NCBI GenBank assembly: GCA_965222615.1
Contig: CBDCUI010000008.1
Span: 128,001-192,000, forward strand
Direction of reading: 5' to 3'
DNA length: 64,000 nucleotides
From: Gammaproteobacteria bacterium
Lineage (GTDB): Bacteria > Pseudomonadota > Gammaproteobacteria > UBA4575
Made by a program: the position numbers and the translations under genes. The notes beneath the pieces were generated by a model. That model was not told the DNA's origin. It did not search any database and worked only from the letters and a program-made list of their open reading frames with translations. Below are positions 1-64,000 of the stretch, one piece after another (position 1 is the first letter of the stretch; the number at the start of each line of letters is the position of its first letter).

Positions 1-1446
1 ATCGGAACTTCCCATTAAATATTCATCCACTCCGCGTGCGGCACTGCGGCCCTCAGCAATGGCCCAGACAATTAGACTTTGGCCGCGATGCATATCACCA
101 GCAGTAAACACACCTTCAATATTGGTCATCCAATTTTGATCGCGTACTACATTACCGCGATTATCTAATTCGACATTTAATTGTTCCAACATTCCAGGCT
201 TTTCTGGGCCAAGAAAGCCCATCGCCAATAGCACTAAATCACAAGGTAATGTTTCATTGCTACCTGGAACTTCTTCTAGGGTTAAGCGTCCGCCATTGAC
301 TGTAGCGCGCCCGTCAACATTAACCATCTCGACTCGCACCAATTCTAAGCCTTTAACATTTCCAGCTTCATCGCCAATGAAGCGTTTGGTGGATACAGAA
401 TAACAGCGTTCAACGCCTTCCTCGTGAGCGGATGCAGTACGGAAAATGCGTGGCCACTCGGGCCATGGATTATCTTCTGCACGTGTTGTGGGAGGTTTCG
501 GCATGATTTCCAATTGATGTATCGATAGCGCGCCTTGACGGTTAGCAGTACCTAAACAATCGGCGCCCGTGTCACCGCCACCAATGATGACTACGTGCTT
601 GTCTTCAGCAGTAATAAAGTTTTCCGGCCTAGCATCACCTTCGCAAATTTTATTTTGCATGGGTAAATATTCTATCGCCTGATGAATGCCTTTTAACTCC
701 CTACCTTCGACTGGTAAATCTCTTGGTTGGCAAGCTCCACCTGTCAAAACCAATGCGTCGAAATTATCGCGGAGATCTTCAACAGCAATATTTTCTCCTA
801 CATGTGCATTGGTTTTAAACTGTACACCTTCAGCCTGCATTTGTTCCAGGCGCCGATCTAATACACGTTTTTCCATTTTGAACTCAGGAATTCCATAACG
901 CAGCAAGCCACCGATACGATTGGCACGTTCAAATACAGTAACTTCATGACCAGCGCGTGCAAGTTGTTGAGCCGCAGCTAAACCGGCAGGACCGGAACCA
1001 ATAACGGCGACCTTCTTGCCAGTTTTGCTACTGGCTATCTGTGGCTGCACCCAGCCATTTTCCCAAGCCTTATCAATAATCGTAAGTTCAACACCTTTGA
1101 TGGTGACTGGGTCATCATTAATGCCTAACACACATGAGCCTTCGCATGGTGCAGGGCACAGTGTGCCTGTGAATTCTGGAAAGTTATTGGTAGCATGCAG
1201 TCTTTTGATGGCGTCTTGCCACTGATCTCGATATACCAAGTCGTTCCAATCAGGAATTAAATTACCTAATGGACAACCTTCGTGACAAAATGGAATACCG
1301 CAGTCCATGCAACGCGCGGCTTGATCTTTTAAAGGATCAATTTGCCATGGCGCCATCACTTGATTCCAATCACGAATGCGTTCTTCGATAGGACGGTATG
1401 GCTGTTTGGCGCGTGTATACTCCATGAAGCCAGTGATTTTAGCCAT
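1..1446 (-). CDS. gltD: Glutamate synthase small (beta) subunit, 3' end runs off the window
   Basis: Not in ORF track. Manual translation from ATG at 1446 gives MAKITGFMEY...QAARCMDCGIPFCHEGCPLGNLIPDWNDLV...NNFPEFTG, later VIGSGPAGLAAA. GGAG SD upstream; lies directly downstream of gltB. Confidence 0.96.
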   Translation of the reverse strand, partial: MAKITGFMEYTRAKQPYRPIEERIRDWNQVMAPWQIDPLKDQAARCMDCGIPFCHEGCPLGNLIPDWNDLVYRDQWQDAIKRLHATNNFPEFTGTLCPAPCEGSCVLGINDDPVTIKGVELTIIDKAWENGWVQPQIASSKTGKKVAVIGSGPAGLAAAQQLARAGHEVTVFERANRIGGLLRYGIPEFKMEKRVLDRRLEQMQAEGVQFKTNAHVGENIAVEDLRDNFDALVLTGGACQPRDLPVEGRELKGIHQAIEYLPMQNKICEGDARPENFITAEDKHVVIIGGGDTGADCLGTANRQGALSIHQLEIMPKPPTTRAEDNPWPEWPRIFRTASAHEEGVERCYSVSTKRFIGDEAGNVKGLELVRVEMVNVDGRATVNGGRLTLEEVPGSNETLPCDLVLLAMGFLGPEKPGMLEQLNVELDNRGNVVRDQNWMTNIEGVFTAGDMHRGQSLIVWAIAEGRSAARGVDEYLMGSSD

Positions 1447-1461
1447 ATCCTAACTCCTTAT

Positions 1462-1613
1462 TATGGGAGCTCTGATTTATTAATGAAATGCCTGAGATTA
1501 GGCAAAAAGATTTTGAAAAAACGGAGTGTATAGAGGAATACATGAGTATTTTGAAAAATCTTTACTAATTTATCTTTTTTTGGGACATATCAGAATAAAT
1601 CAGAGTTTCCATA
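1462..1613. repeat. MITE-like palindromic element between gltB and gltD
   Basis: Terminal inverted repeat TATGGGAGCTCTGATTTATT / AATAAATCAGAGTTTCCATA (18/20 complementary), nested inner arms, central CGGAGTGTATA-N4-AATACATGAG core. Confidence 0.75.
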
Positions 1614-1614
1614 G

Positions 1615-4600
1615 TTATCCGTGTGCGGCTTCCATTACGGCTTCATCTACCGAAGTACCTTCAGCTTCTGCTTTTTTAATTGCAGCAAGTACGCGTTTGT
1701 AATCCTTAGGCATCACTTTTATAAATTTTGCTAAGTGATTTTTCCAGTCATCTAAAATATTTTTAGCAACGGTACTCTTAGTGTATTCGACATGTTTCGT
1801 GAGTAAAATTTTTATAGTTTTTATATCTTCTTCATCAGGTTCGTCCAAATCTACCATGTCTGTATTGCATTGAATCTCAAAGTTTTCTTTCTCAGCTAAT
1901 ACGTAAGCTATGCCGCCCGACATGCCAGCCGCAAAGTTACGACCCGTCGGTCCTATTACAACAACACGACCTCCAGTCATGTATTCACAGCCGTGATCAC
2001 CAACACCTTCTACTACGGCACTCACACCACTGTTACGCACACAAAAACGTTCGCCAGCGATGCCTCGAATGTAGGCTTCACCCGAAGTTGCGCCATACAA
2101 CAACACATTACCAACAATAATATTTTCTTCCGCAACAAAAGTTGAAGGACGTGGTGGATACACAATGATTTTGCCACCAGAAAGTCCTTTGCCTAAGTAA
2201 TCATTCGCATCACCTTCTAAGGTCAAAGTTACTCCCTTCGGTACAAAGGCACCAAAACTCATGCCTGCAGAACCATTAAAGTGCACACGAATGGTGTCTT
2301 CCGGTAAACCTTCCGCACCGTAACGTTTAGTGATGTGGTGTCCTAGAATTGTACCTACAGTACGGTTGGTGTTTTGTATTGGCAAAATAATGTCTACGGG
2401 TTTGCTGCCCTCGATAGCGTCTTTGCAAAGAGGTATTAATGTCGTTACGTCTAAAGATTTATCTAGGCCATGGTCTTGTTCTGTAGCGCAGTACATTTCT
2501 GTACCCATAATATTTTCTGGCTTGTGTAAAATACTACTGAAATCTAAACCGCGCGCTTTCCAGTGATCGACTGCAGGGGTTACATCCAATTTTTCAACAT
2601 GTCCGATCATTTCATCCATCGTGCGGTAGCCTAGTTGTGCCATGTACTCACGCACCTCTTCGGCGATAAACTTAAAAAAGTTTTCAACAAATTCAGGTTG
2701 ACCACCAAATTTTTTTGTCAATTCTGGATTTTGTGTTGCCACACCTACTGGGCAAGTATTCAGATGACATACACGCATCATAATGCAGCCCATTACCACT
2801 AAAGGCGCTGTGGAAAATCCAAACTCTTCTGCACCTAATAATGCCGCAACGATGACGTCACGACCGGTTTTCAATTGACCGTCCGTTTGTACTACGATGC
2901 GATCACGTAAACCGTTTTGTATGAGTACTTGTTGTGTTTCCGCAAGACCAAGTTCCCATGGAAGACCAGCATGTTTTAAAGAGCTCATTGGTGAGGCACC
3001 GGTGCCGCCATCGTACCCAGAAATCAATACAACATCGGAATGCGCCTTGGCGACCCCTGCGGCTACAGTACCGACACCGACTTCGGCCACCAGTTTTACA
3101 TGTATACGTGCATCAGGATTTGAATTTTTTAAGTCATGAATCAGTTGCGCTAAATCCTCAATGGAATAAATATCGTGATGTGGTGGAGGTGATATGAGCC
3201 CAACACCAGGTGTGGAGCCGCGTACTTTAGCGATCCAAGGGTATACCTTGGTACCAGGAAGCTGTCCACCTTCACCAGGTTTTGCGCCTTGTGCCATCTT
3301 GATTTGTATATCGTCGGCATTTACTAAGTATTCGCTGGTGACACCAAAACGACCTGATGCAACTTGTTTAATTGCGCTCCTGCGTAAGTCACCGTTGTCA
3401 TCTGCAACATAACGATCAGGATCTTCACCACCTTCGCCGGTATTTGATTTACCACCAATACGATTCATCGCAATCGCTAAGGTTTCGTGTGCTTGTTTAC
3501 TGATAGACCCATAGGACATAGCGCCGGTTGAAAAGCGTTTCATTATATTTTCAATTGGTTCGACTTCTTCGATGGGGATCGGCTGTTTAGCCATTTTAAA
3601 TTCAAACAATCCACGTAAAGTGGCACGGTGTTCATTTTGATTGTTTACCTTGTCGGTATACTCTTTAAAAATATTGAACTGACCTGTACGCGTAGAGTGT
3701 TGTAATTTAAAAACGGTTTCAGGATTAAACAAATGGTATTCGCCATCACGACGCCATTGATATTCACCACCCCATTCCAAATCTGGTCGCTTGCTTGGAC
3801 GATCAGGAAAGGCATTGTGATGACGAATGCTTGTCTCTTGAGCAATTTCTTTTAAGCCAATGCCACCAATTCGTGAAGCCGTCCAAGTGAAGTATTGATC
3901 AACAAACTCTTTGTTCAAACCTATGGCTTCAAAGATTTGTGCGCCACGATAAGACTGTACAGTAGAGATACCCATCTTCGACATGGTTTTCGTCAGGCCT
4001 TTATTTATTGCTTTTATAAAGTTTTTAACAGCCTTCTCATGCTGCATTTCAGGTAAGTGACCTTTACCAATCATGTCTCCAAGCGATTCAAATGCAAGAT
4101 AGGGATTTACGGCGCAAATACCATAACCAATCAATACCGCGAAATGATGTACTTCACGTGGCTCGCCTGATTCAAGAATCAACCCCACTTTGGTACGTGC
4201 ACCGGTACGAATTAAATGATGATGTACACCTGCAGTGGCTAATAATGCCGGGATGGCTGCTAGTTCTTGAGTGATACCACGGTCTGAAAGAATGATATTG
4301 GTGTAGCCCTCATCAATTGCAGTATCAACCTGAGTACAAACTTTTTGCAAGGCTTGGTCTAAACCTGGCCCACCTTCGGAAACAGGATAAAGAATAGAAA
4401 TTGTTTTGGTTTTTAGTCCTGTCAGATTTACATCGCGTATGCGAGCGAGTTCATCATTGCTGAGTACTGGTGAAGGTATTTTAATTTGTCGACAACTCTC
4501 AGGTGTAGGGTTTAACAAATTTTTCTCAGGCCCAACCGTAGTTGCCACTTGTGTCACTAATTCTTCTCGAATGCCGTCTAGTGGAGGATTAGTGACTTGT

Positions 4601-6180
4601 GCAAATAATTGTTTGAAGTAGTCATATAGTAGTCGAGAGCGATTCGATAATACCGCCAAGGCTGCATCAGTTCCCATAGAACCTGTTGGCTCCATGCCAT
4701 TGGCTGCCATCGGTGCCATTAAAACTTTTAAGTCCTCATGGGTGTAGCCAAACGCTTGTTGGCGTTGCAACAGGGTTTCTTTATCTGAGCCATGAATTTG
4801 TTTGGGATTAGGCAAGTTTTCAATGGCAACCAGATTTTCTTTTAACCATTCGGCATACGGGTGTTCTTCAACAAATTCTTTTTTAATCTCTTCATCGTCA
4901 ATAATACGGCCCTGTTTGGTGTCTACCATAAAGATACGCCCGGGATGCAAGCGATCTTTAATCAATACATTTTCCGGTGCAATATCAAGCACACCTACCT
5001 CAGAGGCCATGACCACCATGTCATCTTTAGTGACATAATAGCGGGAAGGTCTTAAACCATTTCGATCTAACACAGCACCGATTACTTCGCCGTCCGTGAA
5101 TGCAATCGATGCTGGACCATCCCAGGGTTCCATTAAGCAGGCGTGATATTCATAAAATGCTTTACGTGTTGCATCCATTGTTTCATGGCCACTCCATGCT
5201 TCAGGAATCATCATTAAAATTGCATGCTGTAAGGGTCGGCCACTCATATGCAAAAATTCCATCGCATTATCAAAAGTAGCAGAATCACTGCCGCCTTCAA
5301 TCACTATTGGGAAAAGTTTTTGCAGATCATCATCACTGAATAGTTCGGATTTGCATAATGATTCACGTGCATGCATCCAGTTAGTGTTACCGCGAACCGT
5401 ATTGATTTCTCCGTTATGACAGAGATATCTAAACGGTTGTGCTAAATCCCAGGAAGGAAAGGTATTAGTTGAAAAACGTTGGTGTACTAAAGCAAGAGCA
5501 GATTCAAAATCTGACTCCGAGATGTCTGGAAACATCGGTTCAAACTGGGAACCAGTCAGCATGCCTTTGTATACACATGTGCGGTATGAAAGAGATGGGA
5601 TATAAAACTTATTTTTTTCTGATAAATCAGAATTTAAAATAATATGCTCTATACGTTTACGAATAATATAGAGTTTACGTTCAAAAACCGCTGCATCTTT
5701 TATGTCACTATTGCGGCCAATAAAAATTTGTTTAAAGTGTGGTTCACCAGCTTGCGCCATAGATCCTAAAGGTGAATCATCAGTTGGAACATCACGCCAT
5801 CCTAAAACCTGCTGTCCTTCTTCCTCAACAATTTGGTTGAATTGATCAATGCAGTTTTGTTGCTGTGCGGCATCATTAGGCAGGAACACCATGCCTGCAC
5901 CGTAGTGTCCATATTCAGGCAACGCTATATTTAGTTCATGGCAGATACGCGTGAAGAATTTATGTGGCATTTGAATAAGCATGCCCACGCCATCACCGGT
6001 GTTTTCTTCACAACCACATGCGCCACGGTGAATCAGGTTTTTTAAGATGGTTACCGCATTTTCAACTATTTGGTGTGATTGACGTCCTTTGATGTCAACA
6101 ACAAAGCCTACTCCACAGGCATCATGTTCATAACATGGATCGTATAGACCTTGGGATGACGGGATATTGTTTATTCTCAT
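1615..6180 (-). CDS. gltB: Glutamate synthase large (alpha) subunit
   Basis: HDACGVGF N-terminal amidotransferase Cys, [37 protein letters not shown] [3Fe-4S] motif, C-terminal GXGXG repeats; 1521 aa. Confidence 0.98.
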
Positions 6181-6574
6181 ACTCGATTCAAGACAAATTA
6201 TTATTCTTACTATATTAAGGGTTTTACACGTTAATCTATCTACTACTAAAAGAAGGTAAATAGTAAAAAAATAAATCTACATGAGTATATTGCCATAGAA
6301 AAACACTGACTTATCTCATGATGTCCATGCAAAGGGCCGCGAATTATAAAGCAGACAAAGGATCAGGACTATTATCCTTAATTATGGTGTGTTTATTTAT
6401 TATGTAAAATGATTATGATACAAGTCACTAATTCTGTAATGAAATGCACAGCACAGCAAGCGAAACGTCGCAATAATAAAGGATTAGAACAGCCGTATGG
6501 CATAAAAGAGTTGGTTTCTAAGGGACGCTATACCTGTAGAAAGCAAGGATATTTTTCAAGGAGGGACATCTCAC

Positions 6575-6712
6575 ATGAAGCAAAAAAACCATTTGCATTC
6601 AAATCGATCTGCGCCAGATCTTTCTAGACCTGCCGTATTTGTGAACAATTCTCAAAAAAAGAATAAACCAGAAAACCAAACAGCGACAAAAGAAAAGCTA
6701 TCGCAAAAATAA
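6575..6712 (+). CDS. Putative small basic hydrophilic protein (45 aa)
   Basis: AGGAGGGA SD then ATG; MKQKNHLHSNRSAPDLSRPAVFVNNSQKKNKPENQTATKEKLSQK*; hairpin follows at about 6723-6749. No family recognised. Confidence 0.4.
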   Translation: MKQKNHLHSNRSAPDLSRPAVFVNNSQKKNKPENQTATKEKLSQK

Positions 6713-6815
6713 ATTCAAAACACTGGGTCCAAGAGATCGCTAGACCTAGTGCTAGCAATAATTTTATTATTTCCTTGCTAAGCAAATTGATGCATTAGCA
6801 TAAATCAGAGCTTTG

Positions 6816-7004
6816 TTAGGCGTTGGCAAGGTACAGTGCCACTAAAATAAGCAATACTGCAGATCCTTGCAGGATAGTACGTGCCCACATGAACTTCTCA
6901 CTGGCGTCCTTGTCTAGTGAACCTCCAATCCCCATTGATAATAGGCCCAAGCCTAGCGCAGCAATGGTTGCAAGTAATGCCAGAACTATAATTATATTTA
7001 ACAT
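6816..7004 (-). CDS. Twin-transmembrane-helix small protein (HIG1-like)
   Basis: Two hydrophobic helices with SEKFMWARTILQG motif; GGGAGG SD supports ATG at 7004 rather than 7025. Confidence 0.8.
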   Translation of the reverse strand: MLNIIIVLALLATIAALGLGLLSMGIGGSLDKDASEKFMWARTILQGSAVLLILVALYLANA

Positions 7005-7076
7005 TGTTGTTTTCCTCCCTAACAACAGTGAGTAAATTATGCCATGCTATAAATGACAAACCAAATACGGATACTT

Positions 7077-7529
7077 TTAATACAAACCAGGAATAAATCG
7101 TTTAGTTTGTTGTTGATATGTTGAATAACCAACAAACTTATTGCTTAACAAGGTTTCTTCAGTATTTGCCTTGCAAATTACTGCCAAAATCACCATGGCC
7201 AGTCCAATAAAATTTAATTCATGATAATTGAATAAAGCAATACCCCCCATCATTAGGATCAAACTCACATACATCGGATGGCGCACATATCGATAGGGGC
7301 CTGAAGTAATTAATCTTGCTTGCGGTTTCGGTTCAGGATATACGCTGAAATTACCAATCTGATTATAAAATAGTGTAGTAATTCCCAATATTATTCCTAG
7401 CGCACACAAGATAAGCCAATAAAAGCTGCCAGAATTTTTTAGGCCGACGGGAATACAACTCAATGCAATTCCACTCATTTGAATAAATACTAGTATATGG
7501 CTTGTAAGCGGATGCTTATAAATTGACAT
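7077..7529 (-). CDS. Isoprenylcysteine carboxylmethyltransferase (ICMT/Ste14) family membrane protein
   Basis: LITSGPYRYVRHPMY, EE..L, Y..Y...TKRFIP motifs. Confidence 0.88.
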   Translation of the reverse strand: MSIYKHPLTSHILVFIQMSGIALSCIPVGLKNSGSFYWLILCALGIILGITTLFYNQIGNFSVYPEPKPQARLITSGPYRYVRHPMYVSLILMMGGIALFNYHELNFIGLAMVILAVICKANTEETLLSNKFVGYSTYQQQTKRFIPGLY

Positions 7530-7565
7530 ATAACTCGTAAAGAAAGATTAAATTTATGAACACGA

Positions 7566-8393
7566 CTAAGCATCAAGAATATTGATTACTTCATTGTTTG
7601 TATGAACAGACTCTTGATGCATTGATTCAAAATCAAATAATTCAGTATCAAGCAAGTGACTAGTGGTAATATTTTGCATAGAACGAAATATATTACGAAT
7701 ACGATCTGGGGATTGTTGGTCCCATTCAGTTAACATTTCTTTAATGCGATTTCGTTCCAAATTTGGTTTAGAACCACACAAGTTGCAGGGGATGATTGGA
7801 AAAGCACATCTTTTTGCATAGTTTGCGATGTCTTTTTCCCGACAGTACACTAAGGGACGAATCACAATATTTCGTTGATCATCGCTAACTAATTTTGGTG
7901 GCATAGTTTTGAGTCTTGAACCATGAAACATGTTTAAAAACATCGTTTCAACCAAATCATCCATATGGTGGCCTAGTGCAATTTTATTTGTATCTAGTTC
8001 TTGGGCCACGTTGTACAGTATTCCACGGCGTAATCGAGAACATAGCGAGCAAGTGGTTTTATCTGGTGCTATTTTTTCTTTAACAATACTATAAGTGTCA
8101 CGTTCGATAATGCGGTAATCCACACCAAGTTTTTCTAGATAGCTTGGTAAAATGTATTTTGGAAACCCAGGTTGCTTTTGATCGAGATTGACAACAACCA
8201 AATCAAATCTAACCGGTGCAACTGGCTGCAACCCCATTAACATGTCTAGTAAAGTATAAGAATCTTTGCCTCCAGAAAGGCATACCATGACTCGATCGCC
8301 ATCTTCGATCATATGGTAATCGCTAATTGCCTTGCCAGTCTGGCGTCTTAACTGCTTCTGAAGCTTAGTAAATCTTTGTGAATGTTGAGTCAT
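7566..8393 (-). CDS. ttcA: tRNA 2-thiocytidine(32) synthetase
   Basis: SGGKDS PP-loop, [22 protein letters not shown]. Confidence 0.95.
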
Positions 8394-8429
8394 GTATTAG
8401 TGTGGTTACTAAATTTTTAAAGCACTACT

Positions 8430-8747
8430 TTACGCTATATTTACGCAAACAATAAAGCTCTGTAAGGTTATAAAACAGGAGCTTTCCCGGAAGGATCTAT
8501 CATAATATTTGATTTATTAGCCGCTACTATATAAGGCAATGCCATTGTTGAAAATACAAGAAAAATGCTTGGTGTTATGGAAAAAGACTCAAAACGATTT
8601 GCAGATACTACTGGTTGGAGTTTCGAAGGTTTTGTGGCGGGTGAATCAGAAAATAGAACAGTTGGAAAAAATTACAAAGATGCATGTTTTGTATGTCACA
8701 CAGCACAAAAAGATAATGACTATGTATTTAGTACGTGGAGAGAATAA
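8430..8747 (+). pseudogene. Cytochrome P460/c'-beta family pseudogene
   Basis: Single frame reads IYANNKAL*GYKTGAFPEGSIIIFDLLAATI*GNAIVENTRKMLGVMEKDSKRFADTTGWSFEGF...CFVCH...DYVFS; TAA at 8463 and 8532; no N-terminus or signal peptide. Confidence 0.8.
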
Positions 8748-8753
8748 TCTACA

Positions 8754-9455
8754 TTAACCTTCACCTTCACCGTCTTGTTTTGTGTCGTTATCTATTTTAT
8801 TCCATGCATCTCCAATAACAGGATCTTCTGTATCTTCATTTTCCCATTCATAGTGTTTAACCGCAGGAGCAGGGTCGCGTTTACGTAACAAAATTGCGCA
8901 AAGTACACCTAAGCCTGCTCCCCAGAGATGAGTCTCAAACGAAATTCCAACTTGATGTGGGAAAATTCCCCAGATCATCGTGCCATATAAGAAGAAAACT
9001 AATAATGACAATGCAATCGCAAGACGATCACGACGAAAAATTCCCACAATAAAAATAAAAAACATAAACCCATAGGTAAGACCGCTTGCACCAAAATGTA
9101 ATACGGGTCGTGCCGTAAACCACACACCTAAACCGGTGCCTAACCAGATGATAAGTACAACAATCCACCATGAACGTGGGTAGCCGAATATTAATGCTGT
9201 CCCCAATATAAGTAATGCAGGGGTATTTGATAACAAATGTTCAAATGAACCATGTATTAATGGTGCTGCAACAACGCCTACAAGCCCTTGGGTGCTGCTT
9301 GGATTAACACCTAGAGCCCATAAATTAAAGCCTGTAATATTGCTGACAATTTTAATTATCCATAAAAGTGCCGCGAAAATTAGCACGATTAGAAACGACC
9401 GTTTTAGACGAATAGGATCATATGAGGATGGAAGGTTACTGCGAGCACTAAGCAT
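8754..9455 (-). CDS. Rhomboid family intramembrane serine protease
   Basis: HGSFEHLLSN, GASG catalytic Ser, HLWG catalytic His, multiple TM helices. Confidence 0.92.
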   Translation of the reverse strand: MLSARSNLPSSYDPIRLKRSFLIVLIFAALLWIIKIVSNITGFNLWALGVNPSSTQGLVGVVAAPLIHGSFEHLLSNTPALLILGTALIFGYPRSWWIVVLIIWLGTGLGVWFTARPVLHFGASGLTYGFMFFIFIVGIFRRDRLAIALSLLVFFLYGTMIWGIFPHQVGISFETHLWGAGLGVLCAILLRKRDPAPAVKHYEWENEDTEDPVIGDAWNKIDNDTKQDGEGEG

Positions 9456-9515
9456 ATGAAGACAATACCTGCTTTAGGAAGCATAAATATGACAGATCTA
9501 TAGTAGTCTGCAAAC

Positions 9516-9550
9516 AAAAAAGCCCCACATCGGAATGTGAGGCTTTTTTT
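9516..9550. terminator. Bidirectional intrinsic terminator
   Basis: AAAAAAGCCCCACAT-CGGA-ATGTGAGGCTTTTTTT hairpin with A and T tails. Confidence 0.8.
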
Positions 9551-9567
9551 AGAGTATTTAAAGTGGG

Positions 9568-9891
9568 TTAATACAAATCAGAGACTAGATCATCTGCTTT
9601 GGCGGCGTGCTCAACTTTCTCGCATGACCAGCCCCAAGATTCTTGTTTTTCGACAAATTCTCTGGCTTTGTTTTCGCAATAACCGGCTTCGCTTTGGGCT
9701 GTCCACAGCGTTTGTACACCTTCACCTTTGTCATATTGAACTTCACAAGGTAGATGTTCTTCAGCGTTTTTATATAAAACACTAATGACTCTTTTCGCAT
9801 CACCATGGTTGCAGACATATTTTTCGCCAGCAAAACCTGTGACACAATAAAATAAGAATACACAAAATAATAAGACTGAATGGAATCGCAT
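9568..9891 (-). CDS. Secreted Cys-containing hypothetical protein
   Basis: Signal peptide ending GFA-G; YVC...LPCEVQY...LW.AQ...GYCE.KA...WGWSC pattern; start placed at MRFHS. Confidence 0.7.
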   Translation of the reverse strand: MRFHSVLLFCVFLFYCVTGFAGEKYVCNHGDAKRVISVLYKNAEEHLPCEVQYDKGEGVQTLWTAQSEAGYCENKAREFVEKQESWGWSCEKVEHAAKADDLVSDLY

Positions 9892-10159
9892 AATTACATC
9901 CTTATATTCCATTAAACATACACATATTGTCACGCTATGCGGGGAGTCATACCAGGGTAATACCTGCCGTTCATGCGAAACAAATAAACCATTTGAATAG
10001 TTTATTTTTTTATGACCGAGATTAGATTATTCAAGACCGATAACTGGTTGATGTTGATCGAGTATCGGTATCAGGTTGTGTGATCAAAAACGACTTAACT
10101 AAAAATAAATGAGTTGTTTGCTAAAATTAAAGGCTTTGTCAATAATGTTTGAAACGCAC

Positions 10160-12073
10160 TTATATATAAAACTTTTTATGTAATCTGCGCGCCTGAGCAG
10201 GCCAATTATCACGAGCAATACGACCACGATAACTTCCAAGTTTGCTATCTATTAGCTCGATATCTTTGCGGTTTAATCCTGCGATCTGTTCAAAATGGTA
10301 AATACCAAGACGGTGTAATTTACGTTCCAATTTGGGGCCTACACCAGTGATAAGTTGTAAATCATCTAGATCGCCAGTTGGACGTTTCATTCCCAAAGGT
10401 TTTATTTTTGTGCGGCGAGTGGCTGGCTTTTTATTGGTTTTATTGTTTTGTTTTTTAGTATAGGTTCCACCACGCATTAAAATGCGTGCCTGTTCAATCC
10501 ATTTGTCACGATCGATACGACCCTTGAATTTAAGCATGTTATCAACGGCAGCAACATCTTTACGTGTGAATCCCGCAATTTGTTCAAAGTAATAAATGCC
10601 ACATTTGTTTAAAGTCTTTTCCAGTACTATGCCCACTCCCGATATGAGCTTGAGATCATCGGGTTTTCGACTTGGTTTATTTAAACCATAGGGCTTCATT
10701 TTGCGTTTTTTAGGCGCACTTTTAATAGTCTCGCGTTCTTTTGGCTCATGTATAGCAGCTATTGGTACTACTTTTTTAGCTTCTTGTAGTTGTTTTTCGA
10801 GATCATTAATTTTTTGGTCCCGTCTACGGAGATCATCTCTTAGCGGGTTGTTTTGTTGCTGGGCTTGGAATAATTGCTTTTCAACATTTGTAATCCTTTC
10901 GTTTCGTCTATCTATAGAGGCTTCTAGAGACGTAATTTGTCCTTGCAGCGTGCCGAGCTCATTTTCTAGTGAGGAGATTCTGTTGTCTTTTATTCGAATG
11001 TCTTCTTCCAAGGAGGGGACACGTTTATTTGCATCTTCTAACCTATCTTGTAGGCCACGCATGAATGTTTGAGAGTTCGTTGTTTCGGCTTCTAGTGACT
11101 GAAATTTTTTGCGCTGGTTCTCCAAGGTTTGCTTTAATTCGATTATCTCATGATCACGCTTCTCTAGATTAGAGCGAAGTAAAATCATTTCTGCTGATTG
11201 TTGTTGTAACGCAGCTAAATTTTGTTTATGTGTTTTTATTTCATTTTCAAGAGGTATCAGCCTTGACTTAGCAGTTTCAAGCTCAGCCTGCAATGATTTT
11301 TGTTTAGCATTGCTACTTTCAAATTCTTTTTTTAAGTTAGTAAATAATAAAGCTTGGTTATTAAATTCCTTATCACGTGTAGTTAGTTGTGTTTGTAGGT
11401 TTTCAAGCTCTTTGTTTAAGGCATGATTACGCTCAGTACTTTGCTGAAGCTGCAGCTTCAATTCACTAGTTTCGACATGTTCTTTACGTACTGAACTTAT
11501 CTTTTTGTCGCGGCTTTCCAATTCTTGGTGAAGGGAACGATTAAGCTCTAATGTAGTTTTGAGTTGAGATTTCAAATCATCAATTACAGTAGGTGTTTTA
11601 CGTAATGCAACGATTTCATCTTCACGTTTCCCTAGCTCAATATTGAGTAGGTTATTGCGTTCAGTTATTTTACCAAGCAGGGCCTTTAATTCATCTGTTT
11701 CAGAAGGCTTCCGGCGTGTTTGTTCAATGAACTCAGCTTGTTTTTTAGAATGCTCGATGGCAATACTTAGCTTGGTTTTTAAGTCATCACGGTTGGCTTT
11801 CAGCGTCTCAAATTGATTACGTAATGATTCCAATTTATCTTCCAATAGTTCTACTTGAGAAGTACTAGAGCTTAGATCACTTTCTTCTAAAGTATCCGCT
11901 TGCATTCGATATGGCTGAAAATCCTGGCTTATATCTTCGTAATGTACATATTCATTAGTATTTTGTGCAATAGCTTGCTTTCTAAAATTGTTCCAAATAT
12001 ACCAAATTAATAAAAGCCCCAATAACAAAGAGAAACTAACGTAAATTAAATTTTGGGATACGAGATAGGACAT
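10160..12073 (-). CDS. Membrane-anchored long coiled-coil protein with two C-terminal HhH-like (COG3743-type) modules
   Basis: N-terminal TM helix, long heptad-rich E/K/Q/L region, two DDL.LI.GVG...L...GIY.FEQIA....GRI.RD.W..QA modules. Confidence 0.75.
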   Translation of the reverse strand: MSYLVSQNLIYVSFSLLLGLLLIWYIWNNFRKQAIAQNTNEYVHYEDISQDFQPYRMQADTLEESDLSSSTSQVELLEDKLESLRNQFETLKANRDDLKTKLSIAIEHSKKQAEFIEQTRRKPSETDELKALLGKITERNNLLNIELGKREDEIVALRKTPTVIDDLKSQLKTTLELNRSLHQELESRDKKISSVRKEHVETSELKLQLQQSTERNHALNKELENLQTQLTTRDKEFNNQALLFTNLKKEFESSNAKQKSLQAELETAKSRLIPLENEIKTHKQNLAALQQQSAEMILLRSNLEKRDHEIIELKQTLENQRKKFQSLEAETTNSQTFMRGLQDRLEDANKRVPSLEEDIRIKDNRISSLENELGTLQGQITSLEASIDRRNERITNVEKQLFQAQQQNNPLRDDLRRRDQKINDLEKQLQEAKKVVPIAAIHEPKERETIKSAPKKRKMKPYGLNKPSRKPDDLKLISGVGIVLEKTLNKCGIYYFEQIAGFTRKDVAAVDNMLKFKGRIDRDKWIEQARILMRGGTYTKKQNNKTNKKPATRRTKIKPLGMKRPTGDLDDLQLITGVGPKLERKLHRLGIYHFEQIAGLNRKDIELIDSKLGSYRGRIARDNWPAQARRLHKKFYI

Positions 12074-12797
12074 TAATAATTTCCCTTGCTAGATAAAAAT
12101 GGTGGGTTACGAAAAGGTTTCATTTATCAATTATAACGTAAGCTGTCATAAATTTGTCATGCTACAAACATTAATTTGTATTTTTTTATCATAAAGTATT
12201 TACACGTTAGTTGGCACTAAATGAAAAACGAATTGTTCAAAAATTGTTCGTTGGTTGAGTTGTAATCAATTGTGCAGGTTCGAATTCATGGTAGCGAATA
12301 TTTTTTTATGAAACTAAACTCACGCACCAATGACTTAGCATTAATTCCTAATGTAGTTCGGCAAGCTTCTATCTTGCTTTCATTTATATAATAGAAAAAT
12401 ATTCATCAACTGGAAAAAATTCGTAACGTAAACGTAAAAAAATCTTCATGGCTTGGTAAAACTGTTTACACAGAAACGACCTACCCTATCGTTTTTGCTA
12501 GAAATAACCAGAAAGATGAGAAGCGCATGTCCAACATTTACCGCAATGATCATGATAATGATATTTGTAACCAATCGGGGGATCGACCATTTGCTCTGGT
12601 CATAGTTTTATTACCTATGCATAGAAAAATCACAGTGGTTTAGTAGACTTCCTACCTGTGGCGCTAGCAGATTCAGATGGTTGTTTATTTATTCAAACAG
12701 ATGGTGGTATTGTTGGCTCCTAAGTCCCGTGATTACTACAATATAAATATAACTATAGTATCTTCGAAGTAAAAGCCTTGCATGTGTCGGAGTTTTT

Positions 12798-13157
12798 TTA
12801 TGATGCAGTAGCAGACCACACTGCATATTCATTTCCGTTTGGATCACTAAAGTGAAAGCGACGTCCCCCTGGAAAAGTGAATATTGGTTTAAGTATTAAA
12901 CCTCCTGCACTTTCTATTTTAGTTTGTGTCTCTTCCAATGAGTTGCTGTAGAAAACAATTAGTGCGGCACCGTTATTTGTAGAAGAAAATTTATCTGATT
13001 TAAAAAAACCTCCATCAATACCTTGATTTGTAAAGGCTGTATAGTCCGGGCCGTAATCAGTAAAAGACCAGTTAAATATGGTTGTGAAGAATGTTTTTGT
13101 CGCTTCTATATCTTTAGCAGGAAATTCCACGTAGTCAATTTTTTCATGTACATTCAT
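12798..13157 (-). CDS. VOC/glyoxalase family protein
   Basis: IDYVEFPAKD...FF...F.W; FPGGRRFHFSDPNGNE. Confidence 0.9.
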   Translation of the reverse strand: MNVHEKIDYVEFPAKDIEATKTFFTTIFNWSFTDYGPDYTAFTNQGIDGGFFKSDKFSSTNNGAALIVFYSNSLEETQTKIESAGGLILKPIFTFPGGRRFHFSDPNGNEYAVWSATAS

Positions 13158-13566
13158 AAAGTTTTCCCATTTCTTTTACAGAGCATTGAATGAGCCTTTC
13201 TAATATTCTTAAATCGATGTCAGCCAGATTTTTTATGTATAGGCAGGAAACACTGGTTTTATGTTTACCAATCTTTTTCAGCAAAGATTTATATTTAGAG
13301 AAGCCGGGTATAATGTAAATGGTCAAATTTTGTTTGCGGGGCGAAAACCCGGTTACGAACCAATCACCTTCGCGTCCTGATTTATATATATAGTGGTATT
13401 TTCCAAAACCAATAATACTATCTCCCCACATTTTGGCACGCTTGCCAGTAATTTTCCGCATCATTGAATACAACAGTTTGCAATCATCACGTCGGGATTT
13501 ATTTTCAATGGACTTGATAAATGCCGTAACACTTGCCGTGGTAGGTTTTGTTTTTAGCTCTACCAT
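13144..13566 (-). CDS. DUF1801 (YdhG-like) protein
   Basis: MWGDSIIGFGKYHY.Y.SGREGDW...GFSPRK, GKHK.SVSCLYIK. Confidence 0.88.
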   Translation of the reverse strand: MVELKTKPTTASVTAFIKSIENKSRRDDCKLLYSMMRKITGKRAKMWGDSIIGFGKYHYIYKSGREGDWFVTGFSPRKQNLTIYIIPGFSKYKSLLKKIGKHKTSVSCLYIKNLADIDLRILERLIQCSVKEMGKLYECT

Positions 13567-13585
13567 ATATTTACGCTTTAAAAAT

Positions 13586-13620
13586 AAAAAAGGCTCTGTC
13601 TAATATAACAGAGCCTTTTT
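13586..13620. terminator. Bidirectional intrinsic terminator
   Basis: AAAAAAGGCTCTGT-loop-ACAGAGCCTTTTT. Confidence 0.75.
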
Positions 13621-13665
13621 ATTTTAGTAGCTTAAAGTTTAGGTCATTAGAGAATTATAAATTGA

Positions 13666-15360
13666 CTACTCCCCTCCCTCACTTAATATTTGAAATAGGG
13701 CACCTAAATTTATCGTGCCGTGTGTATCTGGAGATTGAATACCTTGTAAGTCATTAGGGTCTCCTTCATTCAAGTTTGAAGCCGTATCATCGGGAGGGAA
13801 TAACACTAATGTCTGTAGAAAAGCGAGAATTTTTTGTTGACGATTATCGCCAAGACGCACGTAGGCATTTCTTGACTCAATGGCTTCACCACCGTGGCGC
13901 CTGATTACTGCATCTAAATTGATGCTACGGCCGTCGTGACCATATGGTGCAGTAGAACCCACACCCCAGAGTGGTTCAGTTACAAATTCTTTTACAACTG
14001 TTCCATCAAATTCACGTTCGTGAAATGCAGGTCCTAAGTCATGACGCTTTAAGTCAGAAAAGAAATTTTTAACTACAAACTTTTCCCCAGTTGGTAGAAG
14101 TTTTGGAAATTCGCTTCCATCATTTTCTGGAGTAAATAAAGTAGTAGCTGTCGCAAACAAATCATTAAAAATGCCTTTTCTCGGGTTATACACCGTTTCA
14201 ACGTCAGCGACTCGTCTATCAGTTTTAATAGTTAAATTTGGTTTGTGGCACGTAGTGCAACCAATTTTTTCCATTAGCACACGACCTTGTCTTGCTTTTT
14301 GCGTAACTTTATATCGTCCTGGCTTAAAGTAATTTAGTAAATAAAACTCCATGTGATCAACCAGTGCTGGATCGATTTCATTTACTATTCCATCATTATC
14401 TGCGTCTCCACTTGCATCACACACTGGAGGACGCTCAAACTCATCTAGTTCTGGGTCATATGCAAACCCAGCGGGACTAGTAGCGGCTTGAGGATTATCT
14501 GGATCAGTAACTGCACACAACACGGGATCCCATGCCTGCAAACCCATTTCATCTTTAAATGCACCAATGACAAATTCACGAATCGAAACCGTGCCGCCTT
14601 GATGAAAGAATGGGCGTATACGCAGATCAGCATTAACGCCATCAACTTCAGAAGTATCAACTGAACCATTTGGGCAGGCCGTGATAAATCCAAATGACAC
14701 ATGTTTTGCACGTAATGGAGAGGTTACACAACGATTTCGATTAGCTGCCGCATTAAGAGCTTTGGACCGTGTATCACGCAATCGCTCTGTCATTTCTTCC
14801 GCAAGCTGCTCGACTAGTCCTAAACCAAACAAATGTGGTGCATCTCGGCTATCGGGTCGAGTATTTACATCGCCTCCAAAGCCTGCAGATCCTCTTGGAC
14901 GTCCATGACAGGCTGCACAACTATCTGTAAGCCCTGCGCCCAATGCGCGATTTTGTGTGATATCACCCGTGGACATAAAATTGACACGTGGACCTACGCC
15001 CTCATCGGCAGAAAACTTACGTTGAAAAAGTTGTCGCCCACGACGAATTGATCTTGCAGGATCACGCTTAATTAAATAAACAGCAGAACCGGGTGTATTT
15101 TCATCCCCGTGCCCAGCGCCAATTTGTTCATCCAGTCGTTTTGCAATACAGCCCCCAGGCGCATTTATTGTACCCACAACCTTGTCACAAGGTACTAATT
15201 CTGCATGTACGTTTTGGGTCAATAATAAACCCACAAGCAATGCAGAAGTTATAGCAAAGTAACTTGTAAAAGCTTTGAAGATTAAAGTAGGTAAATATTT
15301 AAAACTATTTTCAGAAAAAACTGGATGATGAATTCGTCTGATACAATTGACTAAGTTCAT
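13666..15360 (-). CDS. Exported di-heme oxidoreductase (DHOR/DUF1111-like)
   Basis: CAACH and CTTCH heme motifs, APHLFGLG, FSDLKRHDLG, TEPLWGVGSTAPYGHDGR, HGGEA; signal ending VHA-E. Confidence 0.85.
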   Translation of the reverse strand: MNLVNCIRRIHHPVFSENSFKYLPTLIFKAFTSYFAITSALLVGLLLTQNVHAELVPCDKVVGTINAPGGCIAKRLDEQIGAGHGDENTPGSAVYLIKRDPARSIRRGRQLFQRKFSADEGVGPRVNFMSTGDITQNRALGAGLTDSCAACHGRPRGSAGFGGDVNTRPDSRDAPHLFGLGLVEQLAEEMTERLRDTRSKALNAAANRNRCVTSPLRAKHVSFGFITACPNGSVDTSEVDGVNADLRIRPFFHQGGTVSIREFVIGAFKDEMGLQAWDPVLCAVTDPDNPQAATSPAGFAYDPELDEFERPPVCDASGDADNDGIVNEIDPALVDHMEFYLLNYFKPGRYKVTQKARQGRVLMEKIGCTTCHKPNLTIKTDRRVADVETVYNPRKGIFNDLFATATTLFTPENDGSEFPKLLPTGEKFVVKNFFSDLKRHDLGPAFHEREFDGTVVKEFVTEPLWGVGSTAPYGHDGRSINLDAVIRRHGGEAIESRNAYVRLGDNRQQKILAFLQTLVLFPPDDTASNLNEGDPNDLQGIQSPDTHGTINLGALFQILSEGGE

Positions 15361-15824
15361 GCTCCCCCTCCCTAAATGAAAGTTGTCGTCATAAACACAT
15401 ACTGCTGTAACTACTGATTTAAGAATTTAATAAAATATTAGTTAATGATTAGTTAAAATTATTTTTTATATTCTCAAGCAGTTATATTGTTTTTTTATGG
15501 TTATTAATTTTTATATGTCTTTAAACATATTTTATCAGCGTAAACAAAGCTATCGTAATTATTCAAATTTAGTCAAGCAATAATTAGTATGTAGTAACAC
15601 CCTCTAATTAGTAACTTACATAGGTGTAATTAAAGTCTTTGTGTAACGAACTAAAAAATAGTGATTTTTATAATTTTTATAAATACAAGTGAATGTAATT
15701 CTAATTGTTAATTAATGTAAATCTAAATTACTTAGTATGTTTAAGAGTTAGTTGATGCAAAGTTTTAATAGAAAATTAATGGTTATTGAAAACTAATAAC
15801 AATTAGGTGTTGCTATGTTTTCAG

Positions 15825-16478
15825 TTATACATGTTTTAGTTTTTTAAGTTGATTATTGGCCCATCTTTTCCAATCTTTCGATATCTTATCTACTTTAAGT
15901 ATACGTTCAATTTCCGCATGATCTTTTGTGTAGATACGAAACACATCACGAACACTGAGATCATGATCAGGTCTTTCAATTACGTTGATCTTATCTCCAC
16001 AGCCGATATCACCTTCTTTAATAATTCGAAGATAAGAACCGGGTCGCAAAGCTTGAGTGAATTTTCGTGGAAAGGTTTTGTCATTCATGCGTACGCCCAA
16101 TCGCCAGCAAGGAATACGTGGTTCGGAAACTTCAAGTACGGTATTACCAACTTCCCAGCGTTCTCCCACCAGGGCATCGTTTACTTCAATACCTTGTGTT
16201 GTAATGTTTTCACCAAACTCGCCATATACAAGTGCACGACCGACTTGTTGTCCCCACCACAATAGGTCTTCACTCGCATAGGCATAGATTGCCTTATCAT
16301 AACCTCCATGAGCTTTACGGTCCGCTTGATCATCGCCATCCATATTTACGCCTCTAGCCATAACTCGACCTAAAATAGGAGTTTTCCAAATCGCACTTTT
16401 GGCAATGCGCCCCTTGTATTCAAATTCCTTAGGGGTGCCGACATTCACTGAAACAATTTTCGCAATAGTGTTTTTCAT
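15825..16478 (-). CDS. yiiM: MOSC domain protein (YiiM-like) with 3-alpha tail
   Basis: GDDQADRKAHGG.DKAIYAY, FGENIT, EPRIPCWRL. Confidence 0.88.
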   Translation of the reverse strand: MKNTIAKIVSVNVGTPKEFEYKGRIAKSAIWKTPILGRVMARGVNMDGDDQADRKAHGGYDKAIYAYASEDLLWWGQQVGRALVYGEFGENITTQGIEVNDALVGERWEVGNTVLEVSEPRIPCWRLGVRMNDKTFPRKFTQALRPGSYLRIIKEGDIGCGDKINVIERPDHDLSVRDVFRIYTKDHAEIERILKVDKISKDWKRWANNQLKKLKHV

Positions 16479-16579
16479 AGATGTTTATTTTACGCCTTCA
16501 CAGATTTGCAGATGTAGTCCAATTTTCATGTGCAAGGAGTATCATCCTAATTAGCCTGGTTGCTAGCAGGAGTAGAACA

Positions 16580-17959
16580 ATGAATAAAAAGTACGATGCC
16601 ATCGTAATTGGTGCAGGGCAGGCAGGGCCCTCATTAGCTGCACGTCTTACCTCAGAAGGATTAAAAACTTCCATTATTGAACGCCATTTATTTGGTGGCA
16701 CTTGTGTTAATACAGGTTGTATCCCCACCAAAACATTGGTTGCCAGTGCACGCGCTGCGCATATGGCGCATCGAGGTAATGATTTCGGAGTGAACATCAC
16801 TGGTGACATACACGTTGATATGAAGAAGGTAAAAGAACGTAAAGATGGGGTAGTACAACAGTCTAATCAAGGCGTGACGGGTTGGATGAAAAATATGGAA
16901 AACCTGGATGTGTATGAAGGTCATGCACGGTTTGAAAGTTCAAATATAGTTACCGTGAACGAAAATCTATTAGAGGCTGAAAAAATATTTATCAATGTCG
17001 GTGCGCGAGCACGTGTTCCAAAGATGGATGGCTTGAATGATATTGATTACTTTACCAACTCCAGCATCATGGACGTGGACTATCTACCCGAACACCTTAT
17101 CATTATAGGGGGTAGTTACATTGGTTTGGAGTTTGCTCAAATGTATCGACGTTTTGGCAGTGCAGTCACAGTAGTTGAAATGGCGAATCGATTGATTCCT
17201 AGGGAGGATCCAGATATTTCTCAAGCTGTGTTAGAGATTCTTGAAAACGAAGGTGTAGAAATAAGATTGAATGCAGAATGTATAAGCTTTGCAAAGGGAC
17301 AAAACAATATTGCAGTAAAGGTAAGCTGTAACGAAGAAATGCAAGAGTCGATGGGCAGTCATGTGTTACTGGCCGTTGGGCGGGTTCCCAATACGCATGA
17401 CTTAGGTTTGGATAAAGCGGGTGTAGAGGTCAATCAATTTGGCATGATTGAAGTAGACGACGAGCTTAAAACCAATGTTCCAGGTATTTGGGCCATGGGT
17501 GAATGTAATGGGAAAGGGGCATTCACTCACACCTCGTATAACGATTATGAAATCGTTGCGGATAATTTATTTGCTACAAAAAAACGACGCGTCAGTGACC
17601 GCATTCTATGCTATGGCTTATTTATTGATCCACCGCTTGGGCGCGTAGGTTTAACTGAGGCCCAAGTACGTGAATCGGGAAACAAGGCATTGATTGGGAA
17701 AATGCCCATGTCACGCATTGGTCGCGCGAAAGAGCGCAGTGAAACACAGGGCTTTATGAAAGTCGTGATTGATACAGAAACCGAACAAATACTAGGAGCT
17801 GCTATTTTGGGCATAGGAGGGGATGAAATCATTCATTTATTTATTGACAATATGTATGCCAATAAGCCCTATCACGTCATTAAAAATGCAGTGCATGTAC
17901 ATCCAACAGTTTCAGAATTAATCCCTACGATGTTGCAGAATTTAAACCCGCTTGAATGA
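16580..17959 (+). CDS. Class I pyridine nucleotide-disulfide oxidoreductase (MerA/RclA-like, no C-terminal Cys pair)
   Basis: IGAGQAG, GGTCVNTGCIPTK, GGSYIGLE, HPTVSE; AGGAG SD supports ATG at 16580. Confidence 0.9.
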   Translation: MNKKYDAIVIGAGQAGPSLAARLTSEGLKTSIIERHLFGGTCVNTGCIPTKTLVASARAAHMAHRGNDFGVNITGDIHVDMKKVKERKDGVVQQSNQGVTGWMKNMENLDVYEGHARFESSNIVTVNENLLEAEKIFINVGARARVPKMDGLNDIDYFTNSSIMDVDYLPEHLIIIGGSYIGLEFAQMYRRFGSAVTVVEMANRLIPREDPDISQAVLEILENEGVEIRLNAECISFAKGQNNIAVKVSCNEEMQESMGSHVLLAVGRVPNTHDLGLDKAGVEVNQFGMIEVDDELKTNVPGIWAMGECNGKGAFTHTSYNDYEIVADNLFATKKRRVSDRILCYGLFIDPPLGRVGLTEAQVRESGNKALIGKMPMSRIGRAKERSETQGFMKVVIDTETEQILGAAILGIGGDEIIHLFIDNMYANKPYHVIKNAVHVHPTVSELIPTMLQNLNPLE

Positions 17960-17974
17960 TGCAAATCTCAAAAA

Positions 17975-19051
17975 TTATTTGGTTTGTAAATTTTCGGAGT
18001 AGGGTAATCTTTCCATTAAATAACAAAGACAGTCCTGACGGATAATGGTTTCATCTAATGTGATCATCGCTGGCATCATAGATTTAGAAAGCATAATGTG
18101 TTGGTCGTCTATATAAAATAAATGTTCACCAACCTCTTCATCATCGTCATTATAGGCAAATAAGCGAGCATTATTGTTTGACTGAATAGTGCCAAAACAA
18201 GTATTCGCAGGGATTTCAGAAAAATTCATTCTGTCTAGCTCTTTATTAAATAGAATATCAACATTTTTGTCTGAGAAACTAAACGAAACATCACTTGGAA
18301 TTTTAACGCGTGCAATGGTATGAAATAGATTTATGTCTTGTGGTAAAACGGGATCATTCGAAATCTCTTGCATATGTAAAATTGCTTCTACATATCCCAA
18401 GGCGTGTATGATTCCGCTAGCAGAATCAGATTTACCGCATTCCAGTGTTACTGCAGGACACAGTTTGCTAAATGCCATAGATTGTACACCTTTTGGCGCT
18501 AAAAAATATACGACGGTGGGCCCAAACAAGGAAGCCATACGTAAAAATTGGTTTTCCAGTTTATTGATACAAGCATAATGTGGGTTTAAGCCAGTGTTGT
18601 TGTGTATATCAATGCTTGCGAACAGATTTCTAGTTTTCATTTCATTCACAATATCTTGCATTAATATAGTTTCTTGTGAAAACGGTGCAATGGTTCCTGG
18701 CCAAATGCGATTGTAATCAGGTTGATTGTCTAAAAACCGCTTGCTAAAGCGTGCTGCTTGGGTATTACCGAAATAAATAGATACAGAACGTGGTAATGTT
18801 GAATGCCGGTATTTTTTTAATAATTCTTGAATTACATAAAATCCAGTGTTCTCATTGCCATGCAATAATATGCTAATGAATACCGTCTCTGGTTTCTTTC
18901 CTGGTAAATGTAATAAGGTGTGTCCAGGAAATAAGGTATATAGCTCTTCACAGCCGATTTCTAATAGCTGTTGTGGGTAATTCTCTACTTGTTGTAGTTC
19001 TAAGCTATTCAATGTAATTATTCTTGTGTTGGAGTAAGCTCGGTACTCCAA
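17975..19051 (-). CDS. M14 metallopeptidase / succinylglutamate desuccinylase-like protein
   Basis: LLHGNE, DYNRIWPG, IDIHNN, TLECG; exact start uncertain because it overlaps the upstream gene. Confidence 0.85.
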   Translation of the reverse strand: MEYRAYSNTRIITLNSLELQQVENYPQQLLEIGCEELYTLFPGHTLLHLPGKKPETVFISILLHGNENTGFYVIQELLKKYRHSTLPRSVSIYFGNTQAARFSKRFLDNQPDYNRIWPGTIAPFSQETILMQDIVNEMKTRNLFASIDIHNNTGLNPHYACINKLENQFLRMASLFGPTVVYFLAPKGVQSMAFSKLCPAVTLECGKSDSASGIIHALGYVEAILHMQEISNDPVLPQDINLFHTIARVKIPSDVSFSFSDKNVDILFNKELDRMNFSEIPANTCFGTIQSNNNARLFAYNDDDEEVGEHLFYIDDQHIMLSKSMMPAMITLDETIIRQDCLCYLMERLPYSENLQTK

Positions 19052-20460
19052 GTATGAACGGGTTCTCCGCTTTGTTGAAGCCGTTGATACGCTTGAGTTA
19101 ATTCCGTCATATCACATTGATGTCTAGCAACGTAGTTGCGTTGCCAATTTGCCCCGGTTTGTTGCGTTTCAATGCGCGCAGCAATGATAGACATAAATTT
19201 TTCAATGTCAGTGGATGAGATTTTTAACAGCGCCAAGCCTTGCTTGGCTTGTGGCAATAAAGTATCACGTAACAGCTCGACAGGCGCCATCTGTTTACCA
19301 AACCAATGAATAGGATGTTCAAAACTGTGTACAGCTGCAGAATAAAAATTAGCTTTTACCTCATCAAATGTTGGTAGGGCATGATTGTTTTTAAATTGTT
19401 GGGCCCAATAATGTTGTAAGCCATAAAAAAATGCAGCGTTTGCGAGCATATCAATAACTGTTGGACCTGCAGAAATTGCACGGTGCTCTATTCTTATATG
19501 TGGTTGCCCCGCATTATCAAAGCCCAATAATGGTCGATTCCAACGCCAAATCGTACCGTTATGTAAACGCAAGTGTGCAAGGGTGCCATCATCATTTTCA
19601 ACAGTAGGCAACAAGATATAAAATGCTTCGAGATTTTCTTGAAAACATTCTATTATTGAATCATGCGCGAACCCACTTCCAAAACTTACTCGTTTGAAAG
19701 GCGCATTTGGGTTTGCCGTATCGATAGATTGTTCAAACAAAGGAATTCTGGTTTCACTCCATAAGTTCTTTCCAAACACATAAGGGGAGTTTGCGGTAAT
19801 AACTACTAATGGTGCCGAAATCATCAATGCGGCATTGTAATAGTAATGTGCGTGTTGAGCCGGGACTTGAGTATGTATTTGAAAAGATGTAGTAGAGGCC
19901 TCTAACATCACATTGTGACTACGTACATCAAGCAGCTCATGGCCTTGAATATATAAATGTACAGGTTTGCCACCACGCCGCGCCATGATCTGGTCATTTA
20001 AAGCTCGATATCGCTTCATGTCAGACATGGATTGCGCATTAAGATCGGCTAACTTTAGAGTTGGTAATGTGCCAATCATCAATAACGAAGTTGGGTCATT
20101 CAATTTTTTGGCAACATTCTCAGCATTACTCCATGTAGTTAGCATTTCTTCGTAAAAATCAGAAAATACAGAAGTAGTTAAATTACGCGGGACATTGTTA
20201 AACTCAAGATTAAAGCGTGCTAATTCAGGTGAAGCTAATGGATTATTAAATCGTTCTAAGAACTCTTTGTTTACAGGAGCTGGTGCTAAAGATCTACTCA
20301 ATAACCAACTTTCAATCTCAAAACCGCCAACGAGCTTGTTATTTGCTAAAACACCTTGTTCAAACCACGCAATTAACTTGTTGGTTTCGTCCTCTAGATA
20401 GGATTGAAACTGCTCAAAATCTTTTTTAGCAAAAAAGGTCTTTTCAATTTCCTGTCCCAT
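19018..20460 (-). CDS. Glutamate-cysteine ligase family 2 (GCS2) carboxylate-amine ligase
   Basis: GFEIE, ELARFNLE, TSFQIH, ANSPY, ETRIPLFEQ, HNGTIWRWNRP, RIEHR. Confidence 0.88.
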   Translation of the reverse strand: MGQEIEKTFFAKKDFEQFQSYLEDETNKLIAWFEQGVLANNKLVGGFEIESWLLSRSLAPAPVNKEFLERFNNPLASPELARFNLEFNNVPRNLTTSVFSDFYEEMLTTWSNAENVAKKLNDPTSLLMIGTLPTLKLADLNAQSMSDMKRYRALNDQIMARRGGKPVHLYIQGHELLDVRSHNVMLEASTTSFQIHTQVPAQHAHYYYNAALMISAPLVVITANSPYVFGKNLWSETRIPLFEQSIDTANPNAPFKRVSFGSGFAHDSIIECFQENLEAFYILLPTVENDDGTLAHLRLHNGTIWRWNRPLLGFDNAGQPHIRIEHRAISAGPTVIDMLANAAFFYGLQHYWAQQFKNNHALPTFDEVKANFYSAAVHSFEHPIHWFGKQMAPVELLRDTLLPQAKQGLALLKISSTDIEKFMSIIAARIETQQTGANWQRNYVARHQCDMTELTQAYQRLQQSGEPVHTWSTELTPTQE

Positions 20461-20506
20461 GCTTGCCTATGCTACCAGATACGATAACAACACCAAAAAA
20501 TGTAAC

Positions 20507-20520
20507 TTGATTTAAGTCAA
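20507..20520. promoter_or_regulatory. Candidate FNR/CRP-family box
   Basis: TTGATTTAAGTCAA, one mismatch to TTGAT-N4-ATCAA, about 50 bp upstream of the GCS2 start. Confidence 0.5.
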
Positions 20521-20775
20521 ATGAACCCAGAGTTTTAAAACGTATATTTTTAGTACCAGCATGGTCTGTTCTCGCAGAGACCAAAAGAGCAAAAAAGCTC
20601 TAATATCATTTTTATTTCTTTTACAAAAAAAACTTATTACCAGAATATAAAAACTATGCATTCATTGCTGTTTTTCATGCTTTAGTAAACTTATAAATTC
20701 TGTATTTCGTGAAGCAATTCTAGCTCTGTTTGATTTTGCAGATTTATAATTGAGTTAATATATTAAATTAATAAA

Positions 20776-21255
20776 ATGACGGCGGGAGCAATGATGCATA
20801 CCAATAAGCTGTTAATAACAATGATTTTTATAGCTCTTGTTTCGCCTTGTATGGCTGATGAAATAGAACTGCATCTAACCTCATATCATTATAGTCGTAG
20901 TCAAGATCTCAACGAATCTAATTTTGGAACAGGTTACAACTACAAGTTAAGCCCAAAAACTTATGCTATTGCTGGTGCATTTAACAATTCGTATGACAAA
21001 CTGTCAGTGTATGTTGGTACAAAATGGCTACCGATTCAAAAAAAATTTTTTAAAGCAGGATTTGTAACAGGCCTAGTGACGGGCTACGAAGATGATACCG
21101 ATGCAAATGAAGTACAGCCGATGCTCATCCCTGAAGTACAATTTAATTATAAGCGATACTATATTGTGTCTAGAATCATTCCAGACTTTGGCGACAATTC
21201 ATCTACGGCAGTAACATTTTCTGTCGGGTTTGTTTTGTACAATGAAATACAATAG
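20776..21255 (+). CDS. Small outer-membrane beta-barrel protein (PagP/PagL-like size)
   Basis: Signal peptide, SYH...NE.N.G.G, F.NSY, G.VTGY, amphipathic strands. Confidence 0.6.
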   Translation: MTAGAMMHTNKLLITMIFIALVSPCMADEIELHLTSYHYSRSQDLNESNFGTGYNYKLSPKTYAIAGAFNNSYDKLSVYVGTKWLPIQKKFFKAGFVTGLVTGYEDDTDANEVQPMLIPEVQFNYKRYYIVSRIIPDFGDNSSTAVTFSVGFVLYNEIQ

Positions 21256-21257
21256 AG

Positions 21258-22898
21258 TCAATGAAACGACTGATGGAACATAGGTCCAAATTTAAGCTGT
21301 GTCTCTTTCCAGTCTAAAGCCGGATCAAAACTGTCAGGTGTCGCCATTTTCCAAAATTCTCGATAACCTGGTTGATCGGTACCTTCCAACAGTTCACCAG
21401 GTTGCAAAAAATTATAAATACGATCCGCAGTTCGAATAGTTGTGGGACTTAAGCGGTAGCAAATATTTCTAGGGCATAATTCAGTTGGGTGATAGAGGCC
21501 TGCCGAGGCAACCATTTCACCCAGTGCCCATACCGTATGGTGATGAAAGTTAACGACTCGTTTAGCCTTCTCATCCACAACGATACCGCGCTGACGTTTG
21601 GGATCTTGCGTAGCAATTCCGGTAGGACAATGATCCGTGTGGCATCTCTGCGATTGCACACAACCTAACGCAAACATAAATCCACGTGCTGAATTGCACC
21701 AGTCTGCACCTAAAGCCATATTAATGGCCATGCCAAAGCCCGTAATAATTTGACCGCTAGCACCGATCTTAACTCTCTCGCGAAGATTAACTCCGACCAA
21801 TGCATTGTGCGTGAATAACAATCCTTCACGAAGAGGGGTGCCGACATGATCAGAAAATTCTAAAGGTGCCGCACCGGTGCCCCCTTCTGCACCATCCACA
21901 ACAATAAAGTCCGGATAAATGTTTGTTTCTAACATCGCTTTACAAATGGCTAGAAACTCAAAGCGTTCACCGATACAGAGTTTAAATCCAGTTGGTTTGC
22001 CACCGGATAGCTCGCGTAGTTTTGTAATGAACTCCAGTAACTCGATAGGCGTGGTGAATGCAGAATGAAAGGGTGGTGAGATGCAGTCTTGATATGTCGG
22101 AACTTTGCGAGTGGCAGCGATTTCGGGCGTTACTTTTTCGCCTGGTAGCATGCCACCTTTACCGGGTTTGGCGCCCTGAGAAAGTTTTATTTCAATCATT
22201 TTGACTTGCTCGAGGACGGCTTGCTCAGCAAAAAGTGATTCATCAAATTGGCCATCATCCGTACAACAACCAAAATAACCTGTGCCGATTTCCCAAATTA
22301 AATCACCACCATGTTTTTTATGATATTCACTGATACCCCCTTCGCCGGTGTCATGTGCAAATTTTCCAAGATATGCGCCTTTATTCAGGGCTTCGATAGC
22401 GTTAGCACCGATTGAGCCAAAACTCATCGCAGAAATATTAAACACAGATGACGAGTAGGGTTGGCTGCACTGTTCGTTACCGATAAGTACTCGATATAGT
22501 TCTTTATCATAAAGTTTAGCCGTGATGGAATGGTTGACCCAACGATAATCATCTGAATAGGCATCAATCTCAGTGCCAAAGGGTTTTATCCCACCTTCTT
22601 GTTTAGCACGCTCATACACTACAGTACGGTCATCGCGGTTAAATGGACGGCCATCGGTATTACTTTCGACTAAATATTGATGAATTTGAGGGCGAATTTT
22701 TTCGAATAACCAACGAAAATGCCCAATAATAGGGTAGTTACGTAACAGATTATGTTTTTGTTGTAGAAGATCTCGAATACCTAGTAAGACTAACGGCAAA
22801 ATGATTAGCAAGCCAAAACCAAACTTAGAGTTAATCGCGATTAACGCAAAATTAACAATTGTTGCAATTATTACAAATATAAAAAAAGCGTAATGCAT
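21258..22898 (-). CDS. FMN-binding glutamate synthase family protein with N-terminal TM helices
   Basis: SAMSFG, DTGEGG, EIKLSQGAKPG.GG, DGAEGGTGAAP, CVQSQRCHTDHCPTG. Confidence 0.92.
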   Translation of the reverse strand: MHYAFFIFVIIATIVNFALIAINSKFGFGLLIILPLVLLGIRDLLQQKHNLLRNYPIIGHFRWLFEKIRPQIHQYLVESNTDGRPFNRDDRTVVYERAKQEGGIKPFGTEIDAYSDDYRWVNHSITAKLYDKELYRVLIGNEQCSQPYSSSVFNISAMSFGSIGANAIEALNKGAYLGKFAHDTGEGGISEYHKKHGGDLIWEIGTGYFGCCTDDGQFDESLFAEQAVLEQVKMIEIKLSQGAKPGKGGMLPGEKVTPEIAATRKVPTYQDCISPPFHSAFTTPIELLEFITKLRELSGGKPTGFKLCIGERFEFLAICKAMLETNIYPDFIVVDGAEGGTGAAPLEFSDHVGTPLREGLLFTHNALVGVNLRERVKIGASGQIITGFGMAINMALGADWCNSARGFMFALGCVQSQRCHTDHCPTGIATQDPKRQRGIVVDEKAKRVVNFHHHTVWALGEMVASAGLYHPTELCPRNICYRLSPTTIRTADRIYNFLQPGELLEGTDQPGYREFWKMATPDSFDPALDWKETQLKFGPMFHQSFH

Positions 22899-22969
22899 GC
22901 AAAAATAACAAACCGTACAAGAATTTACTTCTTATACTACTCTATATGTTATTCCAAAGTTATGTGCTT

Positions 22970-24484
22970 TTATTGAATGGTGCTATCACGCACTAATGCT
23001 TGAGCTTGTTCTATCCATTTATCGCGATCAATGCGTCCCTTGAAATTCAGCATATCATTTACGGCTGCTACATCTTGGCGTGTAAATCCAGCAATTTGCT
23101 CAAAATAATAAATGCCACAATTATTTAACATCCTCTCAAGAGACTCACCCACACCAGAAATGAGTTTCAAATCATCCGGCTTACGTGTTGGTTTTTCTAA
23201 GCCATAGGCTTGCATCTTACCATCCGTAGGTTCAGTTTTTATTAATGGTTTTTCCGAAGTTTCACGTATCGGCATTGCGACTACCTTCTTAGCGTCGTGC
23301 AAAAGTTCCTCAAGTTCATGAATCCGAGTATTTTGTGCGGTAAGGCTGTCACGCAGTGGGGTAATTTGGTGTTTGGCTTTATTCAGCACTTGCTCAAGTG
23401 AGGTAACATTATTATCACGTTGTTTTAAAGTAGCTTCTAAAGATTCAATTCGTTTTTGCTGTGCACTGATGCTGTCTTTAAGTGAAGTTATTTTGCTGTC
23501 TCGTAAACGAATGTTATTTTCTAATGAGGGGATAGAGTTATTGGCTTCTTCAAGCTTACCTTGTAAATTTTGCATCAGAGAGTGTGCTTCTTTAATCTCT
23601 GCCTGAAGAGACGGAATACGCTGACGTTCTTGCTCTAATATTTGATTAAGGTCAATATTTTGTTTTTCACGATTCTCAAGCTCAGAATTTAGTTCACTTA
23701 ATTGCTCGTCCTGAGTCTGAATCTCATTTTCTAAGGCTGCAACACGACCTTTTTCATTCTCAATTTGCTGTTGTAATGTTATTTCTACTTGTGCAAGTTT
23801 TTTAATATGTTCCTCGAGCTGGCTAATTTTGTTGTTAGAGCTGGTTAAGTCATTTTGGATCGTTTTTAATTCGGCACCTCGGCAGTCAAAGTCTTTTTGC
23901 AAAGTAATAAAAGATGAAACTTGAGCTTCATATTCTTTATTACGAGTAGCAAACATTCTACGCTGGTTTTCAATCTCTTTGTTAAGCTGGCGATTTTTTT
24001 GGTCAGCTTGTTCAAATTGTGTTTCTAGTTCCTTTTGTTCAGATATTTCTACACGTAGTGCATTAATTTCCTGATTGCGTTCTTCAAGATCTTTATTTAA
24101 TGAAGCATTAATTTTTGTAATGTCTTCAAGCTGTATTTTCAATTCATCTGCATTAAAAGTTTCTTCCAGTAATACCTCAATTTCATCTCTATGCTTTTGT
24201 AACTTGACGTTAAGCAAATTATTTCGTTCGGTGGCTTTGCCTAAGAAAAACTTCAATTCATCAATTTCTAAGAGCTCGCCCTTAAGTTGTTCGATTAGCT
24301 TAGCTTGTTCATTTGAAAAGTTAACGGCAGCAGCAAGCTTGGCTTGTAATTCGTCACTTACGTTACTAGCTTCATCAAAATCAGACCGCAACGCATCTAG
24401 CTCAAGTTTAGGGATTTTCAATTCCTGTTCACTTTCCGTAGTGTCAACTTGTGTATCAGTGGGTGGGTGATCAAGAGTGGACAT
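22970..24484 (-). CDS. Soluble coiled-coil protein with one C-terminal HhH-like module; paralog of 10160-12073
   Basis: Shared segments such as LGK.TERNNLLN, LE.AN...PSLE..IR..D..I.SL and a near-identical KP.RKPDDLKLISGVG...CGIYYFEQIAGFTR.DVAAV..ML.FKGRIDRDKWIEQA module. Confidence 0.75.
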   Translation of the reverse strand: MSTLDHPPTDTQVDTTESEQELKIPKLELDALRSDFDEASNVSDELQAKLAAAVNFSNEQAKLIEQLKGELLEIDELKFFLGKATERNNLLNVKLQKHRDEIEVLLEETFNADELKIQLEDITKINASLNKDLEERNQEINALRVEISEQKELETQFEQADQKNRQLNKEIENQRRMFATRNKEYEAQVSSFITLQKDFDCRGAELKTIQNDLTSSNNKISQLEEHIKKLAQVEITLQQQIENEKGRVAALENEIQTQDEQLSELNSELENREKQNIDLNQILEQERQRIPSLQAEIKEAHSLMQNLQGKLEEANNSIPSLENNIRLRDSKITSLKDSISAQQKRIESLEATLKQRDNNVTSLEQVLNKAKHQITPLRDSLTAQNTRIHELEELLHDAKKVVAMPIRETSEKPLIKTEPTDGKMQAYGLEKPTRKPDDLKLISGVGESLERMLNNCGIYYFEQIAGFTRQDVAAVNDMLNFKGRIDRDKWIEQAQALVRDSTIQ

Positions 24485-24680
24485 GAATATTTTCTCCCTT
24501 AGAATAATATCGATGAGGCTTGTTTCATGAGTATTACCGCTTTATGACTTAGAGCATAGACAGCCACTATTCTGTCACAGCGCGAATTGTAGTATATCTA
24601 GCGGTAAGTTTTAACCAATTTACCCAGCTTAGATCCATAATGATCAATAAACGAGGTCTTTATACATATATTCCCGTTTT

Positions 24681-25343
24681 TTAACCAATTTCAATCAAAT
24701 GATCAGGTAGTTCGTTTTTGTCTTTCTCAGGCACTGAGGGAAAATGTTGGCGTAACAATGTTCCGGCCTGCTCAATAGCAGAAAGGTAACCTTGTTTGAT
24801 CGCGCCCTTTTTTACATAACTTATAAAGTTGTCAATGAGAGACTGCCAGGTATTTTTTTCAACCGCGTCATTAATATTTTTATCGGCTAAAATTTCTACA
24901 TAATGCTCAGCAACCGATACGAACAATAAAATGCCAGTGCGTTCATCTTTTGTATGTAAGCCCTGTACATAAAACTGTTCGTGTGCAAGGCGCCGTGCAC
25001 GGGCATGTCGAATAGTTTTAGGGATTAACTTCATTTTTAACCAAGGCCAGCGAAACAATAAGGCAAAAAAGCAAAAAACGATGACTTGTATTTGGTAAAT
25101 ACTTAAGTGCAACTGTTTGCTCAGATAGATTAGTGGAAAATCATTCAAGAAATGAAATTGATAATGTAAAAGGTGCAATATATAAGGAGTAATCAAGGCC
25201 AGTAAGGCCGCCCAAAGAGTTGGGATGTAATAATAATTATCACTTGCGTGAGTAATCACTGTAACAAGTTCACCCGTGGTATGTATTTCTTGCTCACGGA
25301 TGGCTTCGCGTATTTCTTGTCTGTCGGCTTCACTTAGATGCAT
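24681..25343 (-). CDS. TPM domain membrane protein
   Basis: E..TTGELV.VI, TGILLFVSVAEHYVEILADK.I, NELPD; true start is MHLSEAD at 25343. Confidence 0.88.
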   Translation of the reverse strand: MHLSEADRQEIREAIREQEIHTTGELVTVITHASDNYYYIPTLWAALLALITPYILHLLHYQFHFLNDFPLIYLSKQLHLSIYQIQVIVFCFFALLFRWPWLKMKLIPKTIRHARARRLAHEQFYVQGLHTKDERTGILLFVSVAEHYVEILADKNINDAVEKNTWQSLIDNFISYVKKGAIKQGYLSAIEQAGTLLRQHFPSVPEKDKNELPDHLIEIG

Positions 25344-25347
25344 TGCG

Positions 25348-26238
25348 TTACCATCCTCCTGAAGCGCCACCGCCACCAAAGGAACCACCACCACCGCCAA
25401 AGCCACCGCCGCCAAAACCTCCGCCACCGAAACCACCAGGGAAATACACACCTCCGTTGCCACTGCCGAGACCTCCGCCACCGCCACCGCGGCTGAACAT
25501 GCTAATCAAAAACATCACCGCGAAAACGCCTAGGCTAATCATAATAGAAGTGGTAATCGCCCACGCTAATAATCCAAAAAATCCGCTAATCGATAAGCTC
25601 CTAAATAAATTGCCTCGAGTCCGTGAAGAAAATAGCTCACCAATAAAAATTAGCGGAATAAAGAGAGGAAACAGTGTGAAGATAGAACTACCGCCACCGG
25701 ATTTCTTGCGCGATTTTCTAAAAGTGTTGTACTCATTGGGCTCTTGTTGTAATGCTAATAGCATGGCTTCGATGCCGCGTTTAGCGCCGGTATCAAAGTC
25801 TTTAATTTTAAGCCATGGGACAATATCATTATTAATGATATAGCTGCTTAACGCATCGGTAAGCGTACCTTCAAGTCCATAACCTACTTCGATCCGTACC
25901 TTGCGTTCATTCGGGGCAATAATCAGCAAGGCGCCGTTATCGTGTTCCGCCTGTCCAATGCCCCAATGCCTGCCTAGCTGATAACCATAATCATCAATGG
26001 CATATCCATCTAAAGACTTCAGCGTAACCACCACAATCTGGTTACTGGTTTCTGTCTCATGCGCTTTGAGCAAAGCTTTGAGCTCAACTTCGGTAGTTGC
26101 AGACAAAATATTGGCTTGATCTACTACCCTGTCGGTTAAGACAGGAAACTGCGGTGCTGCTAAAACATCAGCGACAAACAGGCTGGCAAGGAGCAACCCT
26201 GTAACAGGCCAAGAAGGTGCTCGCAAAAATTGCGACAT
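25348..26238 (-). CDS. TPM domain protein (YgcG family) with Gly-rich tail
   Basis: VVDQANIL, WGIGQ...DNGALLIIA..ERKVRIEVGYGLEG.LTD, GGGGSFGGGGASGGW. Confidence 0.92.
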   Translation of the reverse strand: MSQFLRAPSWPVTGLLLASLFVADVLAAPQFPVLTDRVVDQANILSATTEVELKALLKAHETETSNQIVVVTLKSLDGYAIDDYGYQLGRHWGIGQAEHDNGALLIIAPNERKVRIEVGYGLEGTLTDALSSYIINNDIVPWLKIKDFDTGAKRGIEAMLLALQQEPNEYNTFRKSRKKSGGGSSIFTLFPLFIPLIFIGELFSSRTRGNLFRSLSISGFFGLLAWAITTSIMISLGVFAVMFLISMFSRGGGGGGLGSGNGGVYFPGGFGGGGFGGGGFGGGGGSFGGGGASGGW

Positions 26239-26256
26239 GTAAATTAAACTTGAAAC

Positions 26257-26877
26257 TTAGTTGCTCTCCAGCTCAACTTTCGGTGCGGTAGAGAAATCTA
26301 CTTCAGGAGTTTCTTGTACCGATTCCGGTGCAGTGAAGTTCTCTTTGGGCTCGGAGTCAGAATACAATAAAGCTCGCCACCATCTACCCGGAATGGTACG
26401 CAACTCGGTGTTGTAACGTTGTACGGATTGAATATAGTCACGTCTGGCTACAGCAATTCTATTTTCTGCGCCTTCAAGTTGAGACTGTAAGGTTAAAAAG
26501 TTCTGATTAGATTTGAGATCGGGATAACGTTCCACTACGACCATCAAGCGTGATAAAGCCGAACTCAGTGCATCTTGATTGGCTTGAAACTGCTTAAAGG
26601 CTTCTGGGTTGGATAATATATCTTTAGGTAATTGTGTTTGGGTGGCTTTAGCACGTGCCTCAATCACGGAAGTTAAAACATCTTTTTCTTGTGCGGCAAA
26701 GCCTTTTACGGTTTCAACTAAATTCGGGATTAAATCCGCGCGACGTTTGTATTGGTTTAATACTTCACTCCATGCTGCATCAGCGGCTTCGTCAAAAGTA
26801 GGTATATTGTTTATTCCACAGCTGGCAAGCAAAAAACAAAAAATGGCAGCTATAGAGGTACGGTATGCTCGACGCAT
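26257..26877 (-). CDS. lemA: LemA family lipoprotein
   Basis: Lipobox LASC, QYKRRADLIPNLVETVKG, YPDLKSNQNF..LQ.QLEG.ENRI. Confidence 0.95.
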   Translation of the reverse strand: MRRAYRTSIAAIFCFLLASCGINNIPTFDEAADAAWSEVLNQYKRRADLIPNLVETVKGFAAQEKDVLTSVIEARAKATQTQLPKDILSNPEAFKQFQANQDALSSALSRLMVVVERYPDLKSNQNFLTLQSQLEGAENRIAVARRDYIQSVQRYNTELRTIPGRWWRALLYSDSEPKENFTAPESVQETPEVDFSTAPKVELESN

Positions 26878-27110
26878 GATTCGACTCCTGTGTATATATA
26901 ATTTTTATTGAAACTATAGACTATTCATAACACCAATCAAAGTTTGAAAACATCCAAAATCAAGCACTTAGCTATTAATTGCCTTATATGTAACAAAGCT
27001 AATCGAACAAAAAATATACAGCCGTGGAGTTCATTAAAACTAATCAAATTACCTCATTCTCTGATCTAGGCATGGGTTTTCGAGTATGAATTTCGAACTT
27101 TAAAAAGGCT

Positions 27111-28079
27111 ATGATTTTTGATGTGAAAGATAAAAAAATCTTAATTACAGGTGCTGCCGGTCAAATTGGCTCTGAATTAACCGAGTTGCTACGCAACCAA
27201 TACGGCAATGAGAATGTAGTTGCCGCCATCTATAGCAAATCGATGAGAGCTGCATCGATAGCCGAGCCTTTTTGTAAGCTTGATATTAGAGATCAAAATT
27301 CATTAGAAGAAGTTGTTAAACAATATCAAGCCGACACCATTTTTCATTTGGCTTCATTACTTTCAGCAAAAGCAGAAGAAAATCCGCAACTCGCGTGGGA
27401 AATAAATATAAATGGCTTAATCAATGTGTTGGAAGTCGCGCGTGAAAATAATTGTGCGGTATTTTTTCCAAGTTCAATCGGTGCATTTGGTCCGACAACA
27501 CCGCGAGATAACACTCCGCAAATCACTATTCAACGTCCTAATTCAATCTATGGAATCAGTAAACTAAGTGGTGAATTACTGTGTGATTATTACTACAAGC
27601 GCTATGCAGTAGATACTCGCGGCTTACGCTATCCAGGTATTATTTCTTATCAAGCCCTGCCGGGAGGCGGCACCACGGATTATGCGGTGCACATGTTTTA
27701 TGCCGCCTTACAAGATCAACGTTATGATTGCTATCTAAAACCTGACACCAAACTTGACATGATGTACATGCCCGATGCGCTGCATGCCGCAGTAAATCTC
27801 ATGCAAGCGGATAGCAAAAAACTACTACATCGCAATGCCTATAATGTAACGGCGATGAGTTTTACTCCGCAAGAACTTGCGCAGGCAATACAAACCCATA
27901 TCCCCGAATTTGAAATCAATTATAAAATTGACTCGATACGCCAAACCATTGCGGATTCGTGGCCCAACTATATGGATGACAGTGCTGCTCGCCAAGAATG
28001 GGGTTGGAGACCAAGCTATACACTCTCGACTATGGTGAAAGACATGCTGCTGCAACTGGCTAAAAAATTAGATCAATAG
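27111..28079 (+). CDS. tdh: L-threonine 3-dehydrogenase, SDR/epimerase type
   Basis: TGAAGQIG, PSSIGAFG, YGISK, PGGGTTDYAV, MMYMPD; directly upstream of kbl. Confidence 0.88.
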   Translation: MIFDVKDKKILITGAAGQIGSELTELLRNQYGNENVVAAIYSKSMRAASIAEPFCKLDIRDQNSLEEVVKQYQADTIFHLASLLSAKAEENPQLAWEININGLINVLEVARENNCAVFFPSSIGAFGPTTPRDNTPQITIQRPNSIYGISKLSGELLCDYYYKRYAVDTRGLRYPGIISYQALPGGGTTDYAVHMFYAALQDQRYDCYLKPDTKLDMMYMPDALHAAVNLMQADSKKLLHRNAYNVTAMSFTPQELAQAIQTHIPEFEINYKIDSIRQTIADSWPNYMDDSAARQEWGWRPSYTLSTMVKDMLLQLAKKLDQ

Positions 28080-28091
28080 ATGGAGTAATCC

Positions 28092-29309
28092 ATGGCACTT
28101 GAAAAAATAACACCAAAGCTAAGCCAGCATATCGAGCAATTAAAAAGCCAGGGAATCTCAAAAGGTCAAGAAAAAATAGTTATCGGTAAACAAGCCGCAA
28201 AAGCTGGCTATAGTGAACGTTATCTATTACAGGGCTACCCAGACCGTCCATTTTTAAGAATGAATTCCAATTCTTATTTGGGATTTGCGAATCATGCAAA
28301 AATCATCGCAGCCGAAAGTGAAGCGGCAGAACAATTTGGCACCGGGCCCGGCGCAGTACGCTTTATCAGTGGCACCTATCAAGCCCACATCGATTTAGAA
28401 ACCCGACTTGCAGAATTTCACAAACGCGAGGCCTGCATGATTATGAGTTCAGCCTATGCCACCGTAATAGGCGTGTTGCCACAGTTTATAGATAAAGACA
28501 CCTTGGTAATTAGTGATGCGCTCAATCATAACTGCATAATCAACGCCATACGTTTATCGGGCACGGGTAACAAGGCCATCTATCCGCATCTGGACCTGCA
28601 AGCATTAAATACCATTTTGGAAGCTAACCCAGGCAAAGCGAATCGTGCTTGTGTAATTACCGATGGCATTTTCAGTATGCGTGGAGATCATGCACCTTTA
28701 GATGAAATCAAAGCCATCTGCGCACGCCATGAACAATTCTATGCAGAAGGTGTAATTCTCATGGTGGATGATTCACATGGTGTAGGTGCGTTTGGAAATC
28801 ATGGACGCGGCACCGAAGAATACACTCAAGCTCAAGCCGATATCCTCATCGCCACGCTAGGCAAGGCCTTTGGCGTGAATGGCGGTTATATCGTATCGAA
28901 TAAAACCGTAATCGATTATTTAAAGGAAACCGCACCTTTATATATCTACTCCAACCCCATTACCCCAGCCGAGGCGGCCGCCACATTACAAGCGATAGAT
29001 GTTCTGGATAGTGCCGAAGGCGAAAAGTTACTCGCAAACCTACGCAGTCTCACTGCAAAGTTACGCGAGGGCTTAGTTAAACAAGGATTTGAAACCATCG
29101 CTAGCGAACACCCCATCGTGCCGATATTAATTCGCGATACGAAAAAAACTTCGGCTTTGGTGGAGCATCTATTTGAGAATAATATTTTGGCAACGGGTCT
29201 TAATTATCCGGTAGTGCCTAAAGGCGAAGAAGAAATCAGACTGCAAGTCGCGGCAAATCACACCGATAAAGACATCGATTACATATTAAATGTATTAAAG
29301 CAGTTTTAA
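28092..29309 (+). CDS. kbl: 2-amino-3-ketobutyrate CoA ligase (glycine C-acetyltransferase)
   Basis: NSYLG, GAVRFISGT, TDGIFSMRGD, DDSHG, TLGKAFG PLP lysine; operon with tdh. Confidence 0.88.
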   Translation: MALEKITPKLSQHIEQLKSQGISKGQEKIVIGKQAAKAGYSERYLLQGYPDRPFLRMNSNSYLGFANHAKIIAAESEAAEQFGTGPGAVRFISGTYQAHIDLETRLAEFHKREACMIMSSAYATVIGVLPQFIDKDTLVISDALNHNCIINAIRLSGTGNKAIYPHLDLQALNTILEANPGKANRACVITDGIFSMRGDHAPLDEIKAICARHEQFYAEGVILMVDDSHGVGAFGNHGRGTEEYTQAQADILIATLGKAFGVNGGYIVSNKTVIDYLKETAPLYIYSNPITPAEAAATLQAIDVLDSAEGEKLLANLRSLTAKLREGLVKQGFETIASEHPIVPILIRDTKKTSALVEHLFENNILATGLNYPVVPKGEEEIRLQVAANHTDKDIDYILNVLKQF

Positions 29310-29371
29310 GGTAACCAATAGATGCAATATAAAACCGTCTTTGTTCTTAATTATTCAAACTAAGTGCTGAT

Positions 29372-30304
29372 TTACAAAACCGGTGCAAAATTTACAACGG
29401 TAGTTTTACCTGCAACTACTGGCGCATTGGTTGGCATAACAAATTCAATCATGTCGTCCACTTCAGGATCTTCCTTTGAAGCTTGACAAGTATATGCAAC
29501 GGTATAGTCACCTTGCTCAATAAAACCAGCCGTGTATTTATACATGCCATCCATTGGATCCAATGTTACATTTGCCGTACTAATGGGATCAGGTTCTATA
29601 GCATCAATGTCATCGGGCATTACATCAAAGCCACTATAGACATACACAACATCATCTTGCGCTTCAGAATTCGTACAATCTGCATCCATCACCAAAGCAG
29701 GATCCACCGTACCGGATATAGAACCTACCATCTCGTTTTTAACCAGTCTTAAGGTTGGGCGCAGTCGATAGTCTGGGAAACCTTGAGGGTTGTTGACAGA
29801 TTTCGCTAAATCAAAGTCAATGGTGTAAAAAGTTGAGTTATCTTGCTCAACATCAAAAGGAGTATTGATTTTTAAACCCGACTGAGCACCACCAGGGACA
29901 TACAGGGAAAAACGGCTGTCGTCATTTAAAATGATATAAGAGTCTTGATCATTGCCGCGTTCTGCTAACACAGATAACCGTACCCATTGGTATCTCCCAG
30001 CAGTAACGGTTGCCTCATTGAGCAACGAATCAAATTCGTTACCTTGCAGTTGTAATAAGTCAATGGTTTTTACCTCATCGAACGTAAAGTTGGTACGTTC
30101 ACCATTGGCATGTTGAATCTCCATGCCATCAAATGACACCACTACATTTTTTGCATTAGCAACTGGTGAATCAGTTATGGCAAAACTTACTTGGCCGGTG
30201 CCAGGACCACTGCTGGACGAACTACCTCCGCCTCCACAGGCAATGAACGTAAAACAAGAAAGTAAAATAAAAAAGCTGCACGCCAGGGAAGTACAATTAC
30301 GCAT
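29372..30304 (-). CDS. DUF4382 domain lipoprotein
   Basis: Lipobox IAC-GGGGSSSS, ITDSP, IDLL.LQG, AG.Y.W.RL, TIDFDL.KS, Y.LRP.LR. Confidence 0.82.
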   Translation of the reverse strand: MRNCTSLACSFFILLSCFTFIACGGGGSSSSSGPGTGQVSFAITDSPVANAKNVVVSFDGMEIQHANGERTNFTFDEVKTIDLLQLQGNEFDSLLNEATVTAGRYQWVRLSVLAERGNDQDSYIILNDDSRFSLYVPGGAQSGLKINTPFDVEQDNSTFYTIDFDLAKSVNNPQGFPDYRLRPTLRLVKNEMVGSISGTVDPALVMDADCTNSEAQDDVVYVYSGFDVMPDDIDAIEPDPISTANVTLDPMDGMYKYTAGFIEQGDYTVAYTCQASKEDPEVDDMIEFVMPTNAPVVAGKTTVVNFAPVL

Positions 30305-30494
30305 TTTTCCAACTCCAAAAATATAGTATTGACCAAGTCAAACCCAACAAATTTAAATGTTATTTAGTTGTTTTTATGATTTAGCAGGCAAAAGGATAGG
30401 TACTAAGAGTTCATATAATCTCGGTTCTGGAGAAATGGTATAAATAAGGCGATTAGCGGGTATTTCTAATCACCTATTAATAGTGCTGATGAAT

Positions 30495-31457
30495 CTACTG
30501 AAATTGAATTTGTGACCAAGTAGAGTTGATTACAGTATTTGTAATTGAATCACCATCCGTATCTACATCAATCGTGACTAATTGATCGGGCATAATCGAA
30601 ACCTCGGCATTTGAGTGTTTGCCTGAGATACTAATCCTGCCATTTTCTGGTGAGTGCAGATCGACAAAATATTCATCCAAGCTTAACAGCTCCATTCCAG
30701 AGATTGAATTTGCTTCAGTGTTTGCATGTATTGTTCCATTTTGGGTGTCACTGAGAATTTTTAATGAATTTACGCTTAATGTGTAACTCGATGGCATAAC
30801 CGCTAGATTGATAGATTGAGAAATATCGATATCAGAGAGGACGTTTTCAGATCCGTTGTCTATCGATAGCGAGTCACTGTTGATAGCAGCCTTCAATTCA
30901 GCCGATGTTGCATCAAACTCAATGGTAATTATCATGTCACTATCGACAGTAAATGCCTCACTTCCTGTATTAAGTTTTAGAGAGTCGGCTTTAACGTTAA
31001 TTGAGTATAGCCAGTCAGTCCCGCTATCAAATCTTCCGATATCAATTCCCTTGGTATCCAGCAAAGATATTGTTAAATCACCGTTAACAATTACATTATC
31101 TACAGAGCAATTGATATAACTAAGTAATAAATTGTTTTTAATCGAAATCTTATTAGCATTATTTGTATTGATTGAAACCATGCCACCAACATTCGCGCAA
31201 GTATAGCGAGATGGAGTAAGTGCATTAAAGCTATCGATATATTTCGATGATTGACTTGCAACATCAGCAATCAAGAGAGTTTGTGTTAAAGATTCTACAG
31301 TCTCAATACTTGTGGTTTCTGCATTGCTAACAACAATGACTACTTCATCATCGTCGTCGTCATCATCACTACTAAAACTGCTACTAAAAGAACACCGACT
31401 ACCCGTAAGCAGTGACAAGACTAAGCATGCAAAGATAAAGATCTTAATCGTTTCCAT
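30495..31457 (-). CDS. Acidic hypothetical exported protein, probably a lipoprotein
   Basis: Hydrophobic N-terminus ending LLTGSRC, Ser/Asp linker, C..GG...Y.NC..DNV..NG pattern. Confidence 0.6.
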   Translation of the reverse strand: METIKIFIFACLVLSLLTGSRCSFSSSFSSDDDDDDDEVVIVVSNAETTSIETVESLTQTLLIADVASQSSKYIDSFNALTPSRYTCANVGGMVSINTNNANKISIKNNLLLSYINCSVDNVIVNGDLTISLLDTKGIDIGRFDSGTDWLYSINVKADSLKLNTGSEAFTVDSDMIITIEFDATSAELKAAINSDSLSIDNGSENVLSDIDISQSINLAVMPSSYTLSVNSLKILSDTQNGTIHANTEANSISGMELLSLDEYFVDLHSPENGRISISGKHSNAEVSIMPDQLVTIDVDTDGDSITNTVINSTWSQIQFQ

Positions 31458-31627
31458 CCAACCCTCGATTCAATTTAGTGATTGAAATAGCTGAATTGAG
31501 CCTACTATTGTAACCAAGTCTTAGTTTTTATAACCACACAGTATGTAAAGGCTCTAGCCTTTTTTCCTTTTTTAACTGATTTTGGTATACCCTAAGGCAG
31601 ATAGAGATAAATAAAGAAGCATTCACG

Positions 31628-32017
31628 ATGACAAAGGATTTTCAAGGATCACCCCAAGCGTGGCAAAGAATCACTGAGCCACTGGAAAGAATCGACGCTA
31701 AGTTAGAAAAATTTGCCAATGAGAAAGATTTACCCTTGGGCAAGATTACCAAGAACTGGCCAAATCGAGAATTTCGTTGGACTTACCAAATAGAAAGGCT
31801 AATTGAGATTTATCTTGAGGATGAGAAAGAACTTACCTGGTCGCTGTGGATCTGTGCCTATCAATATGCAAACAGTTTGCAGTTAACAAAAAAGAAAATA
31901 ATTCTTAAAGGTATCTCAATTGAAGAATTAAATATGCAATTAGAAAATGCCCTTGAAGATGCGTATAAAAAAGTCATGAGTTGGAGTAAAGGCAGTTTAA
32001 GCGAAGTTGCTATGTAA
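31628..32017 (+). CDS. Hypothetical protein
   Basis: 129-aa ORF with ATG start, fills the intergenic gap; no family recognised. Confidence 0.6.
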   Translation: MTKDFQGSPQAWQRITEPLERIDAKLEKFANEKDLPLGKITKNWPNREFRWTYQIERLIEIYLEDEKELTWSLWICAYQYANSLQLTKKKIILKGISIEELNMQLENALEDAYKKVMSWSKGSLSEVAM

Positions 32018-32246
32018 AACGGTTAACAGTGTCTAAAGATTGCTTTGCCAACATTGATTGGCTTGCAATGACAAAAGAAGCGTCACTGCGAGCAAGCACC
32101 AGCTTGCGCGGCAGTCCAGCATCCTTGGTGGATAAAATGTACAACTTGTTCTGATACCGTCTGTTTGAGAATGTCTAAATTCTTTTACAGGTTAAATGAT
32201 AATTGAACGTCTCTAGATTGCTTCGCCACAACAATTGGCTCGCAAT

Positions 32247-33327
32247 TGTATGTGTTATCTAATTCGTTGATAGATTTTGTAGCATGGAAGCGGGAGTTTT
32301 GCCATCAATACCTTGATGGGCTCTCGCTTCATTGTAATAAATTAAGTAGGCACTCAGTTCATCTGCAAAGTGTTTTTCTGAGGTAAAGTAAGTACCATCA
32401 ATCAAATCTTCGTTCAAGGTTCTCCAAAAGCGTTCCACTTTGCCATTGGTTTGTGGACGATAAGGTCTTGTATAGCGATGTTTGATGCCCATCTCTAGTA
32501 ACATGCGCTCAAAGGCATGTTTGGGTTTTTGTTTCGACTCTTTGACTCCGAACTCCGGTCCATTATCTGTCAGGACTTCTGCAAACTGAATCCCATATTG
32601 ACTCGATAAATAGTTGAAACAACGCAGCGTAGCAAACATCACCGTTAGACTTTGAATATCCTCGACCACTTGCGCCCAGGCAATACGACTGTAGGCATCC
32701 ACCACACACACTAAATAGCGACGCTTGGATTCATTGGCAATCATATCCTTACTCAAGTGATGACAGTCTATATGGGCGAGCTCGCCTGCCTTTTCTCGAA
32801 TAATGCGGCGTTTTTCTTCTTGCATAGCAGGCCTTAATCGGTTCACTCCATGACGTTTGAAGATCTGATAGATACATGATGGTGAGGGCGTATTCTGACC
32901 TAATTTCGCTTGTAAGATAAGATGAATCTCATAGCGATTATTGCCTTGCGCACGCGCTTTGAGGACTTGCGCTTCGATCTGCGGACAAGTGCGTCGAGTA
33001 CGCCATTTCGGCCCACGTTTGGCGGGTAATAAAGAAACCACATTACCACTTTGACGATAGCGTGCGTAGTATTTTAAAAACGTTTGAGGACAAGTACCGT
33101 GGGCCGCATAGAAGTCTTTGACCCGGCGATACTGCGGGTGCTGCTTGGCTTTAACTTGTTCGTATTCAGCTATTAGATATTGATATTTCTGAATGTAGTT
33201 CTTCTTTAACGTGCTATCTCGACTGTTGATTCGCATGATGGCTTCTCCTCCTGTTCCGAGTTGCTTAGACACTTATCTAAGATTATCGGATGAGTGATTT
33301 TCATCAACGATTTACGTAACCTATACA
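32247..33327 (-). mobile_element. IS481-family insertion sequence, 1081 bp
   Basis: TGT...ACA ends; imperfect TIR TGTATGTGTTATCTAATTCGTT vs TGTATAGGTTACGTAAATCGTT; GCAAT duplicated at 32242-32246 and 33328-33332. Confidence 0.9.
32259..33236 (-). CDS. IS481-family DDE transposase (integrase core)
   Basis: HIDC, LTDNGPEF, RPYRPQTNGKVERF, YN..R.HQGI.GKTP; GGAGGAG SD supports ATG at 33236; stop codon lies inside the left TIR. Confidence 0.93.
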   Translation of the reverse strand: MRINSRDSTLKKNYIQKYQYLIAEYEQVKAKQHPQYRRVKDFYAAHGTCPQTFLKYYARYRQSGNVVSLLPAKRGPKWRTRRTCPQIEAQVLKARAQGNNRYEIHLILQAKLGQNTPSPSCIYQIFKRHGVNRLRPAMQEEKRRIIREKAGELAHIDCHHLSKDMIANESKRRYLVCVVDAYSRIAWAQVVEDIQSLTVMFATLRCFNYLSSQYGIQFAEVLTDNGPEFGVKESKQKPKHAFERMLLEMGIKHRYTRPYRPQTNGKVERFWRTLNEDLIDGTYFTSEKHFADELSAYLIYYNEARAHQGIDGKTPASMLQNLSTN

Positions 33328-33697
33328 GCAATGACGAGAAAAATACGTCACTGCGAGCAAGCGCCAGCTTGCGCGGCAGTCCAGCATCCTTAGTGGATAA
33401 AATGTACAACTTGTTCTGATACCGTCTGTTTGAGAATGTCTAAATTCTTTTACAGGTTAAATGATAATTGAACGTCCCTAGATTGCTTCATCACAACAAT
33501 TGGTTTGCAATGACAAGAACAAGCGTCACTGCGAGCAAGCACCAGCTTGCGCGGCAGTCCAGCATCCTTCGTGGATGGAAAGCACAACTTATTCTGATAT
33601 CGTCTATTTGGTAAGTCTAAATTTTTACGGGTTAAATTGTAATCGAACGTCCTTGTTCTTCTAGTATTCCCTATATTTTTTGAGCACACCGTCAAAG

Positions 33698-33928
33698 TTA
33701 TGACTTGCCGTCGTATGATTGCTTAAGTGAACTAGAATCCACTTTTTCATCACCATCAATTTTTACATTGAACTGATCAGTTGGGCCTTGAACGCTAATT
33801 GGAGTTACTTCTGCCTTTGTAGGGGTAATGTTGCTTACATCAACGTTATCTACACTGCGGCCACCCGCACCAAAGGCCATACCCGTTACGGTAAGTAATA
33901 ATGTAAATACAATTGCTTTTGCTTTCAT
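33698..33928 (-). CDS. Small secreted hypothetical protein
   Basis: AAGGA SD, signal peptide MKAKAIVFTLLLTVTGMAFG-A. Confidence 0.6.
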   Translation of the reverse strand: MKAKAIVFTLLLTVTGMAFGAGGRSVDNVDVSNITPTKAEVTPISVQGPTDQFNVKIDGDEKVDSSSLKQSYDGKS

Positions 33929-34246
33929 GTCTATTTCCTTTGTTAAGATTTTTAATCAATTACAATCTAATAGACAGAATTTGAGAATTTTTGATTGCAC
34001 TTTTAACGATTCAAAATAATCATCGTAGTAATCAGTATTTTGAATGTAAGAATATTTTAAAAAAGCTGGTCTAATTATTCACAGCTTATGTTTATCTATT
34101 AAAGGGGACTTTATGACTAAGTATTCTAGATTTTTGGATAATTTGTACTTCTGAATCGACGTAATAGGCGCATTCTGTAATATTGAAAAGCTTTTGTTCA
34201 AGTTTACGTTTTTGATCTTCTGTCATTTAGTATTTTTAAATTGTTA

Positions 34247-35494
34247 TTATGACCATAAATGATTTAATGGAACTGCATAAGTATTAGGAGTGCTTTTTAT
34301 AGCAAGTATAGAGTCACCATTAAATAACAGTATGCCACCTTTAAAATTTTTTCCTGCTTGTGAAGCTAATCGTGCCAGACCTTTGCCATCATTTTGATTT
34401 ACACTGCTTGAACGTTTTATTTCAACACCCCATACATTACGTCCTTCTTCAATAACTACATCAACTTCTATTTGATCTTTATCTCGATAATGATAAAAGC
34501 GTAAGTTTCTATTTAGCCAAGTCGATTGGCAAATTAACTGTTGTAGTGCAAAACTTTCTAGTAAAAAACCAAATTCTTTACTGTTAGTTATCCAATCTTT
34601 AGTACCTAAATTATTTAACGAGGTAGCCAAACCAGTATCGATAATATGTATTTTAGACGATTTGATTAACCGTTTTGCTTTGTTGCTATGCCATGCAGGT
34701 AAACGTCGTACTAAAAACAATTTTTCGAGTACTCCAATATATTTTTCTATAGTTGTTCGATCATTATCGAGTTCATTTGCAATGCTACTAAGATTTAATA
34801 AGCCTGATGTTCTTATAGAAATTAATTCTAGCAGCCTTAATATTTCGTCAGTGTCACGTATATTTGCAACGTCTTTAATGTCTCTTTGTATGATTGCTTG
34901 CAAATACTGTTGATACCATGTTGTTGCACGTTTTTTAGTTAAATTTACTGGTTCTGGATAACCACCACTACATATCGCATTTTGAATTGTTGTAGTTTTT
35001 TTTGGTTTTGTTTTAATTGCGGGCTTAATTTTCCCACTCAACAAGTTATCCAATAAGTAATTTTTATTTTTTTGTTTTTCTAATTCAGAAAGCGGATATA
35101 ACGTGACAACGTGCATCCGTCCTGCTAAAGATTCATTAACTTTGGGTAATAAATATAGATTTGCTGAACCTGTTAGTAAAAAACGCCCTGATTGCTTTTT
35201 TCGTTTTATACGTTGTTCATCCACTGCCATCTTTATAGCAGGTAACAACTCAGGTACTTTCTGAATTTCATCTAAAATTACAGAATTCCCTAGTCCTTCT
35301 ACAAATCCTCGTGGATCTTCTTTTGCTGCATATAAAAGTGTCTGGTCATCAAAATTTAGGTAATCTCGTTTTGATTCTAATTGTCTAGCTAAGGTGGTTT
35401 TACCTGTTTGACGAGCGCCCGCTATACACACTACAGGATTGTGTGCTAATGCCTGAATTATCTGGTCTTCAATATATCGAGGATATATGGTCAT
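34247..35494 (-). CDS. AAA+ ATPase (AAA_14) with DUF4143 PD-(D/E)XK-like C-terminus
   Basis: GARQTGKTT Walker A, ILDEIQK Walker B, LLTGSA, ESLAGR, GGYPE, DTGL, EVDVVIE...VEIK. Confidence 0.92.
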   Translation of the reverse strand: MTIYPRYIEDQIIQALAHNPVVCIAGARQTGKTTLARQLESKRDYLNFDDQTLLYAAKEDPRGFVEGLGNSVILDEIQKVPELLPAIKMAVDEQRIKRKKQSGRFLLTGSANLYLLPKVNESLAGRMHVVTLYPLSELEKQKNKNYLLDNLLSGKIKPAIKTKPKKTTTIQNAICSGGYPEPVNLTKKRATTWYQQYLQAIIQRDIKDVANIRDTDEILRLLELISIRTSGLLNLSSIANELDNDRTTIEKYIGVLEKLFLVRRLPAWHSNKAKRLIKSSKIHIIDTGLATSLNNLGTKDWITNSKEFGFLLESFALQQLICQSTWLNRNLRFYHYRDKDQIEVDVVIEEGRNVWGVEIKRSSSVNQNDGKGLARLASQAGKNFKGGILLFNGDSILAIKSTPNTYAVPLNHLWS

Positions 35495-35502
35495 AATTTA
35501 TG

Positions 35503-35594
35503 TAGCGTCCAATTGTCGATTAGTATAGCGTCCAATTGTCGATTAGTATAGCGTCCAATTGTCGATTAACTCAGCGTCTAATTGTGGACTTAAA
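35503..35594. repeat. 23-bp tandem direct repeat, four copies
   Basis: TAGCGTCCAATTGTCGATTAGTA exact at 35503 and 35526, near-exact at 35549, degenerate at 35572. Confidence 0.93.
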
Positions 35595-35664
35595 TTAAGT
35601 CACGAAAGGCCCAATTTGGGGGTGATAAGACCTAGAATGGGTCCGATTAAATATAAGTTCACTT

Positions 35665-35760
35665 GGATTGCTTCGTCGCTACGCTCCTCGCAATGACCGG
35701 ATTAGTTGCATCATCCCTGATGGAACTCTTATTCGCACTTCCTTGTGCTCACGCAATGAT
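35665..35760. repeat. REP-like palindrome pair (A + B), copy 1
   Basis: A: GGATTGCTTCGTCGCTACGCTCCTCGCAATGAC. B: CATCATCCCTGATG...CTCTTATTCGCACTTCCTTGTGCTCACGCAATGAT. Confidence 0.8.
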
Positions 35761-35910
35761 TTGAGAAAGGTCTAGCTTTTTCCATAAACAAGTACGGTAT
35801 TTCACTCGCTAAATCGGTGGTGGTTACCTTACTGCTATAATTAGGATTCAGTATATCCGTATGGGGAGCAAATATTTAAAGAAAATTTTAAAAATTTAAG
35901 GTTTATAGTT

Positions 35911-36918
35911 ATGGTTAAATTAAAAAATTATCATTTATTAAGTTTGATTTTAAGTAAGTTGTTTCTATTTATTTTGCTTATTTTTTCATTTTCAGCACAT
36001 AGTCAATCCACTGGAAATAATCAAATCACAATCTTATATGATGCATTTGGTGAAGAATCTGAGCTACGAAAAGATTGGGGCTTCTCCGCATTTATAGAAG
36101 TTTTAGGTAAACGCATTTTGTTTGATGCCGGCAACAATGCTGAAATATTTGCACATAATGTCAATACAAAAAATATTGACCTAACTGATCTTGATTTTGC
36201 TGTGGTTTCACACCGCCATGGTGATCACATGGGTGGTCTAAGTCACTTAATTAAGGTAAATCCAGATGTAAAAATTTATGTACCCAAAGAAAACTTTGGT
36301 GTATTTGGAGCAAGTTTGCCGGGTAGTTTTTATCGCAAACAAATACATTTGGAACATTACATGCGTTATTTTGATGGTAAGCCACCCAAAACCATGCATT
36401 TCGGTACACCATGGCCGAAAGGAAAATTTACTTTAGTTAAAGAAACCATTGAAATTGCACCCAGGTTTCACCTTATCCATTTGCATGGAGACTGGGGAGT
36501 GGATCTTGCGGTAAAAGAAATTTCTTTAGCCATTGATACTCCACAAGGTATCGTCTTAGTTGTTGGTTGTAGTCATCCACGTATAGAAAAAATTCTTGAG
36601 ACTGCAACAAATGTAATTAACAAGCCCATACACCTCGTTATAGGCGGATTGCATTTATTACCTGCGGATGATCAAGAGATAAATCGTATTGCTCACGCAT
36701 TGAAGAATGAATGGAGCATTCAAAATTTAGCAGCAGGGCACTGCACAGGTGAACCTGCCTTCAAAGTGCTAAGAGATACATTCAACAAGAATTATATCTA
36801 TGCTGGACTTGGGAGTGTAATACCTGTTCATATTACTCAGCAAGCATTTCATTTTGAGATAGAGCAGGCATATTGCCAAACTCAGACTTTTCCAAATGAT
36901 TTTTGGCTTACTAGATAA
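35911..36918 (+). CDS. Exported MBL-fold metallo-hydrolase
   Basis: WGFSAFIE...ILFDAG, SHRHGDHMGG, VGCSHP, GGLHL, GHCTG; signal ending AHS-Q. Confidence 0.88.
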   Translation: MVKLKNYHLLSLILSKLFLFILLIFSFSAHSQSTGNNQITILYDAFGEESELRKDWGFSAFIEVLGKRILFDAGNNAEIFAHNVNTKNIDLTDLDFAVVSHRHGDHMGGLSHLIKVNPDVKIYVPKENFGVFGASLPGSFYRKQIHLEHYMRYFDGKPPKTMHFGTPWPKGKFTLVKETIEIAPRFHLIHLHGDWGVDLAVKEISLAIDTPQGIVLVVGCSHPRIEKILETATNVINKPIHLVIGGLHLLPADDQEINRIAHALKNEWSIQNLAAGHCTGEPAFKVLRDTFNKNYIYAGLGSVIPVHITQQAFHFEIEQAYCQTQTFPNDFWLTR

Positions 36919-36978
36919 TCGAGTCTGAGCTAGCCATTGCAGATAAATCTATATCGTAAATTGCCTTTATTCTTAAAT

Positions 36979-37692
36979 TTAACTCTTTTCGTAAACCGGA
37001 ACCGCTGCGCCGGTTATGCCTTTCGCTTGTTCGGAACACAAGTGCAAAATTTCATTGGCTAAATCTATTGTGAGTACCCAGTTGCTGTAGTCTGCATCAG
37101 GCATATCTTCTCGGTTTTGTGGTGTATCGATTGTCCCCGGCAGAATGCAATTTACATTGATGTTATTGTGTTTATGTTCTGCAGCTAGGCTTTGAGTCAA
37201 CATAATTACGCCTGCCTTGCTTATGCAGTATGGCGCCATATTGGCTTTACCTTCTGTTGCTGCACGTGCGGCGACGTTTACGATTTTGCCTTTTTTATTT
37301 TCCAACATATGTGGAATCACTGCCCGGCACATTAGGAACACTGACTTTGTGTTCATGTTCATCATAAAGTCCCAATCGCTGACCGGTGTTTCATGCACGG
37401 CTGGGCCCATTTTGAAGCCGCCAGCGATATTGGTGAGGCAATCAATATGTTTAAAACGTTGAATAATTTGTTCAACAGAGTTGTTGACTGAATTCACATC
37501 GGTTAAATCGGTTTCAAACAGCCCAACATTCTTTGCATGTCGCCAACGCGGGTGTTGTAAGCGCTCAAAGCTGATATCGACTAATGCTATATCCGCACTG
37601 GCTCGAAAAAAGAGTTCAGCTACCATGCTGCCTAAACTACCGGCTGCTCCGGTTACTACGGCAACCTGATTAGAAAAGTCAAATTTGTTCAT
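36979..37692 (-). CDS. SDR family NAD(P)-dependent oxidoreductase
   Basis: VTGAAGSLG, NIAGG, YCISK, PGTIDT. Confidence 0.9.
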   Translation of the reverse strand: MNKFDFSNQVAVVTGAAGSLGSMVAELFFRASADIALVDISFERLQHPRWRHAKNVGLFETDLTDVNSVNNSVEQIIQRFKHIDCLTNIAGGFKMGPAVHETPVSDWDFMMNMNTKSVFLMCRAVIPHMLENKKGKIVNVAARAATEGKANMAPYCISKAGVIMLTQSLAAEHKHNNINVNCILPGTIDTPQNREDMPDADYSNWVLTIDLANEILHLCSEQAKGITGAAVPVYEKS

Positions 37693-37733
37693 TCTCAAAA
37701 CAATCTAAAAATTTGCGTTCCTTATATTTTACT

Positions 37734-37960
37734 GGATTACTTCGTCACTTTGTTCCTCGTAATGACGGTAGTTCTGAGGTCGCATATTGCGAGCTTAAAA
37801 TTTTTATAACTATGTTTCTTTACCTTTAATTGTATTAGATTACTTCGTCTCAATAACAAAAGTTATTTAAGATCAGAACTAGTGATCTCAAAACCTAATG
37901 ATTACATCTTCCATGATGTAAGCTCTCATTCGCACTTCCATGTACTTACCTCGCAATGAC
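37734..37960. repeat. REP-like palindrome pair (A + B), copy 2
   Basis: A at 37734-37766 GGATTACTTCGTCACTTTGTTCCTCGTAATGAC. B at 37900-37960 GATTACATCTTCCATGATG...CTCTCATTCGCACTTCCATGTACTTACCTCGCAATGAC. Confidence 0.78.
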
Positions 37961-37967
37961 AAATAAT

Positions 37968-38034
37968 TTGAGGTATCCAAAAGGGTACCTCAAGAGTTCA
38001 ATTCCACTTGAGGTCACAATTTGTGACCTCAAGT
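37968..38034. repeat. Two adjacent TTGAGGT...ACCTCAA palindromes
   Basis: TTGAGGTATCCAAAAGGGTACCTCAA (37968-37993) and ACTTGAGGTCACAATTTGTGACCTCAAGT (38006-38034, 14-bp perfect arms). Confidence 0.85.
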
Positions 38035-38036
38035 TA

Positions 38037-38330
38037 TTATTTTAAATGTTGGGTGTAATTCATATTTTGATGAAGCACACGCACAATCAAAATTTCTTGT
38101 CTTTTATGTGTGTAAAATATGGTGTGTGACTTATATTCATAACGTCTAAGCCCATTAGATAATTCATCTGCGGCTCTTCCAAGTTTTGGATTATTTGAGA
38201 GAATTTGTAAGGTGTTTATTAAATTATCTAAATAGTCACGTGCTTGTATTACTCCAAAAGCGTCAATGGTAAATTCAGCAATCTTGGCAATATCTGAAGT
38301 AGCACAAGTGGTTAAGCGATACTTAGCCAT
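38037..38330 (-). CDS. parE: ParE/RelE family type II toxin
   Basis: YRLT..A..DI..I...T...FG..QA..Y, P.LGR, H.IFY, I.IVRVLHQ.M. Confidence 0.9.
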   Translation of the reverse strand: MAKYRLTTCATSDIAKIAEFTIDAFGVIQARDYLDNLINTLQILSNNPKLGRAADELSNGLRRYEYKSHTIFYTHKRQEILIVRVLHQNMNYTQHLK

Positions 38331-38577
38331 GTTTGGAAGTATAACGTTGTTCCGCTTCCTTCCATATTTCTTCGATAGTTTTCTCGCTGATACCGCTTTC
38401 TAACCCGTCACGTATCGCATTTTTCAAAATTAGAAATTTAGCATTTTGCTCTTGGTCTTTGCGTAGTAAATCACGAATATATTCACTGTCGTTGGTGTAA
38501 TAGCCATTTTCTATTTGAGTTTTGATCCAGTCATCTTGTTGATCAGTAAGTGTGATGGTTTTGCGGACTGTTCCCAT
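38323..38577 (-). CDS. parD: ParD-like ribbon-helix-helix antitoxin
   Basis: RKTITLT....WIK.QI..G.Y.NDSEYIRDL.R, GLESG.S; overlaps the toxin start. Confidence 0.9.
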   Translation of the reverse strand: MGTVRKTITLTDQQDDWIKTQIENGYYTNDSEYIRDLLRKDQEQNAKFLILKNAIRDGLESGISEKTIEEIWKEAEQRYTSKHG

Positions 38578-38670
38578 ATAGTCTCCATTTTCTTTGCATA
38601 AATAGTCATACTATTGGTGCATAATAGCATAAATCGTCAAATGCATAGAAATCTAGTGACTTTGACTAAG

Positions 38671-38699
38671 AAAAAAAAGGGAGCAGAGGTTGCTCCCTT
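38671..38699 (-). terminator. Intrinsic terminator of nrdAB
   Basis: AAAAAAAAGGGAGCA-GAGGT-TGCTCCCTT gives a hairpin plus U-tract on the minus strand. Confidence 0.75.
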
Positions 38700-38755
38700 A
38701 ATATAACCACCATAAGTGGTGGCCCCATAACGCCGGTTACATCAAACTCTAACTG

Positions 38756-40048
38756 TTACCAAGTAAGGGCTCCCCCGGTTTGGTATTCGGTAACGCGAGT
38801 TTCAAAGAAATTCTTTTCTTTTTTGAGGTCTAAGATCTCAGACATCCATGGGAAGGGATTGCTCACTCCAGTGTATTGTTGCGGCAAACCAATTTGTGCG
38901 TATCTTCGATTGGCAATAAATTTTAAGTATTCTTCAAACGTGGGTGCATTCAACCCTAAAATGCCACGCGGCATGGTGTCGTAGGCATATTGGGTTTCTA
39001 GTTTCACGCCGTCTTCTATGAGCTCTATCATTTCTTGTTGAAATTCTTCGGTCCATAAATGCGGGTTTTCTAATTTGATTTGGTTGATGACATCGATGCC
39101 AAAGTTCATGTGCATAGATTCATCACGCAAAATGTATTGAAATTGTTCGGCAACACCTGTCATTTTATTGCGACGGCCCATGGAAAGGATTTGCACAAAG
39201 CCAACATAGAAGAAGATGCCTTCAAACACGACGTAGAAGGCAATTAGATCGCGTAGTAAACGTTGATCGTCTTCTAACGTGCCCGTTTTAAAGTTTGGAT
39301 CGCCTAAGCTTTGTGTATAGGGTAATGCCCATTCGGCTTTATGGGCGACTGCAGGCACTTCACGATACATGTTAAACACTTCACCTTCATCCAAGCCTAA
39401 GGATTCAATGCAGTATTGATAGGCATGGGTGTGTACCGCTTCTTCAAACGCTTGGCGCAATAGATATTGGCGACACTCTGGGTTAGTGATGTGTCGGTAT
39501 ACCGCTAGTACTAAGTTATTGGCAACCAATGAATCTGCGGTGGAGAAGAAACCTAGGTTACGTTTAATAACAGTGCGTTCGTCTTCGGTTAGGCCTTCTG
39601 GATTTTTCCACAGTGCGATATCCGCAGTCATGTTGATTTCTTGTGGCATCCAGTGATTGGCACATCCGTCTAGGTATTTTTGCCAAGCCCATTCGTATTT
39701 AAATGGAACCAGTTGATTTAAGTCGGCACGACAGTTGATGATTTTCTTGTCGTCTACTTGAATACGACTGGCGCCCATTTCAATATTTTCTAAACCGGTA
39801 GCCCCTCTGTTTTCTTCAATCTCATGGTGTTCTGCTTGTTCGCGTAAGGCGTTTATTTCTTCAGCTGCTTTCACAATACCGGAATCACGCGGGTTTGCTA
39901 CGACTTGTTCAAAGGTCGTTAATGTTGGTATCGGTCTTCCGGGCGGTGTGGTATTTTCATCTTCAGATGATTCGGCAAATACAGCAGGCCCGGTAGCACT
40001 TGTTCGGTTTTCTTTTGCATCTGTAATTGGATCTTCCCAGTTTTGCAT
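38756..40048 (-). CDS. nrdB: Class I ribonucleotide reductase beta subunit
   Basis: [44 protein letters not shown]. Confidence 0.96.
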
Positions 40049-40070
40049 GGTGCCCTTTCTCCTCTATTTC

Positions 40071-40212
40071 AAACCACATCTAGAAATGTCCTTTTTTAAG
40101 CATAGCTTCGTTAGCAACATGCTCAGATCCTCATGTATTGCATATACACTCCGGTCTTGCGCGTGTTGCTGCCTTGCTCTGCTTAAAAAATTACGATTTC
40201 TGGTCATAGTTT
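40071..40212. repeat. Long palindromic element between nrdA and nrdB
   Basis: Nested arms TTTTTTAAGCATAGC/GCTCTGCTTAAAAAA and AGCAACATGC/GCGTGTTGCT around CTCATGTATTGCATATACACTCCG, the reverse complement of the gltBD element core apart from the central loop. Confidence 0.78.
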
Positions 40213-40235
40213 TGGTCTAGTTACTTTTGTGCTGC

Positions 40236-43200
40236 CTATTGGCAGGCTTCACATTCTGGATCTAAGATCGAACAAGCCTTTGGTGCTTCGCTACCATTGC
40301 CGTTGCTCACGGCATTGAGTTTGCTTTCTCGACCTTGGATGGTACTTTTTTCTACATGTGTTGCGCCCATTGAGCGTAAGTAGTAAGTAGTTTTCAAACC
40401 ACGTACCCACGCCAACTTATACAAGTTATCCAATTTTTGGCCGGATGGCTCGGACATGTAGAGGTTGAGCGACTGTGCTTGATCAATCCACTTCTGACGC
40501 CGCGATGCGGCTTCTATTAACCAGCGTGGATCGATTTCAAACGCAGTGGCGTATAAATTTTTTAACTCTGCTGGAACACGATCGATGGATTGCACACTGC
40601 CATCAAAATATTTGAGGTCATTGGCCATGACTTCGTCCCAAAGATCACGTTCTTTCAAATCTTCAATCAAGTATGGATTGCTGACGGTGAATTCACCGGA
40701 TAAATTCGATTTCACATATAGGTTTTGATAGGTAGGTTCGATACTTTGAGTTACGCCGCAGATATTAGAAATGGTTGCAGTCGGTGCAATCGCCATGGTG
40801 TTGGAGTTGCGCATACCTACGGTTTTTACCCGTTGACGTAGGCTGTCCCAATCCATGCTGATGCTACGGTCTTGATTTAAATAACTGCCACGACCTTGTT
40901 CTAATAACTCGATGGAATCGATCGGCAATATGCCTTGTTCCCACAGTGAGCCTCTAAAGGTTGAATAAGTGCCGCGCTCTTCAGCTAAATCGGTGGAGGC
41001 CTTGATGGCGTAGTAACTAACTGCTTCCATGGAGCGATCGGCAAACTCTACGGCTTCTTCATTGCCATAAGGAATGTGCTGTTTATAGAGTGCATCTTGA
41101 AAACCCATCATGCCTAACCCCACTGGGCGATGGCGTAAGTTGGATTGACGTGCCTTGGATACACTGTAGTAGTTATATTCAATCACGTTGTCCAACATGC
41201 GCATGGCAGTGGTAATGGTTTCTTCAAGTTTTTTCAGGTTTAAACCGTTCTCGTCAATGTGTGCTGCGAGATTCACGGAACCTAAGTTACATACCGCAAT
41301 TTCATCATCATTGGTATTGAGGGTAATTTCCGTACACAGATTAGAAGAGTGCACTACCCCTGCATGTTGTTGCGGAGATCGTAAGTTGCAAGGATCTTTA
41401 AAGGTAATCCACGGATGGCCTGTTTCATATAACATGCCTAGCATCTTGCGCCATAGGTGCACGGCATTTACTTTTTTGCAGTTTTTAATTTCGCCACGCT
41501 CGGCCTTTTGTTCATACTCTAGGTAACGCGCTTCAAACTCTTTGCCACTTAGTTCGTGTAAGTCCGGCGTTTCATGCGGTGAGAATAATATCCAGTCTTG
41601 TTCTTCGCAGACACGTTTCATGAATAAATCCGGCACCCAATTGGCGGTGTTCATGTCGTGGGTACGACGACGATCGTCACCGGTGTTTTTGCGCAGCTCT
41701 AAAAATTCTTCAATGTCTAAATGCCAGGTTTCTAAATAGGCACACATGGCACCTTTACGCTTGCCGCCGTTGTGTGCAAGGGCAGCACTGGTCATGTAAC
41801 TCTCATCGCCCTCTACTTTAAGGTCATAAACAAAAAGCAGGGGTTTAATTTCACGGTGTGAACGAATGCGTGTAAAGATGTGACCTTTCCACTGCAACCA
41901 GTTTTGTTTTTTAATCGCTTTGCAGTTCACTAATGAGGCAATTTTCGCTACTGCAGGAATGCGCAGGTCAAAGGCCTTAACCGTTCCTTTGAATTGAATC
42001 TTTTCACCATCGGCACGTGTTGCACAGTGATCTTGCTGTCGTTCACGATATTGTCCTGCACTTGGAATGCCTAAGCGCAATAACTGGTAACGTAAGCCTT
42101 CAACTAATGCTTGTGAAGTATTGGTGAAGTAGATTTCTTTGCCGCGACTACTTGTCTTATTTTTATTGGCCCCATCAGTTTCTAATAAGCCTTTAATTAA
42201 TGAAAGCGTTTGTGTAGGAGGCAAATGCGCATAGCGTCTGGCAATACGTTTTTTGTTATTGGCGTTATACAAATCATCGCGAGAGAAAATAAAGCCGTTT
42301 TGGTCACCGCGTATAAAACGCCCGGTAGTGGCTTCACGTGCAACTCCAACATTTGCCGCCCAACCAAGTTGCATATAGTTTTTACGCTGATTCTTTTCCC
42401 AGAAATGAATTCCATGTTGCTTGAGGTAATTGCGTACAAACTCCAAGTATTCATCTTTATTTGGGTTCCCCGAAACACCCCATTCCAATCCATCTTTAGT
42501 GCAATGACCATCACCTAATAAAATGCCGTATAAGCGTGCATCGTCTTCGTCCATTCCCTCTACTGGAATCACTTCTTGCGGAATTACTTGTGCAACATAA
42601 TCGCCTTTGCTTAATTGCCCGGCTTCAATCCATTGCGCACGTGCTTTGCCTTTTTCTAGCCAGTTATAAGTGCGCTCGTTAGTTTGTTCCATGGGGATGC
42701 CTTGAATGGCCCACAGAGGATGGCCGGCCGTAACTTGCATGCTCGTTAAAGAATGTTTGGCGCACATCTCCACCATAGGGTCGGTTTGGTTGTAGGCCAT
42801 TTTGTCGATGACTTCGCGATATTGACCGCATTGGCCAAGTACTAAATCACCTGGCTCAATATCTTTAATGGATTTAGTTCCATCCGCGGTATACACCGTA
42901 GTGTCCGGTGCGAAACATTGATTCACGGCTACAGCAGTATCGTTGGCAACTTTAAGAAAAGGAACCACGCCTTGGGATTTGCCATTGGTGCCTTTGATGT
43001 GTGAACCCATGGCGCGTACGCGTGACCAATCGTTACCTAAGCCACCGGCAAACTTAGATAACATGGCATCGTCTTGAATGGCTTCAAAGATACCGTGTAA
43101 GTCATCCGGTACCGTAGTTAAATAACACGAAGATAACTGTGGGCGTAATGTGCCGGAGTTAAACAGGGTTGGGGTGGAACTCATGAAGTCAAAAGATGAC

Positions 43201-44288
43201 AACAAGTTGTAAAACTCGATGGTGCGTGCCTCGCGTTCTACTTCATTGGTGGCTAAACCCATGGCAACGCGCATGAAAAATGCTTGCGGTAATTCAAAGC
43301 GAGTGCCTTCACTATGAATAAAGTAACGATCATACAAAGTTTGCATGCCCAGATAGGTAAACTGGTGATCTCGTTCGGGCTTAATGGCCTTGCCTAATTT
43401 TTGTAAGTCGTACTCACTTGCCAGTTTTGTGTCCAATAACTCCAGCTCTGCGGCTTTGCGAATATAACGCTCAAAATAATCTGCGTATTGAAACGACATT
43501 TCTTTGAAAGTGGCTTCGCAAGGTACACCATGTACAAAACTCAGTGCTTCACGACGTAACGTATCGAGTAATAAGCGTGCAGTAACGTACGTGTAGTTAG
43601 GTTCTTGTTCAATCAAGGTACGTGCACTCATGGTAAGTGCAGTACCGACTTCGTTTTCAGGTATACCGTCGTATAAATTACGTAAGGTTTCGTCAATGAT
43701 AGGTTGCGCTGCTACGTGTTCGGTATCGACACAGGCTTCTTGCACCATGCGGGTTAAGCGCTCGGTGTCTAATGGTTTTTGTTTGCCTTGTGCATCCAAT
43801 ACATTGATGTCAGGAGAACCTTGTTGCAGTTCTTCTTCTTCGGTCTCTTGTTTGGCTTGTTGTGCACGCTCTTGTGAACGTTGCTCTCTGTATAGAACAT
43901 AGGCGCGGGCAATTTTGTGTTGGCCATAGCGCATTAAGGCCAACTCCACTTGATCTTGAATATCTTCTATATGAAAAGTGCCACCTTGAGGCCGGCTACG
44001 GGAGAGGGCATAAAAAACCTTATCGGTGATTTCATTCACCATCTCGTGAATACGGGATGAGGCCGCGGCATTACCCCCTTCTACCGCAAGGAATGCCTTA
44101 GTGACGGCGACCTTGATTTTGTCACGATCAAAGCTGGTGACTTTGCCATTACGGCGAATTACACGGTACTGCCCAGGCGCAGTAGCCGCTATTTCAAGGC
44201 TTGAAGGTTCAGTTTGTTCTTGGTCTGGACTGGGTCTTTTTTCGTCGGCAATAGTGGCAAGTTCTGGCTGCATTCGGTCTCTCAGCAA
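40236..44288 (-). CDS. nrdA: Class I ribonucleotide reductase alpha subunit with two ATP-cones and an intein
   Basis: VIRRNG ATP-cone plus second cone, STPTLFNSG, QLSSCY, SSNLCTEI, VCNLGS, APTATIS, KTTYY, C-terminal CEAC; start may be MQPEL at 44273. Confidence 0.96.
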   Translation of the reverse strand: MLRDRMQPELATIADEKRPSPDQEQTEPSSLEIAATAPGQYRVIRRNGKVTSFDRDKIKVAVTKAFLAVEGGNAAASSRIHEMVNEITDKVFYALSRSRPQGGTFHIEDIQDQVELALMRYGQHKIARAYVLYREQRSQERAQQAKQETEEEELQQGSPDINVLDAQGKQKPLDTERLTRMVQEACVDTEHVAAQPIIDETLRNLYDGIPENEVGTALTMSARTLIEQEPNYTYVTARLLLDTLRREALSFVHGVPCEATFKEMSFQYADYFERYIRKAAELELLDTKLASEYDLQKLGKAIKPERDHQFTYLGMQTLYDRYFIHSEGTRFELPQAFFMRVAMGLATNEVEREARTIEFYNLLSSFDFMSSTPTLFNSGTLRPQLSSCYLTTVPDDLHGIFEAIQDDAMLSKFAGGLGNDWSRVRAMGSHIKGTNGKSQGVVPFLKVANDTAVAVNQCFAPDTTVYTADGTKSIKDIEPGDLVLGQCGQYREVIDKMAYNQTDPMVEMCAKHSLTSMQVTAGHPLWAIQGIPMEQTNERTYNWLEKGKARAQWIEAGQLSKGDYVAQVIPQEVIPVEGMDEDDARLYGILLGDGHCTKDGLEWGVSGNPNKDEYLEFVRNYLKQHGIHFWEKNQRKNYMQLGWAANVGVAREATTGRFIRGDQNGFIFSRDDLYNANNKKRIARRYAHLPPTQTLSLIKGLLETDGANKNKTSSRGKEIYFTNTSQALVEGLRYQLLRLGIPSAGQYRERQQDHCATRADGEKIQFKGTVKAFDLRIPAVAKIASLVNCKAIKKQNWLQWKGHIFTRIRSHREIKPLLFVYDLKVEGDESYMTSAALAHNGGKRKGAMCAYLETWHLDIEEFLELRKNTGDDRRRTHDMNTANWVPDLFMKRVCEEQDWILFSPHETPDLHELSGKEFEARYLEYEQKAERGEIKNCKKVNAVHLWRKMLGMLYETGHPWITFKDPCNLRSPQQHAGVVHSSNLCTEITLNTNDDEIAVCNLGSVNLAAHIDENGLNLKKLEETITTAMRMLDNVIEYNYYSVSKARQSNLRHRPVGLGMMGFQDALYKQHIPYGNEEAVEFADRSMEAVSYYAIKASTDLAEERGTYSTFRGSLWEQGILPIDSIELLEQGRGSYLNQDRSISMDWDSLRQRVKTVGMRNSNTMAIAPTATISNICGVTQSIEPTYQNLYVKSNLSGEFTVSNPYLIEDLKERDLWDEVMANDLKYFDGSVQSIDRVPAELKNLYATAFEIDPRWLIEAASRRQKWIDQAQSLNLYMSEPSGQKLDNLYKLAWVRGLKTTYYLRSMGATHVEKSTIQGRESKLNAVSNGNGSEAPKACSILDPECEACQ
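41769..42917 (-). mobile_element. Intein (383 aa) with LAGLIDADG homing endonuclease and Gly at +1
   Basis: AVNQ|CFAPDTTVYTADG block A, VTAGHPLW block B, LYGILLGDGH and LIKGLLETDG endonuclease motifs, VYDLKVEG block F, ALAHN|GGKRKGA; removal restores AVNQGGKRKGA. Confidence 0.93.
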
Positions 44289-44390
44289 TATGTTCTAAGT
44301 TGTTGATTTTTATTCCATTTACCACATGTCCTCGTGAGTGTTTTTTATGTCCTCCGAGATCGGTCGAAGAGAGTGACTGTGGGATGCCAA

Positions 44391-44437
44391 ATACTATAAA
44401 TTGGGGTCTACAACTCGTCAAGCACAATATGTTGTGT
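44391..44437. promoter_or_regulatory. Tandem NrdR boxes
   Basis: ATACTATAAATTGGGG (44391) and GCACAATATGTTGTGT (44422), 31 bp apart, match acaCwAtATaTwGtgt upstream of nrdA. Confidence 0.85.
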
Positions 44438-44465
44438 ATATTTATTCCAATTCCTTTGGACAAGC

Positions 44466-44474
44466 TGTGGATAA
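44466..44474 (-). promoter_or_regulatory. DnaA box upstream of nrdA
   Basis: TGTGGATAA is the reverse complement of consensus TTATCCACA; next to the NrdR boxes. Confidence 0.7.
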
Positions 44475-44690
44475 GACCGTTCAATTATTACAGCAAGATT
44501 AAAAACCCTGAGCGTTAGTGGGGTTACAAAATTGCAACCATTTTTTTTGCTTTCTACATTAAAATCTTTCGATTGAATCAATAGAAAAGTTTTATAAAAT
44601 TTTTTCAAATTTTAACCGTTTATCCTGAGCAAGCTTTCAAAAACGACCGTTTAAATTTTTTCGGTTGGGCAAGTTGCTAAAATAGATTGG

Positions 44691-45071
44691 ATGAATGACC
44701 CGAAAAATCCATCCCAGAAAATTTCTGAGCAGGAAATCAAATTGCATGCGGAGCTGGCCGATCATGGTGGCTGTGCCAATTCTGAGCCGTTTGCCCTACG
44801 TGTGATGGGCGATAGCATGGAGCCTGAATTTAAAGATGGTCATATCATTATTATCGATTCGGCGGCAGCAGTTGAAAGTGGCAGTTATGTGTTGGCAATG
44901 GTCAATGATGAATATATTTTTCGCCAGTACATCATTGAAGATGGGCATCATTTATTACGTGCACTTAATGATGGCTATGAAGAAATTGAAATAAATGGGA
45001 TAGAAGCTATTCGTGGCGTGATTGTGCAACGAGCAGGGACTAGACGTAAAGAACACAAACATTACGTCTAA
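44691..45071 (+). CDS. Stand-alone S24 (LexA/UmuD-like) peptidase-fold protein
   Basis: FALRVMGDSMEPEFKDG.IIIID, L.ALN..Y; no DNA-binding domain. Confidence 0.82.
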   Translation: MNDPKNPSQKISEQEIKLHAELADHGGCANSEPFALRVMGDSMEPEFKDGHIIIIDSAAAVESGSYVLAMVNDEYIFRQYIIEDGHHLLRALNDGYEEIEINGIEAIRGVIVQRAGTRRKEHKHYV

Positions 45072-45141
45072 CTTTTCTTATATTTTTTTATAGAATTTAG
45101 TGCTTTTAAGCTGGTGCCTTTAATCTTGGATTCACCTAATA

Positions 45142-45732
45142 ATGAAAAAAAGGGAAATCAGAGCCATATACGATAATCATACAATAACTGTATATCAGGC
45201 CTATGGAGCTGAGATTGCAAAGCCTGCAATTAAAAATCAAACTTTTATTTCTCCATTTAAAATGAATCGCATGACTTGGATTAAACCGTCTTTTCTATGG
45301 ATGATGTATCGAAGTGGATGGTCGCATAAAGAAGGCCAGGAACATGTCTTATCGATAAAAATAACTCGCGAAGGTTGGGAATGGGCATTGAATCATTCTT
45401 GTTTGTCTCACTTTAGAAAAAATCTATATGCATCCGAAGAAAAATGGGGAAATGAATTACGGAAACAACCAGTTCGAATACAATGGGATCCTGAAAAAGA
45501 TATTTATTTAAATAATCTTGAATATAAATCGATTCAAGTTGGTTTATCTGGCGCTGCTGTTGAAAAATACGTAAACGAGTGGATAGTTAATATTTCTGAT
45601 ATCTCACAAGACTGCAAAAAAATACACTCTTTATTATCGAGCAATAAAATTGAACAAGCAGAAAGCTTATTACCTCACGAGAAAATATATCCTATTTCAG
45701 GCACTATTAGGAATATTATTAATGCTTCTTAA
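45142..45732 (+). CDS. DUF4291 domain protein
   Basis: IRAIYD..TITVYQAY, RMTWIKPSFLWMMYRSGW, VRIQWDPE, SIQVGL. Confidence 0.88.
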   Translation: MKKREIRAIYDNHTITVYQAYGAEIAKPAIKNQTFISPFKMNRMTWIKPSFLWMMYRSGWSHKEGQEHVLSIKITREGWEWALNHSCLSHFRKNLYASEEKWGNELRKQPVRIQWDPEKDIYLNNLEYKSIQVGLSGAAVEKYVNEWIVNISDISQDCKKIHSLLSSNKIEQAESLLPHEKIYPISGTIRNIINAS

Positions 45733-46247
45733 TCTGTTTCATCCAAAATTTCTAATTGATGTAGACAATGCTTTTTTATGATTTCGTTATCTGACGATGC
45801 AAGTGATTTAAGTTTTTCAATTGCATCGTCAGTTTTTATTGCTCCTAGAACATTGGCGCATTTTCGAATAAACGCATCTCCATCATCATACCAATAGTCA
45901 AGCGACATATGCATGGCTTTTACAACATGATCGATACAAGTTGGATTTTTAAACCACTGTAGCATTGTTGCAATATCTTCATGTTGTCTATGCCAATCAG
46001 CGGTAATTAATTCAGACAATGTTGGCACGTCATCAGCATTAAATGCTCTTGTTCCAGCAGGCAAATAGAAAATATATTCTAAATCCTCTCCTGACTTAGT
46101 AATTAAGGTATCTTTTAACAAGTTTGTTAGATAGTCATCATTATTTACTTCTTTAGAAGGATATTTAGAAAGAAACTCTTTTTTAGAAATAGTATTAGAT
46201 GCTAAATCTAAAATTAATTTTTTTTCTATATTAGTTAATCTTTTCAA
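45729..46247 (-). CDS. Cognate immunity protein of the Rhs toxin (helical, HEAT-like)
   Basis: 4-bp overlap with the toxin stop, AT-rich, WH.QHEDIA..LQ and IRKCA..LG.I.T..AIEKL..L. Confidence 0.75.
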   Translation of the reverse strand: MKRLTNIEKKLILDLASNTISKKEFLSKYPSKEVNNDDYLTNLLKDTLITKSGEDLEYIFYLPAGTRAFNADDVPTLSELITADWHRQHEDIATMLQWFKNPTCIDHVVKAMHMSLDYWYDDGDAFIRKCANVLGAIKTDDAIEKLKSLASSDNEIIKKHCLHQLEILDETD

Positions 46248-49200
46248 TTTTGAATTACTTCATGTGATTCGATATTTTTATTAAATATGTCAAGCGCCTT
46301 CCCTTTTCCTAAGCCAATATTAACTTGTTGCTGGTTATCAGATTTTCTCGTTTCAGTTTTAAAATACGCTTTATTTTCGTCAGCCCAGCCTTTAGTAACT
46401 TTAGGCAAATTTCCTTCTTGTTGTTTCACTAATTTAGATCCGTCAGACACACCAACAGATTTAAGTTGATCTTTTGTTCCGGCTTTAACATTAAACTTAA
46501 CTAGTACACCTCTAAATTTCTCTGAATAAGCTTGGGTGGGTGAAATGAAAGTTTCCGAAGTTGCCGGTATTTTACCAGTGCGAAGAAATTCCTCGTAATC
46601 TGCTCGACTCATAGCCCTATAAAACGTCTCTGCGCCTAACTTTGTTGTTTTGGCAGCTACGATACCACCTGCAGTCTTCTTAGCTTTAACTCTGGCAAGG
46701 ATTTGAGAAAGTTTACCCGCCTTCCCGAGTTTGGCGAGCCAACCCAAGCCAATAACGAGTGAGAGGCTATCATACGTACCTCGTCCAAATACCCTGGCAT
46801 ACTCGCAGTCATCGAGAAGTTCTACATAAGGTCCTTTGAGAGCTTCCCAAACCAACCAAGGGTCTTCTCTTAGTAGTTCTAAAAGTGCACGGAGATCATC
46901 AAGAGTTTGTTGACCTCTCCTATTGCTTGGTAACCACCAAGGGACGTCGTTCCCAAAAATTATGTCTGTAGCCTGACCTAAGATCGAGGTGTCAGCGGTG
47001 AGTACTGCTCCATCAAGAATGAGCTGACCCAAACCAATTATGTCTTCGCCTAAAGCTTTTCCGAATTCAAATGCAGCTTCACGAGAGTGTTCATTTACAA
47101 AGATAAGCCCCCCTGGAGTCAGGCTTAATACATAATCCCGTGCAGTTGGTTTTTTGGGAAAACCAAATGGCCCTGTTGTTGTATTAAATCCAACATCTCC
47201 TGCAACGGTTTGAAGTCCAAGTGGATCCATTCCACTTAGTGGATTTCCATCTACATACGCAAACGTATTCAGCCCGCCTTTGAGCCCAATCGGATCAGAA
47301 GTGAGGTAACGACCGGTTTGTGGATCGTAATCTCTTAAATAGTTGTAGTGTTGGCTACTTTCTTGATCGAAGTATTGGCCTGGAAAGCGTAGATTGAGGA
47401 CAAATGATCGGTGATATGTGGGTTGGGTAATTTCAGCCTCTCCAAAAGGAGAATAGCTGGCTTGCCAGATGATATTTTTATGTTTATCGGTGACACTTCG
47501 TGGCGTGCCCAAGTGATCGCTATGGATCGCATAGATCGTTTTCTTTTCCAGCTTGGCAATCGGCTGGTGTTCTTTGTAATAAATATATTGTGCAGTGATG
47601 CTTCCTTGTGCATTGGCTTCGGCAGTTAAGGTGTGTCCATCATATAAGTAGTAGGTAACCTGTTTTTGGTTTTGTGAATAAACAACTTTCTTGATGCGTT
47701 CCCCAAAGGTGTTGTAGGTATATTCAGCTTTCAGTTGGTTGTTTTCATAGTATTGAACAGGCCGTTGTTGGCTGTTGTAGACATAGCGTTTTTCATCTAG
47801 TTTTTGATTTGATGAAGTAACTGCTTCTGGACTGCCCGCTGGGTTGTATTGGTAGTGTTGTTCCGTGTTTTCACTTTCATTGGTTACTGTTGTGAGAGCA
47901 TTTCCTTGGCCTTCACTTCGATAGGTGTAGGTGGTCGTTTCATCATTCTTAATTTTCTGAATGCGGTTGCCGATTGCATCGTATTCATACCAGTATTCAT
48001 GATTTCGCACATGGGCGTAGGTGAGTTGGCCTAAGACGTTGTATTGATAACTGTCTTGATTGATGCCAGTGATGTTTCCGCGTTCGTCATAGGTGTAGTT
48101 AAAGCTCGGTACCTGGGTATTTTCGATGGCCAGCAGTTTGCCATCTAGAGCATAGGTATAGTCAGTGACGATACCATTGCCATGCACAACATGTTTGTGA
48201 GTGGGTGTGTCACTGCTATTGAGTTCGCCGATGATAGTGGTTCGGCCAATCAGATTTCCTCGGGTGATGGCGCGGAGTTTGTTTTTGTTCTCTCCCTTCT
48301 GATGATAGTGATAGCGCAGGGTTTGGCCATCCGGTAAGTATTTTTTGATCAGTTGTTGGCGTTCGTTGTAGGCGTATTTTGTGATGAAACTGTGGTCATC
48401 GATTTCTCTTGTGTGGGCAATCAAATTACCTGCTTCGTTATAGGCAAAGGTTTCGGTGGTGGCATTGGTTTTGATTACTGCGAGACGTCCACTGTTAGAG
48501 TCATAGCTTAGTGTGGTCTTATGTATGTTAGGGCCTTCTTCGGTTTGTCGCTGTACTAGTCGATTGGCGGCATCGTAGTGGTTCTTGGTTAGGTTGCCGG
48601 CAGCATCGGTTTTTTGGATGAGATTGCCGGCTGCATCGTATTGGTAGTTGGTGGTACCGGTATCAGCACTGGTTTGTTGCACGACATTGCCGAAGTCGTC
48701 TTGTAGGTATTCCGTTTTATTGTTTCTTGCATCGGTGAGTCCAGTGAGCTGTTGGGATTGTTGGTTGTAGTGGTAGCGCGTCGTTACATTCCCGGGTTGG
48801 GTCACGGCCAGCAGTTGACCAAAGGGGCCATAGTCGAGTTGGGTTTGGTTCTGGTTGCGATCAGTTATGCTGGTGATGCGGTCGTTGTCGTCATAGCCGT
48901 ATTCGGCGAGTTGATTTCCTTGTTGATCTTGGATGCTTTGTAATCGGTTTTGCGCATCATAGAGATAAGAAAGGGTTTGCCATTGTTGGCCCTGAGTGCT
49001 CAGCGTTCGGTGGATGTGTTTACCTTCGGTGTCGAGTTCCAGATTGAGTTGTCGTCCCTCACCATCGGTGAGTTGCTGGGCACGTCCGGCTGCATCATAG
49101 GTTACTTCTATTTTTTTGCCATCTGACGTTTCAATTTGAGTAAGACTGCCGGTGGCATCATAACGGTAGTCCACACTATTTAGGCCTTGTCGAATATGTT

Positions 49201-50953
49201 TGGGCAGGCCTGTTTCGTTATAGGTGATTTCGATCGGGGTTTGCTGTTGTTGTTGTAATTGGGTGGGGCGTCCATATTCGTCGTAGTGTAATACTCGTAA
49301 AGTGCGTTGATCCGGAGTGGTGAGTTGGGTGAGGCGACGGTGGTCGTCGTATTGGAGTTTGACAATATCTTCTACATTCTCACGGGGTCCATCGATCGCC
49401 ACCAGGTCTTGATCCTGGTAGCGTAGTTGGGTGGTCTTGGTTATCGCAACATAGTCTCCTTCTGTTGTAGGACGATAACCGTTTTCACTGATTTGGACCG
49501 GCTGTTCTTTTTCATTGTAGACATAGGTAATAGTTTTGTTGGCATTTGGTTTAACACTGGGCCGGTGGATAGCCGTTTTTAAATTGGTTTCGCCTAAATA
49601 TTCAAAACGTTCGATCATTTGTTCAGGCGTGTCTTCAGCCTGTTGAGTAAGGCTGCTTAATCTTCCTAAATTGTCGTAGCGATAACGAATAGAGAGATAA
49701 TCTTGAAAGGTAGCTTCGCTGAGCTGATAGTTTTCGTTATATTGATACTGCACCCCAGTCTTGGGACAGCTGCTACAAGCAATCCCTTCACCTCGTAGGA
49801 GTAAGGCTTGCGCCTGTAGCGCATCGCGCCGCCAAGTATAAGTCGCTTGTTGCCCCAAACTGTTGGTAACCAGGGTGCGCCCAAGTTCGTTTGCATGCAG
49901 GGGCAATTGGTAGTCTAGGGTCACTCGCCCTACTTGTGCGGCTTGTTCAGATAAGTTGGCGCGCCCCTCTTGATCATACCCCCAGGTCACTGTTCTTGTG
50001 TTTTTTTCATTGGTGATGCCCGTGAGGGCATGCGGATGATTTACATCTTCGTAGTGATAGCTGCGAGTGGTTTGATTGGGATAGGTGACTTGTCGTAGGT
50101 TGCCGGCTTGATCGTAGTGGTAGTGGATGGTTTCGCCAGTGGGAATCGTGATGCGACGAAGTTTGCCGTGTAGCCTGTCGGTTACGTTTATACCGTTGGT
50201 TTGCTGCGCATCTTTTTTGTCATAGTACTGCAGCTGGATGCGGCGTTCGGCATCATCGCGGACTTGTGTGAGCCAGCCTCGGGTATTGCGATACATCGTT
50301 AAGGTGATATTGCGGGTTTGGTGATGGATGCGGGTCAGTTGGCCGTCTAAATTAAAATAGAGTGCACGACCATCACGTAGATACCAGCGATAGTGGTGGT
50401 CGTTTTGATAGATTGTCCCATCGGTGGGATTTACGGCTTGGTATTTACTTTCATTGGTTTCGGGGTTGGATTTGCGTGTAAATACGATGCGTCGCCCGTC
50501 GCTTTGTACGATCTGGAGTTGTTGTTCACTGAGTTGACCGATGCGGGTGTCGTAGCTCATGCTCCAACCCGGGCCTAAGCCGAAGTCGTTGTCGGTGTTG
50601 GCACTGTTGTAATGGCGCATGAATACTAGCTTGGTCGCAGTAGTTCCCATATAGGGTTGATGATCGATTTCGCGTTGGTATTTGTTGCCGGTGATGAGAT
50701 GGATGGGATTACCACCCCCTACGTTAGGCGTTCCCGTCTGGGCAGTGCTGCCGGGATCAGCTGCGCCTTCACATGGATTCGGCTCCCCACCGTCTGCCCC
50801 ACAGCCGCCTACTACGGCACTGTGAACAGATGAACTCAGTGCTCCACTTACACTGAGAACAAATAATATGGCTGCCCATTGCGCCAGTCGTAACAGCGGT
50901 TTGCGCCTATGCGTGGTAAGGGGATTGGTTAGTCTTTGCTTCGCATTGTACAT
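46244..50953 (-). CDS. Rhs/YD-repeat polymorphic toxin with DUF6531 and an ART-like C-terminal domain
   Basis: GNPIHLITGNK and R.YNS...FG.GW (DUF6531), many YD repeats, LRFPGQYFD.ES..HYNYLRDYDPQTGRYLTSDPIGL...DPLGL core end at about 47213. Confidence 0.93.
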   Translation of the reverse strand: MYNAKQRLTNPLTTHRRKPLLRLAQWAAILFVLSVSGALSSSVHSAVVGGCGADGGEPNPCEGAADPGSTAQTGTPNVGGGNPIHLITGNKYQREIDHQPYMGTTATKLVFMRHYNSANTDNDFGLGPGWSMSYDTRIGQLSEQQLQIVQSDGRRIVFTRKSNPETNESKYQAVNPTDGTIYQNDHHYRWYLRDGRALYFNLDGQLTRIHHQTRNITLTMYRNTRGWLTQVRDDAERRIQLQYYDKKDAQQTNGINVTDRLHGKLRRITIPTGETIHYHYDQAGNLRQVTYPNQTTRSYHYEDVNHPHALTGITNEKNTRTVTWGYDQEGRANLSEQAAQVGRVTLDYQLPLHANELGRTLVTNSLGQQATYTWRRDALQAQALLLRGEGIACSSCPKTGVQYQYNENYQLSEATFQDYLSIRYRYDNLGRLSSLTQQAEDTPEQMIERFEYLGETNLKTAIHRPSVKPNANKTITYVYNEKEQPVQISENGYRPTTEGDYVAITKTTQLRYQDQDLVAIDGPRENVEDIVKLQYDDHRRLTQLTTPDQRTLRVLHYDEYGRPTQLQQQQQTPIEITYNETGLPKHIRQGLNSVDYRYDATGSLTQIETSDGKKIEVTYDAAGRAQQLTDGEGRQLNLELDTEGKHIHRTLSTQGQQWQTLSYLYDAQNRLQSIQDQQGNQLAEYGYDDNDRITSITDRNQNQTQLDYGPFGQLLAVTQPGNVTTRYHYNQQSQQLTGLTDARNNKTEYLQDDFGNVVQQTSADTGTTNYQYDAAGNLIQKTDAAGNLTKNHYDAANRLVQRQTEEGPNIHKTTLSYDSNSGRLAVIKTNATTETFAYNEAGNLIAHTREIDDHSFITKYAYNERQQLIKKYLPDGQTLRYHYHQKGENKNKLRAITRGNLIGRTTIIGELNSSDTPTHKHVVHGNGIVTDYTYALDGKLLAIENTQVPSFNYTYDERGNITGINQDSYQYNVLGQLTYAHVRNHEYWYEYDAIGNRIQKIKNDETTTYTYRSEGQGNALTTVTNESENTEQHYQYNPAGSPEAVTSSNQKLDEKRYVYNSQQRPVQYYENNQLKAEYTYNTFGERIKKVVYSQNQKQVTYYLYDGHTLTAEANAQGSITAQYIYYKEHQPIAKLEKKTIYAIHSDHLGTPRSVTDKHKNIIWQASYSPFGEAEITQPTYHRSFVLNLRFPGQYFDQESSQHYNYLRDYDPQTGRYLTSDPIGLKGGLNTFAYVDGNPLSGMDPLGLQTVAGDVGFNTTTGPFGFPKKPTARDYVLSLTPGGLIFVNEHSREAAFEFGKALGEDIIGLGQLILDGAVLTADTSILGQATDIIFGNDVPWWLPSNRRGQQTLDDLRALLELLREDPWLVWEALKGPYVELLDDCEYARVFGRGTYDSLSLVIGLGWLAKLGKAGKLSQILARVKAKKTAGGIVAAKTTKLGAETFYRAMSRADYEEFLRTGKIPATSETFISPTQAYSEKFRGVLVKFNVKAGTKDQLKSVGVSDGSKLVKQQEGNLPKVTKGWADENKAYFKTETRKSDNQQQVNIGLGKGKALDIFNKNIESHEVIQN

Positions 50954-51645
50954 CCCAACTTCTCATTATTTCGTAGGCAGTGGTATTTGCTTGCCAACGA
51001 TTTTTTATTTTTGGTCCCGCGCCAACCCGAGGATTTGTCAAAAAGATTTAATTTGACCTTGTTTATGCAGCGCTTTGTGTAAGGGTAAGTATAGGTTTTT
51101 ACGGACTTTACGTCAGCTTGTTTGTAAAGTTAGTTTCTTTATGAATAAGGTGAGCTATAAATTTGTTTTGCTGTAAGTTTTCTATTAATAACCTTTTTCT
51201 TTGCATGTTTTTATTGTTTATTTTTTTCTATAAATATAGATTTGGAACATTCGATCCCGTTTTTGACTATAAATAAGATCGTACATTCATGATTGCTTTG
51301 GTTACTTTATTGTAGTGTATGGTTAACAATTGAATTCAGTTATTTTCCAGTGTTTGTTTCTCTATCGACATCTCAGTTCCTAATCACATGAGATTTTTCC
51401 TTTTTAGAAATAGTCTATTGGTCCTATTAGATGGTGCAGTTGTCGCGCTTTACATTTCTTTCAACTAACTTTCATAATATTTTAGCTTGTCGCTATTAAG
51501 GTGCAGTTGTTGGTTGGATAGCTAACTCATAAAAACTCTTTGCATGCTTAATTATTAGACACGAGTGCACTTTAGTTGCACAGCCTTTTGTTCGATCAAG
51601 TGGAGTTGAAAAAGTAAGTGCTTGAAAACTAACAAAACAGAAAAT

Positions 51646-51661
51646 TGGCATAACATTTGCT
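51646..51661 (+). promoter_or_regulatory. Candidate sigma-54 (-24/-12) promoter
   Basis: TGGCATAACATTTGCT fits TGGCAY-N5-TTGCW with correct GG/GC spacing. Confidence 0.6.
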
Positions 51662-51837
51662 GTTTTATATATAAAGAATATTGAGGGCACTTACATAGAC
51701 TAGAGATCAAAAAATACTGAATTTTTGTAATAAAAAATTAATATTTTATTGGAACAAAATGTGGTTGGTCCCATCTAACCCTGGTCGTTGGGCAAACGAC
51801 ATGAATGACCCATAACTATTAACTAGAGGATATAACG

Positions 51838-51945
51838 ATGAGTGATGTAGAGAACGCATTTTTTTACAACATACTGGTGCCAGATTTTTTGCTATTTACA
51901 GTAGCCTTGAGCGCTGTATTTGGTTTATTACTGGCTCTTTTTTGA
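51838..51945 (+). CDS. Small single-TM membrane protein (35 aa), absent from ORF track
   Basis: AGAGGA SD; MSDVENAFFYNILVPDFLLFTVALSAVFGLLLALF*; own terminator. Confidence 0.65.
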   Translation: MSDVENAFFYNILVPDFLLFTVALSAVFGLLLALF

Positions 51946-51983
51946 TACGTAGAACTCCTCCATTCCCTTTCTACGTGACATGG

Positions 51984-52011
51984 GCCCTGCCTTTATGGTG
52001 GGGCTTTTTTT
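51984..52011 (+). terminator. Intrinsic terminator
   Basis: GCCCTGCC-TTTAT-GGTGGGGC followed by T7. Confidence 0.7.
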
Positions 52012-52102
52012 GAGGTTAGACTTTTTAAATGCAGCTATTGCATTGATGCCTCGTTATGGGAATTTCTTAATCGCTTATTTGTGTATCGTAAGCGGTGTTT
52101 AC

Positions 52103-53755
52103 TTAATTATAGTCTTCATATAATGATTCTAAGAAAAGTACCAGGGGACTAATATCTTTTGGTTTAATATTAATCTTGGCAATTTCATCATCAGCATTTC
52201 TTATCATGCCTTGGCGCGTGTTTACAGAGACAGCTAAATAAAAGCCTATGACGGCACGTAGATCACTGATTTGACCGTTATGCATATAGGGTGCTGAATG
52301 GCCAAGATCGCGTAGACTGGGAGTTTTAAATGTTGCGATACTACGTTGCAGAGCATGGTCATCGGAGTTGCAAGCTTCGGTGTTAGTGCCACAAATTAGG
52401 TTTTTAATGGATTCCTGTGAACTTGGATAGTCTTTATTGTAAAAAACATTCCACACGCCTAAATCCACTGCTAAAGGATTAGTTTCAGATGGGATTTGTC
52501 TAAATATTTCTTTTCGGTTGGGGTGTTTTTGAGTAGCAGGTAAATAGAGATCAGCTTTTTTGTTGCGTTGTGTAATGTTTGGAATTTTTAATTTATTAAA
52601 AGCGTACTGTCCATGGATAGTGTCGTATTCCACTTGAGTAATCCCGGTGTTGTGCAGACCAAAATCGGTAAAATGCGGGGCCGCATGACATGCAATACAG
52701 TTGCCAATGGAAACATCTTCGTTTTCGCTTTGATTGAAGAAAATTCGCATTCCTTGTAGTTGTTGCATACCAAACTCATAGGCTCGGTCATGAAATTCAA
52801 AGCCACCATGTTCGGTGTTTGGGTTTTTGCTTACAAACTGAAGTTTGTTGTTTTTTTCTAGTCTGTCAATAAAGGTTAGTAACTTTTTACTATACTCTAA
52901 TGGTGTTTCGTTTTTATCGGGTGCGGTTGGCAAATGGTTTGCTTTTAAGAACGAATCATAGGGAGAAAGAATTGACTCGTCTTGTGCAAACATCAGATCT
53001 TCTGTGTAAATTGAAATTAAGTTTGTTACGGCTTCGAATACTTCGTTACAAGAAGTCTTTTGTATGTCTACACGTAATGATTCAGGGATTAAATAATCAT
53101 CGACAACATTTTCGCCTAAAAAGACTTTTGTATAAGATAATTCACCAAATTCTTGCGCCAAAGAATTATTACCATCATCTTCACGTACTACTTTGCAAAT
53201 ATGCTCAATCGCAATGGGTTTTTCGCCAGGCAGCCAACCAAGGTTTCGACCGGTTAATGTTCCACCTACTAATTGACGTAATGAAGAAAATTCTGCATCG
53301 AAATGCAATAGAAAATTTTCTCTGGGTAATGAGGCATCCACTAAAGCGGGAGCATTGCGTACAGTAGTATTTTGCCCATCATCACGGGTGGGTATAGGAC
53401 TGCGGGATGCAAAATCGGCATACGAACGCATGCCAAGCTCTTTTTGTTCGAGGTGTTCATCGACAAGATGACAAGCACGACAATTATAGCTTTGGCCAGC
53501 ATAAGGTCCATCGGCAAATGGAATTTGATAGGGGGCTTGTTCAAAAAAACGCACGGTCTTCTCCAAAGCGGGGTCACCGTTTTTTAATGGGGCATTGATT
53601 TCACCGCCACTATCTAAATGAGCTTTGAAGTATTGAGCGAAGCGTGTTTCCAGAAATAGGCGTTCACCCAACATTATTTCCGCAGGATCCAGCTCTTCTG
53701 CCTGTAAAATAGCAGTCATTAGGCAAAAGAGAGCAATGGTAAAGGAGTATCTCAT
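52103..53755 (-). CDS. Exported di-heme cytochrome c peroxidase/MauG superfamily protein
   Basis: LGERLF.E.R, CRACH, RNAPAL, G..IF...NCIACH..P.FTD, FKTPSLRDL..SAPYMHNG; signal peptide. Confidence 0.88.
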   Translation of the reverse strand: MRYSFTIALFCLMTAILQAEELDPAEIMLGERLFLETRFAQYFKAHLDSGGEINAPLKNGDPALEKTVRFFEQAPYQIPFADGPYAGQSYNCRACHLVDEHLEQKELGMRSYADFASRSPIPTRDDGQNTTVRNAPALVDASLPRENFLLHFDAEFSSLRQLVGGTLTGRNLGWLPGEKPIAIEHICKVVREDDGNNSLAQEFGELSYTKVFLGENVVDDYLIPESLRVDIQKTSCNEVFEAVTNLISIYTEDLMFAQDESILSPYDSFLKANHLPTAPDKNETPLEYSKKLLTFIDRLEKNNKLQFVSKNPNTEHGGFEFHDRAYEFGMQQLQGMRIFFNQSENEDVSIGNCIACHAAPHFTDFGLHNTGITQVEYDTIHGQYAFNKLKIPNITQRNKKADLYLPATQKHPNRKEIFRQIPSETNPLAVDLGVWNVFYNKDYPSSQESIKNLICGTNTEACNSDDHALQRSIATFKTPSLRDLGHSAPYMHNGQISDLRAVIGFYLAVSVNTRQGMIRNADDEIAKINIKPKDISPLVLFLESLYEDYN

Positions 53756-53767
53756 CTAAGCCTAAAT

Positions 53768-53786
53768 AGTAATGATTATCATTAAT
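53768..53786. promoter_or_regulatory. Fur box
   Basis: AGTAATGATTATCATTAAT against consensus GATAATGATAATCATTATC, 12 bp upstream of the start codon. Confidence 0.7.
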
Positions 53787-54099
53787 ATTTCAAATATTCT
53801 ATTATGAATAGTATGAGTTTTATGTATATAAAACTCCTTACTCCGCATTATTGTGGGGTTTTGGTTGGGTCTTTCTCAAGATAGATTTTATGCGTTGCTA
53901 AGATGGTACAACTATATTGGTCATCTTGGCCTTATCTTAATTCATTGCTATGGCTTGAATTTTCTCACTGTAACCATGTCGGATTTGTATAATTTCAACT
54001 CTCCCTACTTTGCTAAACCAAAAAATTAATCATTACTGCTCGTCAATTGCACAGAGGTGTTATTTTCACATTATTTGCCTAACTAACTATGGCAGCAGT

Positions 54100-54450
54100 T
54101 TACAATTCACCCTCAGCACGTTGACCACAATAAAAACCAAGTCCAGATGACTTAGAAGAAAATATCGTTTTGGTTCCTTTTGAGAAAAATAATACGTCTC
54201 CTGGAGATACGTTTACAGTTTCACCACCAACCTCTTCGACGGTCATTTCACCTTCAACGATTATTTTGCATTCATCATAGCTGTAGGTGTATTCGAGAGG
54301 ATTGCCTGCTTCCATTCTAAAAAAACCAAAACTTATCGGTGCGTCAGCATCATTAGATGTGCCTACATCTTGTAGATATGCATTTATTCCATCGATGTTT
54401 AATGAGCTAATATCCATTTTTTGTGCATTTTTAAAGTGTTTCATAGCCAT
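54100..54450 (-). CDS. Cupin (EutQ/DUF861-like)
   Basis: YTYSYDECKIIVEGE, PGDVLFF.KG, FYCGQR; GGAGG SD. Confidence 0.82.
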   Translation of the reverse strand: MAMKHFKNAQKMDISSLNIDGINAYLQDVGTSNDADAPISFGFFRMEAGNPLEYTYSYDECKIIVEGEMTVEEVGGETVNVSPGDVLFFSKGTKTIFSSKSSGLGFYCGQRAEGEL

Positions 54451-54712
54451 AGAATTATCCTCCGTAGGAAAAAGGTTTGTGTAGCGAACTACTTATAATT
54501 ATTGTGTAATCATATCTACTTAATCAGCAATAAGCATGACAATAAACTTCAATTACACAGAATTTTTTTCTTTTACCTTTATATATTGAATAACAGGCAA
54601 ATAAGATATCTGTTGTTTAACAAAAAGAATTAAAACAATACTTTATTAGTGGTTATTATTCGATTTGTATTTGTGCAAATAGTAGTGCGGATTAAAGGCT
54701 TTACAAAATAGG

Positions 54713-54886
54713 CTAATTCTTATTCTTATAAGAATTCCAAAATAAAACATACCCTGCAAATAAAGCTGCAAGTAATGCAATTAAAGATAGTGACTGAGCT
54801 AAGGTAAAAGCAGGGATATTGATGATGATCACTGATAGTAAAATTACCAGAGCTAAAACCATTCTATTTCTTTGCCAGGGTCGCAT
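54713..54886 (-). CDS. Small two-TM membrane protein (57 aa), absent from ORF track
   Basis: MRPWQRNRMVLALVILLSVIIINIPAFTLAQSLSLIALLAALFAGYVLFWNSYKNKN*; starts 11 bp after the rhodanese stop. Confidence 0.6.
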   Translation of the reverse strand: MRPWQRNRMVLALVILLSVIIINIPAFTLAQSLSLIALLAALFAGYVLFWNSYKNKN

Positions 54887-54897
54887 AGAATATTGGA

Positions 54898-55371
54898 TTA
54901 ACCTTGATTAACAGGCGCAATTTGTTCTGGTTTTATTTTAGGGCTTAAAAATTTTTCGGCAGTGTCAGGGTTAATTTCCATTTGATTTCCATCTACAAGT
55001 GTTTGCTCATAATCATTCCAGCCTTTAAGCCCCGTTTTAAGTGATGCCGCCTTGGCGTAACCCATTTGTTTCATGGTGTGTGCTGCTAACACACTTCGAT
55101 TTCCAGAGCGGCAGATAACTACAATTTCGGTTTCCCTTGCTTGTACGAGCTCCGGGATGGTTTCACTGTAACCATAATCACACGCACTTTCTAAGATACC
55201 ACGTGGAACATTGATGGAATTTTTAATATGCATAGACGCAAATTCATTTGGTTCGCGAATATCTAGCAGATAAAGTTTTTTATTATTAGCAAGTTTCTCT
55301 GCAAGATCCCAGGGCATGATCTCATCTACATGTTCTTCATGTTCTGCAACCAAGTCTTTAAATGATTTCAT
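54898..55371 (-). CDS. Single-domain rhodanese sulfurtransferase
   Basis: LLDIREPNEF...HI..SINVPRG.LE, active loop CRSGNRS. Confidence 0.9.
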   Translation of the reverse strand: MKSFKDLVAEHEEHVDEIMPWDLAEKLANNKKLYLLDIREPNEFASMHIKNSINVPRGILESACDYGYSETIPELVQARETEIVVICRSGNRSVLAAHTMKQMGYAKAASLKTGLKGWNDYEQTLVDGNQMEINPDTAEKFLSPKIKPEQIAPVNQG

Positions 55372-55435
55372 AAGCAGTGTAGTGGTTGCGCTTATAGTTT
55401 AAAGCACAAAGCAAGCGATTAAGCTAAGTGTTGCT

Positions 55436-56113
55436 TCACGTATCCGTGTAGGTTTTTTTGGCTCTAAGCCCTTGTTCAACTGCAATCACGGCAGCTTCTA
55501 CACGTGAGTGGATATTGAGTTTCCTCAAAATGGCTTTGACATGTAATTTTACTGTGCCATCTGAAATACCGAGATTTCTTGCAATGACTTTATTGCTTTG
55601 ACCTTCGGCTAGTAGACTTAAAATTTCTCGCTCCCTAGGGGTTAAGTTATCCAATGGACTTGGCTCGGGTTCCAGCGGATCTTCTCCTTTGACAACCTTA
55701 GCCAGTATTTGAGTTAGATTGGGCGCGACTACAGTTTCACCTTTGATGATTTCACGCAGGGCCGCGACGACATTATCCGGTTCCATGTCTTTTAACAGAT
55801 AACCTTTGGCACCATTACGTAAGGCCTCCACTAAGTCGCGTTCATCGCCACTAGTCGTCAGCATTACAACTGGAGCTTCAAATTTAATTTGTTGAAATTG
55901 CTTTAATACTTCCAAACCCGACATTCCAGGCATACGCATATCAAGCAGCACAATATCAGGTCTTAATTCTTGGGCTAAGCGAATACCTTCACGCCCATCA
56001 CCCACCGAGGCAACTACCTCAATGCCATGGCGGCCTAGCAGGCTTTGCAGCCCTTCTCGAAATAGTGTGTGATCATCGATGACCACAATACGCAGTTTCA
56101 TATCAGTCGTCAT
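55436..56113 (-). CDS. NarL-family response regulator
   Basis: IDDH, LLDMRMP, GYLLKD, LuxR HTH LTPREREIL.LLAEGQSNKVIARNLGISDGTVKLHVK. Confidence 0.93.
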   Translation of the reverse strand: MTTDMKLRIVVIDDHTLFREGLQSLLGRHGIEVVASVGDGREGIRLAQELRPDIVLLDMRMPGMSGLEVLKQFQQIKFEAPVVMLTTSGDERDLVEALRNGAKGYLLKDMEPDNVVAALREIIKGETVVAPNLTQILAKVVKGEDPLEPEPSPLDNLTPREREILSLLAEGQSNKVIARNLGISDGTVKLHVKAILRKLNIHSRVEAAVIAVEQGLRAKKTYTDT

Positions 56114-56130
56114 AACGTATATTAGTTTTA

Positions 56131-57534
56131 TCAGGTATCTTGCAGGGCATCCGGCAAATAATCAAACTCCAAGCGGACTTGTACCCCTTCATTTGGTTCA
56201 CCTTCTATGCTTAGTGTACCACCGATACGACTGGCTCGATCATGCATTACGCTGATTCCTACGTGTTCGCCAGCTGTGTTTTGTTTTTGCTGCTCATGAA
56301 TCCCTATGCCGTCATCTTCAATTAATATTGTGTAATGGCCTCTATCATCCCCTCGCATCAGTACCCGTACAGTACTTGCCTCGCTATGTTTACGTGCGTT
56401 GGTAAGGGCCTCTTGAATGATACGTAACACCTGTAACTCGATTTGTGCGGGCAATTTTATGTTTGGCCATTCCTTTTGTAGGTAGACGTGCATCCCATCA
56501 CTGTCATGTTTAAAGCGCTCAACGATTTGTTCGGCAGATTCCGTCAGGTTGTCTTGACCAATGGGTAACCGAAACTGGGCTATTAGGGCGCGTAATTCCG
56601 TATAGGCTTCGTCAATGGAGGATTCAATACGCTCAAGTTCTTGCCAGGTTGCAGCTTCATCACCTTGGTGTATGGTTTCATCCAACACACGCACTTGATA
56701 TTTTACGCTAGCTAAGGTTTGAGCCAGTGAATCGTGTAGTTCATTAGCGATATTAGTTCTCTCACGCATAATGGATAAGGCATTGGCTTCTTCATCTAAA
56801 CGTGACTTTTCTACTGCGATACCAAGGTGTTTACCTATACTTTTAAATAATTCCTGGTAGTCACTGTTAGTATTTAGTTTATTTTGATCTACGTAAAAAT
56901 TATATACGCCTAAAATTTTTCCACGATACTGTAGCGGCACCACTAATATGACTAGTTCTTCGTTATTAAAATAGTTTTTACTAATTTCGTTAGGGCATGG
57001 AATGATCGCTACAGGAATGGCTTGTTGTTCACTAGCACTGGAATCGCTTTCAGGCAAATAGGGATGTTTGTCTTGAAAGGTACTGTCTAACCCAATTTCA
57101 GCAATAAGTGTACAGCTATCCTTCTTGGCTTCTAGATACACTGCAGCAGCCCTGGCATCAACAAATTCTGTCATCGTGTGTAGAAAACGTGACAGTAGAT
57201 CATGTAAGTCACGTGACATATTAATACTGGTGACTACATCATAAAGGGTTTCAAGTGATTTATTTTTGCTCGCGATATGTTTTGTATGCTTTTGTAATTG
57301 AATTTCAGCGTCTCTTGATAAAGATTCCAGCATTTCAGCAACAAAGTTGATATCTTGACTAAGCTCGGACAATTCAGTTTCTATGGGTAATGGCATACGC
57401 GCTGATAATTCACCCGCACGAATTTTTTGCGTCCACGAACGCAAAGCAGATAAGAAATTATTCAAGAGACTGCTTGATACTGTTTGCCACTCATTCTCAG
57501 ATGATGAGAATGATTTGTGTTGGGCCTTACTCAT
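56131..57534 (-). CDS. Cytoplasmic NarX-like histidine kinase (HAMP-like, GAF, HisKA_3, HATPase)
   Basis: ERTNIANELHDSLAQTL, RIIQEALTNARKHS, IEDDGIG, HVGISVM..RA..IGG; no TM sensor region. Confidence 0.9.
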   Translation of the reverse strand: MSKAQHKSFSSSENEWQTVSSSLLNNFLSALRSWTQKIRAGELSARMPLPIETELSELSQDINFVAEMLESLSRDAEIQLQKHTKHIASKNKSLETLYDVVTSINMSRDLHDLLSRFLHTMTEFVDARAAAVYLEAKKDSCTLIAEIGLDSTFQDKHPYLPESDSSASEQQAIPVAIIPCPNEISKNYFNNEELVILVVPLQYRGKILGVYNFYVDQNKLNTNSDYQELFKSIGKHLGIAVEKSRLDEEANALSIMRERTNIANELHDSLAQTLASVKYQVRVLDETIHQGDEAATWQELERIESSIDEAYTELRALIAQFRLPIGQDNLTESAEQIVERFKHDSDGMHVYLQKEWPNIKLPAQIELQVLRIIQEALTNARKHSEASTVRVLMRGDDRGHYTILIEDDGIGIHEQQKQNTAGEHVGISVMHDRASRIGGTLSIEGEPNEGVQVRLEFDYLPDALQDT

Positions 57535-57613
57535 ATGTCTATGTTAGTGCTTGTTATTAGTTTGATGTAAAAATGTAATTATACGCTTTATATAGCTTGT
57601 AAATTCTCACGAA

Positions 57614-58330
57614 TTAGTCCCAAATTTCGCGTAAATGGTAGTTACCACCCAGTAATTTAACTTGTTCAGAAATATGTGCTGCACGCTTGCTTACATACTC
57701 AGAAGGTTTGGAAGCATACATTTTGTGTGGATTAGGAAGCACGGCTGCCAATAAGGCGGCTTCGTGTTGGTTAAGTGTGCTAGTGGTTTTTCCAAAATGC
57801 ACATAAGCTGCATTGTAAGCGCCAAAGATATTTGGCCCAAATTCTGCAACATTGACATAAACTTCTAAAATTCGCCATTTTGGCCACATCGCCTCGATCA
57901 ATATGGCAAAGTAAGCTTCTAAGCCTTTTCTGAGTAAACTTTTGTTTGGCCATAAAAATACATTTTTTGCTACCTGTTGGGTAATGGTGCTGCCGCCTCG
58001 CAGCATTTTATTTTGTTTATTTTTTTCGATGGCAGATTGAATGGCCTTAAAATCAAACCCAAAATGTGTGGGAAATTTTTGGTCTTCAGCTGCAACTACA
58101 GCAATTAATAAGTGTGGAGAGATTTCTTCTATATTTACCCAAAATAGCTTTATTGGAATTTGTTTTGAGGATATTGCTTTTGCAAGCATGAAGCTTGTAT
58201 AAGGAGGATTAAACCAACGTAATGAAAGTGTCACTAATATACTTAGGACTATGAACGCGAAGATAACATTTCGAATCCAATAAAATGGTTTAAGCCAAAA
58301 CCTAGTTTTCGTTTTTCGACGTCTGGTCAC
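57614..58330 (-). CDS. mtgA: Monofunctional biosynthetic peptidoglycan transglycosylase
   Basis: AAEDQKF..HFGFD, RGGSTITQQVAKN.FLW, RKGLE, ILEVYVN.AEFG, LAAVLPNP. Confidence 0.95.
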   Translation of the reverse strand: MTRRRKTKTRFWLKPFYWIRNVIFAFIVLSILVTLSLRWFNPPYTSFMLAKAISSKQIPIKLFWVNIEEISPHLLIAVVAAEDQKFPTHFGFDFKAIQSAIEKNKQNKMLRGGSTITQQVAKNVFLWPNKSLLRKGLEAYFAILIEAMWPKWRILEVYVNVAEFGPNIFGAYNAAYVHFGKTTSTLNQHEAALLAAVLPNPHKMYASKPSEYVSKRAAHISEQVKLLGGNYHLREIWD

Positions 58331-58348
58331 GATTAAAGCATAAAAGAA

Positions 58349-59413
58349 ATGATGATGAATAAAGGCGCTATTTTACTGATTAGTTTTTTATTGTTCTTCA
58401 ACAATTTGTGTTTGGCGAAAGATGTTGTACCAAAGGGTGATCGATTTTTTGCGTTGGATATCACAATGGCTAGTGATAATGATTACGACGAGGCATTAAA
58501 GCAAGCATTGAAGGCGGGAATTGATGCTACAAATCTGGCAATATTTTGGGACGACTATGAGAACGAACCAGGAAAATATAATCCTGAAGTAGATTGGCTT
58601 GAAATTGCAAATATATATTATCCTGCAAAGAATTTGAAAATTTCGCTGACAATATCAGTGATCGATACTAATCAAAAGCGATTACCTGATGATTTGCAAA
58701 ATTTAGCATTTAATGATCCTAAAGTTGTCCATCGGTTTAAGAAGTTTCTAGACCATGTATTTAATAAAATTACTAACCTAGATTTAGTATCGATATCGAT
58801 TGGTAATGAAGTAGATGGATATCTTTCACAGCAAACTGGTTATTGGTCTGAATTTGAAGATTTTTATAAGCAAACTTCTACTTATGCGCGTACAAAACGT
58901 GATGACTTACAAGTAGGCACTAAAGCCATGTTTTATGGTTTAACTGGACAACATCAAAAAGAAATAAAAGCACTGAACCGATATAGTGACGTTATTCTTG
59001 TCACTTACTATCCGTTAAATGAGGATTTTTCAGTACGAGATCCAAGCGCTGTGTTCACAGATTTCGACAAGCTAAGCAAAATATATACTGAGCGTGATAT
59101 ACATTTTCTAGAGTCTGGTTATCCTTCTGGTAAAGAATGTGGCTCCTCTGAAAAATTGCAGGCCGAATTTATAGAAAATATTTTGCTGGCTTGGGATCAG
59201 CATAGTGATCAAATTAAGTACATCTCTCTTACTTGGCTTACCGATACCGCAAAGGAAAATGTTGTCACGATGCGGCATTATTATGGCGTGCAAGATAATA
59301 AATTTGCATGTTTTCTGGGCACTTTGGGACTACGCACCTATAGTGGTTCAGGCCGGGACAAAATGTCATTTCGGAATTTAATTGATCAAATCAAACGGCG
59401 TGGATGGAAATAA
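58349..59413 (+). CDS. Exported glycoside-hydrolase-like TIM-barrel protein (clan GH-A-like)
   Basis: Signal peptide, W...E.EPG.Y, IGNEVD acid/base motif, FLESGYPS nucleophile motif. Confidence 0.65.
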   Translation: MMMNKGAILLISFLLFFNNLCLAKDVVPKGDRFFALDITMASDNDYDEALKQALKAGIDATNLAIFWDDYENEPGKYNPEVDWLEIANIYYPAKNLKISLTISVIDTNQKRLPDDLQNLAFNDPKVVHRFKKFLDHVFNKITNLDLVSISIGNEVDGYLSQQTGYWSEFEDFYKQTSTYARTKRDDLQVGTKAMFYGLTGQHQKEIKALNRYSDVILVTYYPLNEDFSVRDPSAVFTDFDKLSKIYTERDIHFLESGYPSGKECGSSEKLQAEFIENILLAWDQHSDQIKYISLTWLTDTAKENVVTMRHYYGVQDNKFACFLGTLGLRTYSGSGRDKMSFRNLIDQIKRRGWK

Positions 59414-59537
59414 TGCATAATTTTTCGTAAATTGTTTAGGCTTTTCTTGTAGGTTTTCATAGGTTTGGAGATAATACGCCAAGACCAGGTCGCTTGGTCT
59501 GGGCAATTCCAGAACAAAAAGTCGTAGGAGTATAGAT

Positions 59538-59630
59538 ATGGATGATGAGTTTGTTAAAACGATGCTGGTGGTTGCTGCCATGGCTATTCCATGCATCATT
59601 TTGATTGTTGCCATTGTTGGTAAATTTTAA
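59538..59630 (+). CDS. Small single-TM protein (30 aa), absent from ORF track
   Basis: AGGAG SD; MDDEFVKTMLVVAAMAIPCIILIVAIVGKF*; hairpin at 59650-59678. Confidence 0.6.
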   Translation: MDDEFVKTMLVVAAMAIPCIILIVAIVGKF

Positions 59631-59736
59631 TTAAGAGGAGAATTTTTGTGGGCGCTATGAAGATTTTCATAAGCGCCTATTTTGTCGTTAGTAATCAAAT
59701 ATATAAGTCCACTTATCCTTCAAAACCTTTATTACA

Positions 59737-60075
59737 TTGAATTTTTCAACCCACTTTTGTTTGGTCGGTTTAGCTAGCCTTATAGTTTGTGTTGGCAGCG
59801 CCTGTTTGAGCTTGCCAAAATCAGAGCAAGAAGTGCAAGCAAAATATAGCCATACTGAACTCAAGCCAGGTAGGCACTATCTGGCATATTACGGAGAATT
59901 GGACATGAGCTTAGATACTGCTGTGGAAAAGTGGTTGGGCAAAGCTGAAAAATTATGTAAGTCACGTGAATTTGATTATCAGATCGTAAAACAGGAAATG
60001 CAAAGTAAAGAATATTCCGACAATAAATACCCATTTATTGAGGGGGATTTATTTTGCGCTAAAACTTCTGAATAG
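59737..60075 (+). CDS. Hypothetical lipoprotein
   Basis: Hydrophobic N-terminus with GSAC, A..LC and C-terminal EG...C pattern. Confidence 0.6.
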   Translation: MNFSTHFCLVGLASLIVCVGSACLSLPKSEQEVQAKYSHTELKPGRHYLAYYGELDMSLDTAVEKWLGKAEKLCKSREFDYQIVKQEMQSKEYSDNKYPFIEGDLFCAKTSE

Positions 60076-60252
60076 TTTTTGATTCTTACACTACTTTATC
60101 TATAGTAACAGAACTGTAACATATCTTTATTACGTTAATTTTTGTAGCAGCACTGATTAGTGCTAGAAAAGTTAACGTTCATCAAATAAAATTAGTTACA
60201 CGGTTGTGTCGGTCCATGAAATTTTTTGTTTCGGCACTGAATAATAAAAGAG

Positions 60253-60615
60253 TTGGATTTTACTATGGTTTTGTGGTCATCACGTTCAAGTAAGAAGAAA
60301 AGTTCTACTAAAGTTACTAAACCAAAAGTAAGTCCCTATCACTGTGTTGAGTTAAAAATATCTTATGATGCTTGTGATGCAGCTATGCAGCAGCATGGTA
60401 AGCGTTATTTATCTGCTGAAGCGCCTATATTGCCTTTATCTGAGTGTGATCAACAAAGTTGTCGATGCCGCTTTAAACATCATGACGATAGACGGCATGA
60501 GCAACGCCGTGATCCGTTTAGTGAGACTGGAATTCATACACTTTACAGCGAGCAGCACAATCGGAGATTAGGTGGTGATCGGCGCCACAATACTGTGACA
60601 AAAATGGCACAATAA
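60253..60615 (+). CDS. Cys/His-rich hypothetical protein
   Basis: YHCV, AC.AA, R.LS.EAP.LPL..CD...CRC.F.HHDDRR; basic DRR repeats. Confidence 0.7.
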   Translation: MDFTMVLWSSRSSKKKSSTKVTKPKVSPYHCVELKISYDACDAAMQQHGKRYLSAEAPILPLSECDQQSCRCRFKHHDDRRHEQRRDPFSETGIHTLYSEQHNRRLGGDRRHNTVTKMAQ

Positions 60616-60653
60616 GCACCTAATCTAGTGTTAAGACAGTCAGTCGATATAGC

Positions 60654-61358
60654 TTAACTTTTCTCTTCTAGATCGTTTTCCGATGTAGTGTCTACTACTT
60701 CGGCATCTTCCAATTCGATCTCGTCTATATCAAAATTTGTGGGTTTGAGGTTAAATGACTGTGTAATGTCCTCAAAGGCGGACTCGAAAGCCAGTGTTAA
60801 GGCCTTATAGATTGTGTAGCCATACATATCTTGTGTTTCACGTTTATTGCGAAAGCGTTTTATCAACTCACCTTGTGCATTTGCGGTAAATACACTTTCG
60901 TAAATTCGATTGTTTTGCGAGTCAGTCAAAAAAACTTCAAGTTTGGTTTTTGCTACTGGCCGCATTTGACCACCTTCTACTTTTAGAGAATGATCGAGTT
61001 TAAATATGCGTGCATGAATATTTAATTCTGGCACTTCTTCATTTTCATTCTCACTGTCATATTGGAACCAGCGAAATATGCTGGCGTGTCCCGCGAGATT
61101 GAGCATTTCTTCTTCTGGAAAGACAATGGTTTTAAGATTGCGGGTATCGGCATTATTAGCTTCAGCTTTGCCTGTAGAGGTACTTGCTTCCGGGTAGAAG
61201 TTGGTGATGGCTAGATAAGGCTGAACATTGGGCAAGTCTTGCATGGCCGCTACAAGTTGATCGGCATCGGCATCGGCGTGGTATTGGGTCGCACAACTGC
61301 TTAACCCAATAATGAATAAAATATTTATGAATAGCGTAAAAGAGCGAATACTATGCAT
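60654..61358 (-). CDS. Hypothetical lipoprotein
   Basis: Lipobox LSSC; acidic tail. Confidence 0.7.
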   Translation of the reverse strand: MHSIRSFTLFINILFIIGLSSCATQYHADADADQLVAAMQDLPNVQPYLAITNFYPEASTSTGKAEANNADTRNLKTIVFPEEEMLNLAGHASIFRWFQYDSENENEEVPELNIHARIFKLDHSLKVEGGQMRPVAKTKLEVFLTDSQNNRIYESVFTANAQGELIKRFRNKRETQDMYGYTIYKALTLAFESAFEDITQSFNLKPTNFDIDEIELEDAEVVDTTSENDLEEKS

Positions 61359-61506
61359 GCTTGTCCCGCTAACTAAACCTCTTGAATATTAGAGTGTAGC
61401 GATTTCGAGCAGTTTCTCGAATACCAGGGCCTACCGTTAGTAAGGTAAAACTACCGGTTATCTACTATTTTGAGTTAGGTTCTAATTATGAGGAAAGTTA
61501 TCCTGG

Positions 61507-62028
61507 TTAACCCTGTTCAACTCTGGTCTTTAACTGAGTCAATCCTTGTTGAAACATCGTGCCAATAGAATATTTCATGAATAGTGCGAAATAGCCCCCA
61601 ATAATAGGCATGTTCATATCACCGCGTAGTGACCAATTTACCTTGGTTCTTTTACTTGAAGACGAATCATAAGTAATTGCACTTTTAGAGGTGTATTTAC
61701 CGCCTTGAAAAAATAAATCGTACTCAATGCCTTTATCAGGTGCCCAGGAAGTAAACATCAGTGAGCCGCCGCCGTGTTTGTCTTGCCAGCTTTGAGCGGC
61801 CCCTATCCCTTTAGTTTTTTTGCCCATAGTAATCTGAACGTCGGGATCTTCACCTGTCCAAGGTGTCCATAAGGGCCATTTAGTTAGATCGCCTACGTAT
61901 TCATGAATTTGCGCAGGCGATGAAGCAATGGTCACACTTTTGTTAATTGCATACTGTGTTGGTAAAAAATAACCGATAACTCCTAATATCAGCAGTAAGA
62001 AAAAAATGAAACCTAAAAATTTTTTCAT
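61507..62028 (-). CDS. SRPBCC/polyketide cyclase-like protein with N-terminal anchor
   Basis: SVTI.....QI..YV.DL..WP.WTPW...DP, G.GA...W, F..GL..LK..VE. Confidence 0.85.
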   Translation of the reverse strand: MKKFLGFIFFLLLILGVIGYFLPTQYAINKSVTIASSPAQIHEYVGDLTKWPLWTPWTGEDPDVQITMGKKTKGIGAAQSWQDKHGGGSLMFTSWAPDKGIEYDLFFQGGKYTSKSAITYDSSSSKRTKVNWSLRGDMNMPIIGGYFALFMKYSIGTMFQQGLTQLKTRVEQG

Positions 62029-62075
62029 ATCGTTCTAGTACAAAGTTGACGAATAAGTTGCAACTAATATTTTTT

Positions 62076-62114
62076 AAGGAAGTTCTGATTTATTTGTAAA
62101 TCAATATTTCCTTA
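62076..62114. repeat. Collapsed copy of the GAAGCTCTGATTTAT-ended element
   Basis: TAAGGAAGTTCTGATTTAT...TAAATCAATATTTCCTTA; related half-sites at about 62889-62910 and 6800-6813. Confidence 0.55.
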
Positions 62115-62531
62115 AGCTGTGTCAGCTGTTTTAGATCGAAAGATAAAGGCAACAATAATTCCGGCTAAAATAAACTCAATTAAAATACCAATTACCCAAT
62201 TGATTAACAGGCCTGTAGGGTAAGGTGCAACTGCATACCAAATTAAATAGTGACCACAAAAGATTATTGCTATTAATAAGCCATACACTATTCCTTCGGC
62301 AATACCGCCGCGTTTAAATGCTTTGGTAAACAACGCAACAAAACCAATCGAAATAATGAGCTGTCCAAGCGTGAGCCAAATCATATAATCTTTCATATCT
62401 GTTTGAGGTCGCCACAAACTAGCCGTCTGCTCATATGTGCTTTTCAGATAGAAGCCGTGAAACAAAAAATCAAATATGAAAATAAATAGAAAAACTGTTA
62501 TACAGGCGATGGAAAATTTTTTACCGTTCAT
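62112..62531 (-). CDS. Four-TM membrane protein (DUF1761-like)
   Basis: FLFHG..L...Y..TA.LWRP, EG..YGL; AGGAG SD. Confidence 0.65.
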   Translation of the reverse strand: MNGKKFSIACITVFLFIFIFDFLFHGFYLKSTYEQTASLWRPQTDMKDYMIWLTLGQLIISIGFVALFTKAFKRGGIAEGIVYGLLIAIIFCGHYLIWYAVAPYPTGLLINWVIGILIEFILAGIIVAFIFRSKTADTA

Positions 62532-62552
62532 TTTGAGTCTCCTTTTTTGTAG

Positions 62553-62879
62553 TTATGTTTCTGTTGGCGGAGAATAACTTGGGTCGTTGGGGTTTAAAAA
62601 AACAAAATTGAATTGCTTAGGCTCTAACTCTACATAATCAAGCGTTGCACCCTTAAGTAATTCCAAACTACTGTCGGCGATGACGATTTCGACTCCATTT
62701 GATTCAAAATAATGATCCTTGTCTGAACTTCCACCGATATCATCGAATCCTAAGCCATAATGAATAGAGTTGTCCGCATTACGTGTGGCAGCAATACGTA
62801 ACGGAGTATTTTCTAATTTTGACTCAATCGCAGATTTTTTAATTATATTGGCTGCGGTTTTAGTAATTTCAAAAGACAT
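62553..62879 (-). CDS. dsrR: DsrR, IscA/HesB-like protein lacking the Fe-S cysteines
   Basis: IT..AA..I, LRIAA.R..D.SI.YGLGFD, LDYVELE...F.F.FLNPND; no Cys; follows dsrN. Confidence 0.8.
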   Translation of the reverse strand: MSFEITKTAANIIKKSAIESKLENTPLRIAATRNADNSIHYGLGFDDIGGSSDKDHYFESNGVEIVIADSSLELLKGATLDYVELEPKQFNFVFLNPNDPSYSPPTET

Positions 62880-62918
62880 GCTGCGACTCTAAGAAGCTCT
62901 GATTTATTTTAAACCATC

Positions 62919-64000
62919 TTAGTCACATGTTTTTACAAAATTAATAAAGTTTGGAATCCATTGATTTTTCAGCGTATTTCGCTGATGTGCGTAGCAGGCC
63001 AAAAGGTTTTTATGAACAATACCGTCATATTCTCCATTTACACCGAAACCACGTTTAACTTGATAAGCAAATGTAGTATCGGTTGGAATATTGTTTAGCT
63101 TTGAATAATGAAATTCATGTCCTGGTATGGATTCGTTGGAACAATTCGGCCATGGATGCTGAGAATCGTTTTCTAGAAGTGTATAGCCCCTTCCAATAGG
63201 TTTTGTGTGCATTTCACAATCCGCCTGAATAATTCCGACCATCTCAGCTTGTTCAGAGTTATAAATGATCGACTTACATAAATACATCAAACCACCGCAC
63301 TCCGCATAGGCAGGCATGCCTTGTTCGATTGCATTTTGAATAGATTGTTTCATTTTTTTATTTGCAGCGAGTTGTTGCATACGTTTTTCTGGAAAACCTC
63401 CACCGATAAATAATGCATGCGCGGCTTCAGGCAGTCGGCTGTCTTGTAAGGTATCAAAAGCAAGTAATTCAGCACCATGTTGTGCAAACGTATCTAAATC
63501 ATCTGCATAATAAAAACCAAAGGCTTCATCTTTGGCATAGGCAACTTTTAAATGACTAGTTTCCGTCGGCGTGACATTCGTATTTTTTTTATTTACTTTT
63601 GTTGCGGTCGTATTTGCAATTTCTACTAGACGATCCAGATCAATTTGTTGAGAAAGTGTTTTCGCAATGCGCAGAATTTTTTCTTGGGCAAGTTTGTCTT
63701 CGTTGCTCGGCATTAAGCCTAAGTAACGTTCAACTAGCTCTAGTTCTGCGCTGCGCTGCACAGTTCCAAGTATTGGAATATCTGTATAGTGTTCTAAAGC
63801 GGCAGTTAATTTTGCTGCATGACGGTTTCCACCGACAAAATTTAAAATGATTCCTGCAATATTTATTTCTGGATCAAATTGTTGATAGCCTAAAACTAAA
63901 GGGGCAACTCCGCGAATTGTGCCACGTGTATCAAGCACCAGCACTACGGGCGCATCGATTAATTTTGCAAGGGCTGCATTGCTATTACTACCATCCGTGG
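62919..64000 (-). CDS. dsrN: Siroheme amidase DsrN (CbiA/CobB family), 5' end outside the window
   Basis: GIILN.V...RH, ERYLGL, D.AF.FYY.DD, GGGFPE, AECGGLMYL, GHEFHYS; frame stays open to the window edge; adjacent to dsrR. Confidence 0.82.
   Translation of the reverse strand, partial: TDGSNSNAALAKLIDAPVVLVLDTRGTIRGVAPLVLGYQQFDPEINIAGIILNFVGGNRHAAKLTAALEHYTDIPILGTVQRSAELELVERYLGLMPSNEDKLAQEKILRIAKTLSQQIDLDRLVEIANTTATKVNKKNTNVTPTETSHLKVAYAKDEAFGFYYADDLDTFAQHGAELLAFDTLQDSRLPEAAHALFIGGGFPEKRMQQLAANKKMKQSIQNAIEQGMPAYAECGGLMYLCKSIIYNSEQAEMVGIIQADCEMHTKPIGRGYTLLENDSQHPWPNCSNESIPGHEFHYSKLNNIPTDTTFAYQVKRGFGVNGEYDGIVHKNLLACYAHQRNTLKNQWIPNFINFVKTCD

Follow-up and report, generated by a model that had tools for sequence, protein, structure and literature searches.

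The only RNR gene found in the genome to which the analyzed stretch of DNA belongs (64,000 nucleotides, hereafter the window) is an nrdA interrupted at its specificity loop, loop 2, by a LAGLIDADG intein whose C-extein begins with Gly. We put at about one half the probability that NrdA is matured by splicing through the route proposed for type A BIL domains, without a side-chain nucleophile at position +1. Two reviews attribute the insertion of inteins before Cys, Ser, or Thr to the need for that residue in splicing (PMC2814812, PMC4031507). The window's element belongs to a family that departs from this rule.

The nrdA gene and its host genome

The nrdA gene lies on the reverse strand and is organized as follows.

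38756..40048, (-) strand: nrdB, RNR small subunit, directly downstream of nrdA
40236..44288, (-) strand: nrdA precursor ORF, class Ia RNR alpha subunit with intein, 1350 aa from TTG
40236..41768, (-) strand: C-extein, 510 aa plus stop, with the remaining barrel domain, NLCTE, VCNL, and a C-terminal CEAC
41769..42917, (-) strand: intein, 383 aa, a Hint splicing domain interrupted by a LAGLIDADG homing-endonuclease domain
42918..44288, (-) strand: N-extein, 457 aa, with two ATP-cone stretches, the all-alpha domain, the first 72 barrel positions, and QLSSC, ending in ...AVAVNQ
44422..44437, (+) strand: NrdR-box-like palindrome upstream of nrdA
44466..44474, (-) strand: DnaA box upstream of nrdA

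The product is a class Ia enzyme by its ATP-cone, all-alpha, and barrel domains (Pfam), its QLSSC, NLCTE, and VCNL motifs, and the adjacent nrdB. As an earlier reading of the sequence alone had stated, the translation places the catalytic cysteines on both sides of the insert, with QLSSC in the N-extein and NLCTE and VCNL in the C-extein. The database copy of the product (P0002) is 1345 aa long, as would be expected if translation began at the ATG located 15 bases after the TTG.

Other RNRs were sought in the genome, which is 99.79% complete: the window's nrdA is its sole PF02867 gene, and no NrdD was found in it. The C-extein is 90% identical to that of an intein-less orthologue from the same genus, with a dN/dS of 0.056 (the values against L006 and L009 were left out, as the L006 match at least differs in length and that comparison was ungapped). 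As the sole RNR of a near-complete genome with a C-extein dN/dS of this value, the precursor must yield an active enzyme. Judged from gene content and substitution rates, the host gene is needed and under purifying selection, which agrees with the earlier suggestion that it is functional. That suggestion had also drawn on a DnaA box and an NrdR box upstream of the gene. The DnaA box is a perfect match to the consensus, and the second element is NrdR-like, with 2 mismatches to the consensus. A nrdR gene is present in the genome, and neither motif is enriched across the whole window.

Anatomy of the intein

The insert consists of exactly 383 in-frame codons and interrupts the nrdA ORF as ...DTAVAVNQ/CFAPDTTV...SAALAHN/GGKRKGAMCAYL. 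The following elements define its anatomy.

42915..42917, (-) strand: codon TGT of Cys1, the N-terminal nucleophile
42717..42731, (-) strand: block B, T63-A-G-H66-P67
42504..42533, (-) strand: LAGLIDADG motif 1, LYGILLGDGH, whose Asp136 is found in 176/198 aligned family members
42171..42200, (-) strand: LAGLIDADG motif 2, LIKGLLETDG
41769..41831, (-) strand: blocks F and G, VYDLKVEGDESYMTSAALAHN, with Asp365 (F:4), Glu372, His382, and Asn383
41766..41768, (-) strand: codon GGC of the +1 Gly, with which the C-extein begins and which is the first Gly of the loop-2 motif QGGKRKG

Pfam divides the RNR barrel domain into two stretches flanking LAGLIDADG_3, which scores above its cut-off; Hint families give weak matches below theirs. 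The AlphaFold2 model of the insert has a pLDDT of 90.7, and its best PDB matches in Foldseek are the inteins PI-SceI, TliVMA, PhoVMA, and PI-PfuI. When the PDB was searched by sequence, the only matches were weak ones to PI-SceI at the N-terminal end (E 0.07-0.8). Both by structure and by sequence, the closest matches are inteins. Together with the exact insertion and the empty sites described below, the model bears out the earlier assignment of a homing-endonuclease intein in NrdA loop 2. We regard the insert as a genuine LAGLIDADG intein that has probably remained mobile.

Among known systems, the class 1 LAGLIDADG inteins PI-SceI (Sce VMA1; PDB 1ef0, 1vde) and TliVMA (7qsu) share with the insert the two-domain fold (Foldseek E 1.9e-17 to 4.9e-17, TM up to 0.62-0.68), the Cys1, block B Thr/His, block F Asp, and C-terminal His-Asn, and also the in-frame position at a highly conserved site, the sporadic occurrence, and the exact empty sites. 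C1, T63, H66, H382, and N383 are all class 1 features of the insert. The difference lies in the residue that follows, which is Gly (GGC) instead of the Cys, Ser, or Thr of class 1; therefore, the second step of class 1 splicing (transesterification to the +1 residue) and the final acyl shift cannot occur. Class 3 inteins lack an N-terminal nucleophile and have a Trp-Cys-Thr triplet in which the block F Cys serves as nucleophile; assignment to this class is contradicted by the N-terminal Cys and by Asp365 at block F position 4. Within block F, Glu372 (codon 41802-41804) occupies the usual position of the F:13 His.

Empty site and authenticity of the +1 Gly

Intein-less orthologues from three genomes, each of the same genus or family, carry the exact empty site AVNQGGKRKGAMCAYL (AVNQ/GGKRKG), and contigs of related organisms from the same runs skip 41766-42917. 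The empty-site sequence is unambiguous, so the intein boundaries cannot slide. An earlier C-junction at the conserved Thr376 or Ser377 was rejected, as no Asn precedes these residues.

The +1 Gly is genuine, as had been claimed. The GGC codon at 41766-41768 is identical, with 0 differences, in contigs of two samples, X1 (record 5, 41676-43100) and X3 (record 9, 41676-41810), which come from one study and of which X1 may be the source sample of the window. Gly also occupies +1 in 120/120 of the closest homologues among the matches listed and in all 10 carriers identified among 400 sampled genomes of the class. A sequencing mistake at this codon, or an intein-bearing nrdA that is an unprocessed pseudogene, would be in keeping with one carrier (G292), whose sole copy is frame shifted and has 2 TGA codons near its 3' end. 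For the window, such a reading is already contradicted by the agreement of the two samples' contigs, the Gly in homologues and carriers, the intact ORF, and the status of the gene as sole RNR with a dN/dS of 0.056, and its probability is negligible.

The intein family at RNR loop 2

The family occupies one site in RNR loop 2, after the Gln and before the first Gly or Ser of Q-G/S-G-x-R-x-G. The intein has more than 1000 database relatives, and an Azotobacter NrdA intein is already in print (PMC4465626), so the site is not new, as had been suspected. The latter intein (Achr_15980 aa 442-800 in Azotobacter chroococcum; Avin_33290 in A. vinelandii) is likewise described as a LAGLIDADG-3 intein of a gammaproteobacterial class I nrdA, at a similar position; the available part of that paper says nothing on the +1 residue or the mode of splicing. 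Our literature search found no paper on a Gly+1 RNR intein or its mechanism; entries for these inteins, with their +1 residues, may be contained in the supplementary intein tables of PMC4760082. The name 'Avin RIR1 BIL' was not found in any paper by the same search. The InBase list has an entry of this name.

Gly+1 is conserved across the family: in 67 representatives obtained by 50% clustering, the +1 residue is Gly in 47 and Ser in 17. On the unrooted intein tree there are only two changes of the +1 state, which fits a mechanistic barrier between Ser and Gly sites. An aligned set of 198 relatives (165 Gly+1 and 33 Ser+1) retains C1 in 198, H66 in 198, D365 in 197, H382 in 196, and N383 in 198 sequences; block B T63, like H66, is conserved in both groups, being kept in at least 85% of each. 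Mini-inteins of 179 and 173 aa, which lack the endonuclease and are inserted at Gly sites, retain the catalytic residues as well. The residue that separates the two groups is Pro67, directly after the block B His, which is present in 159/165 Gly+1 inteins vs 0/33 Ser+1 inteins. Residue 372 varies among the 165 Gly+1 inteins (E 96, H 29, A 16). The possibility that the block F Glu covaries with Gly+1, raised in the sequence-only reading, was rejected: Glu is found in 16/24 members of the window's sub-clade and His in 21/28 members of the other large Gly+1 clade. On this alignment, the block F Glu is a trait of the window's sub-clade.

The Ser+1 inteins (e.g., P0171, P0162, and P0184) are homologous to the window's intein, with which they are ~30-34% identical, likewise follow the loop-2 Gln at the position shared by the family, and have the same conserved residues. 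They differ in that their hosts read NQ/SGKR, so that they can splice canonically, and in that they fall into two clades of the intein tree, where Pro never follows the block B His. Ser at this loop-2 position is also found in intein-less RNRs (22 of the 61 classified).

The intein is present in 0/24 genomes of the same family and in 10/400 genomes of the class; these counts use the 400-genome search, as a single-protein locus search of genome contigs gave 61 pattern matches, of which 0 were confirmed. The intein-bearing gene is the sole RNR also in carriers G096, G125, and G230 and, apart from a 137-aa fragment, in G395 (3, arguably 4, of the 10 other carriers). A second RNR gene is present in five of the 10 (G152, G201, G260, G349, and G388), so the copy with the intein does not have to be functional in every carrier.

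Proposed mechanism and alternatives

Canonical splicing of classes 1-3 had been declared impossible for this intein, and the literature agrees: according to PMC4031507, the branched intermediate cannot form when the +1 nucleophile is absent, and class 3 inteins likewise require that nucleophile. In the route that we favor, which the earlier reading had offered beside cleavage only and a conditional switch, an N-to-S acyl shift at Cys1 would generate a thioester of the N-extein, after which cyclization of Asn383 would release the C-extein with an N-terminal Gly. The freed alpha-amine of this Gly, located beside the thioester in the Hint active site, would then attack directly and form a Gln-Gly peptide bond. 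No branched intermediate would appear along this path, and we infer a ligated NrdA as its product. The catalytic residues that a class 1 intein itself contributes are all in place, namely Cys1, the block B Thr/His, the block F Asp, and the C-terminal His-Asn, and no intein residue is clearly specialized for activation of the Gly amine.

The closest mechanistic precedent is provided by type A BIL domains (Amitai 2003, Dassa 2004, Aranko 2013, via PMC4031507), which have an N-terminal Cys, a C-terminal His-Asn, and no +1 nucleophile. That source proposes thioester formation, Asn cyclization, and attack by the freed amine, and states that type A BILs can splice by this route. It also reports that cleavage products dominate in these domains, which would count against splicing of the window's precursor by the same route. 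Unlike the BIL domains, as located in PMC2814812, the window's element resides in an essential enzyme at one of its most conserved sites (RNR loop 2, invariant in orthologues). It also differs from them in its two LAGLIDADG motifs and its behavior as a homing intein. BIL domains are not known to carry a homing endonuclease or to move into empty alleles.

The main rival to splicing by the BIL route is cleavage only, in which the Cys1 thioester would be hydrolyzed or thiolyzed and Asn383 would cyclize, leaving the exteins unjoined and the active RNR with a two-chain alpha subunit (457 + 510 aa) held together by the barrel fold. We consider this unlikely, though clearly the most serious of the alternatives. 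When the +1 nucleophile is absent, it is the two cleavages that can certainly proceed. The predominance of cleavage products in type A BILs (PMC4031507) points the same way, and an intein needed for nothing beyond these two reactions would be expected to conserve Cys1, TxxH, and His-Asn just as well. Furthermore, a class Ia alpha subunit is fully active as two separately encoded chains in Aeromonas phage Aeh1, where a mobile element broke the gene (PMC3045599). The Aeh1 break differs in being made at gene level by a free-standing endonuclease, without intein chemistry; its position is another one, with the thiyl Cys on one side and the last active-site Cys on the other, and assembly needs special added tail peptides, whereas neither fragment of the window's NrdA retains anything to serve as a tail. 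The same source found 0/1200 nrdA sequences split, which was taken as pressure for one chain. Cleavage alone would moreover leave a nick between the Gln and Gly of loop 2, where the new charged chain ends should harm specificity control. In E. coli class Ia structures, these loop-2 residues read the substrate base.

Two further readings are improbable. Processing might be slow or blocked until the redox state, thiols, or nucleotide demand permits it, so that the intein would regulate RNR supply, an idea that adds to either splicing by the BIL route or cleavage only and replaces neither. Loop 2 is functionally central and the Cys1 thioester would be thiol-sensitive, but the sporadic occurrence described above (0/24 and 10/400 genomes) and the apparently intact endonuclease are the pattern of a selfish mobile element and not of a conserved regulator. 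Slightly less probable still is splicing by another route, with the acyl group passing first to a nucleophile at another C-extein position or the pieces being joined by a host factor. The Cys at +9 (GGKRKGAMC) in the window and most close relatives would be a candidate; it was rejected as a surrogate nucleophile, being present in intein-less orthologues also and missing in Gly+1 carriers such as P0126 and P0128 (GGKRNGAFAAYL), P0144 (GGKRKGSFAIYL), and P0116 (GAVFGYL). The host RNRs and organisms are very different, so a shared host factor is unlikely.

Implications

A family with more than 1000 database relatives breaks the +1 Cys/Ser/Thr rule, and does so in an essential enzyme, at its specificity loop; in the window's genome and several others the intein-bearing gene is the only source of deoxyribonucleotides. 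We tentatively extend splicing by the BIL route to the whole family, at somewhat less than even odds: Gly+1, the majority state, may be ancestral, and the family may form a fourth mechanistic class of inteins, in which an essential enzyme is spliced by direct aminolysis of the Cys1 thioester by the Gly amine. T-x-x-H-Pro would be its candidate signature, and the Ser+1 alleles would be secondary moves to Ser-starting loop 2 sequences. If only cleavage took place, the RNR of many bacteria would work as two chains with a nick in loop 2, something new to RNR enzymology. If ligation takes place, the family would provide a natural, nucleophile-free, and traceless protein-ligation module that leaves only Gly, useful to protein engineers, who are constrained by the +1 Cys/Ser/Thr scar, and the definition of inteins and the annotation rules built on it would need widening.

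The nrdA locus and the boundaries of the intein

NrdA and its insert are encoded by one open reading frame, whose features are as follows:

40236-44288, minus strand: nrdA precursor ORF, 1350 aa
41769-42917, minus strand: intein, precursor residues 458-840, 383 codons
Intein residue 1, minus strand: Cys1
Intein residues 63-66, minus strand: block B T63-A-G-H66
Within the intein, minus strand: LAGLIDADG motifs LYGILLGDGH and LIKGLLETDG
C-terminal end of the intein, minus strand: block F/G VYDLKVEGDESYMTSAALAHN with Asp365, Glu372, His382, and Asn383
41766-41768, minus strand: +1 Gly codon GGC, first codon of the C-extein

Pfam assigns to this ORF two ATP-cone stretches, the all-alpha domain, and the barrel domain of ribonucleotide reductase (RNR), the last being divided into two stretches by a LAGLIDADG_3 domain; the start of the insert gives weak Hint-family matches. 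The junctions read DTAVAVNQ/CFAPDTTV and MTSAALAHN/GGKRKGAMCAYL. Directly downstream lies nrdB, upstream are a perfect DnaA box and one NrdR-like palindrome, and nrdR is found in the genome. The anatomy described in the sequence-only reading was right at every point checked. Among the neighboring genes, NrdB (38756-40048, minus strand; 430 aa) has a Pfam small-subunit match that begins only at residue 111, leaving about 110 unexplained N-terminal residues rich in acidic residues and Pro/Thr. The stretch 44691-45732 (plus strand), divergent from nrdA, has two ORFs, one short and of the Peptidase_S24 type (LexA/UmuD-like, 126 aa), the other with DUF4291 (196 aa).

The insert was modeled with AlphaFold2 together with ten residues of each flank (mean pLDDT 90.7); the top PDB matches of the model are the endonuclease-bearing inteins PI-SceI, TliVMA, PhoVMA, and PI-PfuI, and free-standing LAGLIDADG enzymes rank after these inteins. 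A search of 24 other genomes of the same family, one of them of the same genus, did not find the intein in any. Three nrdA genes from same-family genomes have the empty site AVNQGGKRKGAMCAYL (two further loci did not fit the site pattern), and contigs of related organisms (about 85-90% alike) from the same sequencing runs skip 41766-42917. From these empty sites and skipping contigs it follows that the insertion point is exactly the Gln-Gly boundary, and that in the loop-2 motif QGGxRxG the +1 residue is the first Gly. The insert is an intein with exact boundaries, and the homing-endonuclease intein claimed from the sequence alone is confirmed by fold and empty sites. No other boundary for the insert puts Cys, Ser, or Thr at +1. 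In the empty-site contigs of runs X1, X3, and X4 (compared over 41600-43100 of the window), position 41765 or 41762 is joined to 42918, and 3 or 6 letters replace the stretch skipped. The runs that contain the window's intein also contain intein-less nrdA contigs from related organisms; filled and empty sites thus share one habitat, a setting where homing could happen.

Glycine at +1 and its evolution

The C-junction is covered by contigs of two samples from one study, one of them possibly the source of the window, and these contigs show no difference, in agreement with the Gly codon noted earlier. A protein search with the intein region scored 8000 candidates, of which 1019 reached E <= 0.001, and all 120 matches listed, the window's own copy counted, have Gly after the terminal Asn (119 HN/G, 1 SN/G). 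In a search of 1.84 billion cluster representatives, 1123 proteins scored E <= 0.001; among the 150 listed, 67 aligned through the last intein residue, and their +1 residue is Gly (47), Ser (17), Ala, Glu, or Cys (1 each). Nearly all of these are RNRs broken at one same place (VNQ/, VDQ/, INQ/); for the Cys case, P0263, Pfam shows intein domains only and no RNR domain. The intein was also found in 10 of 400 sampled other genomes of the window's class, spread over nine families, each time with Gly at +1. Gly+1 is genuine and a family trait.

Several proteins depart from the common pattern. The C-junction of P0254 reads HN/EKRNGSF, where loop 2 seems to have lost the two residues next to the intein. 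P0137 (425 aa, terminal His-Asn missing) and P0152 (389 aa) stand alone at about intein length, are 34-39% identical to the intein, and have no RNR domain by Pfam, for which they are too short; possible explanations are free-standing or decayed derivatives of the intein, or fragments made in gene calling. An excess length of 350-950 aa is seen in some intein-bearing NrdA proteins (P0085, 2297 aa; P0006, 1685; P0081, 1695; the ORF of genome G260, 1680), along with additional Pfam domains of the Hint and intein-splicing kinds; further inteins (one or more) at other sites are probable in these proteins.

In the 120 extein relatives listed for a Ser+1 host, 61 uninterrupted loop-2 sites could be classified, beginning with G (32, one of which, P0353 with KN/GGG, is really an intein junction), S (22), or A (7); QGS, QGN, QNG, and QEG also occur among these relatives. 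Ser is thus native at loop 2 in intein-less RNRs, and Ser+1 inteins therefore sit in RNRs that have Ser already and can splice canonically. From 389 stored proteins, 215 inteins were taken (169 HN/G, 44 HN/S, 1 SN/G, and 1 KN/G). A FastTree tree of the 198 inteins of at least 300 aa (165 Gly, 33 Ser, the window's included), a sample biased by 120 close relatives of that intein, needs only two changes of the +1 state. Two changes are also required on a quick IQ-TREE tree with 73 rows (53 Gly, 20 Ser), whose well-supported branches force two. One Ser pair is nested within the window's half, and a Ser clade of 18 rows and a Gly clade of 28 rows are sister groups. Gly stands on both sides of the deepest split of the tree, which is unrooted, and may be the ancestral state.

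Across the 198 aligned inteins, Gly and Ser groups alike keep C1, H66, and N383 (198/198 each), D365 (197/198), and H382 (196/198), and T63, Y374, and T376 are also conserved in both. Two endonuclease-less mini-inteins at Gly sites, P0259 (179 aa) and P0366 (173 aa), retain C1, TxxH, the block F Asp, and HN. Position 372, usually the block F His, is E 16, P 5, A 2, H 1 in the window's half of the Gly rows (24); H 21, A 4, K 2, S 1 in the other Gly clade (28); H 17, N 1 in the Ser clade (18); and S 2 in the Ser pair. The residue at 372 is seen in the alignment to track phylogeny rather than the +1 residue, which leaves the proposed co-variation of the block F Glu with Gly+1 unsupported. Both Gly halves conserve an identical residue in 52 columns, and one of these alone is lost from the two Ser clades, namely Pro67 (window 42717-42719), the residue that follows the block B His; Pro stands there in 159/165 Gly+1 vs 0/33 Ser+1 inteins. 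As this association rests on two independent switches only, it is a lead, not a result; some canonical inteins, too, have a Pro after the block B His.

The host gene

The window's genome (99.79% complete) has one PF02867 gene, the intein-bearing nrdA, and NrdD was not found in it; in controls, PF02867 detects class Ib and class II enzymes too. Aligned with an intein-less same-genus orthologue, the C-extein shows 90% identity and no gaps, and it retains all catalytic motifs, with a dN/dS of 0.056 at a dS (0.96) near saturation. On this evidence the intein-bearing nrdA must yield an active enzyme, in line with the earlier suggestion that the gene is functional. Among the ten other carriers, none has NrdD; in G096, G125, and G230 no RNR gene other than the intein-bearing nrdA was found, the sole other RNR match in G395 is a 137-aa fragment, and a second RNR occurs in G152, G201, G260, G349, and G388. 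The tenth, G292, has no other RNR, and its nrdA has a frame change with two TGA codons near the 3' end (G292:C6:188939-191624), the cause being misassembly or gene decay. The intein-less G001 of the same genus (G001:C1:236004-236798) and G002 of the same family (G002:C14:21323-22132) each have a second RNR-like gene, distantly related (32% identity; ORF length about 600 aa), which was not found in the window's genome.

Ligation or cleavage

Two reviews state that splicing requires Cys, Ser, or Thr at +1, without which the branched intermediate cannot form (PMC2814812, PMC4031507). The only documented way round is that of type A bacterial intein-like domains (BILs), in which an N-terminal thioester is followed by C-terminal Asn cyclisation and attack of the freed amine on the thioester, with cleavage products predominating (PMC4031507). 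In the window's NrdA, the thioester would form at Cys1, Asn cyclisation would free the amine of the +1 Gly, and this amine would attack the thioester and join the exteins. The residues required for the thioester and Asn cyclisation steps are invariant in the intein family, and Gly presents the least hindered amine; the type A BIL route is therefore favored, and we would put the probability that NrdA is matured in this way at roughly 0.5. The main rival, cleavage without ligation to give a two-chain alpha subunit, is less likely. A Gln/Gly nick would place charged ends in loop 2 at residues that are involved, in E. coli class Ia structures, in reading the substrate base. In favor of the rival, two-chain NrdA is active in the Aeromonas phage Aeh1, but there the split lies at a different position and assembly depends on added tail peptides, and the same source counts 0 of 1200 nrdA genes as split (PMC3045599). 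Ligation and cleavage cannot be told apart by sequence analysis. A surrogate nucleophile at +9 is excluded, being missing from several Gly+1 carriers.

Relation to known inteins

In fold, residues, insertion site, and life style, the window's element is a class 1 homing intein, yet it fails the one defining feature that the mechanisms of classes 1-3 share, the +1 Cys, Ser, or Thr. Like type A BILs, it lacks a +1 nucleophile; unlike them, it carries an endonuclease. An InBase entry is reportedly named 'Avin RIR1 BIL', which would mean that curators noticed the oddity; this name was not found in the literature searched. BILs are described as sitting in variable regions (PMC2814812), whereas the window's element does not. 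The Azotobacter nrdA intein is in print as an ordinary LAGLIDADG intein, its +1 residue unmentioned in the text available (PMC4465626), and no treatment of a Gly+1 RNR intein was found in the article texts searched. The window's intein is one ordinary member of the Gly+1 RNR intein family, to which this instance adds the sole-RNR argument, the two-switch tree of the +1 state, and the rejection of the block F link, with Pro67 put in its place.
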